Shown here: positions 1 to 64,000 of the stretch, in pieces
Numbering within the stretch: position 1 is the first letter of the stretch
How the letters are laid out: each line of letters opens with the position of its first letter
DNA from: an uncultured Clostridia bacterium
Lineage (GTDB): Bacteria > Bacillota > Clostridia > Oscillospirales > CAG-272
Assembly (NCBI GenBank): GCA_944391805.1
Contig: CALXUY010000036.1
Location: forward strand, 4,772-68,771
Length of the DNA: 64,000 nt
Reading direction: 5' to 3'
Position numbers and translations under genes: made by a program
Notes under the pieces: model-generated
The model's database searches: none
Told to the model about the DNA's origin: nothing
The model's input: the letters and a program-made list of their open reading frames with translations, nothing else

Positions 1-2
1 TG

Positions 3-500
3 CGCGCCTCCTACACGATGGTATTGCAGGACACATGGCTGTTTTACGGAAGCATCTTTGAGAACATCACCTACGGGCGCGAGGACGCAACGATGGAGGA
101 GGTTGTGGCCGCGGCCAAAGCAGCCAAAATACACAGCTTTATCGAGCGTCTGCCGGACGGCTACAACACGATACTCTCGGATGACGGCATCAATATCTCC
201 AAAGGTCAGAAGCAGCTCATCACCATTGCCCGCGCCATGCTGCCGAAAACCTCGATGCTGATTCTGGACGAGGCCACCTCCAACGTGGACTCCCGAACCG
301 AGATCAAAATTCAGGAGGCCATGGCCTGCCTGATGGAAAACCGGACCTGCTTTGTCATTGCACACCGGCTTTCCACCATTCAGAACGCCGATCTCATTCT
401 GGTGGTCAGGGACGGCAACGTCATCGAGCAGGGCAACCACGATGAGCTGATCCGGCTGGGCGGCTTTTACGCAACGCTGTATCATTCCCAGTTCTCATAA
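3..500 (+). CDS. ABC exporter ATP-binding domain, C-terminal fragment (5' end outside window)
   Basis: Frame is open from the window edge. ABC signature-like ISKGQKQ, Walker B LILDEATS and H-loop IAHRLST give an MsbA/MdlB-type tail. Confidence 0.85.
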   Translation, partial: RASYTMVLQDTWLFYGSIFENITYGREDATMEEVVAAAKAAKIHSFIERLPDGYNTILSDDGINISKGQKQLITIARAMLPKTSMLILDEATSNVDSRTEIKIQEAMACLMENRTCFVIAHRLSTIQNADLILVVRDGNVIEQGNHDELIRLGGFYATLYHSQFS

Positions 501-614
501 GCAATTCTGCCCCTCCCGCAAGGCCGTTTGCCGTCGCCGACCCGCGCGGGCCGGAACGGCAAGCGACAGTTATGCGGGCATCGGGATGATCACGCTCCCG
601 CGGGCAGATCAAAA

Positions 615-663
615 ACAGCGCAGACAGGGATTGCACCTTCCCTGCACATGCGCTGTTTTTTGT
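615..663 (+). terminator. Intrinsic terminator after the ABC exporter gene
   Basis: Stem ACAGCGCA...TGCGCTGT with an inner hairpin, followed by TTTTTTGT. Confidence 0.6.
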
Positions 664-839
664 ATGGAATTCTTCCCTGCCCCCAGTACCGCCCCCACCG
701 GACGTCCGTCGCACAGGAAGCCGCACGGGCCGATTGTATGCCTTGCCGCCAGGCTCCGTTCCGGCCGCTTTTCTCTGGCCGGGACGGCCGACGGCCCTGT
801 CTCGTTCTCCGGGATGGAGAGCCGGTTTACTCGGACGTT

Positions 840-2105
840 TTATTTTTCATACTTCAGATACCAGGCAAAGCACGCTGTTTTCTTGAACGGAGAGCATTGA
901 ATGATTTCCGGGTAGTCCTTCAGAATCTGCCGCAGGAACTCCAGACACTCGTCCGGTGTCACCTGCCCGTTGACCATGGCAAACTGCAGCTCCTTGCAGG
1001 TATATGCGCCAATGCTGGAGGCCTCCAGCTTGCTTGGGCGCTCCCGCTCGTATTTTGCCTTGATCGTCTGGTAATTTCCGTCATAGTTCTGGGCCTTCGG
1101 AAACCGTGCGAAATGCTCTTTTCTCGATTCATAGTTTGCCTTGAATTTCTGGCCGCAGGTCTCGTACGGAACCGTCATCATATGCCGGACCAGAAACACC
1201 GGCGTATACTCGGTGGAGGTGATGCCCATGTGATCATACCACCGCATTGCCATGCCATTGTAGTCAAAGCTCTGCCCCTCGAGCGCCTTTCTGACGAAAT
1301 CCCCGCTGCCGTATACATCGAAGGACTTTTGCACTTCCGCAATCGAGGTTCTGCTGCCGATATAGAGCCCGAGCGTCTCCGGCGCCGCCGTTTCCATATC
1401 CCGTACAAACACCCGCTGCTCTCCCTTTTCGGTCTGCCGCAGCAGCTCGTCGGCCACTGTCTGGCAGTCCCGCAGCACACACGGGTCAGACGCAGGCGCA
1501 AGGAGATCGATGCAGGCAAACAGCTCCCGGAAATCTCCGGCCTTTACAGCCGTACACGGAACCGTCTGCCCGGATGCCGGAGCCGACAGAACGGTGGCCT
1601 CTTCGGCAACCTTCTCCATGCCTTCGGCCGTCTCCACAACAATCAGGTGATCGCGCGGAATGGCCGCCGAAAATGCCGCAATCCGGTCTGCCACGGTCTG
1701 CTGTTCCTCCGCGGAACAGCAGAGCAGCAGCATCGGCGCACGCATCAGGGCCTGCACCAGCTTCCACCCCAACCGTGCACGGAAAGCGGCGGCCTGCTCC
1801 TCCGGCGTCCCAGGCTCCTCACATAGCCGGAACAGCTCACCGTATGTCGTGCAGGCAGGAATTTCATGCTGATTCCGGACACCATATACACGGAAGCCCC
1901 GGAACAGCTCATCCTGCACAAACGTCCCCGGCTCTGTGGTAAACACTGCGCTGATTTTTCGGCTCACCCGCCGCAGCAGCTCCAGCTCCCCTGCCCGATC
2001 CGTGCGGGCCGTGTTCCCGTTGAAATATCGCCCGGAAAAAGCGGATCCGAGAAAAAGGGCAGGCAGAATGTGATCGGATGCCATCCGTTTGAATGCTTCA
2101 CTCAT
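840..2105 (-). CDS. Hypothetical protein, 421 aa, no family recognised
   Basis: Long ORF with a GGAGGG RBS 6 nt before the ATG at 2105. Amino-acid composition looks normal. It has its own consensus promoter. Confidence 0.6.
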   Translation of the reverse strand: MSEAFKRMASDHILPALFLGSAFSGRYFNGNTARTDRAGELELLRRVSRKISAVFTTEPGTFVQDELFRGFRVYGVRNQHEIPACTTYGELFRLCEEPGTPEEQAAAFRARLGWKLVQALMRAPMLLLCCSAEEQQTVADRIAAFSAAIPRDHLIVVETAEGMEKVAEEATVLSAPASGQTVPCTAVKAGDFRELFACIDLLAPASDPCVLRDCQTVADELLRQTEKGEQRVFVRDMETAAPETLGLYIGSRTSIAEVQKSFDVYGSGDFVRKALEGQSFDYNGMAMRWYDHMGITSTEYTPVFLVRHMMTVPYETCGQKFKANYESRKEHFARFPKAQNYDGNYQTIKAKYERERPSKLEASSIGAYTCKELQFAMVNGQVTPDECLEFLRQILKDYPEIIQCSPFKKTACFAWYLKYEK

Positions 2106-2191
2106 ATGATTCCCTCCAACGCCATGCGAAATCGCTGTTCAGACTCCGCAAAAATTCTTTTTTCGACAAATGTGCAACGCTTATATAGGTA

Positions 2192-2220
2192 ATTTTATCA
2201 TAATCATGGGAAAATGTCAA
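2192..2220 (-). promoter_or_regulatory. Sigma-70-type promoter for the 840-2105 gene
   Basis: Minus strand reads TTGACA, 17 nt, TAAAAT. Confidence 0.5.
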
Positions 2221-2377
2221 GAATAATCAGATAATTCGGTCGATTTTTCGCAAAAAAACGCGGATGGATGAGACATTTCCGTCATTTTGAACACGGACGC
2301 CGTTTCATCCATACAAGTAAGCTCCGAAAACATGCCGGTCGGAGCGCTTTGATCCGTGGATCTGCGGCAGAAACGGC

Positions 2378-2406
2378 TTGACAACCGCCGCGGAATGTGG
2401 TATCAT
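2378..2406 (+). promoter_or_regulatory. Sigma-70-type promoter for the pyrophosphatase-like gene
   Basis: TTGACA, 17 nt, TATCAT, ending 30 nt upstream of the ATG at 2436. Confidence 0.5.
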
Positions 2407-2435
2407 GAAGGGGAAAGCATACAGGAGGAAACCCG

Positions 2436-2846
2436 ATGACAGCAGAAGAACGCAGCGCCCTGACGGCGTTTTATCTCGGAAAAACAGCCACCATTGAAAT
2501 CGACCGGCCGATCGGATACGTGCACCGGAAAAAGGACTACACACTCACATATCCCATCAATTACGGCTATCTGCCGGGGGTGCTCGGAGGAGACGGAGAG
2601 GAGCTGGACGTCTATCTGCTTGGCGTCCGGCATCCGGTTTCCCGCTTCACCGGCCGGATTGTGGGGGTGGTTTACCGCGCGGACGACGTGGAGGACAAGC
2701 TGATTATGGCGCCGGACGGCGTTTTCCCCACCGTGGAGGAAATGACAGAGGCCGTGCGGTTTCAGGAGCAATACCATCAATCCCGCATCGTGGGAATCAA
2801 TGGCAGCCAAAAGACCGGACAGACATCCCAAAGCATGACACAATGA
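2436..2846 (+). CDS. Inorganic diphosphatase-like protein (short family I PPase)
   Basis: YPINYGYLPGVLGGDGEELDVYLLG and RIVGVVYRADDVEDKLIMAP match the family I PPase core (YPxNYGxIP...DGDPxDVxxL...DxKxxAV). Confidence 0.7.
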   Translation: MTAEERSALTAFYLGKTATIEIDRPIGYVHRKKDYTLTYPINYGYLPGVLGGDGEELDVYLLGVRHPVSRFTGRIVGVVYRADDVEDKLIMAPDGVFPTVEEMTEAVRFQEQYHQSRIVGINGSQKTGQTSQSMTQ

Positions 2847-2953
2847 AAGTACCGCCCGTATCCGCAGGGACAGGCAACTCAGCCCGGCAATCGCTCCGGA
2901 CTGTGCATGCAGTCCGCCCGGAAAGGGCGGAACGATTGATCCGTCTCACCGGA

Positions 2954-2992
2954 AAAGCCCCGTTCGCGCATGATGCGGCAGAACGGGGCTTT
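2954..2992. terminator. Bidirectional intrinsic terminator between the PPase-like gene and tsf
   Basis: 12-bp stem AAAGCCCCGTTC / GAACGGGGCTTT with an A-run on one side and a T-run on the other. Confidence 0.65.
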
Positions 2993-3008
2993 ATGCAGAT
3001 AGAATGAA

Positions 3009-3932
3009 TTACTTGCCGGAGGTCATTTTGGCGATTTCCTCGGCAAAATTCTCCTCTTTCTTCTGGATACCTTCGCCCTTTTCAAAGCGATAGAACTCCA
3101 CAATCTCGATTTCGCCGCCCAGCTCCTTTGCGGTGGCCTTGACATACTGGCCGACCTTCATGTCGTCGTCCTTGATATAGCTCATGTCCATCAGGCAGTT
3201 GTTGTCATAGAACTTGGAAATTCTGCCCTCCACCATTTTGAGCTTGATCGCCTCGGGCTTTTTGGCATTGGCGGGATCGTTGGCGATCTGCGCCAGCAGA
3301 ATGTTCTTCTCCTCCTCGATCACAGAGGCGGGAACCTGCTCGCGGCAGAGATAGGGGGTGGTATACGCACCGATCTGCAGCGCGATGTTCTTGGCAAAGG
3401 CCTCGAATCCGGGCTGATCGGCAACATTGGTGCGGAATTTGGCAATCACGCCGATGGAACCTGCGCCGTGCACATAGGTGCTGGTGATGCCCTCGACCAG
3501 CACAAAGCGGCGCACCGTCAGCTTTTCACCGATCTTGAAGATCATCTCCTTGAGCTTGGCGTCCACCGTCATCTCATCGTCGTACTTACATGCGGCAAGT
3601 GCCTCCACATCGGCAGGCTTCTGCGCGATGATGATGTTGAGCAGCTCATCCACAAACGACTGAAAGGTCTCGTTCTTTGCGACAAAGTCGGTCTCGGAAT
3701 TCACCTCAATCATGGCGGTGTAATTGCCCTCCTTGCGGATTTTCACCACACCGTCGGCGGCAATTCTCGTAGCCATTTTGGATTCGGCCTTCAGCTCGCC
3801 CTTCTCGCGAAGAATTTTCACGGCCGCGTCCATATCTCCGTCAGCCTCAACCAGCGCCTTCTTGCACTCCATCATACCGATTCCGGTTTTTGCACGGAGC
3901 GCGGCAACGTCTTTTGCTGTAATATTTGCCAT
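3009..3932 (-). CDS. tsf: Translation elongation factor Ts
   Basis: N-terminus ITAKDVAALRAKTGIGMMECKKALVEADGDMDAAVKILREKG is the EF-Ts UBA-like signature. It sits directly downstream of rpsB. Confidence 0.95.
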   Translation of the reverse strand: MANITAKDVAALRAKTGIGMMECKKALVEADGDMDAAVKILREKGELKAESKMATRIAADGVVKIRKEGNYTAMIEVNSETDFVAKNETFQSFVDELLNIIIAQKPADVEALAACKYDDEMTVDAKLKEMIFKIGEKLTVRRFVLVEGITSTYVHGAGSIGVIAKFRTNVADQPGFEAFAKNIALQIGAYTTPYLCREQVPASVIEEEKNILLAQIANDPANAKKPEAIKLKMVEGRISKFYDNNCLMDMSYIKDDDMKVGQYVKATAKELGGEIEIVEFYRFEKGEGIQKKEENFAEEIAKMTSGK

Positions 3933-3952
3933 TTTCTCTGTCTCCTTTCGGT

Positions 3953-4702
3953 TTACTCTGCGGCAGCCGCTTCGGCAGCAGCCTCTTCCGCCTCCGCAGC
4001 GGGAGCCTCGGCGGTCTCCTCGCCCTGCTTGCCCTCAATCACGGCGTCCGCCAGAACCGACGAAATCAGCTTGATGGCGCGGATCGCGTCGTCATTACCG
4101 GGGATAATATAGTCGGCGTCGTCCGGGTCGCAGTTGGTATCGACAATGGCAATCACCGGAATGCCCAGTTTTTTGGCCTCCAGCACGGCGTTTCTCTCTT
4201 TTTTGGGGTCTACGATAAACACTGCGTCGGGCAGTCTCTCCATGGTCTTGATGCCGCCGTAATTCTTTTCGAGGTCAAAAATTTCCTTCTGCATGGCGGC
4301 AACCTCTTTTTTGGGAAGCAGGTCAAAGGTGCCGTCCTCCTGCATTTTGTAAAGATTGTTCAGGCGGTTGATCGACTTTTTGATGGTTTTGAAGTTGGTC
4401 ATCATGCCGCCCGGCCATCTGACATTGACGTAATACATGCCGCAGCGGGTAGACTCCTCCTTGATGGCCTCGGCCGCCTGCTTCTTGGTACCAACAAACA
4501 GGAGCGTTCCGTTGTTTTCGGAAAGCTCACGGACAAAGTTGTAGGCCTCCTCGAACTTTTTCACGGTTTTCTGCAGATCGATGATATAGATCCCGTTCCG
4601 CTCGGTGAAGATATACTCCTGCATTTTTGGGTTCCATCTTCTGGTATGGTGTCCGAAATGAACACCGGCTTCAAGCAGTTGCTTGATAGAAACAATCGAC
4701 AT
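3953..4702 (-). CDS. rpsB: 30S ribosomal protein S2
   Basis: [19 protein letters not shown] motif and conserved rpsB-tsf order. Confidence 0.95.
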
Positions 4703-4850
4703 TTTTCATGTCCTCCTTCGGTTTTTTCCACCACCGCGACGCATTGCCCAAACCGCCGGCATTGGCGGCACCGACGCAATCCCCGTCCGGTGTGTGTATT
4801 TTGACCTGTACGCGACCGCGCTTTCCGGCTGATCCGCACAAGCACAGAAA

Positions 4851-4879
4851 ATTATACCATATTTTGATTCTCAATGCAA
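4851..4879 (-). promoter_or_regulatory. Promoter of rpsB-tsf
   Basis: Minus strand reads TTGCAT, 17 nt, TATAAT, about 150 nt upstream of the rpsB ATG. Confidence 0.5.
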
Positions 4880-4930
4880 CAGGCAGCCGGTATATTTACA
4901 GAAAATTAACAAGTCCAATCTCTGCATACA

Positions 4931-4967
4931 AAAAACAGGCTCCGGCCGCACTTCAGTGGCCGGAACC
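4931..4967 (-). terminator. Intrinsic terminator of the NfeD-SPFH operon
   Basis: Minus strand reads GGTTCCGGCC...GGCCGGAGCC followed by TGTTTTTTG. Confidence 0.6.
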
Positions 4968-4968
4968 T

Positions 4969-5032
4969 CAGGTTGTAGACCAAAGCAACGGCTTTCATCA
5001 GTCTGACGAAAGCCGTGGCTTTGGCCTATGAG
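4969..5032. mobile_element. Short palindromic derivative of the MITE family seen at 23029 and 48506
   Basis: Starts with the family end CAGGTTGTAGACCAAAGCAACGGCTTTCATCAG, then an inverted imperfect copy of the same end (TCTGACGAAAGCCGTGGCTTTGGCCTATGAG). It abuts the terminator hairpin. Confidence 0.55.
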
Positions 5033-5086
5033 ATCAGGCTATCCCCCCAAAATCTTTGCCAAAGAGTCAAAGCCGCGCCGGCAAAT

Positions 5087-6049
5087 TTACGCCTTCGGCG
5101 CTTCCGCCTGTCCCTGCTCCGGATCGGTGGCAACCTCCTTGATGCTGCTCACCAGCCCGGCAATGCTTTGAATCTCGGAAGGAATAATGATTTTTGTCGC
5201 CTTGCCGTCCGCAACCTTTTCAAATGCCTCAAACCTGCGCAGCGTCAGCATCCCCTCTCCCGGGTTTGCTTCGTTGATCATCCGGATTCCGTCGGCTGTC
5301 GCCTTCTGAATGGCAAGGATGGCCTCCGCCTGCCCTTCAGCCTCACGGATTCTGGACTCCTTCACGGCCTCCGCCTGCAGAATCTGCGCCTGCTTTTGGG
5401 CCTCGGCCTCGAGAATCATGGATTCCTTTTTCCCCTGCGCGACGAGAATCGTCGCATTTTTCTCGCCCTCTGCGCGCAGAATTGCCTCACGGCGTTCGCG
5501 CTCGGCCTTCATCTGCTTTTCCATCGCGTCCTGAATTTCCTTGGGCGGGATGATATTTTTCAGCTCCACGCGGGTGACCTTAATGCCCCACGGGTCGGTG
5601 GCCTCGTCCAAAATTGCGCGCATTTTGGTGTTGATGAGGTCGCGCGAGGTCAGCGTGTTATCCAGCTCCAGCTCACCGATGATGTTGCGGAGCGTGGTGG
5701 CGGTCAGGTTTTCAATAGCGGACATCGGGGTGGTATGGCCATACGTATACAGCTTACAGTCGGTGATCTGAAAAAACACCACGGTATCAATCTGCATCCG
5801 CACGTTGTCCTTGGTGATGACGGGCTGGGGCGGGAAATCGGCAACCTGCTCCATGAGGTTGATTTTTTTGACTACCCGGTCAAAAAACGGACGTTTGAAA
5901 TGCGGGCCGGCCTTCCATGTTTTGAGATAGGAGCCGACGCGCTCAATGACATAAGCCTTGGACTGCGGTACGATATGGAAGTTTGCAATCACAATGATGA
6001 TTGCGATAGCGACAACTGCAAGCAAAATGACAATGGTTACGGGATCCAT
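5087..6049 (-). CDS. SPFH/band 7 (stomatin-like) membrane protein
   Basis: N-terminal TM helix, then IVPQSKAYVIERVGSY...ITKDNVRMQIDTVVFFQITD. C-terminus is a Glu/Ala-rich coiled coil. Paired with NfeD upstream. Confidence 0.85.
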   Translation of the reverse strand: MDPVTIVILLAVVAIAIIIVIANFHIVPQSKAYVIERVGSYLKTWKAGPHFKRPFFDRVVKKINLMEQVADFPPQPVITKDNVRMQIDTVVFFQITDCKLYTYGHTTPMSAIENLTATTLRNIIGELELDNTLTSRDLINTKMRAILDEATDPWGIKVTRVELKNIIPPKEIQDAMEKQMKAERERREAILRAEGEKNATILVAQGKKESMILEAEAQKQAQILQAEAVKESRIREAEGQAEAILAIQKATADGIRMINEANPGEGMLTLRRFEAFEKVADGKATKIIIPSEIQSIAGLVSSIKEVATDPEQGQAEAPKA

Positions 6050-6111
6050 AATCTGTCCTTCCTTTCAAATGTAGATTGGTATACCGGGTAGAAAATACGG
6101 GCACTTATGCT

Positions 6112-6594
6112 TCAGGTATGTCCCTTTGGCGGCGTTTCATTGACGGCTTCACAGATCAGCTTCACACCGCTGAGCTCCCGCACCACCACAACCGTGCCCT
6201 CCGGAATGGTGACGGAATCGCTGACCGAGCGGGCCGTCCACTCCAATGGGCCGACCTTGACGCTGCCGGTTCCCTGAATGTTGTCGATCGGCTCATGCAC
6301 CACTCCGGTGGCGCCGATGATCGCCTCGGCGTTCAGCTCCTCACCGTTCTCAACCTTCGGGTGCTTTTTGCCGTACCGGCGTGCAATCATCAGCATCATT
6401 GCGGAAATCGCAAGGAAAACCAACAACTGTACCCAGAAAATATCCACCCAGATGGCAAGAACCAGGGCTGCAACCGCGCCGGGAACGAACCAGATGGACA
6501 CCATTTCGGCCGTTGAGGCTTCAATGATGAGGGCAAGCACAATCACCGCCGCCCACAGCAGCATCCATCCATACTGCTCCAAAAACGCATTCAT
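6112..6594 (-). CDS. NfeD family membrane protein
   Basis: Three or four TM helices plus a C-terminal OB-like tail (GTGSVKVGPLEWTARS...). Classic NfeD-SPFH gene pair. Confidence 0.75.
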   Translation of the reverse strand: MNAFLEQYGWMLLWAAVIVLALIIEASTAEMVSIWFVPGAVAALVLAIWVDIFWVQLLVFLAISAMMLMIARRYGKKHPKVENGEELNAEAIIGATGVVHEPIDNIQGTGSVKVGPLEWTARSVSDSVTIPEGTVVVVRELSGVKLICEAVNETPPKGHT

Positions 6595-6697
6595 GGCTGT
6601 TCATTGCTCCTTTCTGCTCTTCGTTACTTTTATTATAACAGACGTCCGGAAAAATGTCAATCAATTTCCGGATATTTGTTCATTTTTCCGCCAAAAA

Positions 6698-7522
6698 TCA
6701 GGAGCGGGTATACACATTTTCGATCGCGATATCCGAGCCGTCCGGAGATACCAGCAGCACCACATACTGCGGCCTGATCGCGTCGCTCCCCACGTCGCGC
6801 CGGAAGGTTCCGTTGTTTTTGCGGATCATATAGTCCACACGGTAGGTGACGCGCTGCATGCCTCCCTCCAGTGCCTCGGTGCCGCAGTAGTAAATGCACA
6901 TCTGATACAGCATCTGCTGGGTAAACTGCGGGATGCTGTTTGCCTGGAGATAGCTCTCGGTGAACAGGGAGCGATAGGTTTCCACATCTCCGCTGATGAT
7001 GCTGTTGAGATAGATGGTGAGGAAGCGCACCTTGATGTCAAAGTTCTCCATGTCGCTTCCGTCCGAGGTAATCTGCTCCTTCAGACCGTACCCCTGCTCG
7101 TTGTCACAGTACATCATAATGCGGTCGCTCTCCGGATATTCCCCGGTTTCAAAAATATTTACATTCCAGTTTACCGGGTAAAAATAATATTCCTCCGGCG
7201 CGGGAGTCTCCTGTTCCGGCAGGAAAAAGTAGAGCGCCAGCAGAACAGCCAGCCCCAGCACCACCATTCCTCCGATGATGAGAATCACCAGCCGGATGTT
7301 TTTGGCAAGGCTGCGCTTCATCTGCACCGGGGACGGCGCTCCGGCAGGTACGGCCTGCAGCGGTGCGCCCGGAACATCCCGAAGGGTCTCCCGCGGCGCC
7401 TGCGCATCCGCGTTCATCGATGCCTCCTGCGGCGTCCGATCCTGGTTTGTTTCCGGCTTGTCCGGCGTCCGGCCTGCCGCGTCCTTCTCTTCCCGCCGCG
7501 GCTCATTCGGCATATTGCTCAT
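6698..7522 (-). CDS. Hypothetical membrane-anchored protein (Pro-rich N-terminus, one TM helix)
   Basis: GGAGGGG RBS 5 nt before the ATG at 7522. TM segment LVILIIGGMVVLGLAVLLALYFF. The ORF track's start at 7552 is an alternative. Confidence 0.55.
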   Translation of the reverse strand: MSNMPNEPRREEKDAAGRTPDKPETNQDRTPQEASMNADAQAPRETLRDVPGAPLQAVPAGAPSPVQMKRSLAKNIRLVILIIGGMVVLGLAVLLALYFFLPEQETPAPEEYYFYPVNWNVNIFETGEYPESDRIMMYCDNEQGYGLKEQITSDGSDMENFDIKVRFLTIYLNSIISGDVETYRSLFTESYLQANSIPQFTQQMLYQMCIYYCGTEALEGGMQRVTYRVDYMIRKNNGTFRRDVGSDAIRPQYVVLLVSPDGSDIAIENVYTRS

Positions 7523-7653
7523 GGCTGCCCCTCCAAACTCTCTGATTTCCATTCCATTTTAACACAAAGGCATTCAAAATGCAACCGGAAAATCAAAAAT
7601 TTATCGTTTGTTTGCAATTCAAAAAAACTTTCCAAAAAAGTGACGCTTCCGTC

Positions 7654-7682
7654 TTGTACTTTTTCCTGAAATATGATATAAT
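7654..7682 (+). promoter_or_regulatory. Promoter of the apgM-lepB-rbgA-rnhB-yraN cluster
   Basis: TTGTAC, 17 nt, TATAAT. Confidence 0.45.
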
Positions 7683-7716
7683 AAAGATACTTTTTGATCC
7701 ATTCGGAGGGCCGAAA

Positions 7717-8952
7717 ATGAAATATCTTGTTCTCATTCCGGACGGAATGGCCGACGAAAAAATTGCTTCGCTCGGAAACCGCACCCCCATGGAAGCGGCG
7801 GAAAAGCCAACCATGGACCGGCTTGCCAGACAGGCGCTGGTGGGAACCGTGTGCAACATCCCAAACGGTATGGTGCCCGAGAGCGACACCGCCAACATGG
7901 CCATTCTCTCCTTTGATCCCAAAATCTACTCCAAGGGCCGCTCCCCTCTGGAGGCCGTGAGTATGGGGATTGCCATGCAGCCGGAGGATACCGCCTACCG
8001 CTGCAATGTTGTCACCCTCTCGGACGAGGGCGAGGACTACGACGACAAAATCATTCTGGATCACAGCGCCGACGAAATCACCACTCCCGAGGCCGACCGG
8101 CTGATCCGGACGCTGGAGCAGAAGCTGGGAAACGACATCCGCAAATTTTATACCGGCGTGAGCTATCGCCATTGCCTGATCTGGAAAGGGGGCAACGATA
8201 CCTACCCGTTCATGCGCCCGCACGACATTCTCGGCAAGCGCATCGGAGAATACCTCCCGCGCGAGGATAACGGCGGCGGAGAGTTCTACCGGCTGATGCG
8301 GGAGAGCTTTGACATTCTCAATCACCACCCGGTCAACGAGGAGCGGCGCGCCCGCGGGCTGAAGCCGGCCAACTCGATCTGGCTCTGGAGCCCCGGCAAA
8401 AAGCCGGCGCTGCCGAGCTTCTCCGAAAAGTGGGGGCTGCGGGGCGCCGTGATTTCGGCGGTCGATCTGATCAAGGGTATCGGGCTTTGCGCCGGCATGG
8501 AATCGATCGATGTGGAGGGCGCAACCGGCAACGTCAACACCAATTACGCCGGCAAGGCAGCCGCCGCCATCGGCGCCTTCCGCCGGGGATTGGATTATGT
8601 CTACGTACATGTGGAGGCCCCCGACGAGTGCGGCCACCGCGCCGAGCTGGAGAACAAGATTCTCTCCATCGAGAAAATCGACTCCGAAATTCTGAAACCG
8701 GTATACGAATATCTGGCAGCCTCGGGCGAGGATTTCCGCATGCTGGTGCTGCCGGATCACCCGACGCCCGTGCGTCTGCGCACGCACACCAGCCAGCCGG
8801 TTCCCTTCTTCATCTACTGCTCCGACCGAAGCTACCCCGGGGTTTCCTGCTTCTGTGAGGAGAGCGCGGCCGAAAAGCAATTTTACCTTCCCGAGGGCTG
8901 GCACCTGATGGATCTGTTGATGAACCCGAGCGGAGAAAGGACAAACGCATGA
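7717..8952 (+). CDS. apgM: Cofactor-independent phosphoglycerate mutase, archaeal ApgM type (this family also includes non-canonical homoserine kinase analogs)
   Basis: MKYLVLIPDGMADE...TPMEAAEKPTMDRLA...GMVPESDTANMAILSFDP. GGAGGG RBS before the ATG at 7717. The upstream part of the ORF track entry lacks coding character. Confidence 0.8.
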   Translation: MKYLVLIPDGMADEKIASLGNRTPMEAAEKPTMDRLARQALVGTVCNIPNGMVPESDTANMAILSFDPKIYSKGRSPLEAVSMGIAMQPEDTAYRCNVVTLSDEGEDYDDKIILDHSADEITTPEADRLIRTLEQKLGNDIRKFYTGVSYRHCLIWKGGNDTYPFMRPHDILGKRIGEYLPREDNGGGEFYRLMRESFDILNHHPVNEERRARGLKPANSIWLWSPGKKPALPSFSEKWGLRGAVISAVDLIKGIGLCAGMESIDVEGATGNVNTNYAGKAAAAIGAFRRGLDYVYVHVEAPDECGHRAELENKILSIEKIDSEILKPVYEYLAASGEDFRMLVLPDHPTPVRLRTHTSQPVPFFIYCSDRSYPGVSCFCEESAAEKQFYLPEGWHLMDLLMNPSGERTNA

Positions 8953-9599
8953 ACGAGGATTGGACGCCGGACGCACCGCAAAGTCAGCCGCAGCCTCCGG
9001 TCGGGCAGCAGGACAAAGCAAAAAAATGGGTTTCCGGCGCGTTTGATTATCTCGAGATGTTTGCATGGTCGGTATTCGCTGTGCTGCTCATCTTCACCTT
9101 CGGCATCCGGCTTTGCCGGGTAGACGGGGAATCGATGGAAAACACGCTGTACGACGGGCAGAATCTGCTGCTCTGGAGTGCCGGTTACACGCCGCAGCAG
9201 GACGACATCATTGTGTTTCACCTGACAAAGCCGCAGGCCGATCTGCAGAAGACGCTGGTCAAGCGCGTGATCGCGGTTGGAGGGCAGGAAATTGTGATTG
9301 ACACCAACACCGGAACGATCACCGTGGACGGTGAGGTTTATGAGGACACGCACGCGGTTCTGAAAAACCGCACCACGGACGAAATTACGGGCACATATTC
9401 CACCTCCCTGTTCCGCTACGACTTCGACCCGGCTACCGGCATCTTCCGGGCAACCGTGCCCGAGCACACGGTGTTCGTGATGGGGGACAACCGGAACAAT
9501 TCCAAGGACAGCCGGGACACCGACGTGGGCTTTGTGGATGAGCGCTGCATTCTGGGCAAGGTGACGGTGAGGCTGGTTCCCTTCACGATTTTTTCCTGA
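8949..9599 (+). CDS. lepB: Signal peptidase I
   Basis: GESMENTL (catalytic Ser box), VKRVIAVGGQ (Lys box) and GDNRNNSKDSR. ATG overlaps the apgM stop. Confidence 0.9.
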   Translation: MNEDWTPDAPQSQPQPPVGQQDKAKKWVSGAFDYLEMFAWSVFAVLLIFTFGIRLCRVDGESMENTLYDGQNLLLWSAGYTPQQDDIIVFHLTKPQADLQKTLVKRVIAVGGQEIVIDTNTGTITVDGEVYEDTHAVLKNRTTDEITGTYSTSLFRYDFDPATGIFRATVPEHTVFVMGDNRNNSKDSRDTDVGFVDERCILGKVTVRLVPFTIFS

Positions 9600-9614
9600 A
9601 CGAAAGGATCAAAC

Positions 9615-10517
9615 ATGCCTTCTGAAATCATTCAATGGTTCCCAGGACACATGGCCAAAACCCGCCGGATGATCGCCGAAAATCTGAAGCACGTGGATTT
9701 GGTACTTGAACTGCTCGACGCGCGCATTCCCGAGAGCTCCCGCAACCCCGAAATCACCCGCCTGACCGCGGGAAAGCCGACACTGCTGCTGCTCAACAAG
9801 GCGGATCTGGCCGACCTGGTTCAGAACCGGCTCTGGCAGAACCATTATCAAAACGACACCACCATCTGTATGCTGACCGACTGTGCCGGCGGGGAGGGGC
9901 TGAACCGTCTGGCTCCGGCCATCCGGGAGCTGATGGCCGACCGGCTCCGGAGGAACGCGGAGCGCGGGGTGAACCGCCGGCTGCGCGCGATGGTGCTCGG
10001 CATTCCGAATGTGGGCAAATCCTCCCTGATCAACCGCATTTGCGGCAACAAAAAGACCCGGGTGGAAAACCGCCCCGGCGTCACGCGGGACAAGCAGTGG
10101 GTGAGCACCGGCATCGGGGTGGATCTGCTCGATATGCCGGGCATCCTTTGGCCGAAGTTTGAGGAACGGCGGGTGGGAGAGAATCTCGCGCTGACCGGCG
10201 CCATCAAGGACGACATTCTGGACGCCGAAGCGCTTGCGGTTCTGCTGTGCGGCAGGCTGCGGCGGCTCTACCCGGAGCTGCTCTCCACCCGCTACAGGCT
10301 GGAACACATCCCCGAGGAGCAGAGCAACGGCGAGCTGCTCCTCTCGATCGGCCGCAGGCGGGGCTTCCTGGTCAGCGGCGGAGAGGTAGACACCGAGCGG
10401 ACGGCCAACATGCTGCTGGACGAGTTCCGTGCCGCGAAAATCGGGCGGATCACGCTGGACCGCATCGGAGAGGCCGCACCGGGGAAGGAGGACCACGATG
10501 CTGGAAATGACACTTGA
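9615..10517 (+). CDS. rbgA: Ribosome biogenesis GTPase A (YlqF/RbgA)
   Basis: IQWFPGHMAKTRR start, circularly permuted GTPase motifs (LLNKADL ... GIPNVGKSSLIN), followed by rnhB as in many Firmicutes. Confidence 0.9.
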   Translation: MPSEIIQWFPGHMAKTRRMIAENLKHVDLVLELLDARIPESSRNPEITRLTAGKPTLLLLNKADLADLVQNRLWQNHYQNDTTICMLTDCAGGEGLNRLAPAIRELMADRLRRNAERGVNRRLRAMVLGIPNVGKSSLINRICGNKKTRVENRPGVTRDKQWVSTGIGVDLLDMPGILWPKFEERRVGENLALTGAIKDDILDAEALAVLLCGRLRRLYPELLSTRYRLEHIPEEQSNGELLLSIGRRRGFLVSGGEVDTERTANMLLDEFRAAKIGRITLDRIGEAAPGKEDHDAGNDT

Positions 10518-11100
10518 GAACGAGCTGCTCACGGCCGGCTACACGGCAGTCTGCGGCGTGGACGAGGCCGGGCGCGGGCCGCTGTGCGGCCCGGTGGTCG
10601 CGGCGGCCTGCATTCTGCGCCCCGGAGACATCCCGGAGGGGCTGAACGACTCCAAAAAGCTGACCCCCAAACGGCGCGAGCTGCTCTTTGAGCGGATCCG
10701 TACATCGGCGCTCGCGTACTGCATTGCCGAGGCCAGTGTGGCGGAAATTGACGAGCTGAACATTCTGGAGGCCGATCTGCTGGCGATGCGCCGAGCGATT
10801 GCGGGGCTTTCCCCCGCCGCGGATTTCGCGCTGATCGACGGGAACATCGCGCGCGGCTTTCCGATTCCCTCCCGCGCGGTGGTGCACGGGGACGCGATTT
10901 CCCCCAGCATTGCGGCCGCCTCGATTCTGGCAAAGGTCACGCGGGACCGGCTCTGCCTCGAGCTGGACCGAATGTATCCGCAGTACGGCATTGCCAAGCA
11001 CAAGGGCTACGGCACCCGGGCGCATATGGAGGCGCTGCGACAATACGGCCCCTCCCCGATTCACCGGAAGCAGTTCATCCGCTTCCTGGATCAAAGCTGA
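10498..11100 (+). CDS. rnhB: Ribonuclease HII
   Basis: GVDEAGRGPLCGPVV and DSKKLTPKRRE motifs. ATG at 10498 follows GGAGG and overlaps the rbgA end. Confidence 0.9.
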   Translation: MLEMTLENELLTAGYTAVCGVDEAGRGPLCGPVVAAACILRPGDIPEGLNDSKKLTPKRRELLFERIRTSALAYCIAEASVAEIDELNILEADLLAMRRAIAGLSPAADFALIDGNIARGFPIPSRAVVHGDAISPSIAAASILAKVTRDRLCLELDRMYPQYGIAKHKGYGTRAHMEALRQYGPSPIHRKQFIRFLDQS

Positions 11101-11492
11101 TGCGCACCGGCAGTGCCAGAGAAATCGGAGACTGGGGGGAGCGGTATGCCGTTCACTATCTCCGCCGGCATGGATATACTGTAAAGGAACGAAATTACCG
11201 CGCCGGTCACTGGGAAATCGACATTGTCGCCTCCACCTTCCGCACCATCGCGTTTGTGGAGGTCAAAACCCGCAGTTACGCGCCGGGAGAGGCCGGGCAG
11301 TGCCCGCCGCCCGGGCACGCGGTCAATGCCGAAAAGCAGCGCTGCACCCGCCGTGCCGCACGGCAGTATCTGTATGAGCATCCAACCCGCAAGCAGCCCC
11401 GCATGGATGTGCTGGAGATCTGGCTGGAGGCTTCTGCGGACGGCCGCCGCCCCCGGGTGCTGCGGATCCGGCATCTGACCGGCGCGTACTGA
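11100..11492 (+). CDS. YraN family (UPF0102) endonuclease-like protein
   Basis: GEWGERYAVHYLRRHGYTVKERNYR...EIDIVA...FVEVKTR. ATG overlaps the rnhB stop. Confidence 0.85.
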   Translation: MRTGSAREIGDWGERYAVHYLRRHGYTVKERNYRAGHWEIDIVASTFRTIAFVEVKTRSYAPGEAGQCPPPGHAVNAEKQRCTRRAARQYLYEHPTRKQPRMDVLEIWLEASADGRRPRVLRIRHLTGAY

Positions 11493-11504
11493 AAGGAGGC
11501 CGTT

Positions 11505-12425
11505 ATGCAGCTCTCTCTCTTTGATTTGCACTGTGACACCGCGTGCGAAATGCTGGCACAGCATCAGCCGCTCTCCCAAAACCGGCTCGCCGTGTCGCTC
11601 GGTCAGGCGGAATGCTTTTCCCAATACATACAGGTGATGGCCTTTTGGACCGACCGCAGGCTGGACGACGAGGCCGGCTGGCAGCGGCTGCTGGAGCTGC
11701 GGGAAAACCTGCTTGCCGACCCGGCGGTGTCGGAAGGCCGCGCGCGGATCTGCCGCGGCTGCCCGGAGCGTGGGTCCGGCGTCTCGCTTCTGTTCGGTCT
11801 GGAGGACGCGCGCGTGCTCAACCGGAAACAGGAACGGGTGGCCGCATTGGCGGAGATGGGAATCCGCATTCTGACTCCGCTGTGGAGCGGCGAGACCTGC
11901 ATCGGCGGGTCGCACGACACGCGCGCCGGCCTGACCGATTTCGGAAAGGCCGCCCTGCGCGAGGCCATGGCGCGGGGCATGCTTGCCGACATCTCCCATG
12001 CCTCCGAACAATCGGCGGACGACATCTTCGCACTGGCGGCCGACGCAGGCCTTCCGGTCATCGCGTCGCACTCGGACGCCTATGCGGTCTGCCCGGTCTC
12101 GCGCAATCTGCATCTGGGACAGATCCGGGCCGTTCTCGCGTCTGGCGGGGTGGTCGGAATCAATCTGTACCGGCGCTTCCTGACCGGCGGGGATGCCGCT
12201 GCCATGGAGGATGTACGCCGACACATCGAATACTTTCTGGAGCAGGGGTGCGAGCGTGCGCTCTGCCTTGGCTGCGACATGGACGGCGCAGAGCTGCCCG
12301 CCGAGCTTCCCTCCCTCTCCGCCCTTCCCCGCCTTGCCGCGTATCTGTGCGGCTATTACCCGGAGGAGCTGGTGCAGGACATTTTCTTTGAAAACGCGTT
12401 CCGGTTTGCGCAGGCGCATCTGTGA
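11505..12425 (+). CDS. Membrane dipeptidase (peptidase M19) family protein
   Basis: FDLHCDT start, SHASEQS and ASHSDAY metal-ligand-like motifs, AAAGGAGG RBS. Confidence 0.6.
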   Translation: MQLSLFDLHCDTACEMLAQHQPLSQNRLAVSLGQAECFSQYIQVMAFWTDRRLDDEAGWQRLLELRENLLADPAVSEGRARICRGCPERGSGVSLLFGLEDARVLNRKQERVAALAEMGIRILTPLWSGETCIGGSHDTRAGLTDFGKAALREAMARGMLADISHASEQSADDIFALAADAGLPVIASHSDAYAVCPVSRNLHLGQIRAVLASGGVVGINLYRRFLTGGDAAAMEDVRRHIEYFLEQGCERALCLGCDMDGAELPAELPSLSALPRLAAYLCGYYPEELVQDIFFENAFRFAQAHL

Positions 12426-12459
12426 GCGTCAAGATAAAATCAAAACAGGAGACCAACCC

Positions 12460-13941
12460 ATGTTATACAAAAGCACAAGAAGTACGGAGCCAGCGTCGGT
12501 CAGCTCGGCGCAGGCCATCAAGCAGGGGCTTGCCGATGACGGCGGTCTGTTTGTGCCCGAACAGATCCCGACCCTGACCGATTCGGATCTGGAGGCGCTG
12601 TGCGGCATGAGCTACCCCGAACGCGCCGCCCGCATCCTCTCGCTCTTTCTGACCGATTACACCGAGGAGGAGCTGCTGGCCGACTGCACCGAGGCCTACC
12701 GCGCCGAGAGCTTTGTGGGAGGCGCCGCGCCGCTGGTGTCGGTCCGGGAGCCGATGCGGATTCTCGAGCTGTGGCACGGCCCCACCGCGGCCTTCAAGGA
12801 TATGGCGCTGCAGATCATGCCCCGGCTGCTCTCCAGGGCATTGGTCAAGACAGGAGAGGAGCGCACCGCCCTGATTCTGGTGGCCACCTCCGGAGACACC
12901 GGAAAGGCGGCGCTGGAGGGCTACCGTGACGTTCCCCGTGTGAAAATCATGGTGTTCTACCCGATGGACGGAGTAAGCCGCGTGCAAAAGCTGCAAATGG
13001 CCACACAGACCGGCAAGAACGTCAACGTCTGCGCGATTCACGGCAACTTTGACGATGCGCAGAACGGCGTAAAAACCATTTTCGGCGACCCCGAAATGGC
13101 CGAGCGGCTGAACGAGCAGGGCTGTTTCCTCTCCAGCGCCAACTCGATCAACTGGGGGCGGCTGGCTCCGCAGATCGTCTATTATGTATCCGCCTACTGC
13201 GATCTGCTGAACGCCGGAACCTGCAAGCCGGGTGCCCCCTTCAACGTCTGCGTGCCAACCGGCAACTTCGGCAACATCTTTGCCGCATATCTGGCCATGC
13301 GCATGGGGCTGCCGATCCGCCGCCTGATCTGCGCCTCCAATTCCAACCATATTCTCACCGATTTCCTGCGCACCGGCATTTATGACCGCAACCGGGAATT
13401 TCACCTCACCATGTCTCCCTCGATGGACATTCTGATTTCCAGCAATCTCGAGCGCCTGCTTTGGCTGACCGCGGGCAGTGAGCGCACAACCGCCTATATG
13501 CAGGCGCTGCGCACGGCCGGACGCTATGAGGTGGACGGTGATGTGATGGCGGACATCCGGCGCACGCTGGTCGGCTACTACGCCACCGAGGAGGAAACCG
13601 CCGCCGCCATCCGCCGCACATGGGAGGAAAGCCGCTATCTCTGCGATCCGCATACCGCGGTCGCCATTCATGCCGCGCAGTGCTATCTCAAGGAAACCGG
13701 AGATTCGCTGCCTATGGTGGTGGACTCGACCGCAAGCCCCTACAAATTTGCCAACAACGTCTACCGGGCCGTGACCGGGCAGGACCCCTCCTCCGAGCTG
13801 GAGGCGCTGGGGCAGCTCTCGGCCGCTACCGGGACTCCGATTCCCTATCCGCTGGCGGGACTGGCCGGGCGTAAGATCCGGTTTACCGATCAGTGCGAGC
13901 CGGAGGAAATGGCGCGCAAGGTTCTCGAGTATATCGGCTGA
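12460..13941 (+). CDS. thrC: Threonine synthase (long form)
   Basis: MLYKSTRS...AIKQGLADDGGLFVP N-terminus and the PLP-lysine region HGPTAAFKDMALQ. Start chosen at the ATG at 12460. Confidence 0.9.
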   Translation: MLYKSTRSTEPASVSSAQAIKQGLADDGGLFVPEQIPTLTDSDLEALCGMSYPERAARILSLFLTDYTEEELLADCTEAYRAESFVGGAAPLVSVREPMRILELWHGPTAAFKDMALQIMPRLLSRALVKTGEERTALILVATSGDTGKAALEGYRDVPRVKIMVFYPMDGVSRVQKLQMATQTGKNVNVCAIHGNFDDAQNGVKTIFGDPEMAERLNEQGCFLSSANSINWGRLAPQIVYYVSAYCDLLNAGTCKPGAPFNVCVPTGNFGNIFAAYLAMRMGLPIRRLICASNSNHILTDFLRTGIYDRNREFHLTMSPSMDILISSNLERLLWLTAGSERTTAYMQALRTAGRYEVDGDVMADIRRTLVGYYATEEETAAAIRRTWEESRYLCDPHTAVAIHAAQCYLKETGDSLPMVVDSTASPYKFANNVYRAVTGQDPSSELEALGQLSAATGTPIPYPLAGLAGRKIRFTDQCEPEEMARKVLEYIG

Positions 13942-14033
13942 ACAGAAGCGTTTGATCGCAATTCAAAATGATAGGAGCCAAGAGGCGCTGCCGGGCGTAT
14001 ACCCTGACTCCCCTCTGATGACAAAGTAAAAAC

Positions 14034-14070
14034 GGCATTGCCGTGCCGGAGAATTCCGGTTGGCAATGCC
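14034..14070. terminator. Hairpin terminator between thrC and the DUF1540-like ORF
   Basis: GGCATTGCC...GGCAATGCC with an inner CCGGAGAATTCCGG. The T-run is on the minus strand only. Confidence 0.5.
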
Positions 14071-14083
14071 AGGGAAAATAGCC

Positions 14084-14260
14084 TCAGTTCTCCTTCGGCT
14101 TGAAGGTGGCGCAGAGCGTATCGGTCGAGCAATCGGCACTCTGGGGGCCGACCGAAATCTGCTCGGCCGTGCAGTAGCACTCCCCGTTGTGAAAATAGCA
14201 GTTCTTCACATCGCACGAAATTCCTTTGATGTGCTTGCAGCAATCGTTGCGGTTTTCCAT
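14084..14260 (-). CDS. Small Cys-rich protein, DUF1540-like (58 aa, below the ORF-track cutoff)
   Basis: Hand translation gives MENRNDCCKHIKGISCDVKNCYFHNGECYCTAEQISVGPQSADCSTDTLCATFKPKEN. The pattern CxVxNCxYH...C.A..I.V...A.C...T.C.TF is typical of DUF1540. GGAAAGGA lies upstream. Confidence 0.65.
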   Translation of the reverse strand: MENRNDCCKHIKGISCDVKNCYFHNGECYCTAEQISVGPQSADCSTDTLCATFKPKEN

Positions 14261-14375
14261 GATTCTGTCATCCTTTCCGAACTCAGAAAATTGTGGTTTG
14301 GAGAAGTCAGGTCTCTCCGCGTTTAGTTTTCCCCCGCGCCCCGCATTTATTCATTCGGAAAGGAGCCGACGCCAT

Positions 14376-15107
14376 ATGTCACTATTTGTCATAGCCGACC
14401 TTCACCTCTCCTCCGACGGCTCAAAATCGATGGAGGTTTTCGGGTCGGTCTGGAAGGATTATATGGAAAAAATACGCAAAAACTGGACGGCGGCAGTCGG
14501 CCCCGAGGATACCGTGATCATCCCGGGCGACGTCTCCTGGGGGCTGCGGATCGAAAGTGCGCTGGAGGACTTCCGGTATCTGGAAGCACTGCCCGGAAAA
14601 AAGCTGCTCGGCAAGGGCAACCACGATTTCTGGTGGACCGGCTGCCAGAAAATGAGCCGCTTTGCCGAGGAGCACGGCATTCACAGCATCTCCTTTCTAT
14701 ATAACAACGCCTATCTGTTTGAGAGCTGTATTGCGGCCGGCTCTCGGGGCTGGTTCATGGAGGAAAACCTGCCGGCCGCGGTGGCTGAGAATATGGATTA
14801 CAGCCGCATGATCAACCGGGAAAAAATCCGCCTGCGGTTGAGCCTGGATGAAGCAGTCCGCCTGCGCAGGCTTGCCGGACGGGAGCTGCCGATTCTGGCC
14901 TTTATGCACTTTCCGCCGGTCTGGAACAGCTTTCTGTGCCGCGATCTGGTGGACGTTCTGCACGAATACGGCGTGAAAACCTGCTATTTCGGGCACATCC
15001 ACGGGGTGTACAATCAGCCGGGCGTCACCAGCTTTGAGGGAATTGATTTTGTGCTCTGCTCGGCGGATTACCTGAAATTCGCTCCGCGGCCGGTCGCCAT
15101 CTTCTGA
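14376..15107 (+). CDS. Metallophosphoesterase family protein
   Basis: LFVIADLHLS, IIPGDVSW, GKGNHDFWW and FMHFPP motifs. AGGAG RBS before the ATG at 14376. Confidence 0.75.
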   Translation: MSLFVIADLHLSSDGSKSMEVFGSVWKDYMEKIRKNWTAAVGPEDTVIIPGDVSWGLRIESALEDFRYLEALPGKKLLGKGNHDFWWTGCQKMSRFAEEHGIHSISFLYNNAYLFESCIAAGSRGWFMEENLPAAVAENMDYSRMINREKIRLRLSLDEAVRLRRLAGRELPILAFMHFPPVWNSFLCRDLVDVLHEYGVKTCYFGHIHGVYNQPGVTSFEGIDFVLCSADYLKFAPRPVAIF

Positions 15108-15140
15108 TGCATGAAAACCCAAGAAATTTCAAAAAAAGTA

Positions 15141-15169
15141 TTGACAAATCGGCGAAAAAATTATACAAT
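15141..15169 (+). promoter_or_regulatory. Promoter of tig
   Basis: TTGACA, 17 nt, TACAAT. Confidence 0.5.
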
Positions 15170-15219
15170 ATACTTTGTATGTCAATTATCATTTCAATTG
15201 TTTGGAGGATTATGAAAAA

Positions 15220-16518
15220 ATGAACCTGATCAAATCCGAAAAGACCAATCCGGGAGAATGGACTCTCGAATTTTCGGTCGATAAGGACACCTTCCGCAAA
15301 GCGATTTCGGATTCGTACCGCAAAAACGTGGGCAAGGTGAATGTTCCGGGCTTCCGGAAAGGAAAAGCGCCCCGCGCGGTCATTGAAAAAATGTACGGAA
15401 AGGGATTCTTCTACGAGGACGCCTTCAACGCCGTGCTCCCGGATGCATTTGAGGAAGCACTCAAGGCAAGTGAGGTCGGCCAGACCGTTGGTCAGCCCGA
15501 ATTTGATGTGGTTTCCGCGGATGCGGACAGCGGCGTGGTGTTCACCGCCAAGGTTTTCCCGAAGCCGGATCCCGAAATTCAGAACTACCTCGGTATTGAG
15601 GCCGAAAAAAATGTGGCGGAGGTGACCGATGAGGAAATTGACGCCGAGATCAATACCGTTCGTGAGCGCAACTCCAGAGAAATTGAAGTGACCGATGGCG
15701 AGAGCCAGATGGGTGACGTGTGCACCATTGATTACGACGGCTCGGTGGACGGAGTGCCGTTTGAGGGCGGCAAGGGCGAGAGCTACCCGCTCAAGCTCGG
15801 CTCCGGCAATTTTATTCCCGGCTTTGAGGAGCAGGTCGCCGGCCACAAGCTCGAGGAGCCGTTTGAGGTTCATGTGACCTTCCCTGCCGACTACCATGCA
15901 AAGGAGCTTGCCGGAAAGGCGGCCGTGTTCAAAACCGTGATCCACAAGATCACACATGTCGAGCTGCCCGCCCTGGACGACGATTTTGCAAAAGATGTTT
16001 CGGAATTTGACACGCTGGATGAATACCGCGCAGACGTCAAGGCAAAAATTGCAAAGAGACATGAGACTGAGGCCGATGAACGCTTTGAACAGGAGCTGAC
16101 CGAAGCACTGATGAACAACCTGGTTGCAGAAATTCCTGAGGTGATGTACGTGGCCGAAACGGAAAACTACGTGCGGGATTACGATAACCGTTTGCGCATG
16201 AGCGGACTGGACCTGAAAACCTACTTCCAATATACCGGCATGGATCTTGACAAGCTGCGCGCCCAGATGCGCCCCCAGGCGGAAAAGCAGGTAAAGCTGC
16301 GTCTGGCACTGGAAAAAATCGCCGCTCTGGAAAATCTGTCGGCAACCGAGGAAGAGATTGAAGCCGAAACCAACCGCATCGCCTCCGCCTATAATATGAG
16401 CGCCGAGGACGTCAAAAACGCGCTCCCTGCCGACGCGATTGCCGAGGACATCAAGGTGAAAAAGGCGATGGATCTGGTCAAAGAGAAGGCAATCGTCAAA
16501 AGTGCGGCTGCCGGATGA
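15220..16518 (+). CDS. tig: Trigger factor
   Basis: VPGFRKGKAPRAVIEK ribosome-binding motif, a central FKBP PPIase domain, and tig-clpP-clpX order. Confidence 0.95.
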   Translation: MNLIKSEKTNPGEWTLEFSVDKDTFRKAISDSYRKNVGKVNVPGFRKGKAPRAVIEKMYGKGFFYEDAFNAVLPDAFEEALKASEVGQTVGQPEFDVVSADADSGVVFTAKVFPKPDPEIQNYLGIEAEKNVAEVTDEEIDAEINTVRERNSREIEVTDGESQMGDVCTIDYDGSVDGVPFEGGKGESYPLKLGSGNFIPGFEEQVAGHKLEEPFEVHVTFPADYHAKELAGKAAVFKTVIHKITHVELPALDDDFAKDVSEFDTLDEYRADVKAKIAKRHETEADERFEQELTEALMNNLVAEIPEVMYVAETENYVRDYDNRLRMSGLDLKTYFQYTGMDLDKLRAQMRPQAEKQVKLRLALEKIAALENLSATEEEIEAETNRIASAYNMSAEDVKNALPADAIAEDIKVKKAMDLVKEKAIVKSAAAG

Positions 16519-16613
16519 TTTTGCACAGGTCGTCTGACTGTATCTGAAAGGAACCGGAAGTTGCAGACTGCTATTTCCGGTTCAAATCTATCCTGAAACG
16601 AGGTACAAAAACC

Positions 16614-17225
16614 ATGTTTGATCCGAGAAATCCTGCACGGGACGCACTGGTGCCGATGGTGGTGGAGCAAACCAACCGCGGCGAGCGCTCCTACGATATT
16701 TTTTCCCGTCTGCTCAACGACCGCATTGTCTTTTTGTCCGACGAGGTCAACGACACCACGGCGTCTCTTGTGGTGGCGCAAATGCTGTTTCTGGAAGCGC
16801 AGGATCCTGACAAGGAGATCTCCTTTTATATCAATTCCCCCGGAGGGTCTGTGACCGCCGGTATGGCGATTTACGACACGATGCAGTTCATCAAGTGCGA
16901 CGTTTCCACCATCTGCATCGGTATGGCTGCCAGCATGGGGGCATTCCTGCTCTCCTCCGGCACCAAGGGGAAGCGTCTGGCACTTCCTCACAGCGAAATT
17001 ATGATTCACCAGCCCTTGGGCGGTGCGCGCGGGCAGGCCACCGACATTCAGATTCAGGCCGAGCAGATTCTGCGCGTCAAGCGCACACTGAACGAAATTC
17101 TGGCGGCCAACACCGGCAAGCCGCTGGAAGTGATTGAACGGGACACCGACCGCGACAACTACATGACCGCAGAGCAGGCTTTGGAATACGGTCTGGTGGA
17201 TAAAATCATTGCAAAAAGGCCCTGA
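16614..17225 (+). CDS. clpP: ATP-dependent Clp protease proteolytic subunit
   Basis: [18 protein letters not shown] and [11 protein letters not shown] (active-site Ser) motifs. Confidence 0.95.
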
Positions 17226-17266
17226 TCTCCCACCTTAAGCAACTCAGAAAGGAGTTCTTTCAACAG

Positions 17267-18634
17267 ATGGCAAACACACCCAACAACAGCAGTAAGGGAC
17301 TGCACTACTGCTCCTTCTGCGGGAGAAGCGAAAATGCAGTGGAATTTCTGATTCCCTCTCCGACCGGAGCGGCCTTTATCTGCGATATCTGTATTGAAGC
17401 CTGCAATCAACTGATTCTGGAAAACATGGGGGAGGAGGCCCATTTTGACAAGCTCACGCTTGCCGAGCTTCCCCGCCCTGCGCAGATCAAGGCGTCGCTG
17501 GATCAATATGTCATTGGTCAGGACGAAGCCAAGGTTGCCCTTTCGGTTGCTGTTTACAATCATTATAAGCGGATTCTTTCCAAGGAAAAGAAAAAGCCCG
17601 TCAAGGGCAAGCGCGGCGAACCGAAAAAGCAGGAAGAGCCTGACGACGAGGTTGAGCTGCAAAAAAGCAATGTGCTCCTGATCGGTCCGACGGGCGTGGG
17701 CAAAACCTATCTGGCGCAAACGCTGGCAAAAACCATGAAGGTTCCCTTTGCCATTGCCGACGCCACCACCCTGACCGAGGCCGGATATGTGGGCGAGGAC
17801 GTGGAAAACATCCTCCTGAGGCTGATTCAGGCCGCCGATTACGATGTGGAGCTGGCCGAGCGCGGCATCATTTATATTGATGAAATTGACAAAATCGCCC
17901 GCAAAAGCGAGAACCGGTCGATCACACGGGATGTCTCCGGCGAGGGAGTGCAGCAGGCACTTCTGAAAATTCTGGAGGGCACCATCTCCAATGTACCTCC
18001 GCAGGGCGGCAGAAAGCACCCGAATCAGGAGTTTATTCAGATCAACACGCAGAACATTCTGTTCATCTGCGGCGGCGCGTTTGAGGGGCTGGAGAGCATC
18101 ATCGAAAACCGCAAGGGCAACCAGACCATCGGCTTTGGCGGAGAAATACTCACCAAGGCCGAGCGCAAGGACAACGGGATTTTCAAGGATGTGGTTCCGC
18201 ATGACATCATCAAGTTCGGTATGATTCCCGAGCTGGTCGGTCGGATTCCGGTCATCGTGACACTGAATGACCTTGACCGCCATGCGCTGATCCGCATTCT
18301 CACGGAGCCGAAAAACTCGCTGGTCCGCCAGTACCGCAAGCTGTTCAGCATGGACGGCGTGGAGCTGGTTTTCACCGATGAGGCGCTGGAGGAGATTGCA
18401 AAGCTGGCACTGGAGCGGAACACCGGCGCGCGCGGGCTGCGTGCCATTCTCGAGAGTGCCATGACCGAAATTATGTATGAAATTCCCTCCCGGCATGATG
18501 TGGCACGGGTGGAGATTACGCCGGAGTGCATCCGGAAAACCGGAAAATGCAGAATTGTACTGCACCGGGAGCTGCTCAACAGTGCCGAAACGGTTCCGGT
18601 GGAGCGCTCCGAGCAGCCGAGAAAGAACGCATAA
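17267..18634 (+). CDS. clpX: ATP-dependent Clp protease ATP-binding subunit ClpX
   Basis: Zinc-finger CSFCGRS...CDIC, Walker A GPTGVGKT and Walker [10 protein letters not shown]. Confidence 0.95.
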
Positions 18635-18668
18635 CCCGGCATTTTGCCGCAGGTTCGGTATCAAAATG

Positions 18669-18710
18669 GTCCGCAGCAGGAATACTCCCGCTGCGGACGT
18701 TGTTATTCGC
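18669..18710 (+). terminator. Intrinsic terminator after clpX
   Basis: GTCCGCAGC...GCTGCGGAC followed by the T-rich GTTGTTATT. Confidence 0.55.
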
Positions 18711-18729
18711 TGCCTTCATCCGGTAGGCA

Positions 18730-19587
18730 TCAGCACCCGTTGTTGCAGCGGCAGGAGGAAGAGCGGTCGCTCTTATCCTGTCCACAGCCCATGTTGCAGG
18801 AAAAATCGTTCGTCGGGAACGGAATGTGCCGGAACACATGGCAGGGGTCATCCTCCTCTACCGCTACGCACTCCTTCTCGGGAATGGCATACTCGGTAGC
18901 CTGGATGAGATACTGCGCGGGGCGCACAATGCGAACCACAGAGAAAATGCCGAGGGACACCGTGAGAAATCTGCGGGCTCTATCGTCATCAAAACTGATA
19001 GGCGCAGAAAAAGACGTCATCACATGCTCTGGCAGATCATGCTCGTTGCAGCAACAGCAGCAGCAATTGCAGTCGCTGGCCTTTTCCATAATCTTGGCGC
19101 CAAGCAGAACCGGGTCCACCGTTTCCACAACGGCGGTGGGCACATTGCGGCAGCCATAGTTCGGCTCAGGCAGCGCGCAGAAGCTGTCGGCAGCGGTATT
19201 GTCGCTGCGGAAGATGTTGACGTTGCACTCGCCGCCGTAAAGAATCACGCGCTTTTCCAAAGCAGCAACACCCTCCAGCTCCTGCGAGCGTCCGCCGCCG
19301 ATGCAGGCCTCAAACACGATCTTCACATAAAGCCGGATGGTTACCGCATAAAAGCCGCGGTTGAACTGAATGGGATCAACGCTGATGTTGGTCCACATAA
19401 TGTCCGCACACTTGGCGCGGATGGCACCGGTGCGCTCCAGAATATCGTTTCCGAAATCCGAGAGATACACACGCACGTTTTCGTAGCAATCGCGATCCCG
19501 GCAGGAATCCAGAACACGGTTGGTTTCAATGCATACAGTCTCTCTGCTCGAGCCGGAGGGAGCACACGGGAATCTATTTTCCGCCAT
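18730..19587 (-). CDS. Cysteine-rich hypothetical protein (285 aa, 23 Cys, includes a CNCCCCCC run)
   Basis: AAGGAG RBS 7 nt before the ATG at 19587. The 137 codons upstream in the ORF track overlap the divergent promoter region and look non-coding. Confidence 0.6.
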   Translation of the reverse strand: MAENRFPCAPSGSSRETVCIETNRVLDSCRDRDCYENVRVYLSDFGNDILERTGAIRAKCADIMWTNISVDPIQFNRGFYAVTIRLYVKIVFEACIGGGRSQELEGVAALEKRVILYGGECNVNIFRSDNTAADSFCALPEPNYGCRNVPTAVVETVDPVLLGAKIMEKASDCNCCCCCCNEHDLPEHVMTSFSAPISFDDDRARRFLTVSLGIFSVVRIVRPAQYLIQATEYAIPEKECVAVEEDDPCHVFRHIPFPTNDFSCNMGCGQDKSDRSSSCRCNNGC

Positions 19588-19716
19588 AACCGTAAAATCT
19601 CCTTTGTAAAATGATGAAAAGAGGAATCTCCTCGTTATCATTCTATGCCTTTTCCCATATTTTGACACGCCGCAACGACATCTTTCGCAGAAATTGTAAA
19701 CAATCCTCATGCCCCC

Positions 19717-19745
19717 TTGCAAAATCCTGTGATCTATATTATAAT
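19717..19745 (+). promoter_or_regulatory. Promoter of the trigger-factor-like lipoprotein gene
   Basis: TTGCAA, 17 nt, TATAAT. Confidence 0.5.
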
Positions 19746-19777
19746 AGATGAAAATCCTAAATGGAAAGGAAGCCGTT

Positions 19778-21175
19778 ATGATGAAACAATCCATCCTGGG
19801 CATGGTGCTGACGCTGACCGTTGCGCTGTCTGCCGCATCCTGCTCCTTCAACAATCCGGATGCGGAAAACATCCCGATACTGGGGGAATCCACAGCGCCC
19901 GACACAACCGATACCCCCTCCACCGAGGAGCCGCGGCAGCCTTCCGAGCCGTATCTGCTCATTGGCAAATGGTATGCCGCATCCGAAGCGATGGTCATGC
20001 AGTTTTTCAGCGACGGCAGCCTGAAGCTCTATGCGCTTACGCCCGGATATTATGAATATGCGGACATCTACGACGGAAGCTACACCTATGACGGCCTGAC
20101 CATCCAATATACGTTAGGAGACGGGACCTCTGTCACTGCCGACTGCACCGTAACCGAGGATGCCATACGCATGACAGCCTATTCGCAAACGCTGACGCTT
20201 GTGCCTACGGAAACACTCCCCGATCCGCATCCGGAGTACAGCCACCCGGACTTTGAAGCGCTTGCGGAGCGCTTCACACTGCCGGAGGGCAGCTTTACCG
20301 GAAACACCATCTCTACCGATCTGCGCGCCCAGGCGCTGGAGAACATCAAGGATCAATACTGGGCCGAGCATGAGATGCCGGAGCTGACCGAGGGAACCGC
20401 ACAGACGGGAGACGTTGTGAATATCGATTATACCGGATATCTCGACGGAGAGGCATTTGAAAACGGCGCCGCTCAGGATGTGCAAATCAAAATTTCCGAG
20501 AACAGCGGCTATATTCCCGGCTTTGCCGAAGGAATTGCAGGGCATGCAGTCGGTGAAACATTTGATGTTCCTGTCACCTTTCCGGAAGACTACGGAGAGG
20601 CCAGCCTGGCCGGCAAAGCAGTCGTTTTCCGTATGACGCTCAACTGCATCTATGACCGTACCATGACAGACGAAATGGCGGTGGAAAATGAATACGAGAG
20701 TATGGACGCATGGGTAAATGAGGTGTATAACGACTTGCTGAAGGCCAACGTCTGGGATCTGATTCCCGGGCTTTCCGACGCAGACGTTCCGCAGGAGGCA
20801 TATCAGTACTTCTATCAGTATAATTTGGATTACTTTCACGCCTATGCGTTCTACTACTTCCAAAACAATTACGAACGGTGTCTGCAGTATTTTGGTCTCA
20901 CCGAAGATCAGATCCTTACGGAATGCAAGGAAATTGCCCGCAGATATTTACAGAGCGCACAGATTGTTGCCCTCTTTGGCCTGACGCCGGACGCGGAGCT
21001 GACGGAACAACTCACCGAGGAATTCATTGCCGATTATATGAGCTCCGGATATACCCGAGAGGAGGCAGAGGCGGCGCTGGAAAATGAGGGAAAAGCCGAA
21101 TTCCGTGCCACGCTGCTTGCCGAAACGGCTGAAGTCTATCTGCTTGCAAACAACACATTTGCCGCGCAGGAATAA
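19778..21175 (+). CDS. Lipoprotein with a trigger-factor-type FKBP PPIase domain and C-terminal chaperone-like arm
   Basis: Signal peptide plus lipobox (LSAASC). TGDVVNIDYTGYLDGEAFENG...IPGFAEGIAGHAVGETFDVPVTFPEDYGEASLAGKAVVF parallels the Tig PPIase domain encoded at 15220. Confidence 0.7.
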   Translation: MMKQSILGMVLTLTVALSAASCSFNNPDAENIPILGESTAPDTTDTPSTEEPRQPSEPYLLIGKWYAASEAMVMQFFSDGSLKLYALTPGYYEYADIYDGSYTYDGLTIQYTLGDGTSVTADCTVTEDAIRMTAYSQTLTLVPTETLPDPHPEYSHPDFEALAERFTLPEGSFTGNTISTDLRAQALENIKDQYWAEHEMPELTEGTAQTGDVVNIDYTGYLDGEAFENGAAQDVQIKISENSGYIPGFAEGIAGHAVGETFDVPVTFPEDYGEASLAGKAVVFRMTLNCIYDRTMTDEMAVENEYESMDAWVNEVYNDLLKANVWDLIPGLSDADVPQEAYQYFYQYNLDYFHAYAFYYFQNNYERCLQYFGLTEDQILTECKEIARRYLQSAQIVALFGLTPDAELTEQLTEEFIADYMSSGYTREEAEAALENEGKAEFRATLLAETAEVYLLANNTFAAQE

Positions 21176-21181
21176 CGTTCT

Positions 21182-22129
21182 GTGCAGCCGACAATCCCAT
21201 CCAACAATATGATCAGACAAGGTATCAAAAATTATTTCTATTCGCTCCGGTATTTCTTTACCTCACTCGGAGTTCTTGCATTTGCGCTCGTGTGGGGGTT
21301 ATCCATTGCCATACCCGGCATTTCCGGGTGCGTCAGAGGTCTGATCGGCCAAATCGGCAGCACTGCCGCAGAATGGCAGATCGACTTTCCTTCTCTGATG
21401 GAATGTCTGGAGCAGAAAACTTCGGCTTTGGATTGGAACCGCCCGAATGAAGCACTGGAAGCTCTGCTCAGCCCGGAATGGATGACCGATACAATAAACG
21501 CCTGCCTGAACGCTGTGGGGGTGGACGGAGAAGCGGTCGCACTGCAGCTTTCCTCCGCCATCCTGGAGGCTGTACTGAACATCTTCTTATATGTGGTGCT
21601 TGTGGCAGTTTTCCTGTTCATCGGGCTGTTTGCCGGCACTGTGATCACAAAAATGCTGATTCGGAACGCCATTGCCAAGCGCTCCCTCAAAAAAACGCTG
21701 CTGGTGCTATTGGTAGACGCGCCGCTGTCAGCCGCGCTGGTGTTTTTGCTATCCTATCTGGTGCTGTTCGGCAGCATCGGCATTCTGCTCGCCGCCCTGC
21801 TCGCCTTTTTGCTGTTCGGTCTGATTTCCCTGCTGGAGGCATATATCGTGCACGCGTGGAAGCGGGTGCCCATGAAAGCGATCGTCAACCTGCGCAACAT
21901 CGGCAGTCTGCTGCTCTGTGATCTCCTGCTCGTTATGCTGACTGCGGTGCTGGTGATTCTGGTATCCGCAATTTCCACCCCCATCATCGGCTCGCTTTTC
22001 GGCATGACGCTGACGCAGATCACTCTGATTGTGGTGGGAATGAACGCCGAATCCTATGTGCTCAAAATCGTGCCGGAAATGTCCGTTCCATGCCTGTCTC
22101 CTGCCGCAAAAAAACCGGCAATCAAATAA
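21182..22129 (+). CDS. Polytopic membrane protein, function unknown
   Basis: At least six hydrophobic helices. Start is uncertain (GTG 21182 or ATG 21209). Confidence 0.5.
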   Translation: MQPTIPSNNMIRQGIKNYFYSLRYFFTSLGVLAFALVWGLSIAIPGISGCVRGLIGQIGSTAAEWQIDFPSLMECLEQKTSALDWNRPNEALEALLSPEWMTDTINACLNAVGVDGEAVALQLSSAILEAVLNIFLYVVLVAVFLFIGLFAGTVITKMLIRNAIAKRSLKKTLLVLLVDAPLSAALVFLLSYLVLFGSIGILLAALLAFLLFGLISLLEAYIVHAWKRVPMKAIVNLRNIGSLLLCDLLLVMLTAVLVILVSAISTPIIGSLFGMTLTQITLIVVGMNAESYVLKIVPEMSVPCLSPAAKKPAIK

Positions 22130-22136
22130 AAACGGC

Positions 22137-22182
22137 AAACAACCGGGGCAAAGCCAGCTCGTTGGCTTTGCCCCGGTTGTTT
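22137..22182. terminator. Bidirectional terminator between the membrane protein gene and purC
   Basis: Perfect 19-bp stem AAACAACCGGGGCAAAGCC / GGCTTTGCCCCGGTTGTTT. Confidence 0.7.
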
Positions 22183-22203
22183 GCCCATCCGATAGCGGCG
22201 CGG

Positions 22204-22890
22204 TTATCTGTTCAGAATCAGGCGGGTCAGCTCCACCGGATCAACGATTTTGCCGTTGCGGTAGACACGCATGTTACCGGAGGCAATTTCGTCAATCAGA
22301 ATCACCCTGCCGTTGTTGTAGCCGAACTCAAACTTGATGTCCCACAGATCAAGGCCGATGGATTTGAGATCGTCCGCGACAATTTTCGTGATTTTCAGGG
22401 TCTGCTCCTTCATACTGTCAAACTGCGCTTGTGTCATGACGCCCAGCGCAGCCAGCCCCTCGGAGGTCACCAGCGGGTCGCCCTTCTCGTCATTCTTAAA
22501 GGTGCATTCCACATAGCCGCCCTCCAGCGGGGTGCCGTCCTTGATGTACTCTCCATATCTGCGGATGAAGCTGCCGGTGGCAACCAAACGGCAAATGACC
22601 TCCAGACCATGTCCGAACACCTTGGCCGGGAGCACCTCCATTGTGGCATCCTCCACATTTGCGCTGACGTAATGGGTCTGAATGCCTGCGGCCTTCAGCA
22701 GCTCAAAATAATAGACCGAGGTTTGCAGATTGGCTTTGCCAATGCCCTCAATTGTCAGGCCGACGCTGTTTTCACCGGGATCAAACACACCGTCCTTGCC
22801 GGTGCAGTCGTCCTTGAATTTCAGCATGACATTTCCGTTTTCGAGGCTGTAGACATCCTTGGTTTTTCCGGAATAGATTTTTTTCATCAT
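22204..22890 (-). CDS. purC: Phosphoribosylaminoimidazole-succinocarboxamide (SAICAR) synthase
   Basis: [10 protein letters not shown] start and the short-form PurC pattern LKFKDD.TG.DG. Confidence 0.9.
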
Positions 22891-22921
22891 CCAAGCTCCT
22901 TTGCTCTGTAAATTCTCTCCT

Positions 22922-22951
22922 ATTATACCACACCACTGGCCGGCTTTTCAA
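22922..22951 (-). promoter_or_regulatory. Promoter of purC
   Basis: Minus strand reads TTGAAA, 18 nt, TATAAT. Confidence 0.45.
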
Positions 22952-23028
22952 TAGCTTTGTTGAATTTTCTTGAAATTCCGCCCGAAAATCGGCAGCAAGA
23001 GAAATGAGCCGGGCACAAAGTCCGGCTC

Positions 23029-23349
23029 CAGACTGTAGACCAAAGCAACGGCTTTCGTCAGTTTGATGAAAGTTTTGATCAAACTTTTTCAAAAGTTTGC
23101 GCGGTGGAGGGCGCGAAGCCCTCTCTCGCAAGGCGGTAAACCGCCAGAAATTTTGCTTCGCAAAAGTTTCCGCCCGCAGGCGGCGAAACAACCCTTTTGG
23201 GCGTTTCTTTTTGGCAAAATCTGCGAAGCAGATTTGCGGCTGAGCCATGCGAAGCCTTTGCTTCTTTCTTTGCGCCTACACGCTCAAAGAAAAAGCGGAC
23301 GAACGTTTTTGCGCAATTTTTATTTGATATGCCTTTTGTCTATAACCTG
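23029..23349. mobile_element. MITE-like non-coding element, copy A (321 bp)
   Basis: Ends CAGACTGTAGACCAAAGC ... GCCTTTTGTCTATAACCTG are imperfect inverted repeats. About 85 bp at the left and 90 bp at the right align with copy B at 48506-48740. Flanked by a duplicated carB terminator hairpin (23004-23028 and 23350-23374). Confidence 0.7.
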
Positions 23350-23399
23350 ATGAGCCGGACACAAAGCCCGGCTCATTGTAGTCGGCCCGAAATGATTGC

Positions 23400-26300
23400 T
23401 CAAGCCGGCGGCTGATCGCTCACCCGTCGTTTGGACTCGGCATCGATGGTGGAAATGCCCATGGTCACCTCCTCGAGCACATCGAGCAGCATCCGCACGG
23501 TATCCAGCGAGGTCAGCATGGTGATGTTGTTCTGCGCGGCGCAGCGGCGGATGGCAACCCCGTCGCCGAAATGCTTGCCCGAAAGAATTGCCCGGGTATT
23601 GATGACATAGCTCACATACCCCTGCCGGATGGAATCCAGCACCTCCTCGCTGCCCTCGCTCGGCTTGTGCCGGATGCGGGTGCGGATGCCGTGATCCTTG
23701 AGATACTGTCCGGTCAGGGTGGTTGCCTCGATGTTAAAGCCCATCTCGTAAAACCGCCGTACCAGCGGCAGGGTCTCCTCCTTGTCCTCATCGGCAACGC
23801 TGACCACAACCGTGCCGTAATTGCGGAGCGTCAGCCCCGACGCGATCATGGCCTTGTACATGGCGCGATGCAGCTTTTTGTCATAGCCGATGGCCTCTCC
23901 GGTGGATTTCATTTCGGGGGAAAGATAGGCGTCCATTCCCCGGAGCTTGGAGAAGGAGAATGCCGGCGCCTTGACATAGTAGCGCGATTGCTCCTCCGGG
24001 TAAATCCGGTCCAGCCCCTGCTCGTGAAGGCTCTTGCCGAGAATCACCAGCGTGGCAATATCCGCAAGGCTGTAGCCCGTGGCCTTGGAGAGAAAGGGCA
24101 CGGTTCTCGACGACCGCGGGTTGACCTCAATGATATATACGCTGTTGTTCTCGTCCACAATAAACTGGATGTTGTAAAGCCCGATGATGTCGATGCCGAG
24201 GCCGAGCTTTTCGGTATACGCGAGAATGGTCTGCTTGACCTGCTCCGGAATCGAGAAGGTGGGGTACACGCTGATGGAGTCCCCCGAATGAATGCCGGTG
24301 CGTTCCACCAGCTCCATGATGCCGGGCACAAACACGCGCTCCCCGTCGCAGATGGCGTCAACCTCCACCTCCTTGCCGCGGATATATTTGTCGACCAGAA
24401 CCGGTTTGTCCTCGTCGATCTCCACGGCGGTTTTGAGATAGTCGCGCAGCGCGTCCTCCTTGGCCACAATCTGCATGGCCCGGCCCCCGAGCACAAAGCT
24501 GGGGCGGACGAGCACAGGATACCCGATTTCCTCCGCCGCGCGCACGCCCTCCTCAATGCTGGTCACCGCCCTGCCCTTTGGCTGGGGAATGCGCAGCTCC
24601 GAGAGCAGCTTTTCAAAGGCGTCCCGGTTTTCGGCCTTCTCGATCGCGTCACAGTCGGTGCCGATGATCTTCACGCCGCGCTCTGCCAGCGGCCCGGCCA
24701 GATTGATGGCGGTCTGCCCGCCAAGCGTGGCAATCACGCCCTCGGGCTGCTCCAGCTCGATGACGTTCATCACATCCTCCACGCAAAGCGGCTCAAAATA
24801 GAGCTTATCCGAGCAGGTATAGTCGGTGGAAACCGTTTCGGGGTTGTTGTTGATGATGATGGCCTCATAGCCAGCCGCCTTGATGGTTTGCACGGCATGC
24901 ACCGTCGAGTAGTCGAACTCCACCCCCTGACCGATGCGGATCGGGCCGGAGCCCAGCACGACCACCTTTTTCCGGGATGAGACAACCGACTCGTTTTCCT
25001 CCTCGTATGTGGAATAGAAATAGGGGATATAGCTCTCGAACTCCGAGGCGCAGGTGTCGATCATCTTGTAAACCGGAGCAATCCCCTGCGTGCGGCGGAG
25101 CCGATACACCTCCAGCTCGCTCATGTTCCAAAGGGAAGCCACCTCCCTGTCGGAAAATCCCATTTTTTTGGCCTCGGCCAGCTCCCGGAGATCTCCCGGG
25201 TGTGCGGCCAGCTCCCGCTCCTCCTCCACTATGTTCTGCAGCTTGCGGATAAAGAGCATGTCGATGCCGGTTGCGCTGGCGATTCTCCCCGCGTCGCAAG
25301 CTCTGCGCAGCAGCTCGGCCATGGCATAAATCCGGTCATCCGTGCCAATTTTGATATAATCCAGCAATTCCGAATCGCTGACCTCATCAAATTTGCGATT
25401 GTGCAGATGATACAATCCGATTTCCAAAGACCGGACGGCTTTGAGAAGGCTCTCCTCAATCGTGCGGCCGATGCTCATCACCTCGCCGGTCGCCTTCATC
25501 TGTGTGGAAAGCGAATTGTTGGCGTCGGCAAATTTGTCAAACGGGAAGCGCGGCATTTTGGTCACCACATAATCCAGCGTCGGCTCAAAGGAGGCGGGAG
25601 TATTGGCGATCCGAATCTCGTCCAGCGTCATGCCCACGCCGATTTTGGCCGAAACGCGGGCGATGGGGTATCCGCTCGCCTTGGAGGCCAGCGCCGACGA
25701 GCGGGACACGCGGGGATTGACCTCGATCAGATAATATTGGAAGGAATAGGGGTCCAGCGCGAACTGCACATTGCAGCCTCCCTCGATCTTCAGCGCGCGG
25801 ATAATTTTGAGCGCGCTGTCCCGCAGCATGTGATACTCCTTATTGGCGAGTGTCTGGGAGGGGCAGACCACAATCGAATCCCCGGTGTGAATGCCAACGG
25901 GGTCCACGTTCTCCATATTGCAGATCGTGATGGCCGTGTCGTTGCGGTCGCGCATCACCTCGTATTCGATTTCTTTGAAGCCCTTGATGCTCTTTTCGAT
26001 CAGCACCTGACCGACAGGAGAGAGCGACAGGCCGTTCTTCATCAGCGGAATGAGCTCCTCCTCGTTGTCGGCAAAGCCTCCGCCGGTTCCTCCCAGCGTA
26101 AAGGCGGGGCGCAGCACCACCGGATAGCCGATTCCGGCGGCAACGGCCAGGCCCTCCTCCACCGTACCGGCAATACCCGAAGGGAGAACCGGCTCCCCAA
26201 GGCTCTGGCAAAGCTCCTTGAACAGCTCGCGGTCCTCTGCACGCTCGATGGACTCACTGCTGGTTCCGAGCAGCTCCACGCGACACTCCCTGAGAATCCC

Positions 26301-26615
26301 CTTCTTCTCGAGCTGCATGGCAAGGTTCAGCCCGGTCTGCCCACCGATGCCCGGAAGAATTGCGTCCGGCCGCTCATAGCGGATGATTTTTGCGATATAC
26401 TCCAGCGTCAGCGGCTCCATGTAAACCTTATCGGCAATGCTGGTGTCAGTCATGATGGTGGCGGGGTTGGAGTTGCAGAGCACCACCTCGTAGCCCTCCT
26501 CCTTGAGCGCGAGGCAGGCCTGCGTTCCGGCATAGTCGAACTCGGCCGCCTGACCGATCACAATCGGACCGGAGCCGATGACAAGCACCTTTCTGATATC
26601 GGTTCTCTTAGGCAT
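23400..26615 (-). CDS. carB: Carbamoyl-phosphate synthase large subunit
   Basis: 1071 aa. [25 protein letters not shown] start and duplicated ATP-grasp halves. Confidence 0.95.
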
Positions 26616-27705
26616 GCTTTTTCTCCCCCTCCATCATATCCAGAAACTGGTCAAACAAGTACGCCGAATCCTGCGGCCCGGGCGCGCTCTCGGGATGATA
26701 CTGCACGCTGAACACCCGGTCCTGCACGCACCGCACGCCCTCCACGGTCTGATCAAGCAGGTTGACATGCGTCACGGTCAGGCGGGTGCCGGCCAGACTG
26801 CCGGCGTCCACCGCATAGGAGTGGTTCTGCGAAGTGATTTCGATCCGGCCGGTTTCAAGATTGCGCACCGGATGGTTGCCTCCGCGATGACCGAATTTGA
26901 GCTTATAGGTTTTCGCGCCATAGGCCAGCGAAATGATCTGATGGCCAAGGCAGATGCCGAACACCGGATATCTGCCGCACAGCGCCCGCACCGCTTCGAT
27001 GACGGGCGGCACGTCGGTGGGGTCTCCCGGGCCGTTGGAGATGAACACCCCGTCGGGAGACAGCTTTTCGATCTCGGATGCCGGCGTGCTCCACGGAACC
27101 ACCGTCACCGAGCAGCCCCGCCGGTTCAGGGAGCGCACGATATTCTGCTTCATGCCGCAGTCGATCGCAACCACATGGTATTTTTCGTTCGGTACACGGG
27201 AATACCAGATGCTTTTGCAGCTGACTCTTGATACGGCGTCGGTCGGAACCGCGGTCTGCCGCAGGATGCGCAGCCCCTCCTCCCTCGGCGTGTCCGCCCC
27301 TGTGAGCAGCACCCGGCGGGAGCCGAAATCCCGGATGGAACGGGTCAGCCTGCGGGTATCCACGCCGCAAAGCCCGGGAATCCGGTATTTTTTCATCACC
27401 TCGTCAAGCGTCGCCGTGCTTCGGAAATTGGAGGGCATATCGTTGTATTCCCGCACGATCAGCGCGCCGATGGTGGGCGTGTTGGTCTCGTAATCGTCGT
27501 CGCAGATGCCGTAGTTACCGATCAGCGGATAGGTCATGACCACGGCCTGATCGGTATAGGACGGGTCGGATACAATCTCCTGGTACCCCACCATGGAGGT
27601 GTTGAATACAATTTCGCAGACCCGGTCCGAGCCGTCGCCAAAGCCGTATCCGTAATATTCTCCGCTGTCCTCCAGAATGATTTTCCTGTTGTAGCTCCGA
27701 ACCAT
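26608..27705 (-). CDS. carA: Carbamoyl-phosphate synthase small (glutamine amidotransferase) subunit
   Basis: GICLGHQ catalytic Cys box and HPE near the C-terminus. GGAGGTG RBS before the ATG at 27705. Overlaps the carB start. Confidence 0.9.
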
Positions 27706-27706
27706 A

Positions 27707-30966
<3,260 letters not shown>

Positions 30967-31022
30967 TCAAGCCGTCCCGCGGCAGCAAAAAAAGACAAAG
31001 ACGCCTTTTTCATTCCAGAATC

Positions 31023-31040
31023 AAAGACGCCTTTGCCTTT
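31023..31040 (-). promoter_or_regulatory. Hexaloop hairpin AAAGGC-AAAGGC-GUCUUU in the pyrG leader
   Basis: On the minus-strand RNA this forms a 6-bp stem (with one G:U pair) and the loop AAAGGC. The same 17-nt motif AAAGGCAAAGRCGTCTT occurs twice in the GS type III leader. A partial direct repeat lies at 30996-31008. Confidence 0.35.
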
Positions 31041-31104
31041 TTGATATTTTCTTGTATAACGGAGCCGAAAAACCTCATCGGCGCCATTTCTTTTACCGCA
31101 GAAT

Positions 31105-31133
31105 ATTATACACCATTTCGGCCAATTTGTCAA
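31105..31133 (-). promoter_or_regulatory. Consensus promoter of pyrG-purF-carAB
   Basis: Minus strand reads TTGACA, 17 nt, TATAAT, about 350 nt upstream of the pyrG ATG. Confidence 0.6.
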
Positions 31134-31160
31134 TAGGCTGACGAAAAAATGATCATGAAA

Positions 31161-31210
31161 AATGCGGCACAGAGCCGCCGGTTCTCCTCCGGCAGCGCCT
31201 GTGCCGCATT
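31161..31210. terminator. Terminator after asnB (T-runs on both strands)
   Basis: 12-bp stem AATGCGGCACAG / CTGTGCCGCATT. Confidence 0.65.
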
Positions 31211-31361
31211 GCAGTTTTTTCTCTGTATTCCGTATCTGCCCGAAGCAGCCGACCGCGGCAGGAGTGCGGGCCCCATCTGCCCGAAGCCCCACCTGTCAAA
31301 GCCCCGTCTTGGAAGGCCGGACTGCCGGCAACCCGCATGTTGTATGCCACCCGCCTGCCGG

Positions 31362-32945
31362 CTATACGCCGCTTGCTCCGTAGTTGGACAGAACGCGGGC
31401 GGAGGGATCATTGACGTCGCACCCCTGCCATGCCCGGTTGGGCATCCAGAAATCAACAATCATTTCGGATTGTCCGGGATAATAGCGCTCGAAGATCTCG
31501 CGGTAGAGCAGTGATTCCTTTGTAAAGGGCATGGCGTGCCGATAGCGCAGGCGCTTCTCCTCAAATTCCGCGTCGGTATACATGCGCTCGGCGTATGCCT
31601 TGAGGTCGTCCACCATCGAGTGCCCGACCGCGTCCGAAAAGGCGGCCTTTTCACGCCAGAGAATTTCATCCGGCAGATACCCCAGCCCCTCAAACGCATG
31701 GCGCAGCAGATACTTTCCCTTCCCGTACCGGTTGAGCTTCCGCTCGGGGTCCACCGACAGAACATACCGCACAAAATCCAAATCGCCGAACGGCACCCTC
31801 GCCTCGAGCGAGTTGACCGAGATGCAGCGGTCCGCCCGGAGCACGTCATACATATGCAGCTCGCGGACTCTCTTTTCGGATTCCTCCTGAAAGGCCGCGG
31901 CGCTCGGCGCAAAATCGGTGTATTTATAGCCGAACAGCTCGTCGGAAATCTCTCCGGTGAGCAGAACCCGGATGTCGGTCCGCTCATGAATGGCCCGGCA
32001 AAGCAGATACATGCCCATGCTGGCCCGGATAGTGGTGATGTCAAAGGTTCCGAGCATGGCAATCACGGCTTCCAGCGAGGAGAGAACATCATCAGGGGTC
32101 ATGTACACCTCGGTGTGCTCGCTGCCGATATAGTCCGCCACCTGCTTTGCGTATTTGAGGTCGATCGCGTCCTCACTCATACCGATGGCAAATGTTTGGA
32201 TCGGTTCCCTGCTCTGCCGCTGTGCAATCGCGCACACCAAAGAGGAGTCAAGACCTCCGGAAAGCAGAAATCCCACCTTCGCGTCGGCCACCAGCCGCTT
32301 CTCCACCCCTGCAATCAGCTTTTCGCGGATGTTTTTGCACACGGTCTCCAGATCATCCGTGCAAACGGCGTCAACCTTTGCAATATCGGTATAGCGGACA
32401 AATTCCCCTCCCCGGTAATAGCAGCCGGGCGGGAACGGCAGGATGCTCTCGCACAGCCCCACCAGGTTTTTCGCCTCGCTGGCAAACACAATCACGCCGG
32501 ATGCATCGTACCCGTAATACAGGGGGCGGATGCCGATGGGGTCGCGGGCGGCGATGTATTCCCCGGTTTTGCCGTCGTAGAGGATACAGGCGAACTCGGC
32601 GTCCAGCATAGCGAACATACCGGTTCCGTACTCGCGGTACAGGGGAAGCAAAATCTCGCAGTCGCTGTCGCTGCGGAAGGTGTAGCCTTTTCCGATCAGC
32701 TCCTCCTTCAGCCGCGCAAAGCCGTAAATCTCCCCGTTGCAAACCGCATAGCTGCCGTCCAGCTCAAACGGCTGCATTCCCGACGGAGTCAGCCCCATGA
32801 TGGCGAGGCGGTGAAAGCCGAGCAGCCCACATCCGGTATCGATTATTTTCGAGTCGTCCGGCCCGCGCGAGACCGTCCGCGCAAAGCCCTCGGAAAACGA
32901 CGCAAAAGGGGCGCCGCTCCCACAGTAACCCATGATTGAACACAT
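31362..32945 (-). CDS. asnB: Asparagine synthase (glutamine-hydrolysing)
   Basis: Start chosen so that Cys2 is the N-terminal nucleophile (MCSIMGY), with a GGAGGA RBS. SGGLDSS PP-loop present. Confidence 0.9.
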   Translation of the reverse strand: MCSIMGYCGSGAPFASFSEGFARTVSRGPDDSKIIDTGCGLLGFHRLAIMGLTPSGMQPFELDGSYAVCNGEIYGFARLKEELIGKGYTFRSDSDCEILLPLYREYGTGMFAMLDAEFACILYDGKTGEYIAARDPIGIRPLYYGYDASGVIVFASEAKNLVGLCESILPFPPGCYYRGGEFVRYTDIAKVDAVCTDDLETVCKNIREKLIAGVEKRLVADAKVGFLLSGGLDSSLVCAIAQRQSREPIQTFAIGMSEDAIDLKYAKQVADYIGSEHTEVYMTPDDVLSSLEAVIAMLGTFDITTIRASMGMYLLCRAIHERTDIRVLLTGEISDELFGYKYTDFAPSAAAFQEESEKRVRELHMYDVLRADRCISVNSLEARVPFGDLDFVRYVLSVDPERKLNRYGKGKYLLRHAFEGLGYLPDEILWREKAAFSDAVGHSMVDDLKAYAERMYTDAEFEEKRLRYRHAMPFTKESLLYREIFERYYPGQSEMIVDFWMPNRAWQGCDVNDPSARVLSNYGASGV

Positions 32946-33210
32946 AATCGTTTCCTCCGAAACAAAAGATTTCAGCATTCTATAGGGCAAGTGCTGTACT
33001 CGCGGTGCCACCTATATTTGTTCTTTTTTTCGCCTCCGATAAGGCTGTGTCGATTGACGCACGACCGGGCGGCGCACCTACTCGGGGTTCCCCTTTCGGA
33101 TTGCAGCTCGAAAAGTGTTCTTCATGCGGCCCTGCCATACGGCTCCCACCGTCCCGCACTCGCTGTGGGCAGGATTCCCGCATTACTTTTCTTTTCTCTA
33201 ACGCTTTTGG
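32946..33210 (-). promoter_or_regulatory. T-box leader (probable Asn specifier) upstream of asnB
   Basis: The minus strand carries AGAGA and AGTA stem I elements, GGTGGGAG in a distal-loop-like region, a GAAGAACA specifier-loop candidate (AAC at 33117-33119) and the T-box sequence AAATATAGGTGGCACCGCG (33001-33012). Confidence 0.6.
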
Positions 33211-33302
33211 TTCCGGCCGCGGCCACACTGCCGCGCGGCCTGCCGGGGTTCTGCCCGGGCGGGCAGATGTGTGCGAATCACCGGGACTGACAGCCGGCGC
33301 GC

Positions 33303-35039
33303 TTACTCCACATCCTGCAGTGCGTCGTAGCCCTCCTCGCCGGTGCGGACCTTGACGGCGTTTTCCACATCATAAACGAAGATCTTGCCGTCGCCGATAT
33401 GTCCGGTGTAGAGCACCTTTTTGGCGGTTTCGATCACATCGCGCACAGGCACCTTGCTGACCACAATGTCAACCTGCACCTTGGGCAGCAGGCTTGCCTC
33501 CACCGGCACGCCGCGGTAATACTCCGGCTTGCCCTTCTGCGCGCCGCAGCCCAGCACATGCGAGACGGTCATACCCGTGATACCGATGCCCATCATCGCG
33601 TTCTTCAGCGTCTCCAAACGCGCCTCTTTACAGATGATTTCCACCTTTGTCAGCTTGGGAACGCTGCCCTCCGGCACTATGGGCACCTGTTTGACGGGAA
33701 TTGCCTCCGCAACGGGCGCATCGCCCGTGACGGCAGGCGCAGAAGCCGGCTCGCCGTAGTCAAGGCTTTCCACCGCGGTGACAAAATCGGGATATGCATG
33801 GTTGCCGTGCTCGCCGATGTCAAGGCCGGCGATCTCCTCTTCGGCCGAGACGCGGATGCCGACCGTCTTTTTCAGGATCAGCCAGACAACCGAGGAAGCG
33901 ACAAAGGTAAACGCGCCGACCGCGACAATCCCCAGAAGCTGCGTTCCGAGCAGCCCGAACCCGCCGCCGTAAAACAGTCCGTTTGTGGTGGAAAGTGAGG
34001 TAACTCCCTCCTTTGCAAACAGCCCCACAAAAACGGTTCCGAGTACGCCGCAGCCGAGATGCACCGAGGTGGCGCCCACCGGGTCGTCAATCTTGATGCG
34101 GTCAAAGAACATCACGGCAAACACCACGAACACACCGGCAATCGCGCCGATCAGCAGCGAAACCTCAATCGTGAAGTAGGCACATCCGCCTGTGACGGCA
34201 ACCAGACCGGCCAAGCAGCCGTTGACGGTCATGCCCAGGTCCGGCTTGCCGATGAAGATCCATGCGGTGATTGTGGATGTCACCACCGCGGCGATTGCGG
34301 AGGTGTTGGTGGTCATCAGGATGTGCATGATGTCGGAGGGGTTCTGAAAGCTCATGGTGGAGCCTGGGTTGAAGCCGAACCAGCCCAGCCAGAGCACGAA
34401 CAGGCCGATCACCGCCAGCGACATATTGTGCCCGGGAATGGCGCGGGGCTTTCCGTTTTTGTCGTACTTTCCGATCCGCGGGCCCAGTATCATGGCACCG
34501 GAAAGTGCCGCCCAGCCGCCCACCGAGTGCACCACGGTATCGCCGGCAAAATCCATAAAGCCGAGATCGGCGAGCCATCCGCCGCCCCATACCCAGTGCC
34601 CGACCACCGGATAGATGACCAGCGTCAGCACAAACGAAAAGATGATAAAGGAGATGTACTTGACCCGTTCCGCAACCGCGCCCGAAACGATGGTTGCGGC
34701 CGTGCCGCAGAACACAAGCTGGAAGAAGAACTTGCCCCAGAACGGCACGCTGGAGGTCAGCGTATCGTCATAGGCCGAGAGATCCGCGTTGCCGAGGATC
34801 CAGAGGTGCTCGGTGCCGAGGATCGGGTTGTCGCCGCCGAACATCAGCCCCCACCCCAGGAGCAGAAAGCCCAGCGAGGAAATGGCAAACACAATGAAGT
34901 TTTTGGAGAGAATGTTGACGGTATTTTTTGATCTGGCAAAGCCGGCCTCTACCGAGGCAAAGCCGAGATTCATAAAGAACACCAGAATCGCGGCGAGAAA
35001 GACCCATAGCGTATCTATCAAACTGAACATTTCTGTCAC
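33303..35039 (-). CDS. amt: Ammonium transporter fused to a C-terminal P-II (GlnK/GlnB-like) domain
   Basis: Amt N-terminus (FFMNLGFASVEAGFARSKN) and about 11 TM helices. A Pro/Ala linker follows, then a P-II fold sequence KVEIICK...GITGMTVSHVLGCGAQKGKPEYYRG...DGKIFVYDVENAVKVRTGE. Confidence 0.85.
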   Translation of the reverse strand: MTEMFSLIDTLWVFLAAILVFFMNLGFASVEAGFARSKNTVNILSKNFIVFAISSLGFLLLGWGLMFGGDNPILGTEHLWILGNADLSAYDDTLTSSVPFWGKFFFQLVFCGTAATIVSGAVAERVKYISFIIFSFVLTLVIYPVVGHWVWGGGWLADLGFMDFAGDTVVHSVGGWAALSGAMILGPRIGKYDKNGKPRAIPGHNMSLAVIGLFVLWLGWFGFNPGSTMSFQNPSDIMHILMTTNTSAIAAVVTSTITAWIFIGKPDLGMTVNGCLAGLVAVTGGCAYFTIEVSLLIGAIAGVFVVFAVMFFDRIKIDDPVGATSVHLGCGVLGTVFVGLFAKEGVTSLSTTNGLFYGGGFGLLGTQLLGIVAVGAFTFVASSVVWLILKKTVGIRVSAEEEIAGLDIGEHGNHAYPDFVTAVESLDYGEPASAPAVTGDAPVAEAIPVKQVPIVPEGSVPKLTKVEIICKEARLETLKNAMMGIGITGMTVSHVLGCGAQKGKPEYYRGVPVEASLLPKVQVDIVVSKVPVRDVIETAKKVLYTGHIGDGKIFVYDVENAVKVRTGEEGYDALQDVE

Positions 35040-35083
35040 CTCTCTGATTCGATGAATTGGTGGTTCCCTGCCTGAGGAACGGG

Positions 35084-37180
35084 TTATTTCACGCCGAACA
35101 GCAGATCCCCATAGGTCGGGAACGGCCAGTATTTTTCGGCGGTTACGGTCTCGGCCTCATCGCACACCACACGCAGCTTGCTCATGGCGGCCAGCACCGT
35201 GTCGCGGATGGCATAGGATTCCTCGCAGATGTCGTCAGCCTCCTTCAGACCGAGCAGCACGGTCTCCAGCTCGGCGGTGTACTGCGAGATCTGGTCGGCA
35301 AGCATCGACAGCTTTTTGAGCGTTCCCTTCTCATAGCCGCAGGAGACGTCGCTGCCCACAGCCTGCTTCTTGGCAATGCTCCCGGCCAGCTCACCGGCAT
35401 ATCCGGCCACCGCCGGCAGAATCTGCTTCTTCACCATATCCACCATGGTGTTGGCCTCGATCACCACGGTCTTGCAGTAGTTCTCCAGCATGATCTCGCA
35501 TCTGGACTTCAGCTCAACCTCGGAATAGACCTTGTGAGAGACCAGCATTCTGACGTTCTTTTCGTCCAGCAGGTGGGGCATACAGTCGGGCGTGGTGCGG
35601 TAGTTGCAAAGGCCTCTCTTCTCGGTGGCCTCCTTGATCCATGCGTCGTCGTACCCGTTTCCGTTGAAAATGATGCGCTTGTGATCCTTGATGGTCTTTT
35701 TGATCATCTCGTGCAGGGCGGTTTCAAAATCGGCGGCCCCCTCGAGACGGTCGGCGTAAATCCTGAGCGATTCGGCAACCGCGGCATTGAGCATGATGTT
35801 GGCGCAGGCGATGCTGTTGGAGGAGCCGAGCATCCGGAACTCGAACTTGTTGCCCGTGGAGGCAAACGGTGAGGTGCGGTTGCGGTCGGTGGTAGCTCGG
35901 TTGAATTTGGGAAGCACATCCGCGCCGAGCTTCATCTGCGTCTTGGCGATTCCGCTGTAGGGCGCGTCGGTTTCAATGGCCTCCAGAACCGCGTTCAGCT
36001 CGTCGCCGAGGAAGATGGAAACCACAGCCGGCGGTGCTTCATTCGCCCCGAGACGGTGATCGTTGCCGGCAGTGGCCACGGCAATGCGAAGCAGATCCTG
36101 GTAATCGTCAACCGCCTGGATCACCGCGCACAGGAAGAGCAGGAACTGCGCATTCTCATACGGCGTCTCACCGGGGGACAAAAGGTTCTGTCCCGCGTCG
36201 GTCGCGATCGACCAGTTGTTGTGCTTGCCGCTCCCGTTGACCCCCGCAAAGGGCTTTTCGTGCAGCAGGCAGACCAGCCCGTGCCGCAGCGCAACCTTCT
36301 GCATGATCTCCATCGTGAGCTGGTTGTGGTCGGTTGCGATGTTGGTGGTGGAGTAGATCGGCGCCAGCTCATGCTGCGCGGGAGCCACCTCGTTGTGCTC
36401 GGTCTTGGCATAAATGCCCAGCTTCCACAGCTCCTCGTTCAGATCCTCCATGTAGGCGGCAACGCGGGGCTTGATGACGCCGAAATAATGGTCATCCATT
36501 TCCTGCCCCTTGGGGGGCTTTGCCCCGAACAGCGTGCGGCCGGTGTAAATCAGATCCTTTCTTTGATTGTACATCTCTCTGTCAACCAGAAAATACTCCT
36601 GCTCCGGCCCTACGCTGCTGATGACCCGTTTGACGCTGGTGTTTCCGAACAGCCGCAGAATGCGCAGCGCCTGCTGGCTGAGCGCCTCCATCGAGCGCAG
36701 CAGCGGTGTCTTTTTGTCGAGCGCTTCCCCGCCATAGGAACAGAACGCGGTGGGGATGCACAGCGTTTTTCCCTTGATAAACGCATAGGAGGTGGGGTCC
36801 CATGCGGTGTAGCCTCTTGCCTCAAAGGTGGCGCGCAGCCCGCCCGACGGGAAGGAGGAGGCGTCCGGCTCCCCCTTGATCAGCTCCTTGCCCGAAAATT
36901 CCATGATCACGCCGCCGTCCGGCGCGGGGGAAATGAAGCTGTCGTGCTTCTCTGCGGTCACGCCGGTGAGCGGCTGGAACCAGTGCGTATAGTGCGTGGC
37001 TCCCCGCTCTACAGCCCAATCCTTCATCGCCGCGGCGACAACGTTCGCCACGGTGAGGTCAAGCTCCTTCCCCTCGTCAATGGTCTTTTTGAGCGAAGCG
37101 TACACCTCTGCAGGAAGCATCGACTTCATCACTCTGTCATCAAAGACCAGGCTGCCGAACTCTTCTTTTACCGTTGCCAT
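35084..37180 (-). CDS. Glutamine synthetase type III
   Basis: 698 aa. N-terminus [34 protein letters not shown]...[14 protein letters not shown] is typical of GS type III. AAGGAG RBS before the ATG at 37180. The 150 codons upstream in the track belong to the leader. Confidence 0.9.
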
Positions 37181-37197
37181 ACTGTATTCTCCTTTGT

Positions 37198-37250
37198 AAA
37201 TAAAGATAAAGACGCCCCATGGTTTTCCACATGTAAGACGTCTTTGCCTT
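37198..37250 (-). terminator. Leader terminator 2 of GS type III, with an overlapping hexaloop hairpin
   Basis: Minus RNA forms AAAGACG...CGTCTTT followed by ATCTTTATTT, immediately before the RBS. The alternative hairpin AAGGC-AAAGAC-GTCTT (37235-37250) uses the terminator's 5' arm. Confidence 0.5.
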
Positions 37251-37620
37251 TGTGATTGATATGATTGTAGACGAAAGCATTTCCGGCCTTCACAGCGCCG
37301 GCTGATCACTGCGGAAGGACGAGTGCCGCTGCACGGCTGCGCCGCAAAGCAAACCCCGGCTCCCGGTATGCTGCACCTGTCCCCAGATGAAGGGATCGGT
37401 TCACGACTGCAAAACCGTTGCTGCCGCCCGGCAGTGCAATCGTTCCGGAAATCCCGCTTCCCCTGCGCGCTTTGCCATGCTCCATTGCTGCCTCCGCAGC
37501 TCTGGAAGGCGGCCTTCCGGTCCGGGAAAGCACCCGCGCGCAGAAATGCAAACCGGCTGTCCGCTCTGTTGTTTGCCATGCGTCCGGTCTCACAGCATTC
37601 CCTCCTTTTCCGCGCCAACC

Positions 37621-37672
37621 AAAAAAGCAAAGGCGTCTCCGATGGGTCCCCCCATCAAGACGCCTTTGCCTT
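37621..37672 (-). terminator. Leader terminator 1 of GS type III, with an overlapping hexaloop hairpin
   Basis: 12-bp stem GCAAAGGCGTCT / AGACGCCTTTGC plus TTTTTT, starting about 15 nt after the predicted transcription start. The alternative hairpin AAGGC-AAAGGC-GTCTT lies at 37657-37672. Confidence 0.6.
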
Positions 37673-37682
37673 TACGCCGCCT

Positions 37683-37711
37683 ATTATACACCTTCCGCAA
37701 GCGTTTGTCAA
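37683..37711 (-). promoter_or_regulatory. Consensus promoter of GS type III and amt-PII
   Basis: Minus strand reads TTGACA, 17 nt, TATAAT. Confidence 0.6.
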
Positions 37712-37773
37712 GGGGTTTTTGAAAAGTTTTTTGAAAAATCTTGCAGAATCCGAAATTTTTTGATGAAAATGGC

Positions 37774-37802
37774 TTGACATTCTGCAAGATGCGTGCTATA
37801 AT
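37774..37802 (+). promoter_or_regulatory. Consensus promoter of the GOGAT / GS type I / ANTAR operon
   Basis: TTGACA, 17 nt, TATAAT. Divergent from the GS type III promoter, with 62 bp between the two -35 boxes. Confidence 0.6.
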
Positions 37803-37809
37803 ACTTGCA

Positions 37810-37872
37810 TATGAGCAATGGCGTTCATGGGCGACAGCAACCGCTGTCCCTCCGTGAACGTCTTTCTTTTTT
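37810..37872 (+). terminator. Leader attenuator of the GOGAT operon (hexaloop hairpin plus terminator)
   Basis: Hairpin TATGAGC-AATGGC-GTTCATG (37810-37829) overlaps the 5' arm of an 11-bp terminator stem (37820-37830 with 37852-37862), followed by TTTCTTTTTT. Confidence 0.55.
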
Positions 37873-37895
37873 CATTGGAAAGGCTGGGTTGATAT

Positions 37896-38990
37896 ATGTT
37901 GAAAGAAGGTCAGGTGCGCATTCCGTCCGGGTGCGCGATTGCGGCTGTCATTGCCAGGGACGGCGAGAGGATGTCCGGCAGACAGATTGTCGACGCGATG
38001 AAGCCCATGCATGACCGCTCCAACGGTCTGGGAGGCGGGTTTGCCGCTTACGGAATTTATCCGGAATACCGGGATCTGTACGCGCTGCATTTTTTCTTTG
38101 ACGAGCGCGCGACCAGAAAGAACTGCGAGATCTTTCTGAAGGAACGCTTTGAAATTGTGAAATCCGAAATCATTCCCACGCGCAAAATTGCCGCGATTAC
38201 CGATGAACCGATTATCTGGAGATATTTTGTCGCGCCGCTGCGCTCGGTTCTGGCCTCGATGCAGGTGGACGAAAAGGAATTTGTGGTGCGCACAGCCATG
38301 AAAATCAACACCGAAATGCCTGGCGCATACGTATTCTCCTGCGGGAAGAACATGGGAACCTTCAAAGCCGTGGGCTTCCCGGAGGACGTCGGCGAATTTT
38401 ACCGGCTGGAGGAATACGAGGGCTACTCCTGGACCGCGCACGGCAGATACCCGACCAACACGCCCGGCTGGTGGGGCGGTGCGCACCCGTTCACCCTGCT
38501 CGATTACTCGGTTGTGCACAACGGAGAGATCTCCTCCTACGACGCGAACAGGAGATATATTGAAATGTTCGGCTATCAGTGCAATCTGCAAACCGATACC
38601 GAGGTCATCACCTATATTATGGATTACCTGCTGCGTGTGCAGGGGCTGACGCTGGAAGAGGCAGCGAGCGTGGTGGCAGCTCCCTTCTGGAGCACCATTG
38701 AAAACAAAACCGACCCCGCGGAAAGGGAAAAATACGTCTATCTGCGCACGCTCTTCCCGAGCCTGCTGGTCACCGGGCCGTTTTCGATTATTCTCGGCTT
38801 CAACGGCGGGCTGATGGCGCTGAACGACCGCCTGAAGCTGCGCTCGATGGTTGCCGGAGAAAAGGGCAACAGGGTTTATATCGCGAGCGAGGAGGCCGCC
38901 ATCCGCGTCATGGAGCCGGACGCCGAAAATATCTGGGCGCCGGCCGGCGGCGAGCCGGTCATTATCAAGGTACAGGAGGGGTGCTTCTGA
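37896..38990 (+). CDS. Class II glutamine amidotransferase (archaeal-type glutamate synthase domain 1)
   Basis: PSGCAIAAVI (Cys nucleophile region), HGRYPTNTPG and VHNGEISSY motifs. First gene of the split GOGAT cluster. Confidence 0.8.
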   Translation: MLKEGQVRIPSGCAIAAVIARDGERMSGRQIVDAMKPMHDRSNGLGGGFAAYGIYPEYRDLYALHFFFDERATRKNCEIFLKERFEIVKSEIIPTRKIAAITDEPIIWRYFVAPLRSVLASMQVDEKEFVVRTAMKINTEMPGAYVFSCGKNMGTFKAVGFPEDVGEFYRLEEYEGYSWTAHGRYPTNTPGWWGGAHPFTLLDYSVVHNGEISSYDANRRYIEMFGYQCNLQTDTEVITYIMDYLLRVQGLTLEEAASVVAAPFWSTIENKTDPAEREKYVYLRTLFPSLLVTGPFSIILGFNGGLMALNDRLKLRSMVAGEKGNRVYIASEEAAIRVMEPDAENIWAPAGGEPVIIKVQEGCF

Positions 38991-40495
38991 TGAGTGTCCG
39001 TTTCATCTATCCCGAATTTGAGGTGATCCGCAACGAGAGCCGCTGCATCACCTGCCGCGTTTGCGAACGACAGTGTGCGAACGAGGTGCATACATACGAT
39101 GAGAACCGCAAGGTCATGCTCAGCGACGAATCCAAGTGTGTGGATTGCCAGCGCTGTGTTTCGCTCTGCCCCACCCGGGCACTGAAGATTGTAAAAAGCG
39201 ACTGCGCGCTGCGCGAAAACGCGAACTGGCAGCAGGATACCATTCACGAGATTTACAAGCAGGCCGAGAGCGGCGGCGTGCTGCTCTCCTCGATGGGAAA
39301 TCCAAAGCCGCTTCCGGTGTATTGGGACCATATTCTGATCAACGCCTCGCAGGTCACCAATCCCCCGATCGACCCGCTGCGCGAGCCGATGGAAACCAAG
39401 GTCTTTCTGGGCAAAAAGTCCGAAAAAATCCGGCGCGATGCAAACGGCCGGCTGCTCTGCAGGCTGCCTCCGCAGCTCGAGCTGTCGATGCCGATGATGT
39501 TCTCGGCGATGAGCTACGGCTCCATCAGCTACAACGCGCATGAGAGCCTGGCCCGCGCGGCGCGGGAGCTTGGCATTCTCTACAACACGGGAGAGGGCGG
39601 CCTGCACGAGGATTTTTATGTCTACGGCGAGAACACCGTTGTGCAGGTGGCTTCCGGCCGCTTCGGCGTTCACGAGGAGTATCTGAAGGCCGGCGCGGCG
39701 GTGGAAATCAAAATGGGTCAGGGGGCAAAGCCCGGCATCGGCGGACATCTGCCGGGGGCAAAAATCGTGGGGGACGTCTCGCGCACCCGCATGATTCCCG
39801 AAGGCTCGGACGCGATCTCCCCCGCGCCGCACCACGATATTTACTCAATTGAAGACCTGCGCCAGCTTGTGTTCTCGATCAAGGAGGCGACCGAATACAA
39901 AAAGCCGGTGATTGTAAAGGTTGCGGCGGTTCACAACATCGCCGCCATTGCCAGCGGCATTGCGCGCAGCGGCGCGGACATCATCGCCATCGACGGCTTT
40001 CGGGGCGGCACCGGCGCGGCTCCCACCCGCATCCGGGACAACGTCGGCATTCCGATCGAGCTGGCACTGGCAGCGGTGGATCAGCGGCTGCGGGATGAAG
40101 GGATCCGCAACAACGTGTCGCTGGTGGTCGGCGGCAGCATCCGCTCGGCTGCCGATGTGGTAAAAGCCATTGCTCTGGGCGCCGACGCCTGCTATATTGC
40201 CACCGCGGCGCTTCTGGCGCTGGGCTGCCACCTCTGCCGCACCTGCCAGACCGGCAAATGCAACTGGGGCATTGCCACACAGCGCCCCGAGCTGGTCAAG
40301 CGTCTCAATCCCGACCTCGGCTCCCGGCGGCTGGTCAATCTGATGCGCGCATGGCAGCATGAGATCAAGGAGCTGATGGGCGGCATGGGAATCAACTCGA
40401 TTGAGGCGCTGCGCGGCAACCGCCTGATGCTGCGCGGCGTTGGGCTGACCAACAGAGAGCTGCGGATTCTCGGAATTTCCCACGCCGGGGAATGA
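38990..40495 (+). CDS. Glutamate synthase FMN-binding domain protein with an N-terminal 2x[4Fe-4S] ferredoxin module
   Basis: CITCRVCERQC and CVDCQRCVSLCP clusters, then the GltB domain 2 motifs GEGG, IKMGQGAKPGIGGHLPG and IAIDGFRGGTGAAP. ATG overlaps the upstream TGA. Confidence 0.85.
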   Translation: MSVRFIYPEFEVIRNESRCITCRVCERQCANEVHTYDENRKVMLSDESKCVDCQRCVSLCPTRALKIVKSDCALRENANWQQDTIHEIYKQAESGGVLLSSMGNPKPLPVYWDHILINASQVTNPPIDPLREPMETKVFLGKKSEKIRRDANGRLLCRLPPQLELSMPMMFSAMSYGSISYNAHESLARAARELGILYNTGEGGLHEDFYVYGENTVVQVASGRFGVHEEYLKAGAAVEIKMGQGAKPGIGGHLPGAKIVGDVSRTRMIPEGSDAISPAPHHDIYSIEDLRQLVFSIKEATEYKKPVIVKVAAVHNIAAIASGIARSGADIIAIDGFRGGTGAAPTRIRDNVGIPIELALAAVDQRLRDEGIRNNVSLVVGGSIRSAADVVKAIALGADACYIATAALLALGCHLCRTCQTGKCNWGIATQRPELVKRLNPDLGSRRLVNLMRAWQHEIKELMGGMGINSIEALRGNRLMLRGVGLTNRELRILGISHAGE

Positions 40496-40514
40496 AAGGT
40501 GAGGTACGGTTATC

Positions 40515-40943
40515 ATGAAGCGGATTTATGTCAACGAAAAGTGGTGCCTTGGCTGCCACCTGTGCGAATACAACTGTGCGTTTGCCAATTCCGGCATGAA
40601 AAATATGGCCGACGCGCTCAAGGGCAAGCCGATTTACCCGAGAATCCACATCGAAGGAGACGAAAAAATCGCTTACGCGGTTTCCTGCCGCCACTGCACC
40701 GACCCGATTTGCGTCAAAAGCTGCATCGCGGGCGCGCTTTCGGTTCGGGACGGCGTCATCCGGATCGACCGGGAGAGGTGCGTGGGCTGCCTGACCTGCA
40801 TTCTGGTATGTCCCTATGGGGCGCTGGCCGTGGGGGAAACCGGCGTGATGCAGAAGTGCGAGCTTTGCCTGCAGAACGCCTGCGGCGAGCCGGCATGCGT
40901 CAGGGGCTGCCCCAACCATGCGATTGTATATGAGGAGAGGTGA
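40515..40943 (+). CDS. 4Fe-4S dicluster ferredoxin-domain protein
   Basis: CLGCHLCEYNC, CRHC...C and CVGCLTCILVCP motifs. Confidence 0.8.
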   Translation: MKRIYVNEKWCLGCHLCEYNCAFANSGMKNMADALKGKPIYPRIHIEGDEKIAYAVSCRHCTDPICVKSCIAGALSVRDGVIRIDRERCVGCLTCILVCPYGALAVGETGVMQKCELCLQNACGEPACVRGCPNHAIVYEER

Positions 40944-40948
40944 CGGAT

Positions 40949-42196
40949 ATGGCGGAATATGTGATTATCGGAAACGGTGTGGCCGCCGTCGGGTGCATCG
41001 AAGGCATCCGCAGTGTTGACAGGGCCACGCCCATCGCGGTGATTTCGGAGGAGACACATCCTGTATACGGGCGTCCGTTGATCTCCTATTATCTGGAAGG
41101 AAAAAGCAAGCCGGAGAAAATGAACTATCGTCCCGCCAATTTTTATGAGGCGAACAACTGCCGCGTTCTGTATGGCCGTCGTGCGGTTTCGATCGACCGG
41201 GAGGCAAAATCGGTTCTGTTGGACGACGGCTCGGCGCTCCCCTACACCGCCGTATGCGTGGCCACCGGCTCCTCCCCCTTTGTTCCCCCGATCCCGGGGC
41301 TGGAAACCGTGCCCGCGCGCTTCTCCTTCATGACGCTGGACGACGCGCTTGCGCTGGAAAAAGCCATCGGCAGGGACAGCCGCGTGCTGATCGTGGGCGC
41401 GGGTCTGATCGGCCTGAAATGCGCCGAGGGGCTCCGCGCGCGCGTGGGAAGCATTGCGGTCTGCGATCTCGCGCCCCGCGTACTCTCGAGCATTCTCGAC
41501 GACACCTGCGCCGCGATGATGCAGGAGCGGCTCGAGGCCAACGGCATTCGGCTGATGCTCGGCGACACGGTGGCGGAATTCAACGGCGGCCATGCGGTGA
41601 TGAAAAGCGGGGCCGTGGTGGATTTTGACGTTCTGGTCATGGCGGTCGGCGTTCGTGCCAATACCGCATTGGTGAAAGACATCGGGGGCGAGGTCAACCG
41701 CGGCATCCTTGTAGACGCGCGCATGCGCACTTCCCTGCCGGATCTCTACGCCGCCGGCGACTGCACCGAGGGGATGGACGCCTCGCTGGGCGCACGCCGG
41801 GTGCTTGCCATCCTTCCCAACGCCTACCTGCAAGGGCACGCGGCAGGTGTGAATATGGCGGGCGGCCGGGAGGTGTTCGACAAGGCCATTCCGATGAACT
41901 CGATCGGCTTTTTCGGTCTGCACGCCATCACCGCCGGGAGCTATTTCGGCCCGGACGAGGGGGGCGAGCTGTACGAGGAGAAGGGGGACGGATTTCTCAA
42001 ACGCCTGTTCACCCGGGACGGGCTGCTCACGGGCTATATTCTGATCGGCCAGGTGGAACGCGCGGGCATTTACACGGCGCTCATCCGGGAACGGGTTCCT
42101 CTGAACACCGTCAACTTCGAGCTGCTCAAAAAAGCTCCGACCTTATTCGCTTATTCACAAAATCAACGTAGAAATATGCTGGGAGGTGTGGTATAA
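40949..42196 (+). CDS. NAD(P)/FAD-dependent pyridine nucleotide-disulfide oxidoreductase (GOGAT electron-input subunit candidate)
   Basis: Two Rossmann dinucleotide-binding motifs (VIIGNGVAAVG, VLIVGAGLIGLK) and AAGDC. Start is ATG 40949 or GTG 40940. Confidence 0.75.
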   Translation: MAEYVIIGNGVAAVGCIEGIRSVDRATPIAVISEETHPVYGRPLISYYLEGKSKPEKMNYRPANFYEANNCRVLYGRRAVSIDREAKSVLLDDGSALPYTAVCVATGSSPFVPPIPGLETVPARFSFMTLDDALALEKAIGRDSRVLIVGAGLIGLKCAEGLRARVGSIAVCDLAPRVLSSILDDTCAAMMQERLEANGIRLMLGDTVAEFNGGHAVMKSGAVVDFDVLVMAVGVRANTALVKDIGGEVNRGILVDARMRTSLPDLYAAGDCTEGMDASLGARRVLAILPNAYLQGHAAGVNMAGGREVFDKAIPMNSIGFFGLHAITAGSYFGPDEGGELYEEKGDGFLKRLFTRDGLLTGYILIGQVERAGIYTALIRERVPLNTVNFELLKKAPTLFAYSQNQRRNMLGGVV

Positions 42197-42918
42197 TGAA
42201 GAGGATTGACGCGGCCGGAATGGATTATGCCGCTCTGAACGAAGCCATCCGGCAGAGCCGGGGGGATGTCGAGATCACCCACTGCCTCGGGCAGCGCTTC
42301 ATCGCGGCGGGCCTTTCGGACCGGAGCATCACGATTCAGGGCACGCCGGGCAACGCGCTCGGAGCCTACCTCAACGGCGCGGCCATCCGCGTCCGCGGCA
42401 ACGCGCAGGATGCGGTCGGAGACACCATGAACGACGGCTCCATTGTCATCGACGGCAACATCGGCGACGCCGCCGGGTATGCCATGCGAGGCGGAAAGAT
42501 CTATGTCCGGGGCAACGCCGGCTACCGCGCCGGCATTCATATGAAGGAATATCAGGATAAGGTTCCCGTGATGATGATCGGCGGAAAGGCCGGCAGCTTT
42601 CTCGGCGAATATCAGGCCGGAGGGGTGATTGTGGTGCTCGGGCTGGAGGCCTCCGACCGCCCCATTGTCAGCAATTTCCCCTGCACCGGGATGCACGGCG
42701 GAAAAATGCTTCTCCGGTCGGACTGCAAAGGCATCCGCTTCCCGGAGCAGGTCCGCGTTGCGCCGGCCGACCGCAGCGCACTGGATGGGCTGAAAAAATA
42801 TCTCGACGAATATTGCGCCCTGTTCGGGCTGGACGCGGGAGAGCTGCTGTCCGCTCCCTTCACCGTCGTGACACCGGATACCAAAAATCCGTACCATCAG
42901 ATGTATGTGGCAAACTGA
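42196..42918 (+). CDS. GXGXG-motif protein (glutamate synthase domain 3-like)
   Basis: Repeated beta-helix motifs GTPGNALGAYLNGAAIRVRGNAQDAVGDTMNDGSIVIDGNIGDAAGYAMRGGKIYVRGNAGYRAG. Confidence 0.85.
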   Translation: MKRIDAAGMDYAALNEAIRQSRGDVEITHCLGQRFIAAGLSDRSITIQGTPGNALGAYLNGAAIRVRGNAQDAVGDTMNDGSIVIDGNIGDAAGYAMRGGKIYVRGNAGYRAGIHMKEYQDKVPVMMIGGKAGSFLGEYQAGGVIVVLGLEASDRPIVSNFPCTGMHGGKMLLRSDCKGIRFPEQVRVAPADRSALDGLKKYLDEYCALFGLDAGELLSAPFTVVTPDTKNPYHQMYVAN

Positions 42919-43002
42919 AGCGGCAGACCGCGGCTATGCCGGGACGCCGCCCGACACAATCAAACAAATTGCCGCCGCAGGGCGGCGGAATGGAGGAGCT
43001 TC

Positions 43003-44220
43003 ATGAAATATACTGCGGAGGAAGTGATTCAATATGTCCGGGAGGAGGACGTCAAATTCATCCGTCTGGCTTTCTGCGACATATACGGGAAGCAAAAGAA
43101 CATCTCGATCATGCCGAGCGAGCTTCCGCGCGCCTTTGCGGACGGAATTGCGTTTGACGCCTCCGCGATCCGTGGCTTTGGGGACGAGGCGCGCTCCGAC
43201 CTGATGCTGCACCCGGATCCCTCCACGCTGACAGTGCTGCCCTGGCGCCCCGAGCACGGGCGAGTGGTCCGCATGTTCTGCAGCATCACCTACCCGGACG
43301 GCAGGCTGTTTGAGTGTGACACCCGCAGCATCCTGATCCGGGCGATTGCCGATGCGAAACAGGCAGGCGTCACCTTTGATTTCGGCCCCGAGCTGGAGTT
43401 TTATCTGTTTCAGCTCGACGAACAGGGCAACAAAACCCACACGCCCTATGACGAGGCCGGATATATGGACATCGCCCCCGACGACAAAGGGGAAAACATC
43501 CGTCGGGAGATCTGCCTGATGCTTGAGCAGATGGGCATTCGTCCCGAAAGCTCGCACCATGAGGAGGGCCCGGGGCAGAATGAGATCGACTTCCGCTATT
43601 CGGACGCGCTCACGGCCGCGGACAACGCCATGACCTTTGCCACAGTGGTCAAAACCGTATCGGGCAGAAACGGCCTGTGGGCCGATTTTTCCCCCAAGCC
43701 CCTGAAGGACAAGGCAGGAAACGGGTTCCACATCAACCTGTCCGCCAAAGACAATACCAAACAGGATCTGCTGCCCCACATCATCGCCGGCGTGCTGCAT
43801 CTGATCCCGGAGATGTCCGCCTTCCTCAACCCGAGAGAGGATTCCTATGAGCGCTTCGGCTTCAGCAAGGCTCCGGCTTACATCTCCTGGTCGGCAGAAA
43901 ACCGCTCCCAGCTGATTCGCGTTCCGGCAGCGGTTTATGAGCAAAAGCGGATGGAGCTGCGTTCTCCCGACCCCACCGCGAACCCGTATCTTGCGTTTGC
44001 CCTGATTATTTACGCCGGTCTGTATGGCATTCGGAACCGGTTATTGCCCCCGCCGGCCGCCGATTTCAACCTTTTCAAGGCCGATGAAGCGACATTGAAG
44101 CAGCTTCGGAGACTGCCCGCCTCATTGGATGAGGCCATCGCCGTGATGCAGAAGAGCGAATTCATTCGGGAGCATCTGCCCGCGCAGATCATCGGGCTTT
44201 ACGGCAGAAAACTCATCTGA
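43003..44220 (+). CDS. glnA: Glutamine synthetase family protein, short type I-like (405 aa)
   Basis: Beta-grasp N-terminus VKFIRLAFCDIYGKQK and catalytic motifs FGPELEFYLF, HHEEGPGQNEIDF and NGFHINLS. No adenylylation-loop region seen. Confidence 0.8.
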   Translation: MKYTAEEVIQYVREEDVKFIRLAFCDIYGKQKNISIMPSELPRAFADGIAFDASAIRGFGDEARSDLMLHPDPSTLTVLPWRPEHGRVVRMFCSITYPDGRLFECDTRSILIRAIADAKQAGVTFDFGPELEFYLFQLDEQGNKTHTPYDEAGYMDIAPDDKGENIRREICLMLEQMGIRPESSHHEEGPGQNEIDFRYSDALTAADNAMTFATVVKTVSGRNGLWADFSPKPLKDKAGNGFHINLSAKDNTKQDLLPHIIAGVLHLIPEMSAFLNPREDSYERFGFSKAPAYISWSAENRSQLIRVPAAVYEQKRMELRSPDPTANPYLAFALIIYAGLYGIRNRLLPPPAADFNLFKADEATLKQLRRLPASLDEAIAVMQKSEFIREHLPAQIIGLYGRKLI

Positions 44221-44260
44221 ATCAGAATTTCGGAGTTCCGTGCAAAGGAGGGAGCCAAAC

Positions 44261-44845
44261 ATGAGCTTGCAGGAGAATATCTACAGCGTTCTGGTGGTAT
44301 CCGCATCCGACGCCTTCAATACGGCATTGGCAAATCTGCTCCCTGATTCCAGGTTTGACCCCATCCGAACAGAAACAAGCGTCAACGCGGCAAAGCGTGC
44401 GATTGCGGACCGGGCCTATGATTTTATCGTCGTCAATTCTCCCCTCCCGGATGATACCGGCGTACGCTTTGCCGAGGAGCTGTCCGGCGTCAGAACCACG
44501 GTTGCGCTCCTGATGGTGCGCTCGGACGTCTACGCAGCCACCTACGCGAGAGTTGCCGAGCACGGTGTGTTTGTTCTTCCCAAGCCCACATCCAAGCTCA
44601 TTATGTCTCAGGCGTTTGACTGGATGATCGCCACGCGGGAGCGGCTGAAAAAGTTTGAGAGAAAAACCGTTTCCACCGAGGAAAAAATGAAGGAAATCCG
44701 TCTGGTCAACCGCGCAAAATGGATTCTGATCGACCATCTGAAAATGACCGAGCCGGACGCGCACCGCTACATCGAAAAGCAGGCGATGGACCGCTGCATT
44801 TCCAAGCGGGAGGTCGCGGAGGAAATTATGAAAACCTATACCTGA
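44261..44845 (+). CDS. ANTAR-domain RNA-binding antiterminator with a receiver-like (pseudo-receiver) N-terminus
   Basis: C-terminus IRLVNRAKWILIDHLKMTEPDAHRYIEKQAMDRCISKREVAEEIM fits the ANTAR three-helix pattern. The N-terminal REC-like fold reads DFIVVN where the phospho-Asp is expected. AAGGAGGGA RBS. Confidence 0.8.
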   Translation: MSLQENIYSVLVVSASDAFNTALANLLPDSRFDPIRTETSVNAAKRAIADRAYDFIVVNSPLPDDTGVRFAEELSGVRTTVALLMVRSDVYAATYARVAEHGVFVLPKPTSKLIMSQAFDWMIATRERLKKFERKTVSTEEKMKEIRLVNRAKWILIDHLKMTEPDAHRYIEKQAMDRCISKREVAEEIMKTYT

Positions 44846-44858
44846 CTGCCGAAACATA

Positions 44859-44905
44859 GCGCGCACACCGGTTCTCTGCAAACGGTGCGCGCGTTTGTTA
44901 TTTCT
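44859..44905 (+). terminator. Intrinsic terminator after the ANTAR gene
   Basis: GCGCGCACACCG...CGGTGCGCGC followed by GTTTGTTATTT. Confidence 0.65.
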
Positions 44906-45083
44906 GAAATGAAATTTGCACCTTGGTCAGATGCTGCAACGGCGTAATCCCACAGGCGCGGGAAACCGCCTGTGAAAATTGTTCGGGTTGAGAAATACCA
45001 TCATCGGCAAGCCCCCGAAGAGAAAGCGCCTAAACCTCATTGCGGTTGAAGAAATTCTATGCAAAAAAATTGCGGAAAAGGTA

Positions 45084-45112
45084 TTGACAAAAGCCGCCGT
45101 ATATGATAAAAT
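45084..45112 (+). promoter_or_regulatory. Promoter of tRNA-Leu
   Basis: TTGACA, 17 nt, TAAAAT, ending 17 nt before the tRNA 5' end. Confidence 0.55.
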
Positions 45113-45128
45113 ATAAAGGTCGTGAGAT

Positions 45129-45213
45129 GCGGAAGTGGCGGAACTGGCAGACGCGCACGTTTGAGGGGCGTGTGGTTCACACCGTACGGGTTCAAGTCCC
45201 GTTTTCCGCACCA
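45129..45213 (+). tRNA. tRNA-Leu (anticodon GAG), CCA encoded
   Basis: Hand fold: acceptor GCGGAAG/TTTCCGC, anticodon stem CACGT/GCGTG, loop TTGAGGG, long variable arm, T-arm ACGGG-TTCAAGT-CCCGT. Confidence 0.85.
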
Positions 45214-45220
45214 ATACAGT

Positions 45221-45268
45221 AGGAATCCGGACCCATAGCCGATCGGCTATGGGTCCGGATTCCTTTTT
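45221..45268 (+). terminator. Terminator: perfect 44-nt palindrome plus T-run after tRNA-Leu
   Basis: AGGAATCCGGACCCATAGCCGA / TCGGCTATGGGTCCGGATTCCT followed by TTTT. Confidence 0.75.
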
Positions 45269-45366
45269 GTATTCGGTGATTGCGATGTCAATTGACTTGT
45301 AATCAGATACCGGCCGTTTATATTTCGGCATTCGTTCCGTCAATATGAGCCGGCGGTCCTCTGACA

Positions 45367-46401
45367 CTATTTTTTCATTTGTCCCATCTGCTCATCCCTG
45401 ATCCGATCAAAGTGACGGTTGCGGACGCGGGAAACTGCCTCCCCCATCACCCGCCAGCAGACATCGGCATGCTGACTGCGGTAGGTGTTGGATTCTGCGC
45501 CGCGATAGCTCCAATAAAGAATGGTGCGCGCCCCCGCGTCGTATGCCGCGTCTGTAGCAAGAATGATTTCGTCCTCAAAGCCCGCAGGAATGCTGTAGCC
45601 TTGAATCCACAGATGCGTCTTTTTCCCATACTGTGCGCCAAGCGCGGTCACATCCTTCGTAGCATTGTAAACGAACTCGTATGGCTCGCGATAACGCTGC
45701 GGATTTTCAGGATGCCAATAGGGGTCAATCCCGAAATCATCCACATGCCCAAGCTGCATCAGCCCGCCTGTGTACTCCAGTGTGCGCGGCATGATGCCCA
45801 TGCAGTTCTCCATGCCAAGAGATGCCGCATAGGTTGTCACACAATCAAAATAATTCATCAGGGTCCACGAACGGAAATCCCGCAATTCATCTGTCAGAAC
45901 CGTTGGCATCGGATGATGATAACGGCTTTCGAACAGACGTCTGCAGGTTTCACAATGGCAAGTAAATGCCGATTCCTTTTGCTTGAATCTCGGCTCATCC
46001 CAAAGGATCTTCTTGCCTCCGAACTCCGCAACCGCATCCATCCAGCTTTTGGTAAAATCCACAAACGCTTCGCTGTTATAGCAAGAGCTGACAGGGTCAA
46101 TGGAACCGTCTGAATAAACCTGGTGCGCTTCCGGATGATACTGCAAAAAATGCGATTTATCACCGGGAGGGCCTCCGATGCCCCAGTTGTCAATCCATAC
46201 CTCCAGTCCATAGCCCTCGGAGATGGAGACAATATCCCGCATTACGCCAAGATGACGGTCCCAATCGTTATGAGAAAACATATGCACCACAATATTCATA
46301 CCATGGTTGACAATGTCGCGCATATCATCCTCCACATGGCGGAGAATGCGGTTGCCGTGATATGCAACACCCGTACGTAAAACATGAGCTTGATTCATCA
46401 T
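45367..46401 (-). CDS. Hypothetical cytoplasmic protein, possibly a TIM-barrel glycosidase-like fold
   Basis: 344 aa starting at the ATGATG at 46401 (GGAAAGGAA upstream). No signal peptide. Family not recognised; the fold guess is weak. Confidence 0.45.
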   Translation of the reverse strand: MMNQAHVLRTGVAYHGNRILRHVEDDMRDIVNHGMNIVVHMFSHNDWDRHLGVMRDIVSISEGYGLEVWIDNWGIGGPPGDKSHFLQYHPEAHQVYSDGSIDPVSSCYNSEAFVDFTKSWMDAVAEFGGKKILWDEPRFKQKESAFTCHCETCRRLFESRYHHPMPTVLTDELRDFRSWTLMNYFDCVTTYAASLGMENCMGIMPRTLEYTGGLMQLGHVDDFGIDPYWHPENPQRYREPYEFVYNATKDVTALGAQYGKKTHLWIQGYSIPAGFEDEIILATDAAYDAGARTILYWSYRGAESNTYRSQHADVCWRVMGEAVSRVRNRHFDRIRDEQMGQMKK

Positions 46402-46572
46402 TTGAATTCCTTTCCAATGCTTCTGAATAAACTGATTCTGTAAGAATATTTCGATTGCAGACAATCGCGGATGGAGGGACGCGCCGCGCAATTCCGGCTG
46501 CGGTCCCTGCGCTTTCTGCACGTCGGATTTTTGTCAGCGAGCCAATCCGAAAAGCCCGCAAATTTGGAGTCC

Positions 46573-47451
46573 TCAAAACAAAGACATTGCCACCAGTCCG
46601 GCAGCCATCATGACACACCCTGCGGCATTGACGCCCGATAGCTTTTCGCGAAAGAACATACACGAACAGGCAACGCTCAAAAGCAGCACTCCCGCGTTAT
46701 CAAAGGTATAAAGCACTGTGATATTGATCAGCGGGATGATGTAGACCAACAGATGAATGGCCAGCGTAGAAGCCAGAGCACAGATCAGGAGAAAGGTAAG
46801 CGACTGCTTGGTCTGTCTAAAATCCTTCAAAAACTGCTTTCGTCTTTTGCATGCCAGGAATACAGCCGAAGCAAGTGCCGAGAGCAAATAGGTCAAAATA
46901 ATCATCTCCTCGCGATCCTCCGCCCCTGTGATCCGCTGCTGTACATCGAGCAATGCGCCATAACATCCGTTGAAAACAAACAATCCGATGCAGAGCAGGT
47001 AAAACGACCTGCCCTGTACCTTTTGGTCGTCCTTTTTGTAATTCACCATGCCGTTTGCCACAAGAATGACAGCAACGGCAACCCACTGTACCCAGGAAAG
47101 ACGGTCACCAAAGAACAGAGAGATAAAAGCAGGCAGCAAAATCCCCCCCGACAGCATACACACCATTTGTACCGAATACGGCCCCTTGGTGGAGGCCCCC
47201 ACCATGCAGAAGTTATACCCGATTATCACCGCGGCATTGAGGATGCCATACAGCCATGTGAGCGGTGCAGGAGAAAAATGAAAGCCGCAGGCCACAAAGC
47301 CGGATAAAGCGATGATCATGCCGACAACCACCGAAAAAACCGTTGAGGATATGCTCCTCTCTCCGGGATAGCGCGCCGAATACAGCTTGCAAAACAGGGA
47401 TTGTGCTGTGTACATCACAATCATGGCCAAAATCAAACAGGCAGTCAGCAT
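46573..47451 (-). CDS. Polytopic membrane transporter, DMT/EamA-like
   Basis: About ten hydrophobic helices in two similar halves. Start at the ATG at 47451. Divergent from the AraC regulator gene. Confidence 0.5.
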   Translation of the reverse strand: MLTACLILAMIVMYTAQSLFCKLYSARYPGERSISSTVFSVVVGMIIALSGFVACGFHFSPAPLTWLYGILNAAVIIGYNFCMVGASTKGPYSVQMVCMLSGGILLPAFISLFFGDRLSWVQWVAVAVILVANGMVNYKKDDQKVQGRSFYLLCIGLFVFNGCYGALLDVQQRITGAEDREEMIILTYLLSALASAVFLACKRRKQFLKDFRQTKQSLTFLLICALASTLAIHLLVYIIPLINITVLYTFDNAGVLLLSVACSCMFFREKLSGVNAAGCVMMAAGLVAMSLF

Positions 47452-47587
47452 GTGAAAATGTCCCTTTCTGTTTACAAATAAGCATTTACTTTTTTCGTAA
47501 TATATGATATAATAATTTTGGTAATCATACCGAAGCAGACCGCGCGGCAGACCTCGACCGAATACGGAAAGGAGCGCATATTGATCC

Positions 47588-48493
47588 ATGAATTATCGAT
47601 ATGACAATCATTTCAACGCAAGCTGCAATCATTTGCCGGTTGCATATTACAGGCAGCGATCCAGAGCCGACAAATATCTCATTAAGGACACATTCGGTCA
47701 TCTCACATTTGCTTCTCCGCACAACCATGCGGAATTTGAAATCATCCTGTTTACAAAAGGCTCCGGAAAGGTGACAATCGGGTTTACAGACAAGGAGCTT
47801 GCTTTTGAGGAAGGCGATTTGATTCTGATCAATCCCTTTGAATTCCACGGCGGCTATTACGATGCCGACCATCCGGAATGCTCACATCAATGCCTCGATT
47901 TTTCCGTATCGGTGTTGGAGCACCCGCTCACAACCATGGCAAAGAATCTTGCCAACTCGCTTCTGAATCAATCCATTCGCTGTGAGCATCTCTTTTCCCA
48001 CAAAGAAGAACGTTATGAGGAGTTGAAGCAGGCCTTTTTCGACATGTATCACGCGGTGAGTGATGACGCCGAGGATGATTTGCTCTTTTTCGGAGGGTTG
48101 TTTCGCTTTTTTTCCATCGTCAACTCCTGCGGAAAAATACACACTACGCCGAACAGCTCTGTAAAGGACCCCAACCTCGACTTTATCAAGCAAGTACTGA
48201 ACTATATGGAACAGCACTATACCGAAACGATCTATACACGCGACATTGCAAAAGAACTGGCCTATAACAAAGAGCATTTTTGCAGACTTTTCAAAAGCCA
48301 TTTCGCCACATCGTTCACCACGTATCTGACACAGTTCCGCATTGAAAAGGCCAAATCGCTCCTGCTGCAGGAATCATCCACAAAGGTTGCCGAGCTATGC
48401 GGCTTTTCCAGCCAGAGCAATTTTGCAAAATCGTTCAGAGCCCATGTCGGAATTACACCGGCAAAATATCGGAAATTTGTCACGGGAGATTGA
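47588..48493 (+). CDS. AraC family transcriptional regulator (cupin sensor plus HTH)
   Basis: N-terminal cupin-like HNHAEFEIILF...GDLILINPFEFH. C-terminal AraC HTH FCRLFKSHFATSFTTYLTQFRIEKAKSLL...SNFAKSFRAHVGITPAKYR. Confidence 0.85.
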   Translation: MNYRYDNHFNASCNHLPVAYYRQRSRADKYLIKDTFGHLTFASPHNHAEFEIILFTKGSGKVTIGFTDKELAFEEGDLILINPFEFHGGYYDADHPECSHQCLDFSVSVLEHPLTTMAKNLANSLLNQSIRCEHLFSHKEERYEELKQAFFDMYHAVSDDAEDDLLFFGGLFRFFSIVNSCGKIHTTPNSSVKDPNLDFIKQVLNYMEQHYTETIYTRDIAKELAYNKEHFCRLFKSHFATSFTTYLTQFRIEKAKSLLLQESSTKVAELCGFSSQSNFAKSFRAHVGITPAKYRKFVTGD

Positions 48494-48505
48494 GTCTCCC
48501 GTGAT

Positions 48506-48740
48506 CAGACTGTAGACCAAAGCAACAGGTTTCGTCAGTTTGATGAAAGTTTTGATCAAACTTTTTCAAAAGTTTGCGCGGTCGAGGGCGCGTAGCCCTC
48601 GTCGCCGCCCGCAGGCGGCGAAATTCCTATACGGCGCTTTCTTTTTGCCAAGCTTTTTCTTTGCGCCTACATGCTCAAAGAAAAAGCGGACGAGCGCTTT
48701 TGTGCAATTTTTATTTGACGCGCCTTTTGTCTACAACCTG
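48506..48740. mobile_element. MITE-like non-coding element, copy B (235 bp)
   Basis: Ends CAGACTGTAGACCAAAGC ... GCCTTTTGTCTACAACCTG. Flanked by identical 27-nt copies of the AraC-gene terminator hairpin GTCACGGGAGATTGAGTCTCCCGTGAT (48479-48505 and 48741-48767). Confidence 0.75.
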
Positions 48741-48774
48741 GTCACGGGAGATTGAGTCTCCCGTGATTTTTTAT

Positions 48775-49434
48775 TCAATACGATCTCAGGAACCACTCCA
48801 GCCTGTCGGCAATGCGGGCATGTCCCGCATCGTTTGGATGAAGCCTGTCAGGGCAATATTTTTCACTGATGACCGGTATATTGGGCTGAATACCGCTCAT
48901 CGAGTACAGATCCAGCACAGGAATCGCGTAATACTCGGCCGTCTCACGGATCGCTTTGACGTAATCGATCAGCGGAGCGCTTTCCACCGTTTTTTCCCCT
49001 CCGCCGTATTTTCCCAGCTCCTGGCAGCGGTGCAGGGGCGTCATAAAGACAATCACGGCATCGGGATAGGTTTCAGTCAGATACCGCATCAGGACATGAC
49101 ATGCGCCGTAAAAGCTATGTGTGTTGCGGTCTCCAAAGCTGCCCAGCGGAGCGTTGCCGTGACCGAAATCATTGGTCCCGCCAAACACCACCACAATATC
49201 CGCGTTGGGATCCATTTTCTTTGCCAGATCATAAAAATTCCTGTGATCACTCCATGAGCCGTCGTCCTGCTGCTGCGCCGCAAAGCGCTTACCCGCGTCG
49301 CCGTAATTGCGTACCTCGGCAAGCCCCAAACGGTCCTTGAGCAGATTGCAATAAATTTTGTCCTTGGAAGAGACGCCGATTCCCTCGGTGATGCTGTCTC
49401 CCAAGACATTCATGATTTTTCCCTTCAGTTCCAT
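48775..49434 (-). CDS. SGNH/GDSL family hydrolase (esterase)
   Basis: Block I VLGDSITEG, block III FGGTNDF, block V DRLHPN. Confidence 0.8.
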   Translation of the reverse strand: MELKGKIMNVLGDSITEGIGVSSKDKIYCNLLKDRLGLAEVRNYGDAGKRFAAQQQDDGSWSDHRNFYDLAKKMDPNADIVVVFGGTNDFGHGNAPLGSFGDRNTHSFYGACHVLMRYLTETYPDAVIVFMTPLHRCQELGKYGGGEKTVESAPLIDYVKAIRETAEYYAIPVLDLYSMSGIQPNIPVISEKYCPDRLHPNDAGHARIADRLEWFLRSY

Positions 49435-49436
49435 TT

Positions 49437-51092
49437 TCAGTCTTCCTTTTGATCAATTCGGATTCGCTTCAGCCGAACGCAGGCATGCTCCAGCACCAGA
49501 TATAGTCCGCGACGTTCCGCCGGGATATATTCCCATTCAAAAACCGTTGCGGAATTGCATTTCAGCAGCCCCAGCTTTTTTTCGGCATCCAATGTCAGCT
49601 CAAAATTGAGCATCTGCTCAGAGGACGGGAGCCACAGTACCGCATCCTCGTTCCACACCGTGGGAGAAGCGTCATTACAGATCAGGCCGGCTCTGCCGCC
49701 GTCGGACGTCTCAATCCCGGCCTGAAGCGTCAGGGTATAAGAGGGCGCGTCCTGCAAAAGCCCCGGGCGAAGCAGCTCGCAAACCGCCCTGCCCTCCTCT
49801 TGCGACAGTTCGCAGCACCCCTGGGAAAGATGAATTTCCGGCGGCGCGTATCCCGTGGCTCCCCCGGTCACGCACGACCATCCGAGATCCACAACCCGGC
49901 CGGTATGCGTAAAATCCTCATCATAAAGGGGAGTTGGAGGCGCCGGTCTTCTGTCTGCTGCCGCAGCGGGATCGGCAAGGCTCATATCCAGCACGTCGGT
50001 TCCGTTTCCCTCCACAAAAATATGCCTGATGTGGGGCGACGTGCGCAAAAAGCGGTTGCTGTTCCAAAGGCGGACGGGATGGTACCAAAAATCGGGGCAT
50101 GGCCACAGCAGGGCGTCGGGGTCGGAACGCCGGTAGAGCTCCGGAGAGCCGCCGTCATAACCGTGGTGCCCGACCTGCAGGATGTCGCATTTGAGCGCCC
50201 CTGCCGGAAAGCTGCGGCAAACCTCCTCGCATGCCGCAAATTCGGCGTCGCCCAACCACAACACCCGCTTGTTCTCCAGCTCCATACGGAGCACAAGCGA
50301 GGAATCATTGGTATTGCGGATCTCATCCGGATACAGGTCCTCACAGGCAAACAGCACATCAAATATCGCGTCTCCATAGCAGAACCGCTGCCCTGTATGC
50401 GGAACAATCACCTCCACACCCAACGCTTCCACAAGCGCGTCAAACGCGGATGTGTCGCAGGGATATTTGCATCGCCCGGCAAGCGGCCAGTTATAGTGAA
50501 GCCGCTCCAGAACGACGCGGTCACCGTATTTCCGGCAAAATTTCATAAAGCAGCGGTAATGATCCTCATGCGGATGGGTGATAAACCATGCGGCGATGAC
50601 AGGACGCTCCAGAACATTTTGCGCAGCCAGTGTGTCATACAGGCGGTCAGCCTCCTCATATTCATCATAACCGCCGTCGATCATCACAAACCTTCCGTCG
50701 GAGAGGCGAATGACATAGGACATACCGCAATCGGCTTTGCAATAGGCCAGCCTGACCTGTGTGATCAACGGGGTTGTGACCGCCGGGGCAGCCGCTCCGG
50801 CCGCGCGGGGAGAAAGCCCTTTGCTCCCCGGCTCGACTACCATGCGCAGCTTTTCGCCAAACGCAAAGAAGCTCACAAAAAGCGTTTCATCCTCTCCAAC
50901 ATAAACTGCAAAGCGGTTGCCGTACTCTTCGCGTTCGGTATCCAGTGCAAAGCCCGCCGTGCCCAATGCCCGGCAGAATGCCGTATACGCAGCCGCATCT
51001 GCGGAGACTGTCAGCACATAAGCACCGCCAAATGCGGAGCATGCTTCGGTCAGGCTCCAATACTGCTTACAAAAATCAAGAATTTTCATCAT
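49437..51092 (-). CDS. MBL-fold metallo-hydrolase with a C-terminal jelly-roll module, no signal peptide
   Basis: HxHxDH motif (THPHEDH), ComEC-like MBL pattern LWLGDAE and QVGHHG. The C-terminal segment begins LYDEDF like the secreted modules upstream. Confidence 0.65.
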   Translation of the reverse strand: MMKILDFCKQYWSLTEACSAFGGAYVLTVSADAAAYTAFCRALGTAGFALDTEREEYGNRFAVYVGEDETLFVSFFAFGEKLRMVVEPGSKGLSPRAAGAAAPAVTTPLITQVRLAYCKADCGMSYVIRLSDGRFVMIDGGYDEYEEADRLYDTLAAQNVLERPVIAAWFITHPHEDHYRCFMKFCRKYGDRVVLERLHYNWPLAGRCKYPCDTSAFDALVEALGVEVIVPHTGQRFCYGDAIFDVLFACEDLYPDEIRNTNDSSLVLRMELENKRVLWLGDAEFAACEEVCRSFPAGALKCDILQVGHHGYDGGSPELYRRSDPDALLWPCPDFWYHPVRLWNSNRFLRTSPHIRHIFVEGNGTDVLDMSLADPAAAADRRPAPPTPLYDEDFTHTGRVVDLGWSCVTGGATGYAPPEIHLSQGCCELSQEEGRAVCELLRPGLLQDAPSYTLTLQAGIETSDGGRAGLICNDASPTVWNEDAVLWLPSSEQMLNFELTLDAEKKLGLLKCNSATVFEWEYIPAERRGLYLVLEHACVRLKRIRIDQKED

Positions 51093-51150
51093 ATCATTCC
51101 TTTAAGGGGGATCGGTTCTTTGCAATACCGGGTGGCAGGCACTCCGGCAT

Positions 51151-53772
51151 TCATGCATCATTTCTGTCAGCCAGCGTACCCGCGCTCACCGTAATTTCGC
51201 CAACAAAAACCTCGGCGTTCTGGGAGTGGAAAATCAGACCGCCCGCATCATTCGATGCGTTTGTGAGCGTTTGCACCTCCGCGCCATTGATCAGCACACG
51301 TGTGGTGCCTGCCGTCCGGTCTACCTCCAGAACCAACGTCAGCGTGCCTGTGCCTGTGACATGATAGGATGCTTTCCCCGCACTGTCAATCGGAGACGCA
51401 TCATTATACCAGATTGCAAAGCCGCTGCCAAGATGATTGACACGCAGCTTCAGCTCCAGCGTATACACACTGACATTTTGCAGTTCATCCGGCCGGAGGA
51501 AGCAAAGCACCGAGTTATCGTAGCCGTTCATCAAAATTCCCCGGTCACCGTTCACATTTTTCAAAAGCAGATCGGTATATTGCATGGTTTCGGTCAGACT
51601 GTTGACCGAAAACCAACCGGTCTCATAAATCTGTGACAGATCCTCGAAATCCTCGTGATAAATGATGTCGCCAACCGAATAATCCGGCCCAACGCTGGTT
51701 TTCGGAGTGTACGGCAGCTGCAGAACCGCAGTTCCATGCCCTGCATTGATGATTTCCCCAACATTCGGAGAGGTGGCGATAAACCGGTTACAATCCCATG
51801 TCAGTGTCTCGTGGAACCAATGATCCGGGCAGGGCCACAGCACGGTTTCGGGGTCAATCAGCGCAAACAGCTCATTGCTTCCTCCTGTATAGCCGTGATG
51901 TGCCATCTGCATGATGTCGGATTTGAGAAAGCTGCCATACCGGCGGCAAAGGATGGACGCTCCCAAGGCCTCGGTATCCCCCAGCACCATAAAGGTCTGC
52001 CCCTCGCAGCTCACGCGGAAAATCACGGAGGTGTCGTTGGTGCTTTGGATATAGGTCGGGTATGCATCCTCTGGGGTGAACAGAACGTCGATCACCGCAT
52101 TTCCGATATGATACTGCTGACCTGTGCGCGCATAAATGATTTTTGCGCCCGGAATTGCCTTGATGCCCTTGTCAATGGTCTCCACAAGGGCAAGGTCTAT
52201 CTCCCCGAGATTGGAGGACGGAAGATTATAGACCACGCTTTGAATGGTCAATTCGGATGCAAACTCCTGCGCCATGCTCAGGAACACCTGAAAATGATCG
52301 GCATGTGCGTGCGTGAGGAACCACGCCGCGATCACCGGCTTTTCCCCCTCTTCGCACTGGGAAAGGAGCAGCCTGTACAGCTTGATATGGTCATCCACAT
52401 CGTCCGCACCACCGTCAAACACGAGAAAGCGTCCGTCGGACAAGCGCATAAAGTAGGACATTCCCGTGTCATTCTTGATGTAGTTGAGCCCTACCTGCGT
52501 CAAAAGCGTTTGGGTGGTTGCCGTGTACGAATTGTCCTCTGCGCGTGCAGGACGTTCGGTAATGGCATCCACCAGAATCCGCACGGTGGAATCGGTCGGA
52601 TCAAAGCCGACATTCACGGTTAAGGCCTGATTGATATAGGTGGCAAACAAACTGCTGCCCAGCGTGTTCTCGGTATAAAGCGTAAAGCCGTTGGATGTAA
52701 GAATGCCTCCGTACTCACGGAATGCCGTCTCGTCGGTATCCGAAACATAAATCATGTTCCCGTCCCCGCCCACCGATACGAGCTTTTGTGTACCGTCCGG
52801 GAAATACGGAAGATCCGCTTTGAGAGAGCTGTCGCTCAGGCAGAGCTTCATCCCCGCAGGCAAACGGATGGTTTGATCCGGCTGCACATTCCGTTCCAGC
52901 ACATCAGCAAACAGCGCAATGGCTTTTGACACAAGCTCATCGGAAAAGCCGAAAATCACCACCTTATTGCCATCCACCGCAATTCCATACTCGTTATAAT
53001 TCAGTGTGCGTATATAATTTTGTGTCTGCGGATAATCGGTGTAGCCCAGAAGAAATTCCTTGGCGCTGTCGTCACGTGCCTCGTCCTCGCCCTTGGTATC
53101 AATGGTGATCTGCGCCGACTTGGAGATGACCGATCGAATGGCCTCATTCAACTGATTGATATTCGCGGTCACTCCGGAGCCCTGAAAACGGACCGAGGTC
53201 ACAATGCTGTAATCGGTCTCCCCTGCATTTGCTATGGTTACGGCATCTGCTTTACCGATGTGAGAAAAACCGGGGGCAATTTCCAAGCTGCCGTTGACCA
53301 GATGGTCCGTAACGTATTGCTCCAGAAAATGCTGGATTCCCTGCACGGTCATCTCTGCGGTAGTGCCGAGGATCACAATTTTGTTGCCCGTACGGCCGAT
53401 GTAATAAGCGAACTCCTCGCCCGCCAGCAGCTCGGATGCGGCGACGCTGGCATCGCGATTGGTATCCCCTACCAGAATCTCATAGGCATTGGGATCGGGT
53501 GGATTGACAGAGGAAATATAATCATCCTTCAGCCGAATATCTACACCGCACAGCTCTGTGAGCCCGGAATTGAGACTCTGGCTGGCAGTGATGATGATAT
53601 CCGGCGTTTTGCTCGGGCGAATCACCGTTGCCTCTGCAATCGGAAAGGCATCGGGGGAGGCTGTCTCATCTGTTGCGGATGGTTCCTCGTTTGGCGTTTT
53701 CTCCTTCCGGCAAGCCGCAAAAAGCAGACCAATACAAAGGATGGAGAGAATCAGCAGCCATCGTTTTTTCAT
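51151..53772 (-). CDS. Lipoprotein: GH20b/GH67N-like N-terminal repeats, MBL-fold hydrolase domain, C-terminal jelly-roll module
   Basis: Lipobox LLFAAC, THAHADH and QMAHHG motifs. Paralogous to 49437-51092 over the MBL core. The tail starts IIYHEDFED. AAGGAG RBS before the ATG at 53772. Confidence 0.65.
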   Translation of the reverse strand: MKKRWLLILSILCIGLLFAACRKEKTPNEEPSATDETASPDAFPIAEATVIRPSKTPDIIITASQSLNSGLTELCGVDIRLKDDYISSVNPPDPNAYEILVGDTNRDASVAASELLAGEEFAYYIGRTGNKIVILGTTAEMTVQGIQHFLEQYVTDHLVNGSLEIAPGFSHIGKADAVTIANAGETDYSIVTSVRFQGSGVTANINQLNEAIRSVISKSAQITIDTKGEDEARDDSAKEFLLGYTDYPQTQNYIRTLNYNEYGIAVDGNKVVIFGFSDELVSKAIALFADVLERNVQPDQTIRLPAGMKLCLSDSSLKADLPYFPDGTQKLVSVGGDGNMIYVSDTDETAFREYGGILTSNGFTLYTENTLGSSLFATYINQALTVNVGFDPTDSTVRILVDAITERPARAEDNSYTATTQTLLTQVGLNYIKNDTGMSYFMRLSDGRFLVFDGGADDVDDHIKLYRLLLSQCEEGEKPVIAAWFLTHAHADHFQVFLSMAQEFASELTIQSVVYNLPSSNLGEIDLALVETIDKGIKAIPGAKIIYARTGQQYHIGNAVIDVLFTPEDAYPTYIQSTNDTSVIFRVSCEGQTFMVLGDTEALGASILCRRYGSFLKSDIMQMAHHGYTGGSNELFALIDPETVLWPCPDHWFHETLTWDCNRFIATSPNVGEIINAGHGTAVLQLPYTPKTSVGPDYSVGDIIYHEDFEDLSQIYETGWFSVNSLTETMQYTDLLLKNVNGDRGILMNGYDNSVLCFLRPDELQNVSVYTLELKLRVNHLGSGFAIWYNDASPIDSAGKASYHVTGTGTLTLVLEVDRTAGTTRVLINGAEVQTLTNASNDAGGLIFHSQNAEVFVGEITVSAGTLADRNDA

Positions 53773-53795
53773 CTTTGAATCTCCTTTTTCAAACA

Positions 53796-53832
53796 GCGCA
53801 GACACCGTCCGATTTCAGAGCAGTGTCTGCGC
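53796..53832 (-). promoter_or_regulatory. Intercistronic hairpin between the 3x jelly-roll gene and the MBL lipoprotein gene
   Basis: 10-bp stem GCGCAGACAC / GTGTCTGCGC. On the minus strand it is followed by TGTTTG. Possible partial terminator or processing site. Confidence 0.35.
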
Positions 53833-53868
53833 ATTTGCATTGCGGAGCTCTGCGCCGCGGCGCAAGGC

Positions 53869-56172
53869 TCAATCAGGCCGATTGGTGTACCGCTTTTTCC
53901 GACTGACGGCAAGCGAAGCCGCTCCGATCATCAGCATCACCGCTGCGCCGCCAAAGGAGGCCGCACTTTTGCAGCCGCCCTCTTGCCCGCCTGCGGGGGC
54001 AGTGGTTTCGGGCGTTTCCCCGGTGGGGGCTTCGGCTGTGGGCGTTTCGGCGGAGGTGTCGCCGGAGCTGTCATCGGTGCTGTCGCCCGGATTGTCGCCA
54101 TTGTTGTCATCATCTTCGTCGTCATCCTTGTTGGGATCGGCGTAATCACTGTAGGTGCCCGCCGTCACCATCAGATCGTCCATATAGACCTCACAGTTCT
54201 CCGCGACAATGTAAAGCGCGCTTTTCGCAGTGTTGATGTTCAGCCCGACGTTGAAGAATTCACCGTTGATATAGGTGACGGTAACCCCGGTGGTGCGGTC
54301 AATCTGAACCGCAAGCTCAAAGGTTGTTCCAAGCGGGACCGCGGTGGGATCATCGGTATAGGAATTGCTGTTGCCGCCGACAATGCCCTGATTCCGGATA
54401 ATCATGGGATTCCAGCGAAGCTCGAGCAGACCACAGTCCGAGGTTGCGTCGGTGCTGGCGGTGTTATAGAACAGGGAAAAGCGGTTGTTCAGACTGACGG
54501 CGTTCAGCGTCATGTGTACGGTGTAAACATCATAGGTTTCCAGCGCCTTTGCGGGCACAATTTCAAACGCGCCCCACGTGAACGTTCCGCCTGTCACCTT
54601 GACGCAGGTGCTCCCGTTGACGGCATCCGCCAGCTCCACGTCGATCATATTCTTGTCAAAGAAGGTACCGTCAACCGGCTGCCAATAGAGATCCTCAATG
54701 GTCTGTGCGGCATCGAAATTGTCCGCAAAAACCACCTCTCCGGCCTGTTTGCCCGTATAGTCGGCGTCCGGACGGACCGGCCAGTTCTCGTCGTCGTCCT
54801 CGACCGGCGCGGCACTGACGCCCTCTGTCACCTTGACATTGTCGATGTATACCTTGGTCGCTCCAAACAGCCAGTAGATGCCGCCGACAGCCGTATCGGT
54901 ATCGGTTGCGGTGGAAAGGAGCACGCCGTCGCAGTAGAGCCGGACGGTTCCGGCAACCGCGTCAACCTCGATTCTGATCTCGGCCTTTGCATTTTGGGTA
55001 AAATCGGCACGCACTTGGTTGACGGCCGTGTTTTCCGCATCATAGCTGATGGTATTCCAGGAGCTGCCCGCACGCAGCACAACCCAATCTCCCTCCGCGG
55101 AATCGGCCGCAAACGTGCCGAAGCGCACGCCGAACAGATCCTGCTGATATTCGGAGCTCTCGTCCTGCTGCATGGTAAATTGAATCGTGTATTGCGTCAC
55201 GCCCTCTAAAGCGGTTGCGGGAACCATCTGATAACAGCCGTAGGTGGAGCTGACGTGGTCGACCAGAAGTGCCCTGCTCTCCCCCCATGCGACAATACGC
55301 ATCTCATTGGCGCCGGAGTAGATTGTGGAGGCCAAGGTGTACCCGAGCTCCGCGGCAACGGTCTGATCGGTTGCGGTGGTGTTCTCAAAATCCTGCTCGT
55401 ACAGGACTCTGGCAGTCTCAATTTCGGGAGCGTCCGCATAGCCGCCAACGCTCACCGTGAAGTCATCGAAGGCAACGGTTGCATTGATGATCTTGATATA
55501 GATGCCTCCAACGACGGTGGAAGCACCTGTACGGGTGTTGATCAGCGCCCCGTCGAGATAGTAGCTGACGGTGCCCGCCTCGGTGTCAACCTCCACGGCA
55601 ACCTGCAGCTTCCGGTTGAGGAGCGAGCAGCGTGCCGCAGCATAATTGTTATCGTCACCGCAATCCACCTGATTGCCCTCGGCATCGTAGCGGTAGTTTT
55701 TGAACAGATCGCCAGAGGCGTTATCGGATGAAAAAGTGAGGTATTCGCCCTTGCGCGCATCATCGGGGTCCACGTCTCCAAAGCGAAGCGCGATTTCGGA
55801 AATATACTGGGTGGAGGCGTCGGTAATCACACCGTTCATGGTATACTGAATGGTGTACTTTGTCACACCAGTCAGCAGGTCCGCATCCACAACCTTGAAC
55901 TGGGACGCCGTTGCCTGCCAGCCGTCGTTCTTTGTAATCAGCAGCGATTGATTTCCGCCATTGTCGACCAGTTGCGCGGTGTAGGCGTCGGAATTGCACG
56001 CACCGGTGTCAGACGCCGTCCATCCGGTTGCCGCCACATCGGCGGCATCGTCAAAATTCTGGGAATACAGTACCGTACCCGCTGCGGGATCGGTCGTCTC
56101 GGCAGACGCCGGAAACACAAACAGACCCGCCAGAAGCGTCGCCACTAACAGAACGGAAAAGAGCCTTTTCAT
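53869..56172 (-). CDS. Secreted protein with three tandem concanavalin/LamG-like jelly-roll modules, an acidic linker and a C-terminal membrane anchor
   Basis: Signal peptide ends FPASA. Three repeats of about 210 aa each open with (V/L)(L/V)(Y/F)xQ/ADNFD-type motifs and close with VDDF/IDNV/MDDL-xVT. Tail reads GGCKSAASFGGAAVMLMIGAASLAVSRKKR. Confidence 0.7.
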   Translation of the reverse strand: MKRLFSVLLVATLLAGLFVFPASAETTDPAAGTVLYSQNFDDAADVAATGWTASDTGACNSDAYTAQLVDNGGNQSLLITKNDGWQATASQFKVVDADLLTGVTKYTIQYTMNGVITDASTQYISEIALRFGDVDPDDARKGEYLTFSSDNASGDLFKNYRYDAEGNQVDCGDDNNYAAARCSLLNRKLQVAVEVDTEAGTVSYYLDGALINTRTGASTVVGGIYIKIINATVAFDDFTVSVGGYADAPEIETARVLYEQDFENTTATDQTVAAELGYTLASTIYSGANEMRIVAWGESRALLVDHVSSTYGCYQMVPATALEGVTQYTIQFTMQQDESSEYQQDLFGVRFGTFAADSAEGDWVVLRAGSSWNTISYDAENTAVNQVRADFTQNAKAEIRIEVDAVAGTVRLYCDGVLLSTATDTDTAVGGIYWLFGATKVYIDNVKVTEGVSAAPVEDDDENWPVRPDADYTGKQAGEVVFADNFDAAQTIEDLYWQPVDGTFFDKNMIDVELADAVNGSTCVKVTGGTFTWGAFEIVPAKALETYDVYTVHMTLNAVSLNNRFSLFYNTASTDATSDCGLLELRWNPMIIRNQGIVGGNSNSYTDDPTAVPLGTTFELAVQIDRTTGVTVTYINGEFFNVGLNINTAKSALYIVAENCEVYMDDLMVTAGTYSDYADPNKDDDEDDDNNGDNPGDSTDDSSGDTSAETPTAEAPTGETPETTAPAGGQEGGCKSAASFGGAAVMLMIGAASLAVSRKKRYTNRPD

Positions 56173-56291
56173 GATTCATTTTCTCCTTTTTTATGATTGC
56201 ATCCTGCGGATGCTTGGGGTGGCACTTGCGAAGTAAACCTGCGTGGAAGCGATTTTGATATGCATTGCAAACGGGCACATCAAAACCGAGA

Positions 56292-56438
56292 CTATACCCC
56301 CTGCGACCAATCCATGATCATACCGTCGCCATCGGAAATGCTTGTCAGTCCGCTGCAGGAAATCAAATCTCCTGCTTTGAGAAACGCAACCTGCATACTG
56401 GGGGAAATATAGACAGCTTGATTCCGTTTTTTCATCAT
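56292..56438 (-). CDS. Small ORF, 48 aa (MMKKRNQAVYISPSMQVAFLKAGDLISCSGLTSISDGDGMIMDWSQGV)
   Basis: AGGAGGG RBS 5 nt upstream of ATGATG, 22 nt after the stop of the preceding gene. Below the ORF-track cutoff. No homolog recognised. Confidence 0.35.
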   Translation of the reverse strand: MMKKRNQAVYISPSMQVAFLKAGDLISCSGLTSISDGDGMIMDWSQGV

Positions 56439-56460
56439 TGAACCCTCCTGTTTCTCTCAT

Positions 56461-57672
56461 TCACGCCGCAGCAGCTTCCGCGTGCACCGTCTCATCGGCC
56501 GGGCCGACCGCAACGCTGCCATCCGCCTGTCTGCTTGCGGTGATGGATTTGGGCGTGCCGGTAACCGTCCCCCCTTCCGCAACTGCATACGGCAGGACGG
56601 TGAATGTCACGGCGATATCGGCGGGAATACCGGTGATGGTCAGGGCAAACAGATAATCACCGCCGCATTCGGCTGCGGTAATCCGGTCGACGTCGCCGCC
56701 CGTTTGTGCATTGAGCGAGCTGTAAACCGTATCGGAGCTTGCCTGAAAGGCGCGCGTTTTTGCAGCTCCGCCCTCGTTCCAGCTCGCAACAATCCGGAAC
56801 CCTACCTGATTGATATTTGCAAGCGCTCCGCAAAACGTTCCTACAAAACGCATATCATAGGTGCCGGCGGATTCCGGCGTTTCTCCCTTCACCTCGGTCG
56901 TCTGTACACCGTATACGGCGGTGGGAACGTCCTCAATTCCCCCTGCGGTCACGCAGATGTCGTCCACCCATGCAACGGATTGCTCCACCATCAGATGAAT
57001 CGGCCCCGCGCCGAGCTGGCAGCCGGTCTGCTCGATCATTTTGACGCCGTCCACATACAGCGCCACGGTCTGACCGGCATTGTCAACGGCGATCCGGATA
57101 TTGCGGACAGCCTTTTCATCGTCCGCGAGATCGACATCGGAAGCAACCGCATTCGCAACGGAGGTGTTCGACGAGTCATAGGATTGTAATCTCCAGCCGT
57201 CGTTCATCGGCCAGTAGGTGGTGACCCAGGTTCCGGACGCACTGTCAGAGGTATACGCGCCGATCCGGACGCCAACCATGTTGTGCCAGGTGCGGCTCCC
57301 GTAATCCAACTGCATTTTGTACGAAATGGTATAGGCATCCACATTCCTTGTCACTTCCTCCGGCACCAATTGGTGCAGCGCCCATGTGGATGTATCGTTT
57401 TTGACCGACAGGCACCGGTTGCTTTGGCCATTCAGCGTATCCGACAAGGCAAATGTGATGGTTCCGTTGTAAGCCATGTTGTCTGATTTGGTGTAGCATA
57501 AATCGTCCACATCGGATACGTTTTCAAAATCCTGTACATAGAGCACAGTTCCGGGCGCCGGCGCTTCCGGCGGAGCAGTGTCGTCGTCCGCCGCACCGGC
57601 GCCGACAATGGCAATGGGAACGGTCATCAAAAAAGACAATAGGGCGCAAAGAATCCGCTTGCAGTTTTTCAT
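56461..57672 (-). CDS. Secreted protein with one jelly-roll module and a C-terminal beta-sandwich-like domain
   Basis: Signal peptide (ALLSFLMTVPIAIVGAGA). The module opens GTVLYVQDFENVSDVDD. AAGGAGG RBS before the ATG at 57672. Confidence 0.65.
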   Translation of the reverse strand: MKNCKRILCALLSFLMTVPIAIVGAGAADDDTAPPEAPAPGTVLYVQDFENVSDVDDLCYTKSDNMAYNGTITFALSDTLNGQSNRCLSVKNDTSTWALHQLVPEEVTRNVDAYTISYKMQLDYGSRTWHNMVGVRIGAYTSDSASGTWVTTYWPMNDGWRLQSYDSSNTSVANAVASDVDLADDEKAVRNIRIAVDNAGQTVALYVDGVKMIEQTGCQLGAGPIHLMVEQSVAWVDDICVTAGGIEDVPTAVYGVQTTEVKGETPESAGTYDMRFVGTFCGALANINQVGFRIVASWNEGGAAKTRAFQASSDTVYSSLNAQTGGDVDRITAAECGGDYLFALTITGIPADIAVTFTVLPYAVAEGGTVTGTPKSITASRQADGSVAVGPADETVHAEAAAA

Positions 57673-57735
57673 AGCAGCTCCTCCTTTATGAATATTTATT
57701 TCCAAGCCGGTGTTTCACACTGCACCGGCTTTGGT

Positions 57736-59250
57736 TTACCTGCTCATGTCTTTTTCGAATTTATCAAGCACAAGGTCCAATACGGTTTCGATCGCAGCCT
57801 TGCTCGAAGAGAAGTTCACCTTGGAATCCATAATGCAGTCGGCAATCAGGCTTGCGGAGGTTCCGAAATCGTTGATGTAGTTCAGATCGACATAGAGATT
57901 GTTATAGATGGTATCCATAATTTCGACCTGCCGCGGGTCCTTGGCCAGTCGCAGGCACAGAATCTCGTCATACACCTGCGGCTTGACAGACTGGTAGGAG
58001 TGATACCCCATCACCTCCGCCACATAGCCGACAAAATCGGTATCTCCGTTTCCGCAGTGGTTGGGAAACGCAAGGTAACCGGGCGTCCAGGTGTTGATAC
58101 CGGAATAATAGCTCTCCTGCTCGGCGGTCGCCTTGGGACAGGGGATGATCGCATAATCGGTTGTCATATCCGTAATCTCGTCCACATAGCTCACGCTGTT
58201 CCCGAAGAACAGCGCGCGGTTCTGCTTAAACGCCACAATGGATTGGCTCGGCGTTTCGTCAAAATACGCGGCATGGTCGAAGTTATTCTCGATCTCGGCA
58301 AAAATATCGCAGAGGCGCTGCACCATGTCTGCTGTATTCTCACCAAGATCGATCGTGATATTGCCATCCTCGTCGACCGAGGAAAGCTGCATGCCCGCCG
58401 CCACAAAATGGCTGTACGCCGTAATCTCGCTGCGCGGGGTTGCATAGGCTATCCGGTCGTGATACACCGAGATTTCCTGATCCCCGTCCAGGTCAATCGT
58501 GTAGTCGTGAATGAGGTACGCAAAGTTCTCCAGCGTCCAATCTCCGTTTTCCACCAGCCCGAAGATGTCAAGGGTAGAGCCATCCTGCATAACGACATCC
58601 TGCGCCAGAGCAAGGCTGCAGATCATCACATACGGTGTGGCAAAGAATCCGCCGCCCGCCGCCTGCCCTGCGACAAAATACAGCCGGTTGTTAAAGGAAA
58701 CATTTTCCCAAAAGTATTCGCTCCACCAAGGCATCCCGCTGTTGATGACAGGCAATTGCTCGATATTGTAAAGAACATTCTGTGCCTGCAGCGTACCGAT
58801 GCTGTTGGGAATATTGGATGCAATCATATCACAGGTATGCAGATTTCCCAGCTCTGCGTTGCTGATATTGCTCGCAAGCTCCTTGCCATCGTCACCGTCG
58901 GAATAAAGCTGGTAGGTGACAAGAATGCCGTAATCCGATTCCAGCTTCAGATCCCTGGCATACATGGCGTCGCTCACCATATTGCCCTGATATCCGCCCT
59001 CGTCGGGATGCAGCGTGAAAAAGCTCTCGGTATCCGTATTTCGGGTCGCGATGATAAACTCCCTGTTTTCGTAATTCCTTGCGCCAATCTCGTTGATATA
59101 GTTGGCATAAGGATCGTTCGGGTCCGCCTGAATGTTGCCTGTATCGCCGGTGTTGACCGGGGACTCCGGCTCGCTTTTACAGGCGACGGCGGTGAACAGA
59201 AGCAAGAGCAGCAAAAGGCTGCACAACAGGCGCGTCGTGCGTGGTTTCAT
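57736..59250 (-). CDS. Lipoprotein resembling large (LplA/YtcQ-like) ABC sugar-binding proteins
   Basis: Lipobox LFTAVAC, about 500 aa, contains the MPWWSEYFW motif. No permease or ATPase genes are adjacent. ATG at 59250 follows AAGGAGGA. Confidence 0.5.
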   Translation of the reverse strand: MKPRTTRLLCSLLLLLLLFTAVACKSEPESPVNTGDTGNIQADPNDPYANYINEIGARNYENREFIIATRNTDTESFFTLHPDEGGYQGNMVSDAMYARDLKLESDYGILVTYQLYSDGDDGKELASNISNAELGNLHTCDMIASNIPNSIGTLQAQNVLYNIEQLPVINSGMPWWSEYFWENVSFNNRLYFVAGQAAGGGFFATPYVMICSLALAQDVVMQDGSTLDIFGLVENGDWTLENFAYLIHDYTIDLDGDQEISVYHDRIAYATPRSEITAYSHFVAAGMQLSSVDEDGNITIDLGENTADMVQRLCDIFAEIENNFDHAAYFDETPSQSIVAFKQNRALFFGNSVSYVDEITDMTTDYAIIPCPKATAEQESYYSGINTWTPGYLAFPNHCGNGDTDFVGYVAEVMGYHSYQSVKPQVYDEILCLRLAKDPRQVEIMDTIYNNLYVDLNYINDFGTSASLIADCIMDSKVNFSSSKAAIETVLDLVLDKFEKDMSR

Positions 59251-59355
59251 CAAATTTTCCTCCTTTTTGATGGTTATATATAATGCCTCCGGGCAAGCAG
59301 AGGCTGGATCCCCATGGCTGTTACGCCAACCGGTGCCGTGCCGGATTCGCCCCGG

Positions 59356-60822
59356 TCACTCCTGATTGAAATGAATCGAATGGTAAATTTTTTCGATGAT
59401 TTCGTCGGTTTTTGCCTTGGCGTTCCAAAGCAGCTCTGAGAAAATGCCAACCGACGTCGGTATGCCCTCCTCAAAAACACCGTCCTCCACAAGCGCTGTG
59501 ATCGTGCTGTCCGCAAAATTCGCCTCTGCAATACATGCAACATGCTTTTGGAAATCCTCTGCATGGTTGATCCAGTATGGTTCTGCAAATTTCCAGTAAA
59601 ACGTCTTTTCACATCTGCGTGATTTCTGATATGCCCTGTCGGTTTCTCCGACAATGATTTTGCCCTGATAATGCTCAAAACGCTTCCAACACAGCACCGT
59701 AAAGCCCTTGAGAACCTCCCCATAGCGGCCCTTCGGCTTGCAAAGCGCAACCAACTGCTTGGTATATGCCAACGTGGCGCCGGTCTCGCCTCCATTGTTC
59801 CGGGGATCATAATGATACGGAAACGCGCCGCAGTCCTCCCACACAGGCGTTACGTCCCGGCTCAGGCTCTTCATCATCCCGTAATTCTCCCCGATCGAGC
59901 TGCCGTGAACGCCGAACTGCACATACAGCCCCGGAAAGGCCTGCTGGAATGCTTCGGACACACGGTTGATCCACTCGGTAATCAGCTTTGCAATCGGAAT
60001 CCCCCGCACGGTCTTTTCGCAGGTCTCGGTAAAGCCCTGAAAGTAGACGCCATCGCCTCCAAGCGCCCGGTAATCACGATCGTAAACGTCAATGACCTGC
60101 CGAACCCAGTACGCACAATCGTCGGGATTGGTGGGATCGACCTTCACATCCTCCCCCCATCCACAGGTAAAGCCCCATATCACACGCACGCCGTTTGCAT
60201 GTGCGTATTCCACAATTTCACGCCCATTGAGCGGTGCGCAATCGTTCCACATAATCAATGTATTGAGCTTGCAGCGTGCCATGTTATCGATGTAGCGGCG
60301 GTAATCATAGATCATATGCCCCCAAGTCCAAAGCCCGCGGTATTTGATATCGGGAGCGCTCTGCAAGGTAAAATCCGGCATCGGGTCGATAAACAGACGC
60401 AGGCGGTTTTCAAAATGATACCCGTGATATTTTGCCACATGGTCCAGATACGCATGGCAAAACTCATACACACCATACAGAACGCCGGCAGCATCCGCCC
60501 CCTGAATCACAATATCGGTTCTCTCCTTGCGCCGCATGGAGGGAGCCACCTGAATGGAAAAGCCCTCGGCCCGCGTTTCCAGTCTGTAAAAACCAATCTC
60601 GGAAAGTGCCTTCAATGCCGGGTTGGAGCCGATGGTGCCTACGTAAATGACATTGTCGCATTCGGTGACATCCGATTCGTCCACGCAGACAGTCAGAATA
60701 TAAGGAAGATATTGGCGAACCAATCCGTATATTTCATTGACTGCTTTCCTCTCCACCAGCGTCAGCTCGGTACCGCAGTATAATTTCCAGCGGGTATCAC
60801 CATAATTCTGATAAGCTCCCAA
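59356..60822 (-). CDS. Glycoside-hydrolase-like protein (GH20b/GH67N-type N-terminal domain plus TIM-barrel-like core), family uncertain
   Basis: VIYVGT...DIVIQGADAAGVLYGVYEF resembles the zincin-like N-domain of GH20/67/115-type enzymes. Start proposed at TTG 60822 (AGGAGG 6 nt upstream). The ORF stays open to 60936. Confidence 0.45.
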   Translation of the reverse strand: MGAYQNYGDTRWKLYCGTELTLVERKAVNEIYGLVRQYLPYILTVCVDESDVTECDNVIYVGTIGSNPALKALSEIGFYRLETRAEGFSIQVAPSMRRKERTDIVIQGADAAGVLYGVYEFCHAYLDHVAKYHGYHFENRLRLFIDPMPDFTLQSAPDIKYRGLWTWGHMIYDYRRYIDNMARCKLNTLIMWNDCAPLNGREIVEYAHANGVRVIWGFTCGWGEDVKVDPTNPDDCAYWVRQVIDVYDRDYRALGGDGVYFQGFTETCEKTVRGIPIAKLITEWINRVSEAFQQAFPGLYVQFGVHGSSIGENYGMMKSLSRDVTPVWEDCGAFPYHYDPRNNGGETGATLAYTKQLVALCKPKGRYGEVLKGFTVLCWKRFEHYQGKIIVGETDRAYQKSRRCEKTFYWKFAEPYWINHAEDFQKHVACIAEANFADSTITALVEDGVFEEGIPTSVGIFSELLWNAKAKTDEIIEKIYHSIHFNQE

Positions 60823-61165
60823 AGCAGCCTCCTCATAGATAAAAATTTTCTTTGCATATATTTTACCGCAAAACGGATTCAAAAGATACAAAGATTGTAG
60901 CATGATAAGAGTACAATTTTGACATCTTTTTGACATATTGACGAAATGTTGTTTGTAAATATGTGCAAAACAGATAATTCCCTTTTGGCAGTGTTTCCGC
61001 TATCAGCAAAAGTGAAAGCCTTGTATGGATTGGCCGGCATTTTGGTTATGATTATGAAAGTATCGGATTATGTGCACCTTCACATCGTATACATTTTCAC
61101 ATCGGCGCTGAACAAAGATTTTAGCGCAAAAACACAATGATATTGACAACTGTTCGCTTCCCGCA

Positions 61166-61194
61166 TGGACAAATGGGGCTGGATCTGCTATAAT
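61166..61194 (+). promoter_or_regulatory. Promoter of the GH35 gene
   Basis: TGGACA, 17 nt, TATAAT with an extended -10 TGC. Confidence 0.45.
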
Positions 61195-61234
61195 ATGGGT
61201 ACCAACACATCAAGCCGCAAAAGGAGATTGGCAA

Positions 61235-63007
61235 ATGGGGATTTTGACCTATCAAGGCAATCGGTTTTATCTGGACGGTAAGCCCTACACTGTACGATCC
61301 GGTGCCATGCACTATTTTCGCATTCCGCGCGCATATTGGCTTGACCGCCTTGTAAAGCTGAAGGAGTGCGGTTTTAACACCGTGGAGACCTACACCTGCT
61401 GGAATCTGCACGAACCGAAAGAAGGCGAGTTCGATTTTTCGGGGAATCTGGACATCGAAGCCTATATCCGGACTGCCGCAGATGTCGGGTTGAATGTGAT
61501 TTTGCGTCCGGGTCCATACATATGTGCCGAATGGGAGTTCGGGGGGCTCCCCGCATGGCTGCTGACCTACGAAAAAATGGATATTCGCTGCAATGACAGG
61601 CTCTTTCTTTCAAAGGTACGCAGATATTTCCGGGCGCTGTCGGAACGTGTCCGTCCATATCTTGCGGTCAACGGCGGAAACATGATCATGCTACAGATCG
61701 AAAACGAATACGGCAGCTACGGGGATGACCGGGCATATCTGCGCGCGATTGCCGAGATCTACAAAGAAATCGGAATGGACTGTCTCTTTTTCACCTCGGA
61801 CGGTGCCGGCAAGAGCTTTCAGACAGGATCGCTTGAAGAATATTTGTGCACGGCAAACTTTGGCTCCAACCCCAAAGCAAAGCTCGGCTTCATGCACGAG
61901 TTCCGTCCGGATCAACCCCTCATGTGCGGGGAATACTGGTGCGGTTGGTTCGACCATTGGTTTGAAAAGCATCACATCCGCCCTACGGAAGAAATTGTCT
62001 CCGATATCCGCGACTTCATGGAAATGAATGCTTCGTTTAACCTTTATATGTTCCATGGAGGCACGAATTTTGGCTTCACAAACGGTGCCAATTATGGCGA
62101 CCAATTTGAACCCTCCGTTACCAGCTATGATTACAACGCACCGCTCAGCGAAGCAGGAGACCGCACCGAAGCCTACTATCTCATCCGCGATACAATTGGT
62201 CAGTACGGTGGAGCGCTCCCTCCGCTGACCGCGAAGGACAGCAAAAAAGCCGCTTATGGGAAGCTGACGCTGCCCCAACAAGCAGCTCTGTTTGACAATC
62301 TGGAAAATCTCTCCTCTCCCGTTGCTTCCCCCACGCCAAAATATATGGAGGATCTGGGACAGGCGTTTGGCTATACGCTGTATCGTTCAACCGTAAATGG
62401 CCCCCGCGACGATTGGCAATTGCACATCGACACGGTGCACGATCGCGCACAGATTTTTCTGGATGGTGCGCCGCGCGCTGTGTTTGAACGTTGGAATCCT
62501 GCGGGACAGGCGCTGGCCGATATCCGCCTGCCGCTTTCCGACGGTGAATCCGTCAGGCTCGACATTCTGGTTGAAAACATGGGGCGGGTCAACTACGGCC
62601 ACAAGCTGTGGGACCGCAAAGGAATACACGGAGTGCGCTTTCACCTGCAGCAGCACTTTGGGTGGGAGATGTACCCTCTGCCGATGACGGACCTCTCCAG
62701 CCTGCAATTCAAAGAGCTGAATATGGAAAGCGCAATCACACATCCGACCTTTCTGCGAGGCATTCTGCAGATTGCAGCCTCCCCCAAAGACACGTTTCTG
62801 CGCCTGGACGGCTTTACCAAAGGATTTGTAACCGTCAACGGCATCAATATCGGCAGATATTTCAACCCCGCAGGACCTCAAAAAACACTCTATGTTCCCG
62901 CTCCCTTTCTCAGGCAGGGCAAAAATGAAATCATTGTTTTTGAATCCGACCGAACCGTTTCCAATCAAATCGAGTTTTTGAATCGGCCAGACCTCGGAGA
63001 AGCCTGA
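61235..63007 (+). CDS. Beta-galactosidase, glycoside hydrolase family 35
   Basis: SGAMHYFRIP, NTVETYTCWNLHEP, RPGPYICAEWEFGGLPAWL and MLQIENEYGSYG (catalytic acid/base region). Confidence 0.85.
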   Translation: MGILTYQGNRFYLDGKPYTVRSGAMHYFRIPRAYWLDRLVKLKECGFNTVETYTCWNLHEPKEGEFDFSGNLDIEAYIRTAADVGLNVILRPGPYICAEWEFGGLPAWLLTYEKMDIRCNDRLFLSKVRRYFRALSERVRPYLAVNGGNMIMLQIENEYGSYGDDRAYLRAIAEIYKEIGMDCLFFTSDGAGKSFQTGSLEEYLCTANFGSNPKAKLGFMHEFRPDQPLMCGEYWCGWFDHWFEKHHIRPTEEIVSDIRDFMEMNASFNLYMFHGGTNFGFTNGANYGDQFEPSVTSYDYNAPLSEAGDRTEAYYLIRDTIGQYGGALPPLTAKDSKKAAYGKLTLPQQAALFDNLENLSSPVASPTPKYMEDLGQAFGYTLYRSTVNGPRDDWQLHIDTVHDRAQIFLDGAPRAVFERWNPAGQALADIRLPLSDGESVRLDILVENMGRVNYGHKLWDRKGIHGVRFHLQQHFGWEMYPLPMTDLSSLQFKELNMESAITHPTFLRGILQIAASPKDTFLRLDGFTKGFVTVNGINIGRYFNPAGPQKTLYVPAPFLRQGKNEIIVFESDRTVSNQIEFLNRPDLGEA

Positions 63008-63122
63008 ACCCCCTGATGCCAACAGGCACCGTTTCATAAATACAGACACGCACTCCGACAAAACAAAGCCCCGTGAAAACCTCCATTCAGCTTGCTGAAT
63101 GATGTGTTTATCAAGGGGCTTT

Positions 63123-63180
63123 TGGCGGAAGCGGTGGGATTCGAACCCACGAGCCCGTGAGGACTACCTGATTTCGAGAC
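63123..63180 (-). pseudogene. 3' fragment of a tRNA-Ser (CGA-type) gene, probable att-site remnant
   Basis: Minus strand reads CTCGAAATCAGG-TAGTCCTCACGGGCT-CGTGGGTTCGAATCCCAC-CGCTTCCGCCA: anticodon loop, variable arm, T-arm and 3' acceptor plus CCA. No matching 5' acceptor or D-arm follows. Confidence 0.7.
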
Positions 63181-63428
63181 TGTAAATCACATGGGCAATG
63201 ATTCCCTTACAGTATCGCACAGTCCATAAAAAATCCGGAAATCACAGGCAAACACTGGACAAAATGACCTTGTGTGAAACTGCATGGTACGGTTCAAATA
63301 CAATCGGCATCTCTCCACATCCCTCTGAAATCCGTCAAAACGGAGGGATGACAGGAGGGATGTTTTATTATATGAGTGGCAATACGCAACTTGAACCCAT
63401 CGGAAATATAAGTATAAAAGGAGTTCGT

Positions 63429-64000
63429 ATGACACTGCATGATTTCAAATCCGAAAATCTACCAGAAACGCTGTCTATGGAACAAATACGCCTGATCTGC
63501 CATATCAGCAAGCTGACCGCAAGGTTTTATGTCAAAAGCGGTCTTCTCAAAAACAAAAACAGCGGCAAACAGACAAGATGCTATACCGTGACGCGCGAGG
63601 ACTTTCTGCAGTTTATAGAAGAATACAAGAAAGATCCTATCCGCTTCCAGCCGCCTCCCGATTGGTACAAGACGGGCGGGCACACCAGACCAAAACGCTA
63701 CCGCGCTCCTCTCCCGGATCAAACTGATGCATACTGCAAATATCGGTACTACGAAAGAATGCTCCGCAACTTCCCTGATCTGCTTGATGCAAAACAAGTC
63801 GCCGAGCTCACCGGTTATACCCACTATACGGTAAGCAGATGGTGCAGAATCGGCAAACTGAAAGCAATCAAAGTCAATCCCAAGATGCTCTTCCCGAAAC
63901 AATTCGTAATGGAATTTTTGACTTCGGAGTTTTATGAGAGTATCCCGGTTAAATCCGATACCCACGCTGACCATCTGAGCAGGATCTGCTGTGAGTACAC
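63429..64000 (+). CDS. Helix-turn-helix (excisionase/MerR-like) DNA-binding protein, 3' end outside window
   Basis: Hand-translated open frame to the window edge: MTLHDFKSENLPETLSMEQIRLICHISKLTARFYVKSGLL...LDAKQVAELTGYTHYTVSRWCRIGKLKAIKV. AAAGGAG RBS. An in-frame ATG at 63372 is an alternative start. Confidence 0.6.
   Translation, partial: MTLHDFKSENLPETLSMEQIRLICHISKLTARFYVKSGLLKNKNSGKQTRCYTVTREDFLQFIEEYKKDPIRFQPPPDWYKTGGHTRPKRYRAPLPDQTDAYCKYRYYERMLRNFPDLLDAKQVAELTGYTHYTVSRWCRIGKLKAIKVNPKMLFPKQFVMEFLTSEFYESIPVKSDTHADHLSRICCEY

Follow-up and report, generated by a model that had tools for sequence, protein, structure and literature searches.

The leader under study belongs to the type III glutamine synthetase gene glnN of an uncultured gut Clostridia bacterium and lies on the minus strand of the 64,000-nucleotide stretch of DNA analysed here (the window). 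A base-by-base check gave the order promoter, terminator T1, 370-nt spacer, terminator T2, ribosome-binding site (RBS) and glnN, and the coordinates given for this leader by an earlier sequence-only reading were all borne out on this strand. The leader and the genes that follow it comprise:

37683..37711, minus strand: sigma-70-type promoter (TTGACA at 37711-37706, 17-nt spacer, TATAAT at 37688-37683)
37657..37672, minus strand: putative antiterminator hairpin H1, AAGGC-AAAGGC-GUCUU (DNA AAGGC-AAAGGC-GTCTT)
37621..37669, minus strand: intrinsic terminator T1, with a 12-bp G+C-rich stem, an inner 6-bp helix and U6
37251..37620, minus strand: G+C-rich 370-nt spacer between the two attenuators
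37306..37593, minus strand: RBS-preceded GTG open reading frame (ORF) of 95 codons within the spacer
37235..37250, minus strand: putative antiterminator hairpin H1', AAGGC-AAAGAC-GUCUU (DNA AAGGC-AAAGAC-GTCTT)
about 37198..37245, minus strand: intrinsic terminator T2, with a weaker stem and an interrupted U tail, directly 5' of the RBS
35084..37180, minus strand: glnN, glutamine synthetase type III, 698 aa (Pfam GSIII_N, Gln-synt_C and Gln-synt_C-ter)
33303-35039: amtB-glnB fusion gene, 45 nt after glnN (Pfam Ammonium_transp and P-II)

The glnN promoter matches the consensus at 12 of 12 positions, and transcription is predicted to start near 37676. H1 consists of a 5-bp stem with one G.U pair and a hexaloop with A1, A2, G4, G5 and C6. 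The 12-bp stem of T1 (GCAAAGGCGTCT/AGACGCCTTTGC, 37669-37627) is followed by T6 at 37626-37621; its 5' arm lies wholly within H1 and takes up 12 of the 16 nt of that hairpin. The RBS of glnN reads AAAGGAGA (37196-37189), with the ATG at 37180. Folding energies were -37.7 kcal/mol for T1 (z = -9.6) and -19.1 kcal/mol for T2 (z = -5.0), against -2.6 kcal/mol for each of H1 and H1' alone; hence, the small hairpin can prevail over its terminator only if it is stabilised. A search of 36800-38100 against Rfam (E ≤ 10) returned only noise (P11, mir-218 and a lncRNA) and no relevant match, and across the whole window tRNA alone passed the Rfam gathering score. A glutamine riboswitch (glnA RNA), or another Rfam leader family, was rejected because no covariance-model match was found.

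Across Clostridia, the hairpin and an overlapping terminator were detected in at least 49 of 86 glnN leaders, with two or more units in 14, according to an automated attenuator scan that undercounts tandem cases (e.g., L007 and L093). The leader collection comprises at least 58 attenuators and was accompanied by a working covariance model (CM R1). Within the window itself, the hairpin 16-mer was matched six times with up to three mismatches, compared with 1.0 match expected, and six matches were reached in none of 100 shuffles. The stems of the small hairpin covary among orthologous leaders, with 73-94% of cells paired. The lower figure comes from a first set of 64 rows picked without demanding stem pairing, where 73% of stem cells were paired versus 39-50% with slid partner columns (observed value reached in 0/500 shuffles; pair counts AU 34/CG 15, GC 47/AU 7 and GU 38/GC 13/AU 5). 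In a curated alignment (A2), the hairpin was 94% and the terminator 84% paired, and the terminator showed compensatory changes even facing loop positions 3, 5 and 6. The small hairpin is therefore real and conserved, and the earlier proposal of two serial terminators, each exclusive with an A1/G4 hexaloop hairpin, is supported by the covariation of both hairpin and terminator in dozens of orthologous leaders.

These results bear on whether the small hairpins matter at all. They could be incidental if T1 and T2 were leaky terminators or pause sites without regulation that keep glnN expression constitutively low; alone, the hairpins have a negligible stability of -2.6 kcal/mol, and the U tail of T2 is poor. 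We consider this very unlikely, given that covarying changes preserve self-complementarity within the 5' arm and that the loop hardly varies between families, neither of which a terminator needs, and that the unit is confined to leaders of nitrogen metabolism.

The composition of the element also argues for an RNA signal. The second stem pair is most often G.U (38/64 rows in the first set, 26/42 in alignment A2), a strand-specific pair that is functional only in RNA of this strand. The inverted repeat AAAGRC-N6-GTCTTT could alternatively work at the DNA level, as the operator of a repressor or roadblock protein; it lies near the promoter in many leaders. That its commonest second pair would be a mismatch in duplex DNA makes this extremely unlikely, as do the asymmetric 'loop', which is the best conserved part, the occurrence of the element hundreds of nucleotides from a promoter (T2), and the complementary 3' arm and U run that always accompany it.

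The hairpins carry the features of canonical ANTAR targets: an A1/G4 hexaloop (AAAGGC at T1, AAAGAC at T2), a stem of at least 3 bp with compensatory AU/CG and GC/AU exchanges, and mutual exclusion with an intrinsic terminator, whose 5' arm lies at least largely inside the hairpin at T1, at T2 and in the pyrG leader described below. Among the loops of 56 related attenuators, position 1 was A in 52 and G in four; the search pattern required A2 and G4, which are therefore not independent observations in this tally. Conservation extends beyond A1 and G4 to loop positions 2 (fixed by the pattern), 5 and 6 and to the closing C-G pair. The A at position 5 of the T2 loop is a minority variant (11/56 loops), which we count against the ANTAR reading.

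The same unit occurs elsewhere in this genome, upstream of the GOGAT operon, pyrG and purC-purA. The related leaders and the putative regulatory genes in the window are:

30985..31041, minus strand: attenuator in the leader of pyrG (CTP synthase, identified by Pfam), with a 16-bp terminator and U7; promoter at 31133-31105
37813..37872, plus strand: attenuator of the GOGAT-glnA-ANTAR operon, divergent from glnN; promoter at 37774-37802
43003..44220, plus strand: short type I glutamine-synthetase-like (GS-like) gene directly upstream of the ANTAR gene (Pfam Gln-synt_N and Gln-synt_C)
44240..44845, plus strand: receiver-ANTAR gene (Pfam PF03861, E = 2.6e-16)

An exact copy of the 16-mer hairpin lies in the pyrG leader (31039-31024), where the attenuator folds at -26.3 kcal/mol (z = -6.9). 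CM R1 scored T1 and T2 of glnN at 48.7 and 46 bits and the pyrG element at 51.2 bits; together with the purCA leader, these occupy the range of 41-51 bits in this genome, and the next match reaches 23.6 bits. In the GOGAT leader, the register is different: the hairpin, with sequence GAGC-AAUGGC-GUUC at 37813-37826, extends into the 5' arm of its terminator, which spans 37820-37862 and has a U run after it (-29.3 kcal/mol, z = -5.4), and the terminator arm begins within the loop. This hairpin is conserved among congeners, with loop position 3 variable. Beyond this genome, the covariance model found the element in 26 of 120 Clostridia genomes, and the 20 best matches elsewhere precede glnN (9), amt (4), asnA (2), asnB, GOGAT and gdhA. 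We propose that glnN, GOGAT-glnA-ANTAR, pyrG and purC-purA, which share the hairpin-terminator unit, form one nitrogen regulon.

Exactly one ANTAR gene is present in this genome (44240-44845), 7 kb from the glnN leader, and it adjoins the GOGAT genes and the type I GS gene on the plus strand (37896-44845). Alignment of its product to Rv1626, AmiR, NasR and EutV revealed a receiver-like N-terminal domain with Asn at the position of the phospho-acceptor Asp (DFIVVN vs DLVIMD in Rv1626). The ANTAR domain retains equivalents of EutV Lys/Arg143, 147, 149, Glu160 and Met172 and has His at the position of EutV Tyr164, as does AmiR, with the alignment to EutV alone being weak (E = 0.6). A Pfam scan of ten neighbouring genes found no histidine kinase, and the GS-like protein encoded directly upstream is a candidate signal-sensing partner.

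The distribution of the element points to the ANTAR protein. ANTAR genes were present in 24 of 26 motif-positive Clostridia genomes versus 45 of 94 motif-negative ones (Fisher p = 3e-5), although the association is not exclusive, as about half of the motif-negative genomes carry an ANTAR gene. Moreover, in at least 10 genomes one contig carries both a motif match and the ANTAR gene, 4-10 kb apart. The two ANTAR-less motif genomes (G037 and G075) were rejected as counter-examples, since their matches resemble plain terminators, show weak hairpin pairing or none, and lack a downstream nitrogen gene.

The literature offers a close parallel. In Geobacter sulfurreducens, GnfK/GnfR antitermination acts on the leaders of nitrogen-fixation genes, glnK and amtB, and the ANTAR regulator GnfR binds RNA with CAGGCAAGGGCGCC, that is, GGC-AAGGGC-GCC, preventing premature termination at nifH (PMC2995071, Ueki and Lovley 2010). 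The conserved RNA there, CAGGCAANGGCGCC, forms a GGC/GCC stem around an AANGGC hexaloop, as in the leaders described here; the site lies at or overlaps the 5' side of an intrinsic terminator in nitrogen-gene leaders, and loss of the regulator that binds it leads to premature termination (PMC2995071). A GnfR-type consensus, GGC-AANGGC-GYC, is seen in alignments A1 and A2; T1 (GGC-AAAGGC-GUC) fits it and T2 (GGC-AAAGAC-GUC) differs at one loop position. As in the GnfR system, the leaders that carry the element are those of nitrogen genes. The two systems nonetheless differ in several respects. GnfR is a response regulator that can be phosphorylated and is paired with a cognate kinase, whereas the protein here has Asn at the Asp position, a GS-like neighbour and no adjacent kinase gene. 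Promoters are RpoN-dependent in Geobacter but of the sigma-70 type here, and the Geobacter regulon comprises nif genes rather than GS III, GOGAT, pyrG and purCA.

Canonical dual-hexaloop ANTAR targets, those of EutV (eutP/G/S/A), NasR (nasF) and AmiR (amiE), share with these leaders a short stem, an A1/G4 hexaloop (the ANTAR recognition signature; PMC3369931, Ramesh et al. 2012), exclusivity with an intrinsic terminator and an ANTAR factor. They differ in having two hairpins, P1 and P2, joined by a constrained linker, with only P2 overlapping the terminator, and more loop positions as well as the closing C-G and G.U pairs are conserved in the leaders here. The glnN leader thus departs from the canonical dual-hexaloop arrangement with a short linker. 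In the EutV reference system, antitermination needs both hairpins (PMC3369931, PMC8934654), and we count the single hairpin per terminator against the ANTAR reading, although one hexaloop is the minimal ANTAR binding unit (PMC8934654, Walshe et al. 2022).

The sequence-only reading had found only one hairpin per terminator, and this proved correct. H1 begins 3-4 nt downstream of the predicted transcription start, which leaves no space for a further hairpin upstream of it. Across 58 attenuators, second A1/G4 hexaloop hairpins showed no enrichment over shuffles, either downstream (about six, 4.1 expected) or upstream (nine, 7.6 expected); a hidden second ANTAR hairpin was therefore rejected, leaving a single hairpin per terminator. 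We see about even chances that one hexaloop hairpin lying at least largely within the terminator 5' arm suffices for co-transcriptional ANTAR antitermination, and that a large class of natural nitrogen leaders across gut Clostridia can do without the P1 'recruitment' hairpin, with A2, G5, C6, the invariant closing C-G and the adjacent G.U supplying the missing affinity or speed.

The earlier reading had left a choice between a variant mode of ANTAR recognition and a different factor. A protein-dependent antiterminator served by another RNA-binding protein, or by the GS-like protein acting on RNA, would suit the degenerate receiver domain, the single hairpin where EutV needs two, and the conservation of loop positions 2, 5 and 6 and of the closing C-G beyond the A1/G4 signature. 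With ANTAR encoded in nearly all motif genomes (24/26), often within 10 kb of the motif, with GnfR binding the same sequence in vitro (PMC2995071) and with a single hexaloop being enough for ANTAR binding (PMC8934654), this is quite unlikely. The evidence, including the single ANTAR gene of this genome, favours ANTAR, and we regard it as highly probable that the glnN leader contains two ANTAR-type transcription attenuators in series.

Whether the attenuators act as a simple series depends on the spacer that separates them, which the earlier reading had left without an assigned function, describing its GTG ORF as non-protein-like in composition. This description was upheld. The spacer is unique in the genome (BLAST against the whole genome returned only the spacer itself), and no DNA match was found in 40 relatives (24 congeners and 16 genomes of the same order). 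In congeners, about 30 nt stand at this position, and tandem attenuators lie back to back, about 70 nt apart. Rfam and Pfam searches, the latter including five ORFs on both strands, gave no match, and the fold of the spacer has z = -1.87. Neither period-3 GC nor stop-codon depletion was detected in it (10 stops versus a background mean of 13.2), and GC by codon phase was 0.65/0.63/0.57 for the ORF compared with 0.58/0.40/0.80 for glnN. The 95-codon ORF is thus probably not a gene. Three origins or roles were rejected: a coding or ex-coding region (no Pfam match, no period-3 signal, an ordinary stop count); a conserved structured RNA (no match in the 40 relatives, z only -1.87); and derivation from an IS1182-type, hairpin-duplicating MITE, which is present in dozens of copies whereas the spacer is single-copy. 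In addition, T1 and T2 differ throughout their apical parts, unlike the identical flanking hairpins expected from a MITE.

If the spacer were functional, whether as a leader ORF that is translated, as the source of an embedded small RNA or as a second regulatory input, the leader would be a two-signal device instead of a simple series. Consistent with this are a strong Shine-Dalgarno motif (AAGGAGG), which precedes the ORF's GTG by 7 nt, an A1/G4 hexaloop hairpin (CGGA-AAUGCU-UUCG) 21 nt upstream of H1', and the mildly negative fold z. Such an extra upstream hairpin is, however, expected by chance in about 13% of cases, and the spacer is missing from every assembled congener leader and lacks period-3 composition, stop depletion and any Pfam or Rfam match. 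We therefore consider a functional spacer unlikely; most likely, it is a functionless expansion found only in this genome.

Under the favoured reading of two ANTAR-type attenuators, RNA polymerase would start at a strong constitutive promoter and stop by default at T1, and any polymerase that escapes would meet T2. At each, the weak hexaloop hairpin (consensus stem-C-AANGGC-G-stem) would be transcribed first and hold all or most of the terminator 5' arm. An active ANTAR protein would clamp this hairpin, keeping the 5' arm from the 3' arm and allowing read-through into glnN-amtB/glnB. Placed serially, the attenuators would multiply their read-through probabilities, giving a lower basal level and a steeper response. 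Tandem T-boxes and tandem TPP or glycine riboswitches similarly place two terminator switches of the same class serially in one leader and sharpen the response. Those switches sense tRNA or metabolites directly, whereas both glnN units would read one protein.

The same hairpin-terminator unit may gate the GOGAT-glnA-ANTAR operon, pyrG and purC-purA. As the regulator gene sits in the GOGAT operon, we propose that the ANTAR regulator is autoregulated. The protein, not phosphorylatable at the usual Asp, is probably controlled by the neighbouring GS-like protein, much as AmiC controls AmiR, and its activity would be expected under nitrogen limitation. In Pseudomonas aeruginosa, AmiR is likewise a non-phosphorylatable pseudo-receiver ANTAR protein, sequestered by a ligand-binding partner encoded alongside it. 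AmiC is an amide sensor with a periplasmic-binding-protein fold, whereas the candidate partner here would be a glutamine-synthetase homologue.

The same module of GOGAT subunits, type I GS and receiver-ANTAR occurs in the glnA-nitR-(nitS)-gltAB cluster of Clostridium saccharobutylicum/acetobutylicum and in Clo1313_2030-2036 of C. thermocellum. The reference for the clostridial glnA-nitR cluster is reportedly Stutz 2007. Published work on clusters of this type stressed antisense RNA and proposed antitermination with the RNA target left undefined; it describes neither the tandem glnN leader nor the pyrG and purCA members. Regulation of the homologous C. thermocellum cluster is shared by the GS gene Clo1313_2303 (PMC4676874). 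In 2012, covariance searches had already placed predicted ANTAR matches of many Clostridia upstream of GS, GOGAT, amt and asparagine synthase genes, several to a regulon (PMC3369931).

Hence, both the element and its link to nitrogen genes were in the literature, and the leader adds a clear further case to a known mechanism of nitrogen control. At this locus, the analysis assigns a function to the leader and places the 370-nt spacer outside the conserved mechanism. It also extends the predicted regulon to pyrG and purC-purA, nucleotide-synthesis genes whose products consume glutamine or aspartate. The set of at least 58 attenuators provides a natural test of single-hexaloop ANTAR antitermination, a question raised by the EutV structure paper. 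More broadly, the module appears to be a main switch for the transcriptional control of nitrogen metabolism in many rumen and gut Clostridia, mostly uncultured, which do without the NtrBC and TnrA paradigms.

The leader of glnN, which encodes a type III glutamine synthetase (GS III), contains two strong default terminators in series (T1 and T2), and the 5' arm of each is sequestered by a weak, conserved and covarying hexaloop hairpin. The features are as follows.

Features of the glnN leader, read from the sequence (gene identity from Pfam)
37711-37706 and 37688-37683, minus strand: sigma-70-type promoter, TTGACA and TATAAT (12/12 match)
37672-37657, minus strand: first hairpin, AAGGC-AAAGGC-GTCTT
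37669-37627, minus strand: 12-bp stem of T1, followed by T6 at 37626-37621
37620-37251, minus strand: spacer of 370 nt (61% G+C) between T1 and the second hairpin
37250-37235, minus strand: second hairpin, AAGGC-AAAGAC-GTCTT
To about 37198, minus strand: T2, its 5' arm overlapped by the second hairpin
After T2, minus strand: RBS and ATG of the 698-aa GS III gene

The 5' arm of T1 takes up 12 of the 16 nt of the first hairpin. Predicted folding energies were -37.7 kcal/mol for T1 (z = -9.6) and -19.1 kcal/mol for T2 (z = -5.0), and -2.6 kcal/mol for each small hairpin on its own. Copies of the hairpin 16-mer in the window were far above chance expectation. Everything that a sequence-only reading had stated as fact about this leader was borne out.

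That reading had also proposed that the small hairpins and the terminators exclude one another, and covariation in orthologous leaders supported both structures. The unit, identified by eye and script, comprises a stem, C-AANG(G/A)N-G, the returning stem, a variable apical hairpin, a complementary 3' arm and a U run. It was present in at least 49 of 86 leaders, taken from loci of close GS III relatives (80) and from six congeners (orthologous leaders). In a non-circular alignment of 65 sites, picked only by CAANG[GA]NG and a downstream T run and including several obvious false sites, 73% of stem cells were paired versus 39-50% with the partner slid, and none of 500 column shuffles reached the observed pairing or covariation. 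At individual pairs, AU alternated with CG (34/15) and GC with AU (47/7). Next to the closing C-G, 38 rows had G.U, 13 had G-C and five had A-U; this conservation of G.U favours a structure in the RNA of this strand over a palindrome in the DNA. In a curated alignment of 42 attenuators, the hairpin was 94% paired and the terminator 84% paired, with compensatory terminator changes opposite loop positions 3, 5 and 6. Since both structures are paired and compensated, selection acts on two mutually exclusive structures, as is characteristic of attenuators.

Some of the fetched loci differ in context. In seven (L023, L029, L032 and L033; L061, L066 and L071), glnN lies immediately after pyrG or asnA, and the two genes have no attenuator between them, an order that fits a single nitrogen regulon in which any attenuator lies further upstream. 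MAG contigs labelled Alistipes, Spirochaetales and Bifidobacteriaceae (L029-L032) encode GS III 71-72% identical to this glnN, and L030 and L031 also carry a clostridial-type attenuator, which points to mis-binned contigs or horizontal transfer.

Only one hexaloop hairpin per terminator had been noticed, and this held across 58 attenuators, which were searched for further A1/G4 hexaloop hairpins in the 50 nt before the conserved hairpin and in the stretch from it to the U run. The downstream stretch gave 10 (4.1 expected from shuffles), four of which were the next tandem unit, and the upstream one gave nine (7.6 expected). The apical hairpins of the terminators vary in loop length and sequence; together with the lack of excess, this indicates one conserved hexaloop hairpin per terminator. 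The T1 hairpin starts 3-4 nt past the predicted transcription start, leaving no room for a preceding hairpin. The spacer contains one more A1/G4 hexaloop hairpin, CGGA-AAUGCU-UUCG, at 37272-37285 (minus strand), 21 nt upstream of the T2 hairpin; it could be a P1-like recruitment hairpin, with a chance rate of about 13% and a sequence that is not conserved.

This layout is unlike the textbook dual-hexaloop model, in which the ANTAR target is defined as two A1/G4 hexaloop hairpins (Ramesh et al., PMC3369931), but it matches both the site described earlier in Geobacter and the minimal motif in its revised form. The latter was redefined because the ANTAR dimer contacts one hexaloop, although P1 is still argued to be necessary for antitermination (Walshe et al., PMC8934654). 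In Geobacter, phosphorylated GnfR binds RNA with a conserved sequence, and gnfR mutants show premature termination (PMC2995071); the bound sequence reads GGC-AANGGC-GCC, the same hairpin as in the glnN leader, and provides a biochemical precedent for ANTAR binding to an AANGGC loop. Table S2 of Ramesh et al. (PMC3369931) lists terminator-overlapping matches in many Clostridia upstream of genes for GS, GOGAT, ammonium transporters and asparagine synthase, as many as 13 of them, in six units, in a single species. In C. thermocellum, a homologous GOGAT-GS-ANTAR cluster and the GS gene Clo1313_2303 are co-regulated, and a role as antiterminator has been proposed (PMC4676874). The clostridial system is absent from a 2025 review of antiterminators.

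Pfam annotation places the leader in a nitrogen-assimilation island.

Genes of the nitrogen-assimilation island
Minus strand: glnN, an amtB-glnB fusion gene and asnB
Plus strand, divergent from glnN: four archaeal-type GOGAT subunit genes, a short type I GS gene and a receiver-ANTAR gene

Hairpin-terminator units form a regulon on nitrogen genes in this genome. A perfect promoter of its own precedes the GOGAT operon, whose leader hairpin (GAGC-AATGGC-GTTC) overlaps a terminator; in the pyrG leader, the glnN 16-mer recurs unchanged, together with a 16-bp terminator and U7; and purC-purA, on another contig, is preceded by a copy with one mismatch. A covariance model built from the 42 curated attenuators scored the pyrG, glnN T1, glnN T2 and purC-purA leaders at 41-51 bits, the next match scoring 23.6 bits. 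For the second GS III paralogue (contig C23:15180-17300; 72% identity across the first 200 aa), the promoter is perfect but there is no hairpin-terminator unit, and the same holds for its congener orthologues; the genus thus has one attenuated and one unattenuated glnN.

Other features accompany these leaders. Upstream of the pyrG attenuator (31050-31095, minus strand), AAATGGCGCC and an 8-bp hairpin (GGCGCCGA/TCGGCTCC) without a U run look like the remnant of a first attenuator; a 230-nt G+C-rich stretch from terminator to start codon is open in frame with pyrG. About 60 nt upstream of the purC-purA attenuator, where the transcript begins (L103:510-560, contig C14), an extra hairpin (AGGC-UAUGGC-GUCU, with U at loop position 1 and G at position 4) is followed by a weak hairpin and ATTTCATTT; it could be a recruitment hairpin or a first attenuator that has decayed. 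Between the divergent promoters, 37712-37773 is A/T-rich with TTTTTGAAAA repeats. Many congener genomes contain matches to this region (query positions 56-146), at up to five places each, and it probably serves as a general promoter module resembling an UP element, not as a specific operator. An Rfam scan of the whole window at gathering thresholds returned only a tRNA (45129-45210) and no T-box, including at 32946-33210 before asnB.

The hairpin unit co-occurs tightly, and is linked, with a single ANTAR gene. This genome (94% complete) has exactly one, in the nitrogen island. Among 120 near-complete Clostridia genomes, the model matched in 26 and PF03861 in 69, with ANTAR in 24 of 26 motif-positive versus 45 of 94 motif-negative genomes (odds ratio 13, P = 3e-5). 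The two exceptions are probably ordinary terminators, because their hairpins are poor and no nitrogen gene lies downstream. A match lay 4-10 kb from the ANTAR gene on one contig in at least 10 genomes from eight families, as at this locus. The best 20 matches outside this genome precede glnN (nine), ammonium transporters (four), asnA (two), asnB, a GOGAT subunit gene and gdhA. The ANTAR protein aligns with Rv1626, AmiR, NasR and EutV and retains basic residues, Glu and Met equivalent to the hexaloop contacts of the EutV-RNA structure, with His, as in AmiR, in place of the stacking Tyr of EutV. Asn at the phospho-acceptor position marks it as a pseudo-receiver.

Two attenuators in series, we conclude, are the conserved device. 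Three congener species have two (72-75 nt hairpin to hairpin) and three have one; in the wider set, tandem spacing is usually 65-72 nt, with outliers of 94 and 179 nt; at 422 nt, the spacing here exceeds every other credible value. The spacer had no match among 40 relatives or in Rfam or Pfam, neither codon periodicity nor stop depletion, and a fold only marginally more stable than those of shuffles (z = -1.87). An origin from an IS1182-type MITE was rejected, because the spacer occurs only once in this genome and is not related to that MITE, which is abundant. We regard the spacer as an expansion, seen in this genome only, for which no function could be detected. Its insertion is not datable because contigs of the nearest relatives (91-95% GS identity; G018:C86, G007:C86 and G010:C122) break off within the 5' end of glnN or shortly before it, breaks that the repeated attenuator sequences may have caused.

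The glnN leader device is thus well supported as a real regulatory element. The ANTAR protein, presumably active under nitrogen limitation, would clamp the hairpin as it emerges from the polymerase and thereby prevent terminator folding; by analogy with AmiC-AmiR and NasS-NasT, its activity may be set by the adjacent GS-like protein. The read-through probabilities of the two units would multiply, and the regulator, encoded last in the attenuated GOGAT operon, would feed back positively on itself.

Follow-up and report, generated by a model that had tools for sequence, protein, structure and literature searches.

A MITE of the gut Clostridia, probably of a hairpin-targeting IS1182-family clade, lies between two copies of a duplicated terminator hairpin

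Just downstream of an AraC-family regulator gene in an uncultured Clostridia bacterium, a short element (copy B) is inserted between two identical copies of the terminator hairpin of that gene. We consider it highly probable that copy B is a MITE belonging to a hairpin-targeting clade of the IS1182 family, that it was mobilised in trans, and that the structure of the target directed the duplication that now flanks it. The element is short and non-coding, has terminal inverted repeats, is bordered by a duplication when compared with an empty site, occurs in dispersed copies and shares its termini with autonomous insertion sequences (IS). The features of the window, i.e., the whole stretch of 64,000 nucleotides that was analysed, are collected in Table 1 together with the duplication and hairpin lengths of the MITE copies.

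Table 1. Features of the window, and lengths of duplication and target hairpin at MITE copies (L numbers, copies outside the window)
Feature	Position	Strand	Description	Duplication	Hairpin
Hairpin adjoining copy C	4937..4968	.	32 nt; 11-bp stem, one mismatch, 10-nt loop		
Copy C	4969..5038	.	70-bp palindromised mini-element; hairpin on one side only		
Copy A left 25-bp duplication	23004..23028	.	ATGAGCCGGGCACAAAGTCCGGCTC; distal hairpin copy relative to minus-strand carB-like gene		
MITE copy A	23029..23349	+	321 bp; end blocks as in copy B, interior longer	25 bp	27 bp
Copy A right 25-bp duplication	23350..23374	.	ATGAGCCGGACACAAAGCCCGGCTC; full hairpin extends to 23376		
AraC-family regulator gene	47588..48493	+	ORF list; Pfam HTH_18, HTH_AraC, AraC_binding		
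Gene-proximal 27-bp duplication copy	48479..48505	.	Hairpin, 10-bp stem and 5-nt loop; followed by element, not T-run		
MITE copy B	48506..48740	+	235 bp, non-coding; missing from empty-site alleles L001, L003 (alignment)	27 bp	25 bp
Copy B left terminal inverted repeat	48506..48523	+	CAGACTGTAGACCAAAGC; 17/18 identical to Lysinibacillus L227 IS right end (reverse complement)		
Copy B right terminal inverted repeat	48722..48740	-	Reverse complement, CAGGTTGTAGACAAAAGGC		
Distal 27-bp duplication copy	48741..48767	.	With T-run 48768-48772, sole predicted intrinsic terminator left		
GDSL-family lipase/acylhydrolase gene	48775..49434	-	Convergent, downstream of target terminator		
MITE L137				44-45 bp	42 bp
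MITE L120				34-36 bp	38 bp
MITE L084				22-24 bp	22 bp
MITE L061				26-27 bp	23-24 bp
MITE L124			Longer, diverged duplication pair		

What an earlier, sequence-only reading had described at this locus was borne out by sequence comparison: a 235-bp element whose ends agree at 14 of 18 positions when CAGACTGTAGACCAAAGC is set against the reverse complement of GCCTTTTGTCTACAACCTG, two identical 27-bp hairpin copies (GTCACGGGAGATTGAGTCTCCCGTGAT; start-to-start spacing 262 nt) with the AraC stop codon inside, and a T-run that stays only at the distal copy. Each flank is built as stem, loop and stem (TCACGGGAGA/TTGAG/TCTCCCGTGA), and the TGA (48491-48493) falls within the loop of the proximal copy. 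Its statement that the proximal hairpin had been cut off from its T-tract held as well, as terminator prediction scored the distal copy as terminator-like but not the proximal one. Since the AraC hairpin now borders element DNA and not a T-run, AraC transcripts would be expected to be extended by as much as 262 nt and to reach the distal hairpin copy. The longest internal ORF of copy B has 71 aa, and an Rfam scan of the element gave no family and nothing near threshold; over the whole window the same kind of scan returned one tRNA, away from copy B. A group IIC intron, a retroelement that seeks out terminators, was rejected as an identity, since such a ribozyme has at least about 600 nt and enters behind a terminator with no duplication, whereas the element measures 235 bp, has no Rfam intron match and is flanked by a duplication.

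An AraC gene with the same domains was called in contigs L001-L010, and the AraC protein is identical in L001, L002, L003, L004 and the window. The filled site (L002, L004 and the window) reads hairpin-element-hairpin, and the empty site (L001, L003) carries exactly one hairpin followed by TTTTTATT with the T-run. Given a single hairpin in empty-site strains with an identical AraC protein, the flanks of copy B are a true target-site duplication; an empty allele already bearing two hairpins, which the sequence-only reading had named as evidence that would speak against it, is the opposite of what was found. Comparison of the flanks of empty and filled strains did not distinguish an ancestral empty site from one produced by precise loss, and the presence/absence polymorphism could reflect precise loss via recombination between the 27-bp repeats as well as a recent insertion.

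These alleles bear directly on the idea that the flanking hairpins are part of the element itself, like the palindromes of IS200/IS605 and of PATEs, or that the terminator had been tandemly duplicated before the insertion took place. In some PATEs, palindromes close to the ends are duplicated exactly over 22 bp (PMC3119063), and the palindromic 27-bp flanks of copy B lengthen its inverted repeat to 43 nt, but the idea is contradicted by the one hairpin in each empty allele, by hairpin sequences that differ at every site and by genuine terminal inverted repeats, conserved from one site to another, so that we find it scarcely credible. IS200/IS605 elements and PATEs (among them those of Haloquadratum), with subterminal palindromes of their own, no inverted repeats and no duplication, were rejected as models, the hairpins being derived from the target and the element having inverted-repeat ends.

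Copy B is one of three dispersed copies in the window, and more are present in metagenome contigs and Clostridia MAGs, several of them in MAG JAZQXI01. Copy B shares 96% and 91% identity with the end blocks of copy A, which lies beside a minus-strand gene for a 1071-aa carbamoyl-phosphate synthase large subunit (carB-like) and occupies its site in 10 of 10 other contigs spanning it. The duplication flanking copy A is an imperfect hairpin of 25 bp, and its two flank differences, at paired stem positions, were considered as a mechanistic footprint and dismissed, because both flanks are identical in strain L020 and the stem is perfect in strain L022, so that ordinary drift accounts for them. At site C, the element of strains L030, L031 and L039 is complete and exceeds copy C by about 210 bp, and the hairpin-adjoining end of copy C is, judged from other strains, of the right-end type. 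The proposal that the same element end lies against a hairpin in all three copies is partly correct, as both ends of copies A and B adjoin a hairpin copy. Tandem insertions were seen in L084, and exchanged flanks in L023 and L233/L237.

A metagenome scan recovered 5 contigs, most of them broken within the element; a first scan of genome contigs with the left-end pattern gave 0 matches, BLAST of copy A against plasmids gave none, and a viral-contig scan with TGTAGACCAAAGCAAC produced chance matches only. A search with the 95-aa ORF of copy A returned no more than five ORFs, all of them short (79-166 aa), unnamed and lacking domains, of which the two that were looked up sit on related repeat copies, and Pfam found no domain in the 119-aa ORF of L011.

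The terminal 12-18 bases of the MITE (CAGACTGTAGACmAAAG) match full-length insertion sequences of 1.57-1.74 kb in Bacillaceae; the tip consensus of the clade is CAGnnTGT(A/C)GAC(A/C)AA, and the end motif used in comparisons is CAGACTGTAGAC. The left end of copy B agrees with the right end of the Lysinibacillus IS (L227) at 17 of 18 positions, and between the MITE termini and those of three IS types the agreement is 12 of 12. The L227 protein (449 aa; L227 1141-2490) carries DUF772, DDE_Tnp_1 and DDE_Tnp_1_6, an architecture that recurs in four further IS types (P0050, P0062, P0102, P0015). On the NCBIfam model NF033551 (IS1182 family transposase) the one transposase scanned, that of L227, scores 478.7 bits (cut-off 270), against 68 bits on the ISNCY model (cut-off 325), under which IS1202 was formerly filed, and its close relatives bear the NCBI name IS1182 family transposase. 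Known members of the family (ISKpn6, ISCaa15, ISBma2/ISCbo5) have the same architecture and NCBIfam model as L227; the reference ends of ISKpn6 (pKpQIL) and IS1272 (S. haemolyticus plasmid) are unlike the MITE ends, save for a CTGTAGAG word in ISKpn6. Based on the shared tips and on the same behaviour towards hairpins (see below), we assign copy B to a hairpin-targeting IS1182-family clade.

The Bacillaceae elements share only their terminal 12-18 nt with the MITE, whose host belongs to another order of Bacillota. The window, the contigs of the host species and 116 Clostridia MAG loci yielded no IS1182-family transposase gene, nor did these loci yield a master copy when screened for inverted termini, for duplicated hairpins separated by 0.8-4 kb or for multi-copy ORFs; an IS-sized inverted pair in L017 was discarded as chance. 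The transposase-encoding copy with the same ends, which the sequence-only reading had advised looking for, exists in Bacillaceae and was not seen in the window, the host-species contigs or the 116 MAG loci. We assume that a partner transposase is present in the host lineage, within an IS1182-family element that would carry CAGnnTGTAGAC as its end motif.

Duplication and hairpin lengths were compared over 16 insertions, made up of seven MITE copies (B, A and five others) and nine full-length IS. Duplication length varies between about 22 and 45 bp, following the local hairpin, and the duplicated DNA is palindromic throughout. In the six MITE copies besides B with both flanks, the duplication agrees with its own hairpin within a few bases, and each of the nine IS insertions has duplicated an entire terminator hairpin (22-33 bp), which in most cases is preceded by an A-run and followed by a T-run (L227, 28 bp; L231, 22 bp; L235, 33 bp; the reciprocal pair L233/L237, 32 bp; L241, 28 bp; L242, 25 bp; L243, 25 bp; L259, 33 bp; L260, 29 bp). 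MITE termini lie within -2 to +2 nt of a hairpin foot in 17 of 19 distinct cases, the chance level being 0.7% of window positions, and in ten short-contig copies of one further IS (L249-L258) all visible flanks but one are, by eye, a hairpin adjoining the IS end. Across sites the target hairpins are unrelated in sequence, with stem lengths of 8-16 bp and loop lengths of 2-14 nt. Some termini (L011, L012, L040 and L107, and copy C on its degenerate side) have no adjacent hairpin or matching duplication; we provisionally read them as cases of decay or of recombination between copies.

Taken on their own, the 27 bp of copy B and the 25 bp of copy A would also suit a constant stagger (about 27-28 bp) of the kind made by the IS1202 subgroup, with the hairpin overlap being a coincidence or reflecting a mild symmetric-dimer preference. 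The IS1202 subgroup resembles the MITE clade in its very long duplications (26-29 bp in Firmicutes; bioRxiv 10.1101/2022.12.17.520857, Supplementary Table 1), its DDE transposase and its occurrence in Firmicutes, and was suspected first on account of its 27-28 bp repeats, which also undo the assertion that 25-27 bp exceeds the duplications of classical DDE transposons (bioRxiv 10.1101/2022.12.17.520857). It differs in its fixed length, its non-palindromic, AT-rich targets and its other transposase family, and its ends (TGTGATTCGAA..., TGTCAATCG...) begin with TGT or T(a/g)T and are unlike CAGACTGTAGAC, the MITE ends beginning with CAG. As the repeats listed for IS1202 are non-palindromic, as the duplications of about 22-45 bp follow the hairpin (L137 with 44-45 bp and L231 with 22 bp contradict any single length) and as autonomous elements with MITE tips encode an IS1182-family and not an IS1202-family protein, we regard a fixed stagger as very improbable. 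Given that the duplication follows the hairpin and that the tips match those of IS1182-family IS doing the same, it is the hairpin, not the enzyme, that sets the duplication size.

We propose that copy B was moved in trans by an IS1182-family DDE transposase, which would pick its target by DNA shape and not by sequence, i.e., a GC- or AT-rich inverted repeat such as that of an intrinsic terminator. On either target strand, a 3'-OH end of the transposon would be joined to the 5' foot of the hairpin or 0-2 nt beyond it, a polarity that we infer, and the stagger would thus equal the whole inverted repeat, with gap repair leaving the element flanked by a full hairpin at both ends. The most parsimonious geometry would be attack on an extruded cruciform, the likely substrate, where the 5' feet are opposed at the four-way junction, so that an ordinary short active-site spacing would yield a hairpin-long duplication. 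The core of the sequence-only reading, staggered cuts flanking a hairpin or cruciform, is in this way supported by the one-hairpin empty site, by the length tracking in 16 insertions and by the foot adjacency. Its suggestion of a hairpin-primed copy mechanism gained no support, and the mechanism is not unusual as far as the enzyme is concerned, the autonomous elements with the same tips encoding an ordinary IS1182-family DDE transposase.

The same sequence data would fit a transposase of this clade that acts on something other than a cruciform, be it single-strand hairpins exposed at replication forks or in transcription bubbles, or a symmetric, bent palindromic duplex that is recognised directly. 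The targets are transcription terminators, at which the DNA is expected to be negatively supercoiled and its strands to open, and the polarity of the duplication is compatible with every model that has both 5' feet attacked. A hairpin confined to a single strand, however, leaves the symmetric attack on both strands unexplained, and direct duplex recognition would hardly accommodate such a range of stems (8-16 bp) and loops (2-14 nt) in hairpins of unrelated sequence; we judge such substrates unlikely and a cruciform the more probable one.

By analogy, a Cas1-type (casposase-like) integrase might also duplicate a whole repeat by attacking both of its borders. CRISPR spacer integration duplicates a repeat of 28-37 bp, often palindromic, by staggered end attack, and casposon integration makes target duplications. 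Cas1-Cas2 spacer integration may be likened to the insertions described here in outcome, with border attack on opposite strands and gap repair, but the enzyme class is different: the elements with the same tips and behaviour encode an IS1182-family DDE transposase and no Cas1, no cas1-like gene was seen between CAGACTGTAGAC ends in at least 20 full-length copies, and no cas genes are associated. Casposon duplications are, moreover, fixed at about 14-15 bp, and we consider an integrase of this type extremely improbable.

Hairpin targeting by the IS1182 family is already known from IS1272/TnSha1. In staphylococci, IS1272 and TnSha1 use hairpins or terminators without sequence specificity, their targets are inverted repeats of 21-85 bp, often just downstream of genes, and the same hairpin may be struck repeatedly (PMC5678879, PMC4923244). 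TnSha1 is a composite of IS1272, and both resemble the MITE clade in family (its relatives match NF033551) and in their consensus-free hairpin targets. They remove all or part of the hairpin and make no duplication, whereas the MITE clade duplicates the whole hairpin at every well-preserved site; at B, A, L137, L120, L084, L061 and the nine IS sites it is duplicated, not deleted. IS1272 is also an autonomous IS with ends (AAAATGAGTCTGGGACATAAA) unrelated to CAGACTGTAGAC, and the window element is a MITE of 235 bp. The joining of 3' ends to the 5' feet of a cruciform was predicted to duplicate the whole stem-loop (PMC5678879, Fig. 13, pathway b), and some IS1182 members target palindromes according to the review of Siguier et al. 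(2015), as relayed by PMC5678879 and PMC4923244. Other members have short or no repeats, e.g., 4 bp in ISCaa15 (PMC3196728). In the literature searched we found no report of a whole-hairpin duplication length set by the target or of an IS1182-family MITE. The direct-repeat range given by ISfinder for the IS1182 family is 0-60 bp. ISPpu10 (IS110/IS1111) and IS1397 (IS3) are, like the MITE clade, aimed at extragenic palindromes (REP), but each recognises one specific repeat family, by its sequence or through a guide RNA, and the target is duplicated either not at all or over 3-4 bp.

The distance between the active sites of a DDE transposase is normally taken to give each enzyme one fixed duplication length. 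In the insertions described here, a single type of terminus is associated with duplications of about 22-45 bp, each of them one complete hairpin, which points to the target structure as what sets the stagger. IS1272, which deletes, and the MITE clade, which duplicates, make up a matched pair within one family that could help to explain how a DDE enzyme recognises folded DNA and cuts it. More tentatively, in a reading that we find attractive but would not yet call probable, the transposase of this IS1182 clade docks on the four-way junction of the cruciform, in which it would resemble a junction-resolving enzyme, attack at the 5' feet duplicates the hairpin, attack at the 3' feet deletes it, and the target sets the length. 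If this were true, duplication length would be a property of the target and not of the transpososome, an exception to the fixed-length rule, and the family would amount to a natural tool for multiplying or erasing terminators. For the genes concerned, an insertion makes two hairpins out of one terminator and with them a new target (cf. the tandem insertions of L084), takes the T-run from the gene-proximal hairpin and lengthens the 3' UTR. It also leaves long inverted repeats, which may promote rearrangements (cf. the exchanged flanks of L023 and L233/L237). For annotation, a short repeat lying between duplicated terminators in gut Clostridia or Bacillaceae can be read as the footprint of a hairpin-duplicating IS1182 clade.

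Copy B is flanked by two identical 27-nt strings, which can be read directly in the window (hairpin, element, hairpin; see table). The string, GTCACGGGAGATTGAGTCTCCCGTGAT, forms a hairpin with a 10-bp stem and a 5-nt loop, and the stop codon of the AraC-family ORF sits within the loop of its first copy, while a T-run follows the second copy only, which is likewise the only one with an intrinsic-terminator score. Both points, i.e., a perfect 27-bp hairpin duplication that includes a stop codon and a T-run kept by the distal copy alone, are thus as the sequence-only reading had described them. As inverted repeats, the two ends of the element match imperfectly, at 14 of 18 positions. Counting both copies of the string, which is palindromic in its own right, lengthens the inverted repeat to 43 nt. 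For a transcript spanning this region, a long stem is predicted (MFE -146 kcal/mol, z = -11 vs shuffles).

Features of the window and MITE loci with paired duplication and hairpin lengths
Feature	Coordinates	Strand	Size	Flank duplication	Hairpin	Remarks
AraC-family regulator ORF	47588-48493					Upstream of copy B; Pfam HTH_18, HTH_AraC, AraC_binding
Copy B with both hairpin copies	48479-48767
Copy B	48506-48740		235 bp	27 bp	25 bp
GDSL-lipase gene	48775-49434	minus				Convergent, beyond second hairpin copy
Copy A	23029-23349		321 bp	25 bp	27 bp	95-nt left block and 85-nt right block common to B
Copy A flanking hairpins	23004-23028 and 23350-23374		25 bp			Hairpin other than B's
Copy C	4969-5038		70 bp			Palindromised mini-element; adjoins 32-nt hairpin
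L137				44-45 bp	42 bp	14-bp stem, 14-nt loop
L120				34-36 bp	38 bp
L084				22-24 bp	22 bp

Exactly the same AraC protein is encoded by ten contigs of public metagenome assemblies. Two of these (L001 and L003) have the AraC gene, one hairpin, TTTTTATT and then the lipase gene; in alignments, two others (L002 and L004) are arranged identically to the window and two more (L005 and L006) are filled, the contig breaking off within the element. Given that L001 and L003 hold one hairpin, not two, and L002 and L004 hold two hairpins plus the element, copy B is a true insertion, and the inserted block of 262 bp consists of the element and one hairpin. The empty-site strains represent different lineages within the species (0.6-1.3% divergence from the window strain in the flanks), and they may either retain the ancestral state or have lost the insert precisely, via the 27-bp repeats. 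Two short contigs (L008 and L010) have CAAGAGC and CAACAGC at element positions 20-24, vs CAACAGG in the window; these differences lie among the element's first 25 nt at site B, the flanks are identical to the window, and either mixing of copies in assembly or conversion between copies may be responsible.

Species-representative genomes scanned with a conserved internal 24-mer of the MITE yielded at least 116 loci, almost all in gut Clostridia MAGs (Oscillospiraceae, Ruminococcus, "Eubacteriales"). For copies that share the same tips and retain both flanks, the length of the duplication follows that of the hairpin, and the earlier proposal of hairpin duplication held when flanks and target structures were tabulated (L137, L120, L084, A, and B). 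Two subfamilies with other tips (L061 and L124) also have duplicated hairpins on their flanks. Among the matches listed, 17 of 19 distinct CAGnnTGTAGAC termini adjoin a hairpin foot at -2 to +2 nt, vs only 0.7% of window positions lying as near to the foot of a hairpin with at least 8 pairs (binomial tail ~1e-35, the two ends of one insertion not being independent). Two tandem elements are present at L084 (5776-6160), and after each of them comes a copy of one and the same 22-nt hairpin, as expected if each insertion makes a fresh target; their right end is …CCAATACCGAAGCA, unlike the usual GTCTACAACCTG. Locus L023 (1100-1160) combines flanks of two sites, left from one and right from the other, and exchanged flanks here and in three Bacillaceae IS loci (L233, L236, and L237) could be due to recombination or inversion between copies, or to assembly chimeras.

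Copy A has the 3' end of the gene for the large subunit of carbamoyl-phosphate synthase on one side and the SAICAR synthase gene promoter on the other. Its flanking hairpins show two differences in the window, at paired stem positions, which we regard as drift, since they are identical to each other in L020 and the distal one has a perfect stem in L022. Copy C is a near-perfect palindrome built of two left-end-type repeats. In L030 (3513-3790), L031, and L039 the element at this site is complete and ~210 bp longer; a right-end-type repeat adjoins the hairpin and T-run there, and the opposite side is degenerate. Copy C looks like the product of a deletion plus a template-switch "correction" of a quasi-palindrome. 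The window has 89 feet of hairpins with at least 8 pairs, and the element is found at just three hairpin sites. Unoccupied perfect palindromes are found at 45221-45264 (22-nt arms, no loop, shortly after a tRNA gene at 45129-45210) and at 22134-22185 (23-nt arms, 6-nt loop). A tip-like string at 37263-37279, TGATTGTAGACGAAAGC, has one mismatch to GTAGACCAAAGC but is not followed by anything recognisable as an element; it may have arisen by chance or be a relic.

The MITE interior (48551-48580 and 23074-23103; L042-L157) contains a near-palindromic module, AAGTTTTGATCAAACTTTTTCAAAAGTTTGCG, with two or three GC-rich hairpins after it. An exact 24-mer of this module occurs in >116 places in Clostridia MAGs, and the module is found behind several unrelated terminus types, often without recognisable ends or duplications. 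Three tandem ~190-bp units of it, lacking CAGnnTGTAGAC ends, lie between two ordinary terminators in L041 (JGI 3300018475, 2795-3360).

Most matches to the degenerate tip CAGRYTGTAGACMAAAG in IMG/VR were due to chance; two contigs (L165 and L205) end in a hairpin followed by CAGACTGTAGACAAAAGCC. A peptide translated from this type of end matched small ORFs of Lysinibacillus sp. Y5S-8 (CP145889.1), where a complete IS of 1744 bp (L227) is arranged as CAAGGATGCCTAAAATAGGGCATCCTTA / CAGACTGTAGACAAA ... TTTGTCTACAGTCTG / CAAGGATGCCTAAAATAGGGCATCCTTA, then TTTT, i.e., flanked by a duplicated whole terminator hairpin of 28 bp. Its 449-aa protein (DUF772 + DDE_Tnp_1 + DDE_Tnp_1_6, the architecture of ISKpn6) scores 478.7 bits against NCBIfam NF033551 "IS1182 family transposase" (cut-off 270), an annotation also carried by close relatives in many Bacillaceae. 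All eight further insertions with matched flanks, from four related IS types, duplicate a complete hairpin (22, 25, 25, 28, 29, 32, 33, and 33 bp), the 32-bp case (L233/L237) being pieced together from two flank-exchanged copies on one scaffold. For a high-copy IS type, the visible flanks of ten short-contig copies are, judged by eye, hairpins adjoining the IS end in all but one, and their unmatched flanks are probably assembly chimeras. The MITE and the Bacillaceae IS have only the tips in common: the left end of copy B matches the right end of L227 at 17 of 18 bases, the MITE tip matches all three IS types compared at 12 of 12, and the CAGTYTGTCGAAAAAG tips of a sister MITE subfamily are similar to one end, CAGAGTGTCGACAAAAGG, of the L241 IS. 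These sequences show that the MITE is linked to IS of the IS1182 family.

The AT-rich L227 IS has, in its 5' untranslated part (940-1075), a GC-rich stretch of ~130 bp with hairpins (…CGGGCGGACGCTTTCCGCGGGCGG…), apparently a small repeat of its own kind that has entered the IS. Bacillaceae IS (L227 2501-2632; L165; L205) also have a 43-54-aa ORF that starts just past the transposase stop codon, extends into the right inverted repeat and has its own stop codon at the IS tip (…STV* from GTCTGA); as this stretch doubles as a long subterminal hairpin, its conservation may be structural, not coding. As for the master copy that the sequence-only reading had envisaged, IS with the same tips were found in Bacillaceae; no IS1182-family gene was found in the window, the strain contigs or the 116 MAG loci. 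The autonomous relatives belong to another order of Bacillota, and in this host the MITE presumably depends on a trans-acting enzyme.

In DDE transposition, each of the two transposon 3'-OH ends becomes joined to one target strand, the joints being offset by a 5' stagger, and gap repair produces the duplication. Here the left duplication copy ends, and the right one begins, at most 2 nt from the hairpin feet, which suggests that attack on each strand took place at the 5' foot of that strand's hairpin. Were the inverted repeat extruded as a cruciform, the two attacked phosphates would face each other across the four-way junction, and ordinary transpososome geometry would yield a duplication as long as the repeat; we infer both this substrate and the polarity of attack. 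Precisely this route to duplication of a whole stem-loop has been sketched, as a hypothesis, in PMC5678879 (Fig. 13, pathway b).

Hairpin or terminator targeting by an IS1182-family member is already published (PMC5678879, PMC4923244), and both papers refer to a review (Siguier 2015) in which, in the part they relay, some IS1182 members target palindromes, "without detailed data". IS1272 attacks the 3' feet, with loss of the stem-loop and no duplication (PMC5678879), and TnSha1 deletes the hairpin in the same way, at RNA-seq-confirmed terminators (PMC4923244), whereas here the whole hairpin is duplicated. The literature searched contained no documented whole-hairpin duplication with a target-set length, no description of an IS1182-family MITE and no account of the spread of such a MITE in gut Clostridia. 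Long duplications as such are already known from IS1202, and the direct repeats of IS1182-family members are reportedly given as 0-60 bp in ISfinder. How a DDE transposase chooses targets by structure is thereby laid open in a tidy natural experiment, which is testable with the Lysinibacillus element.
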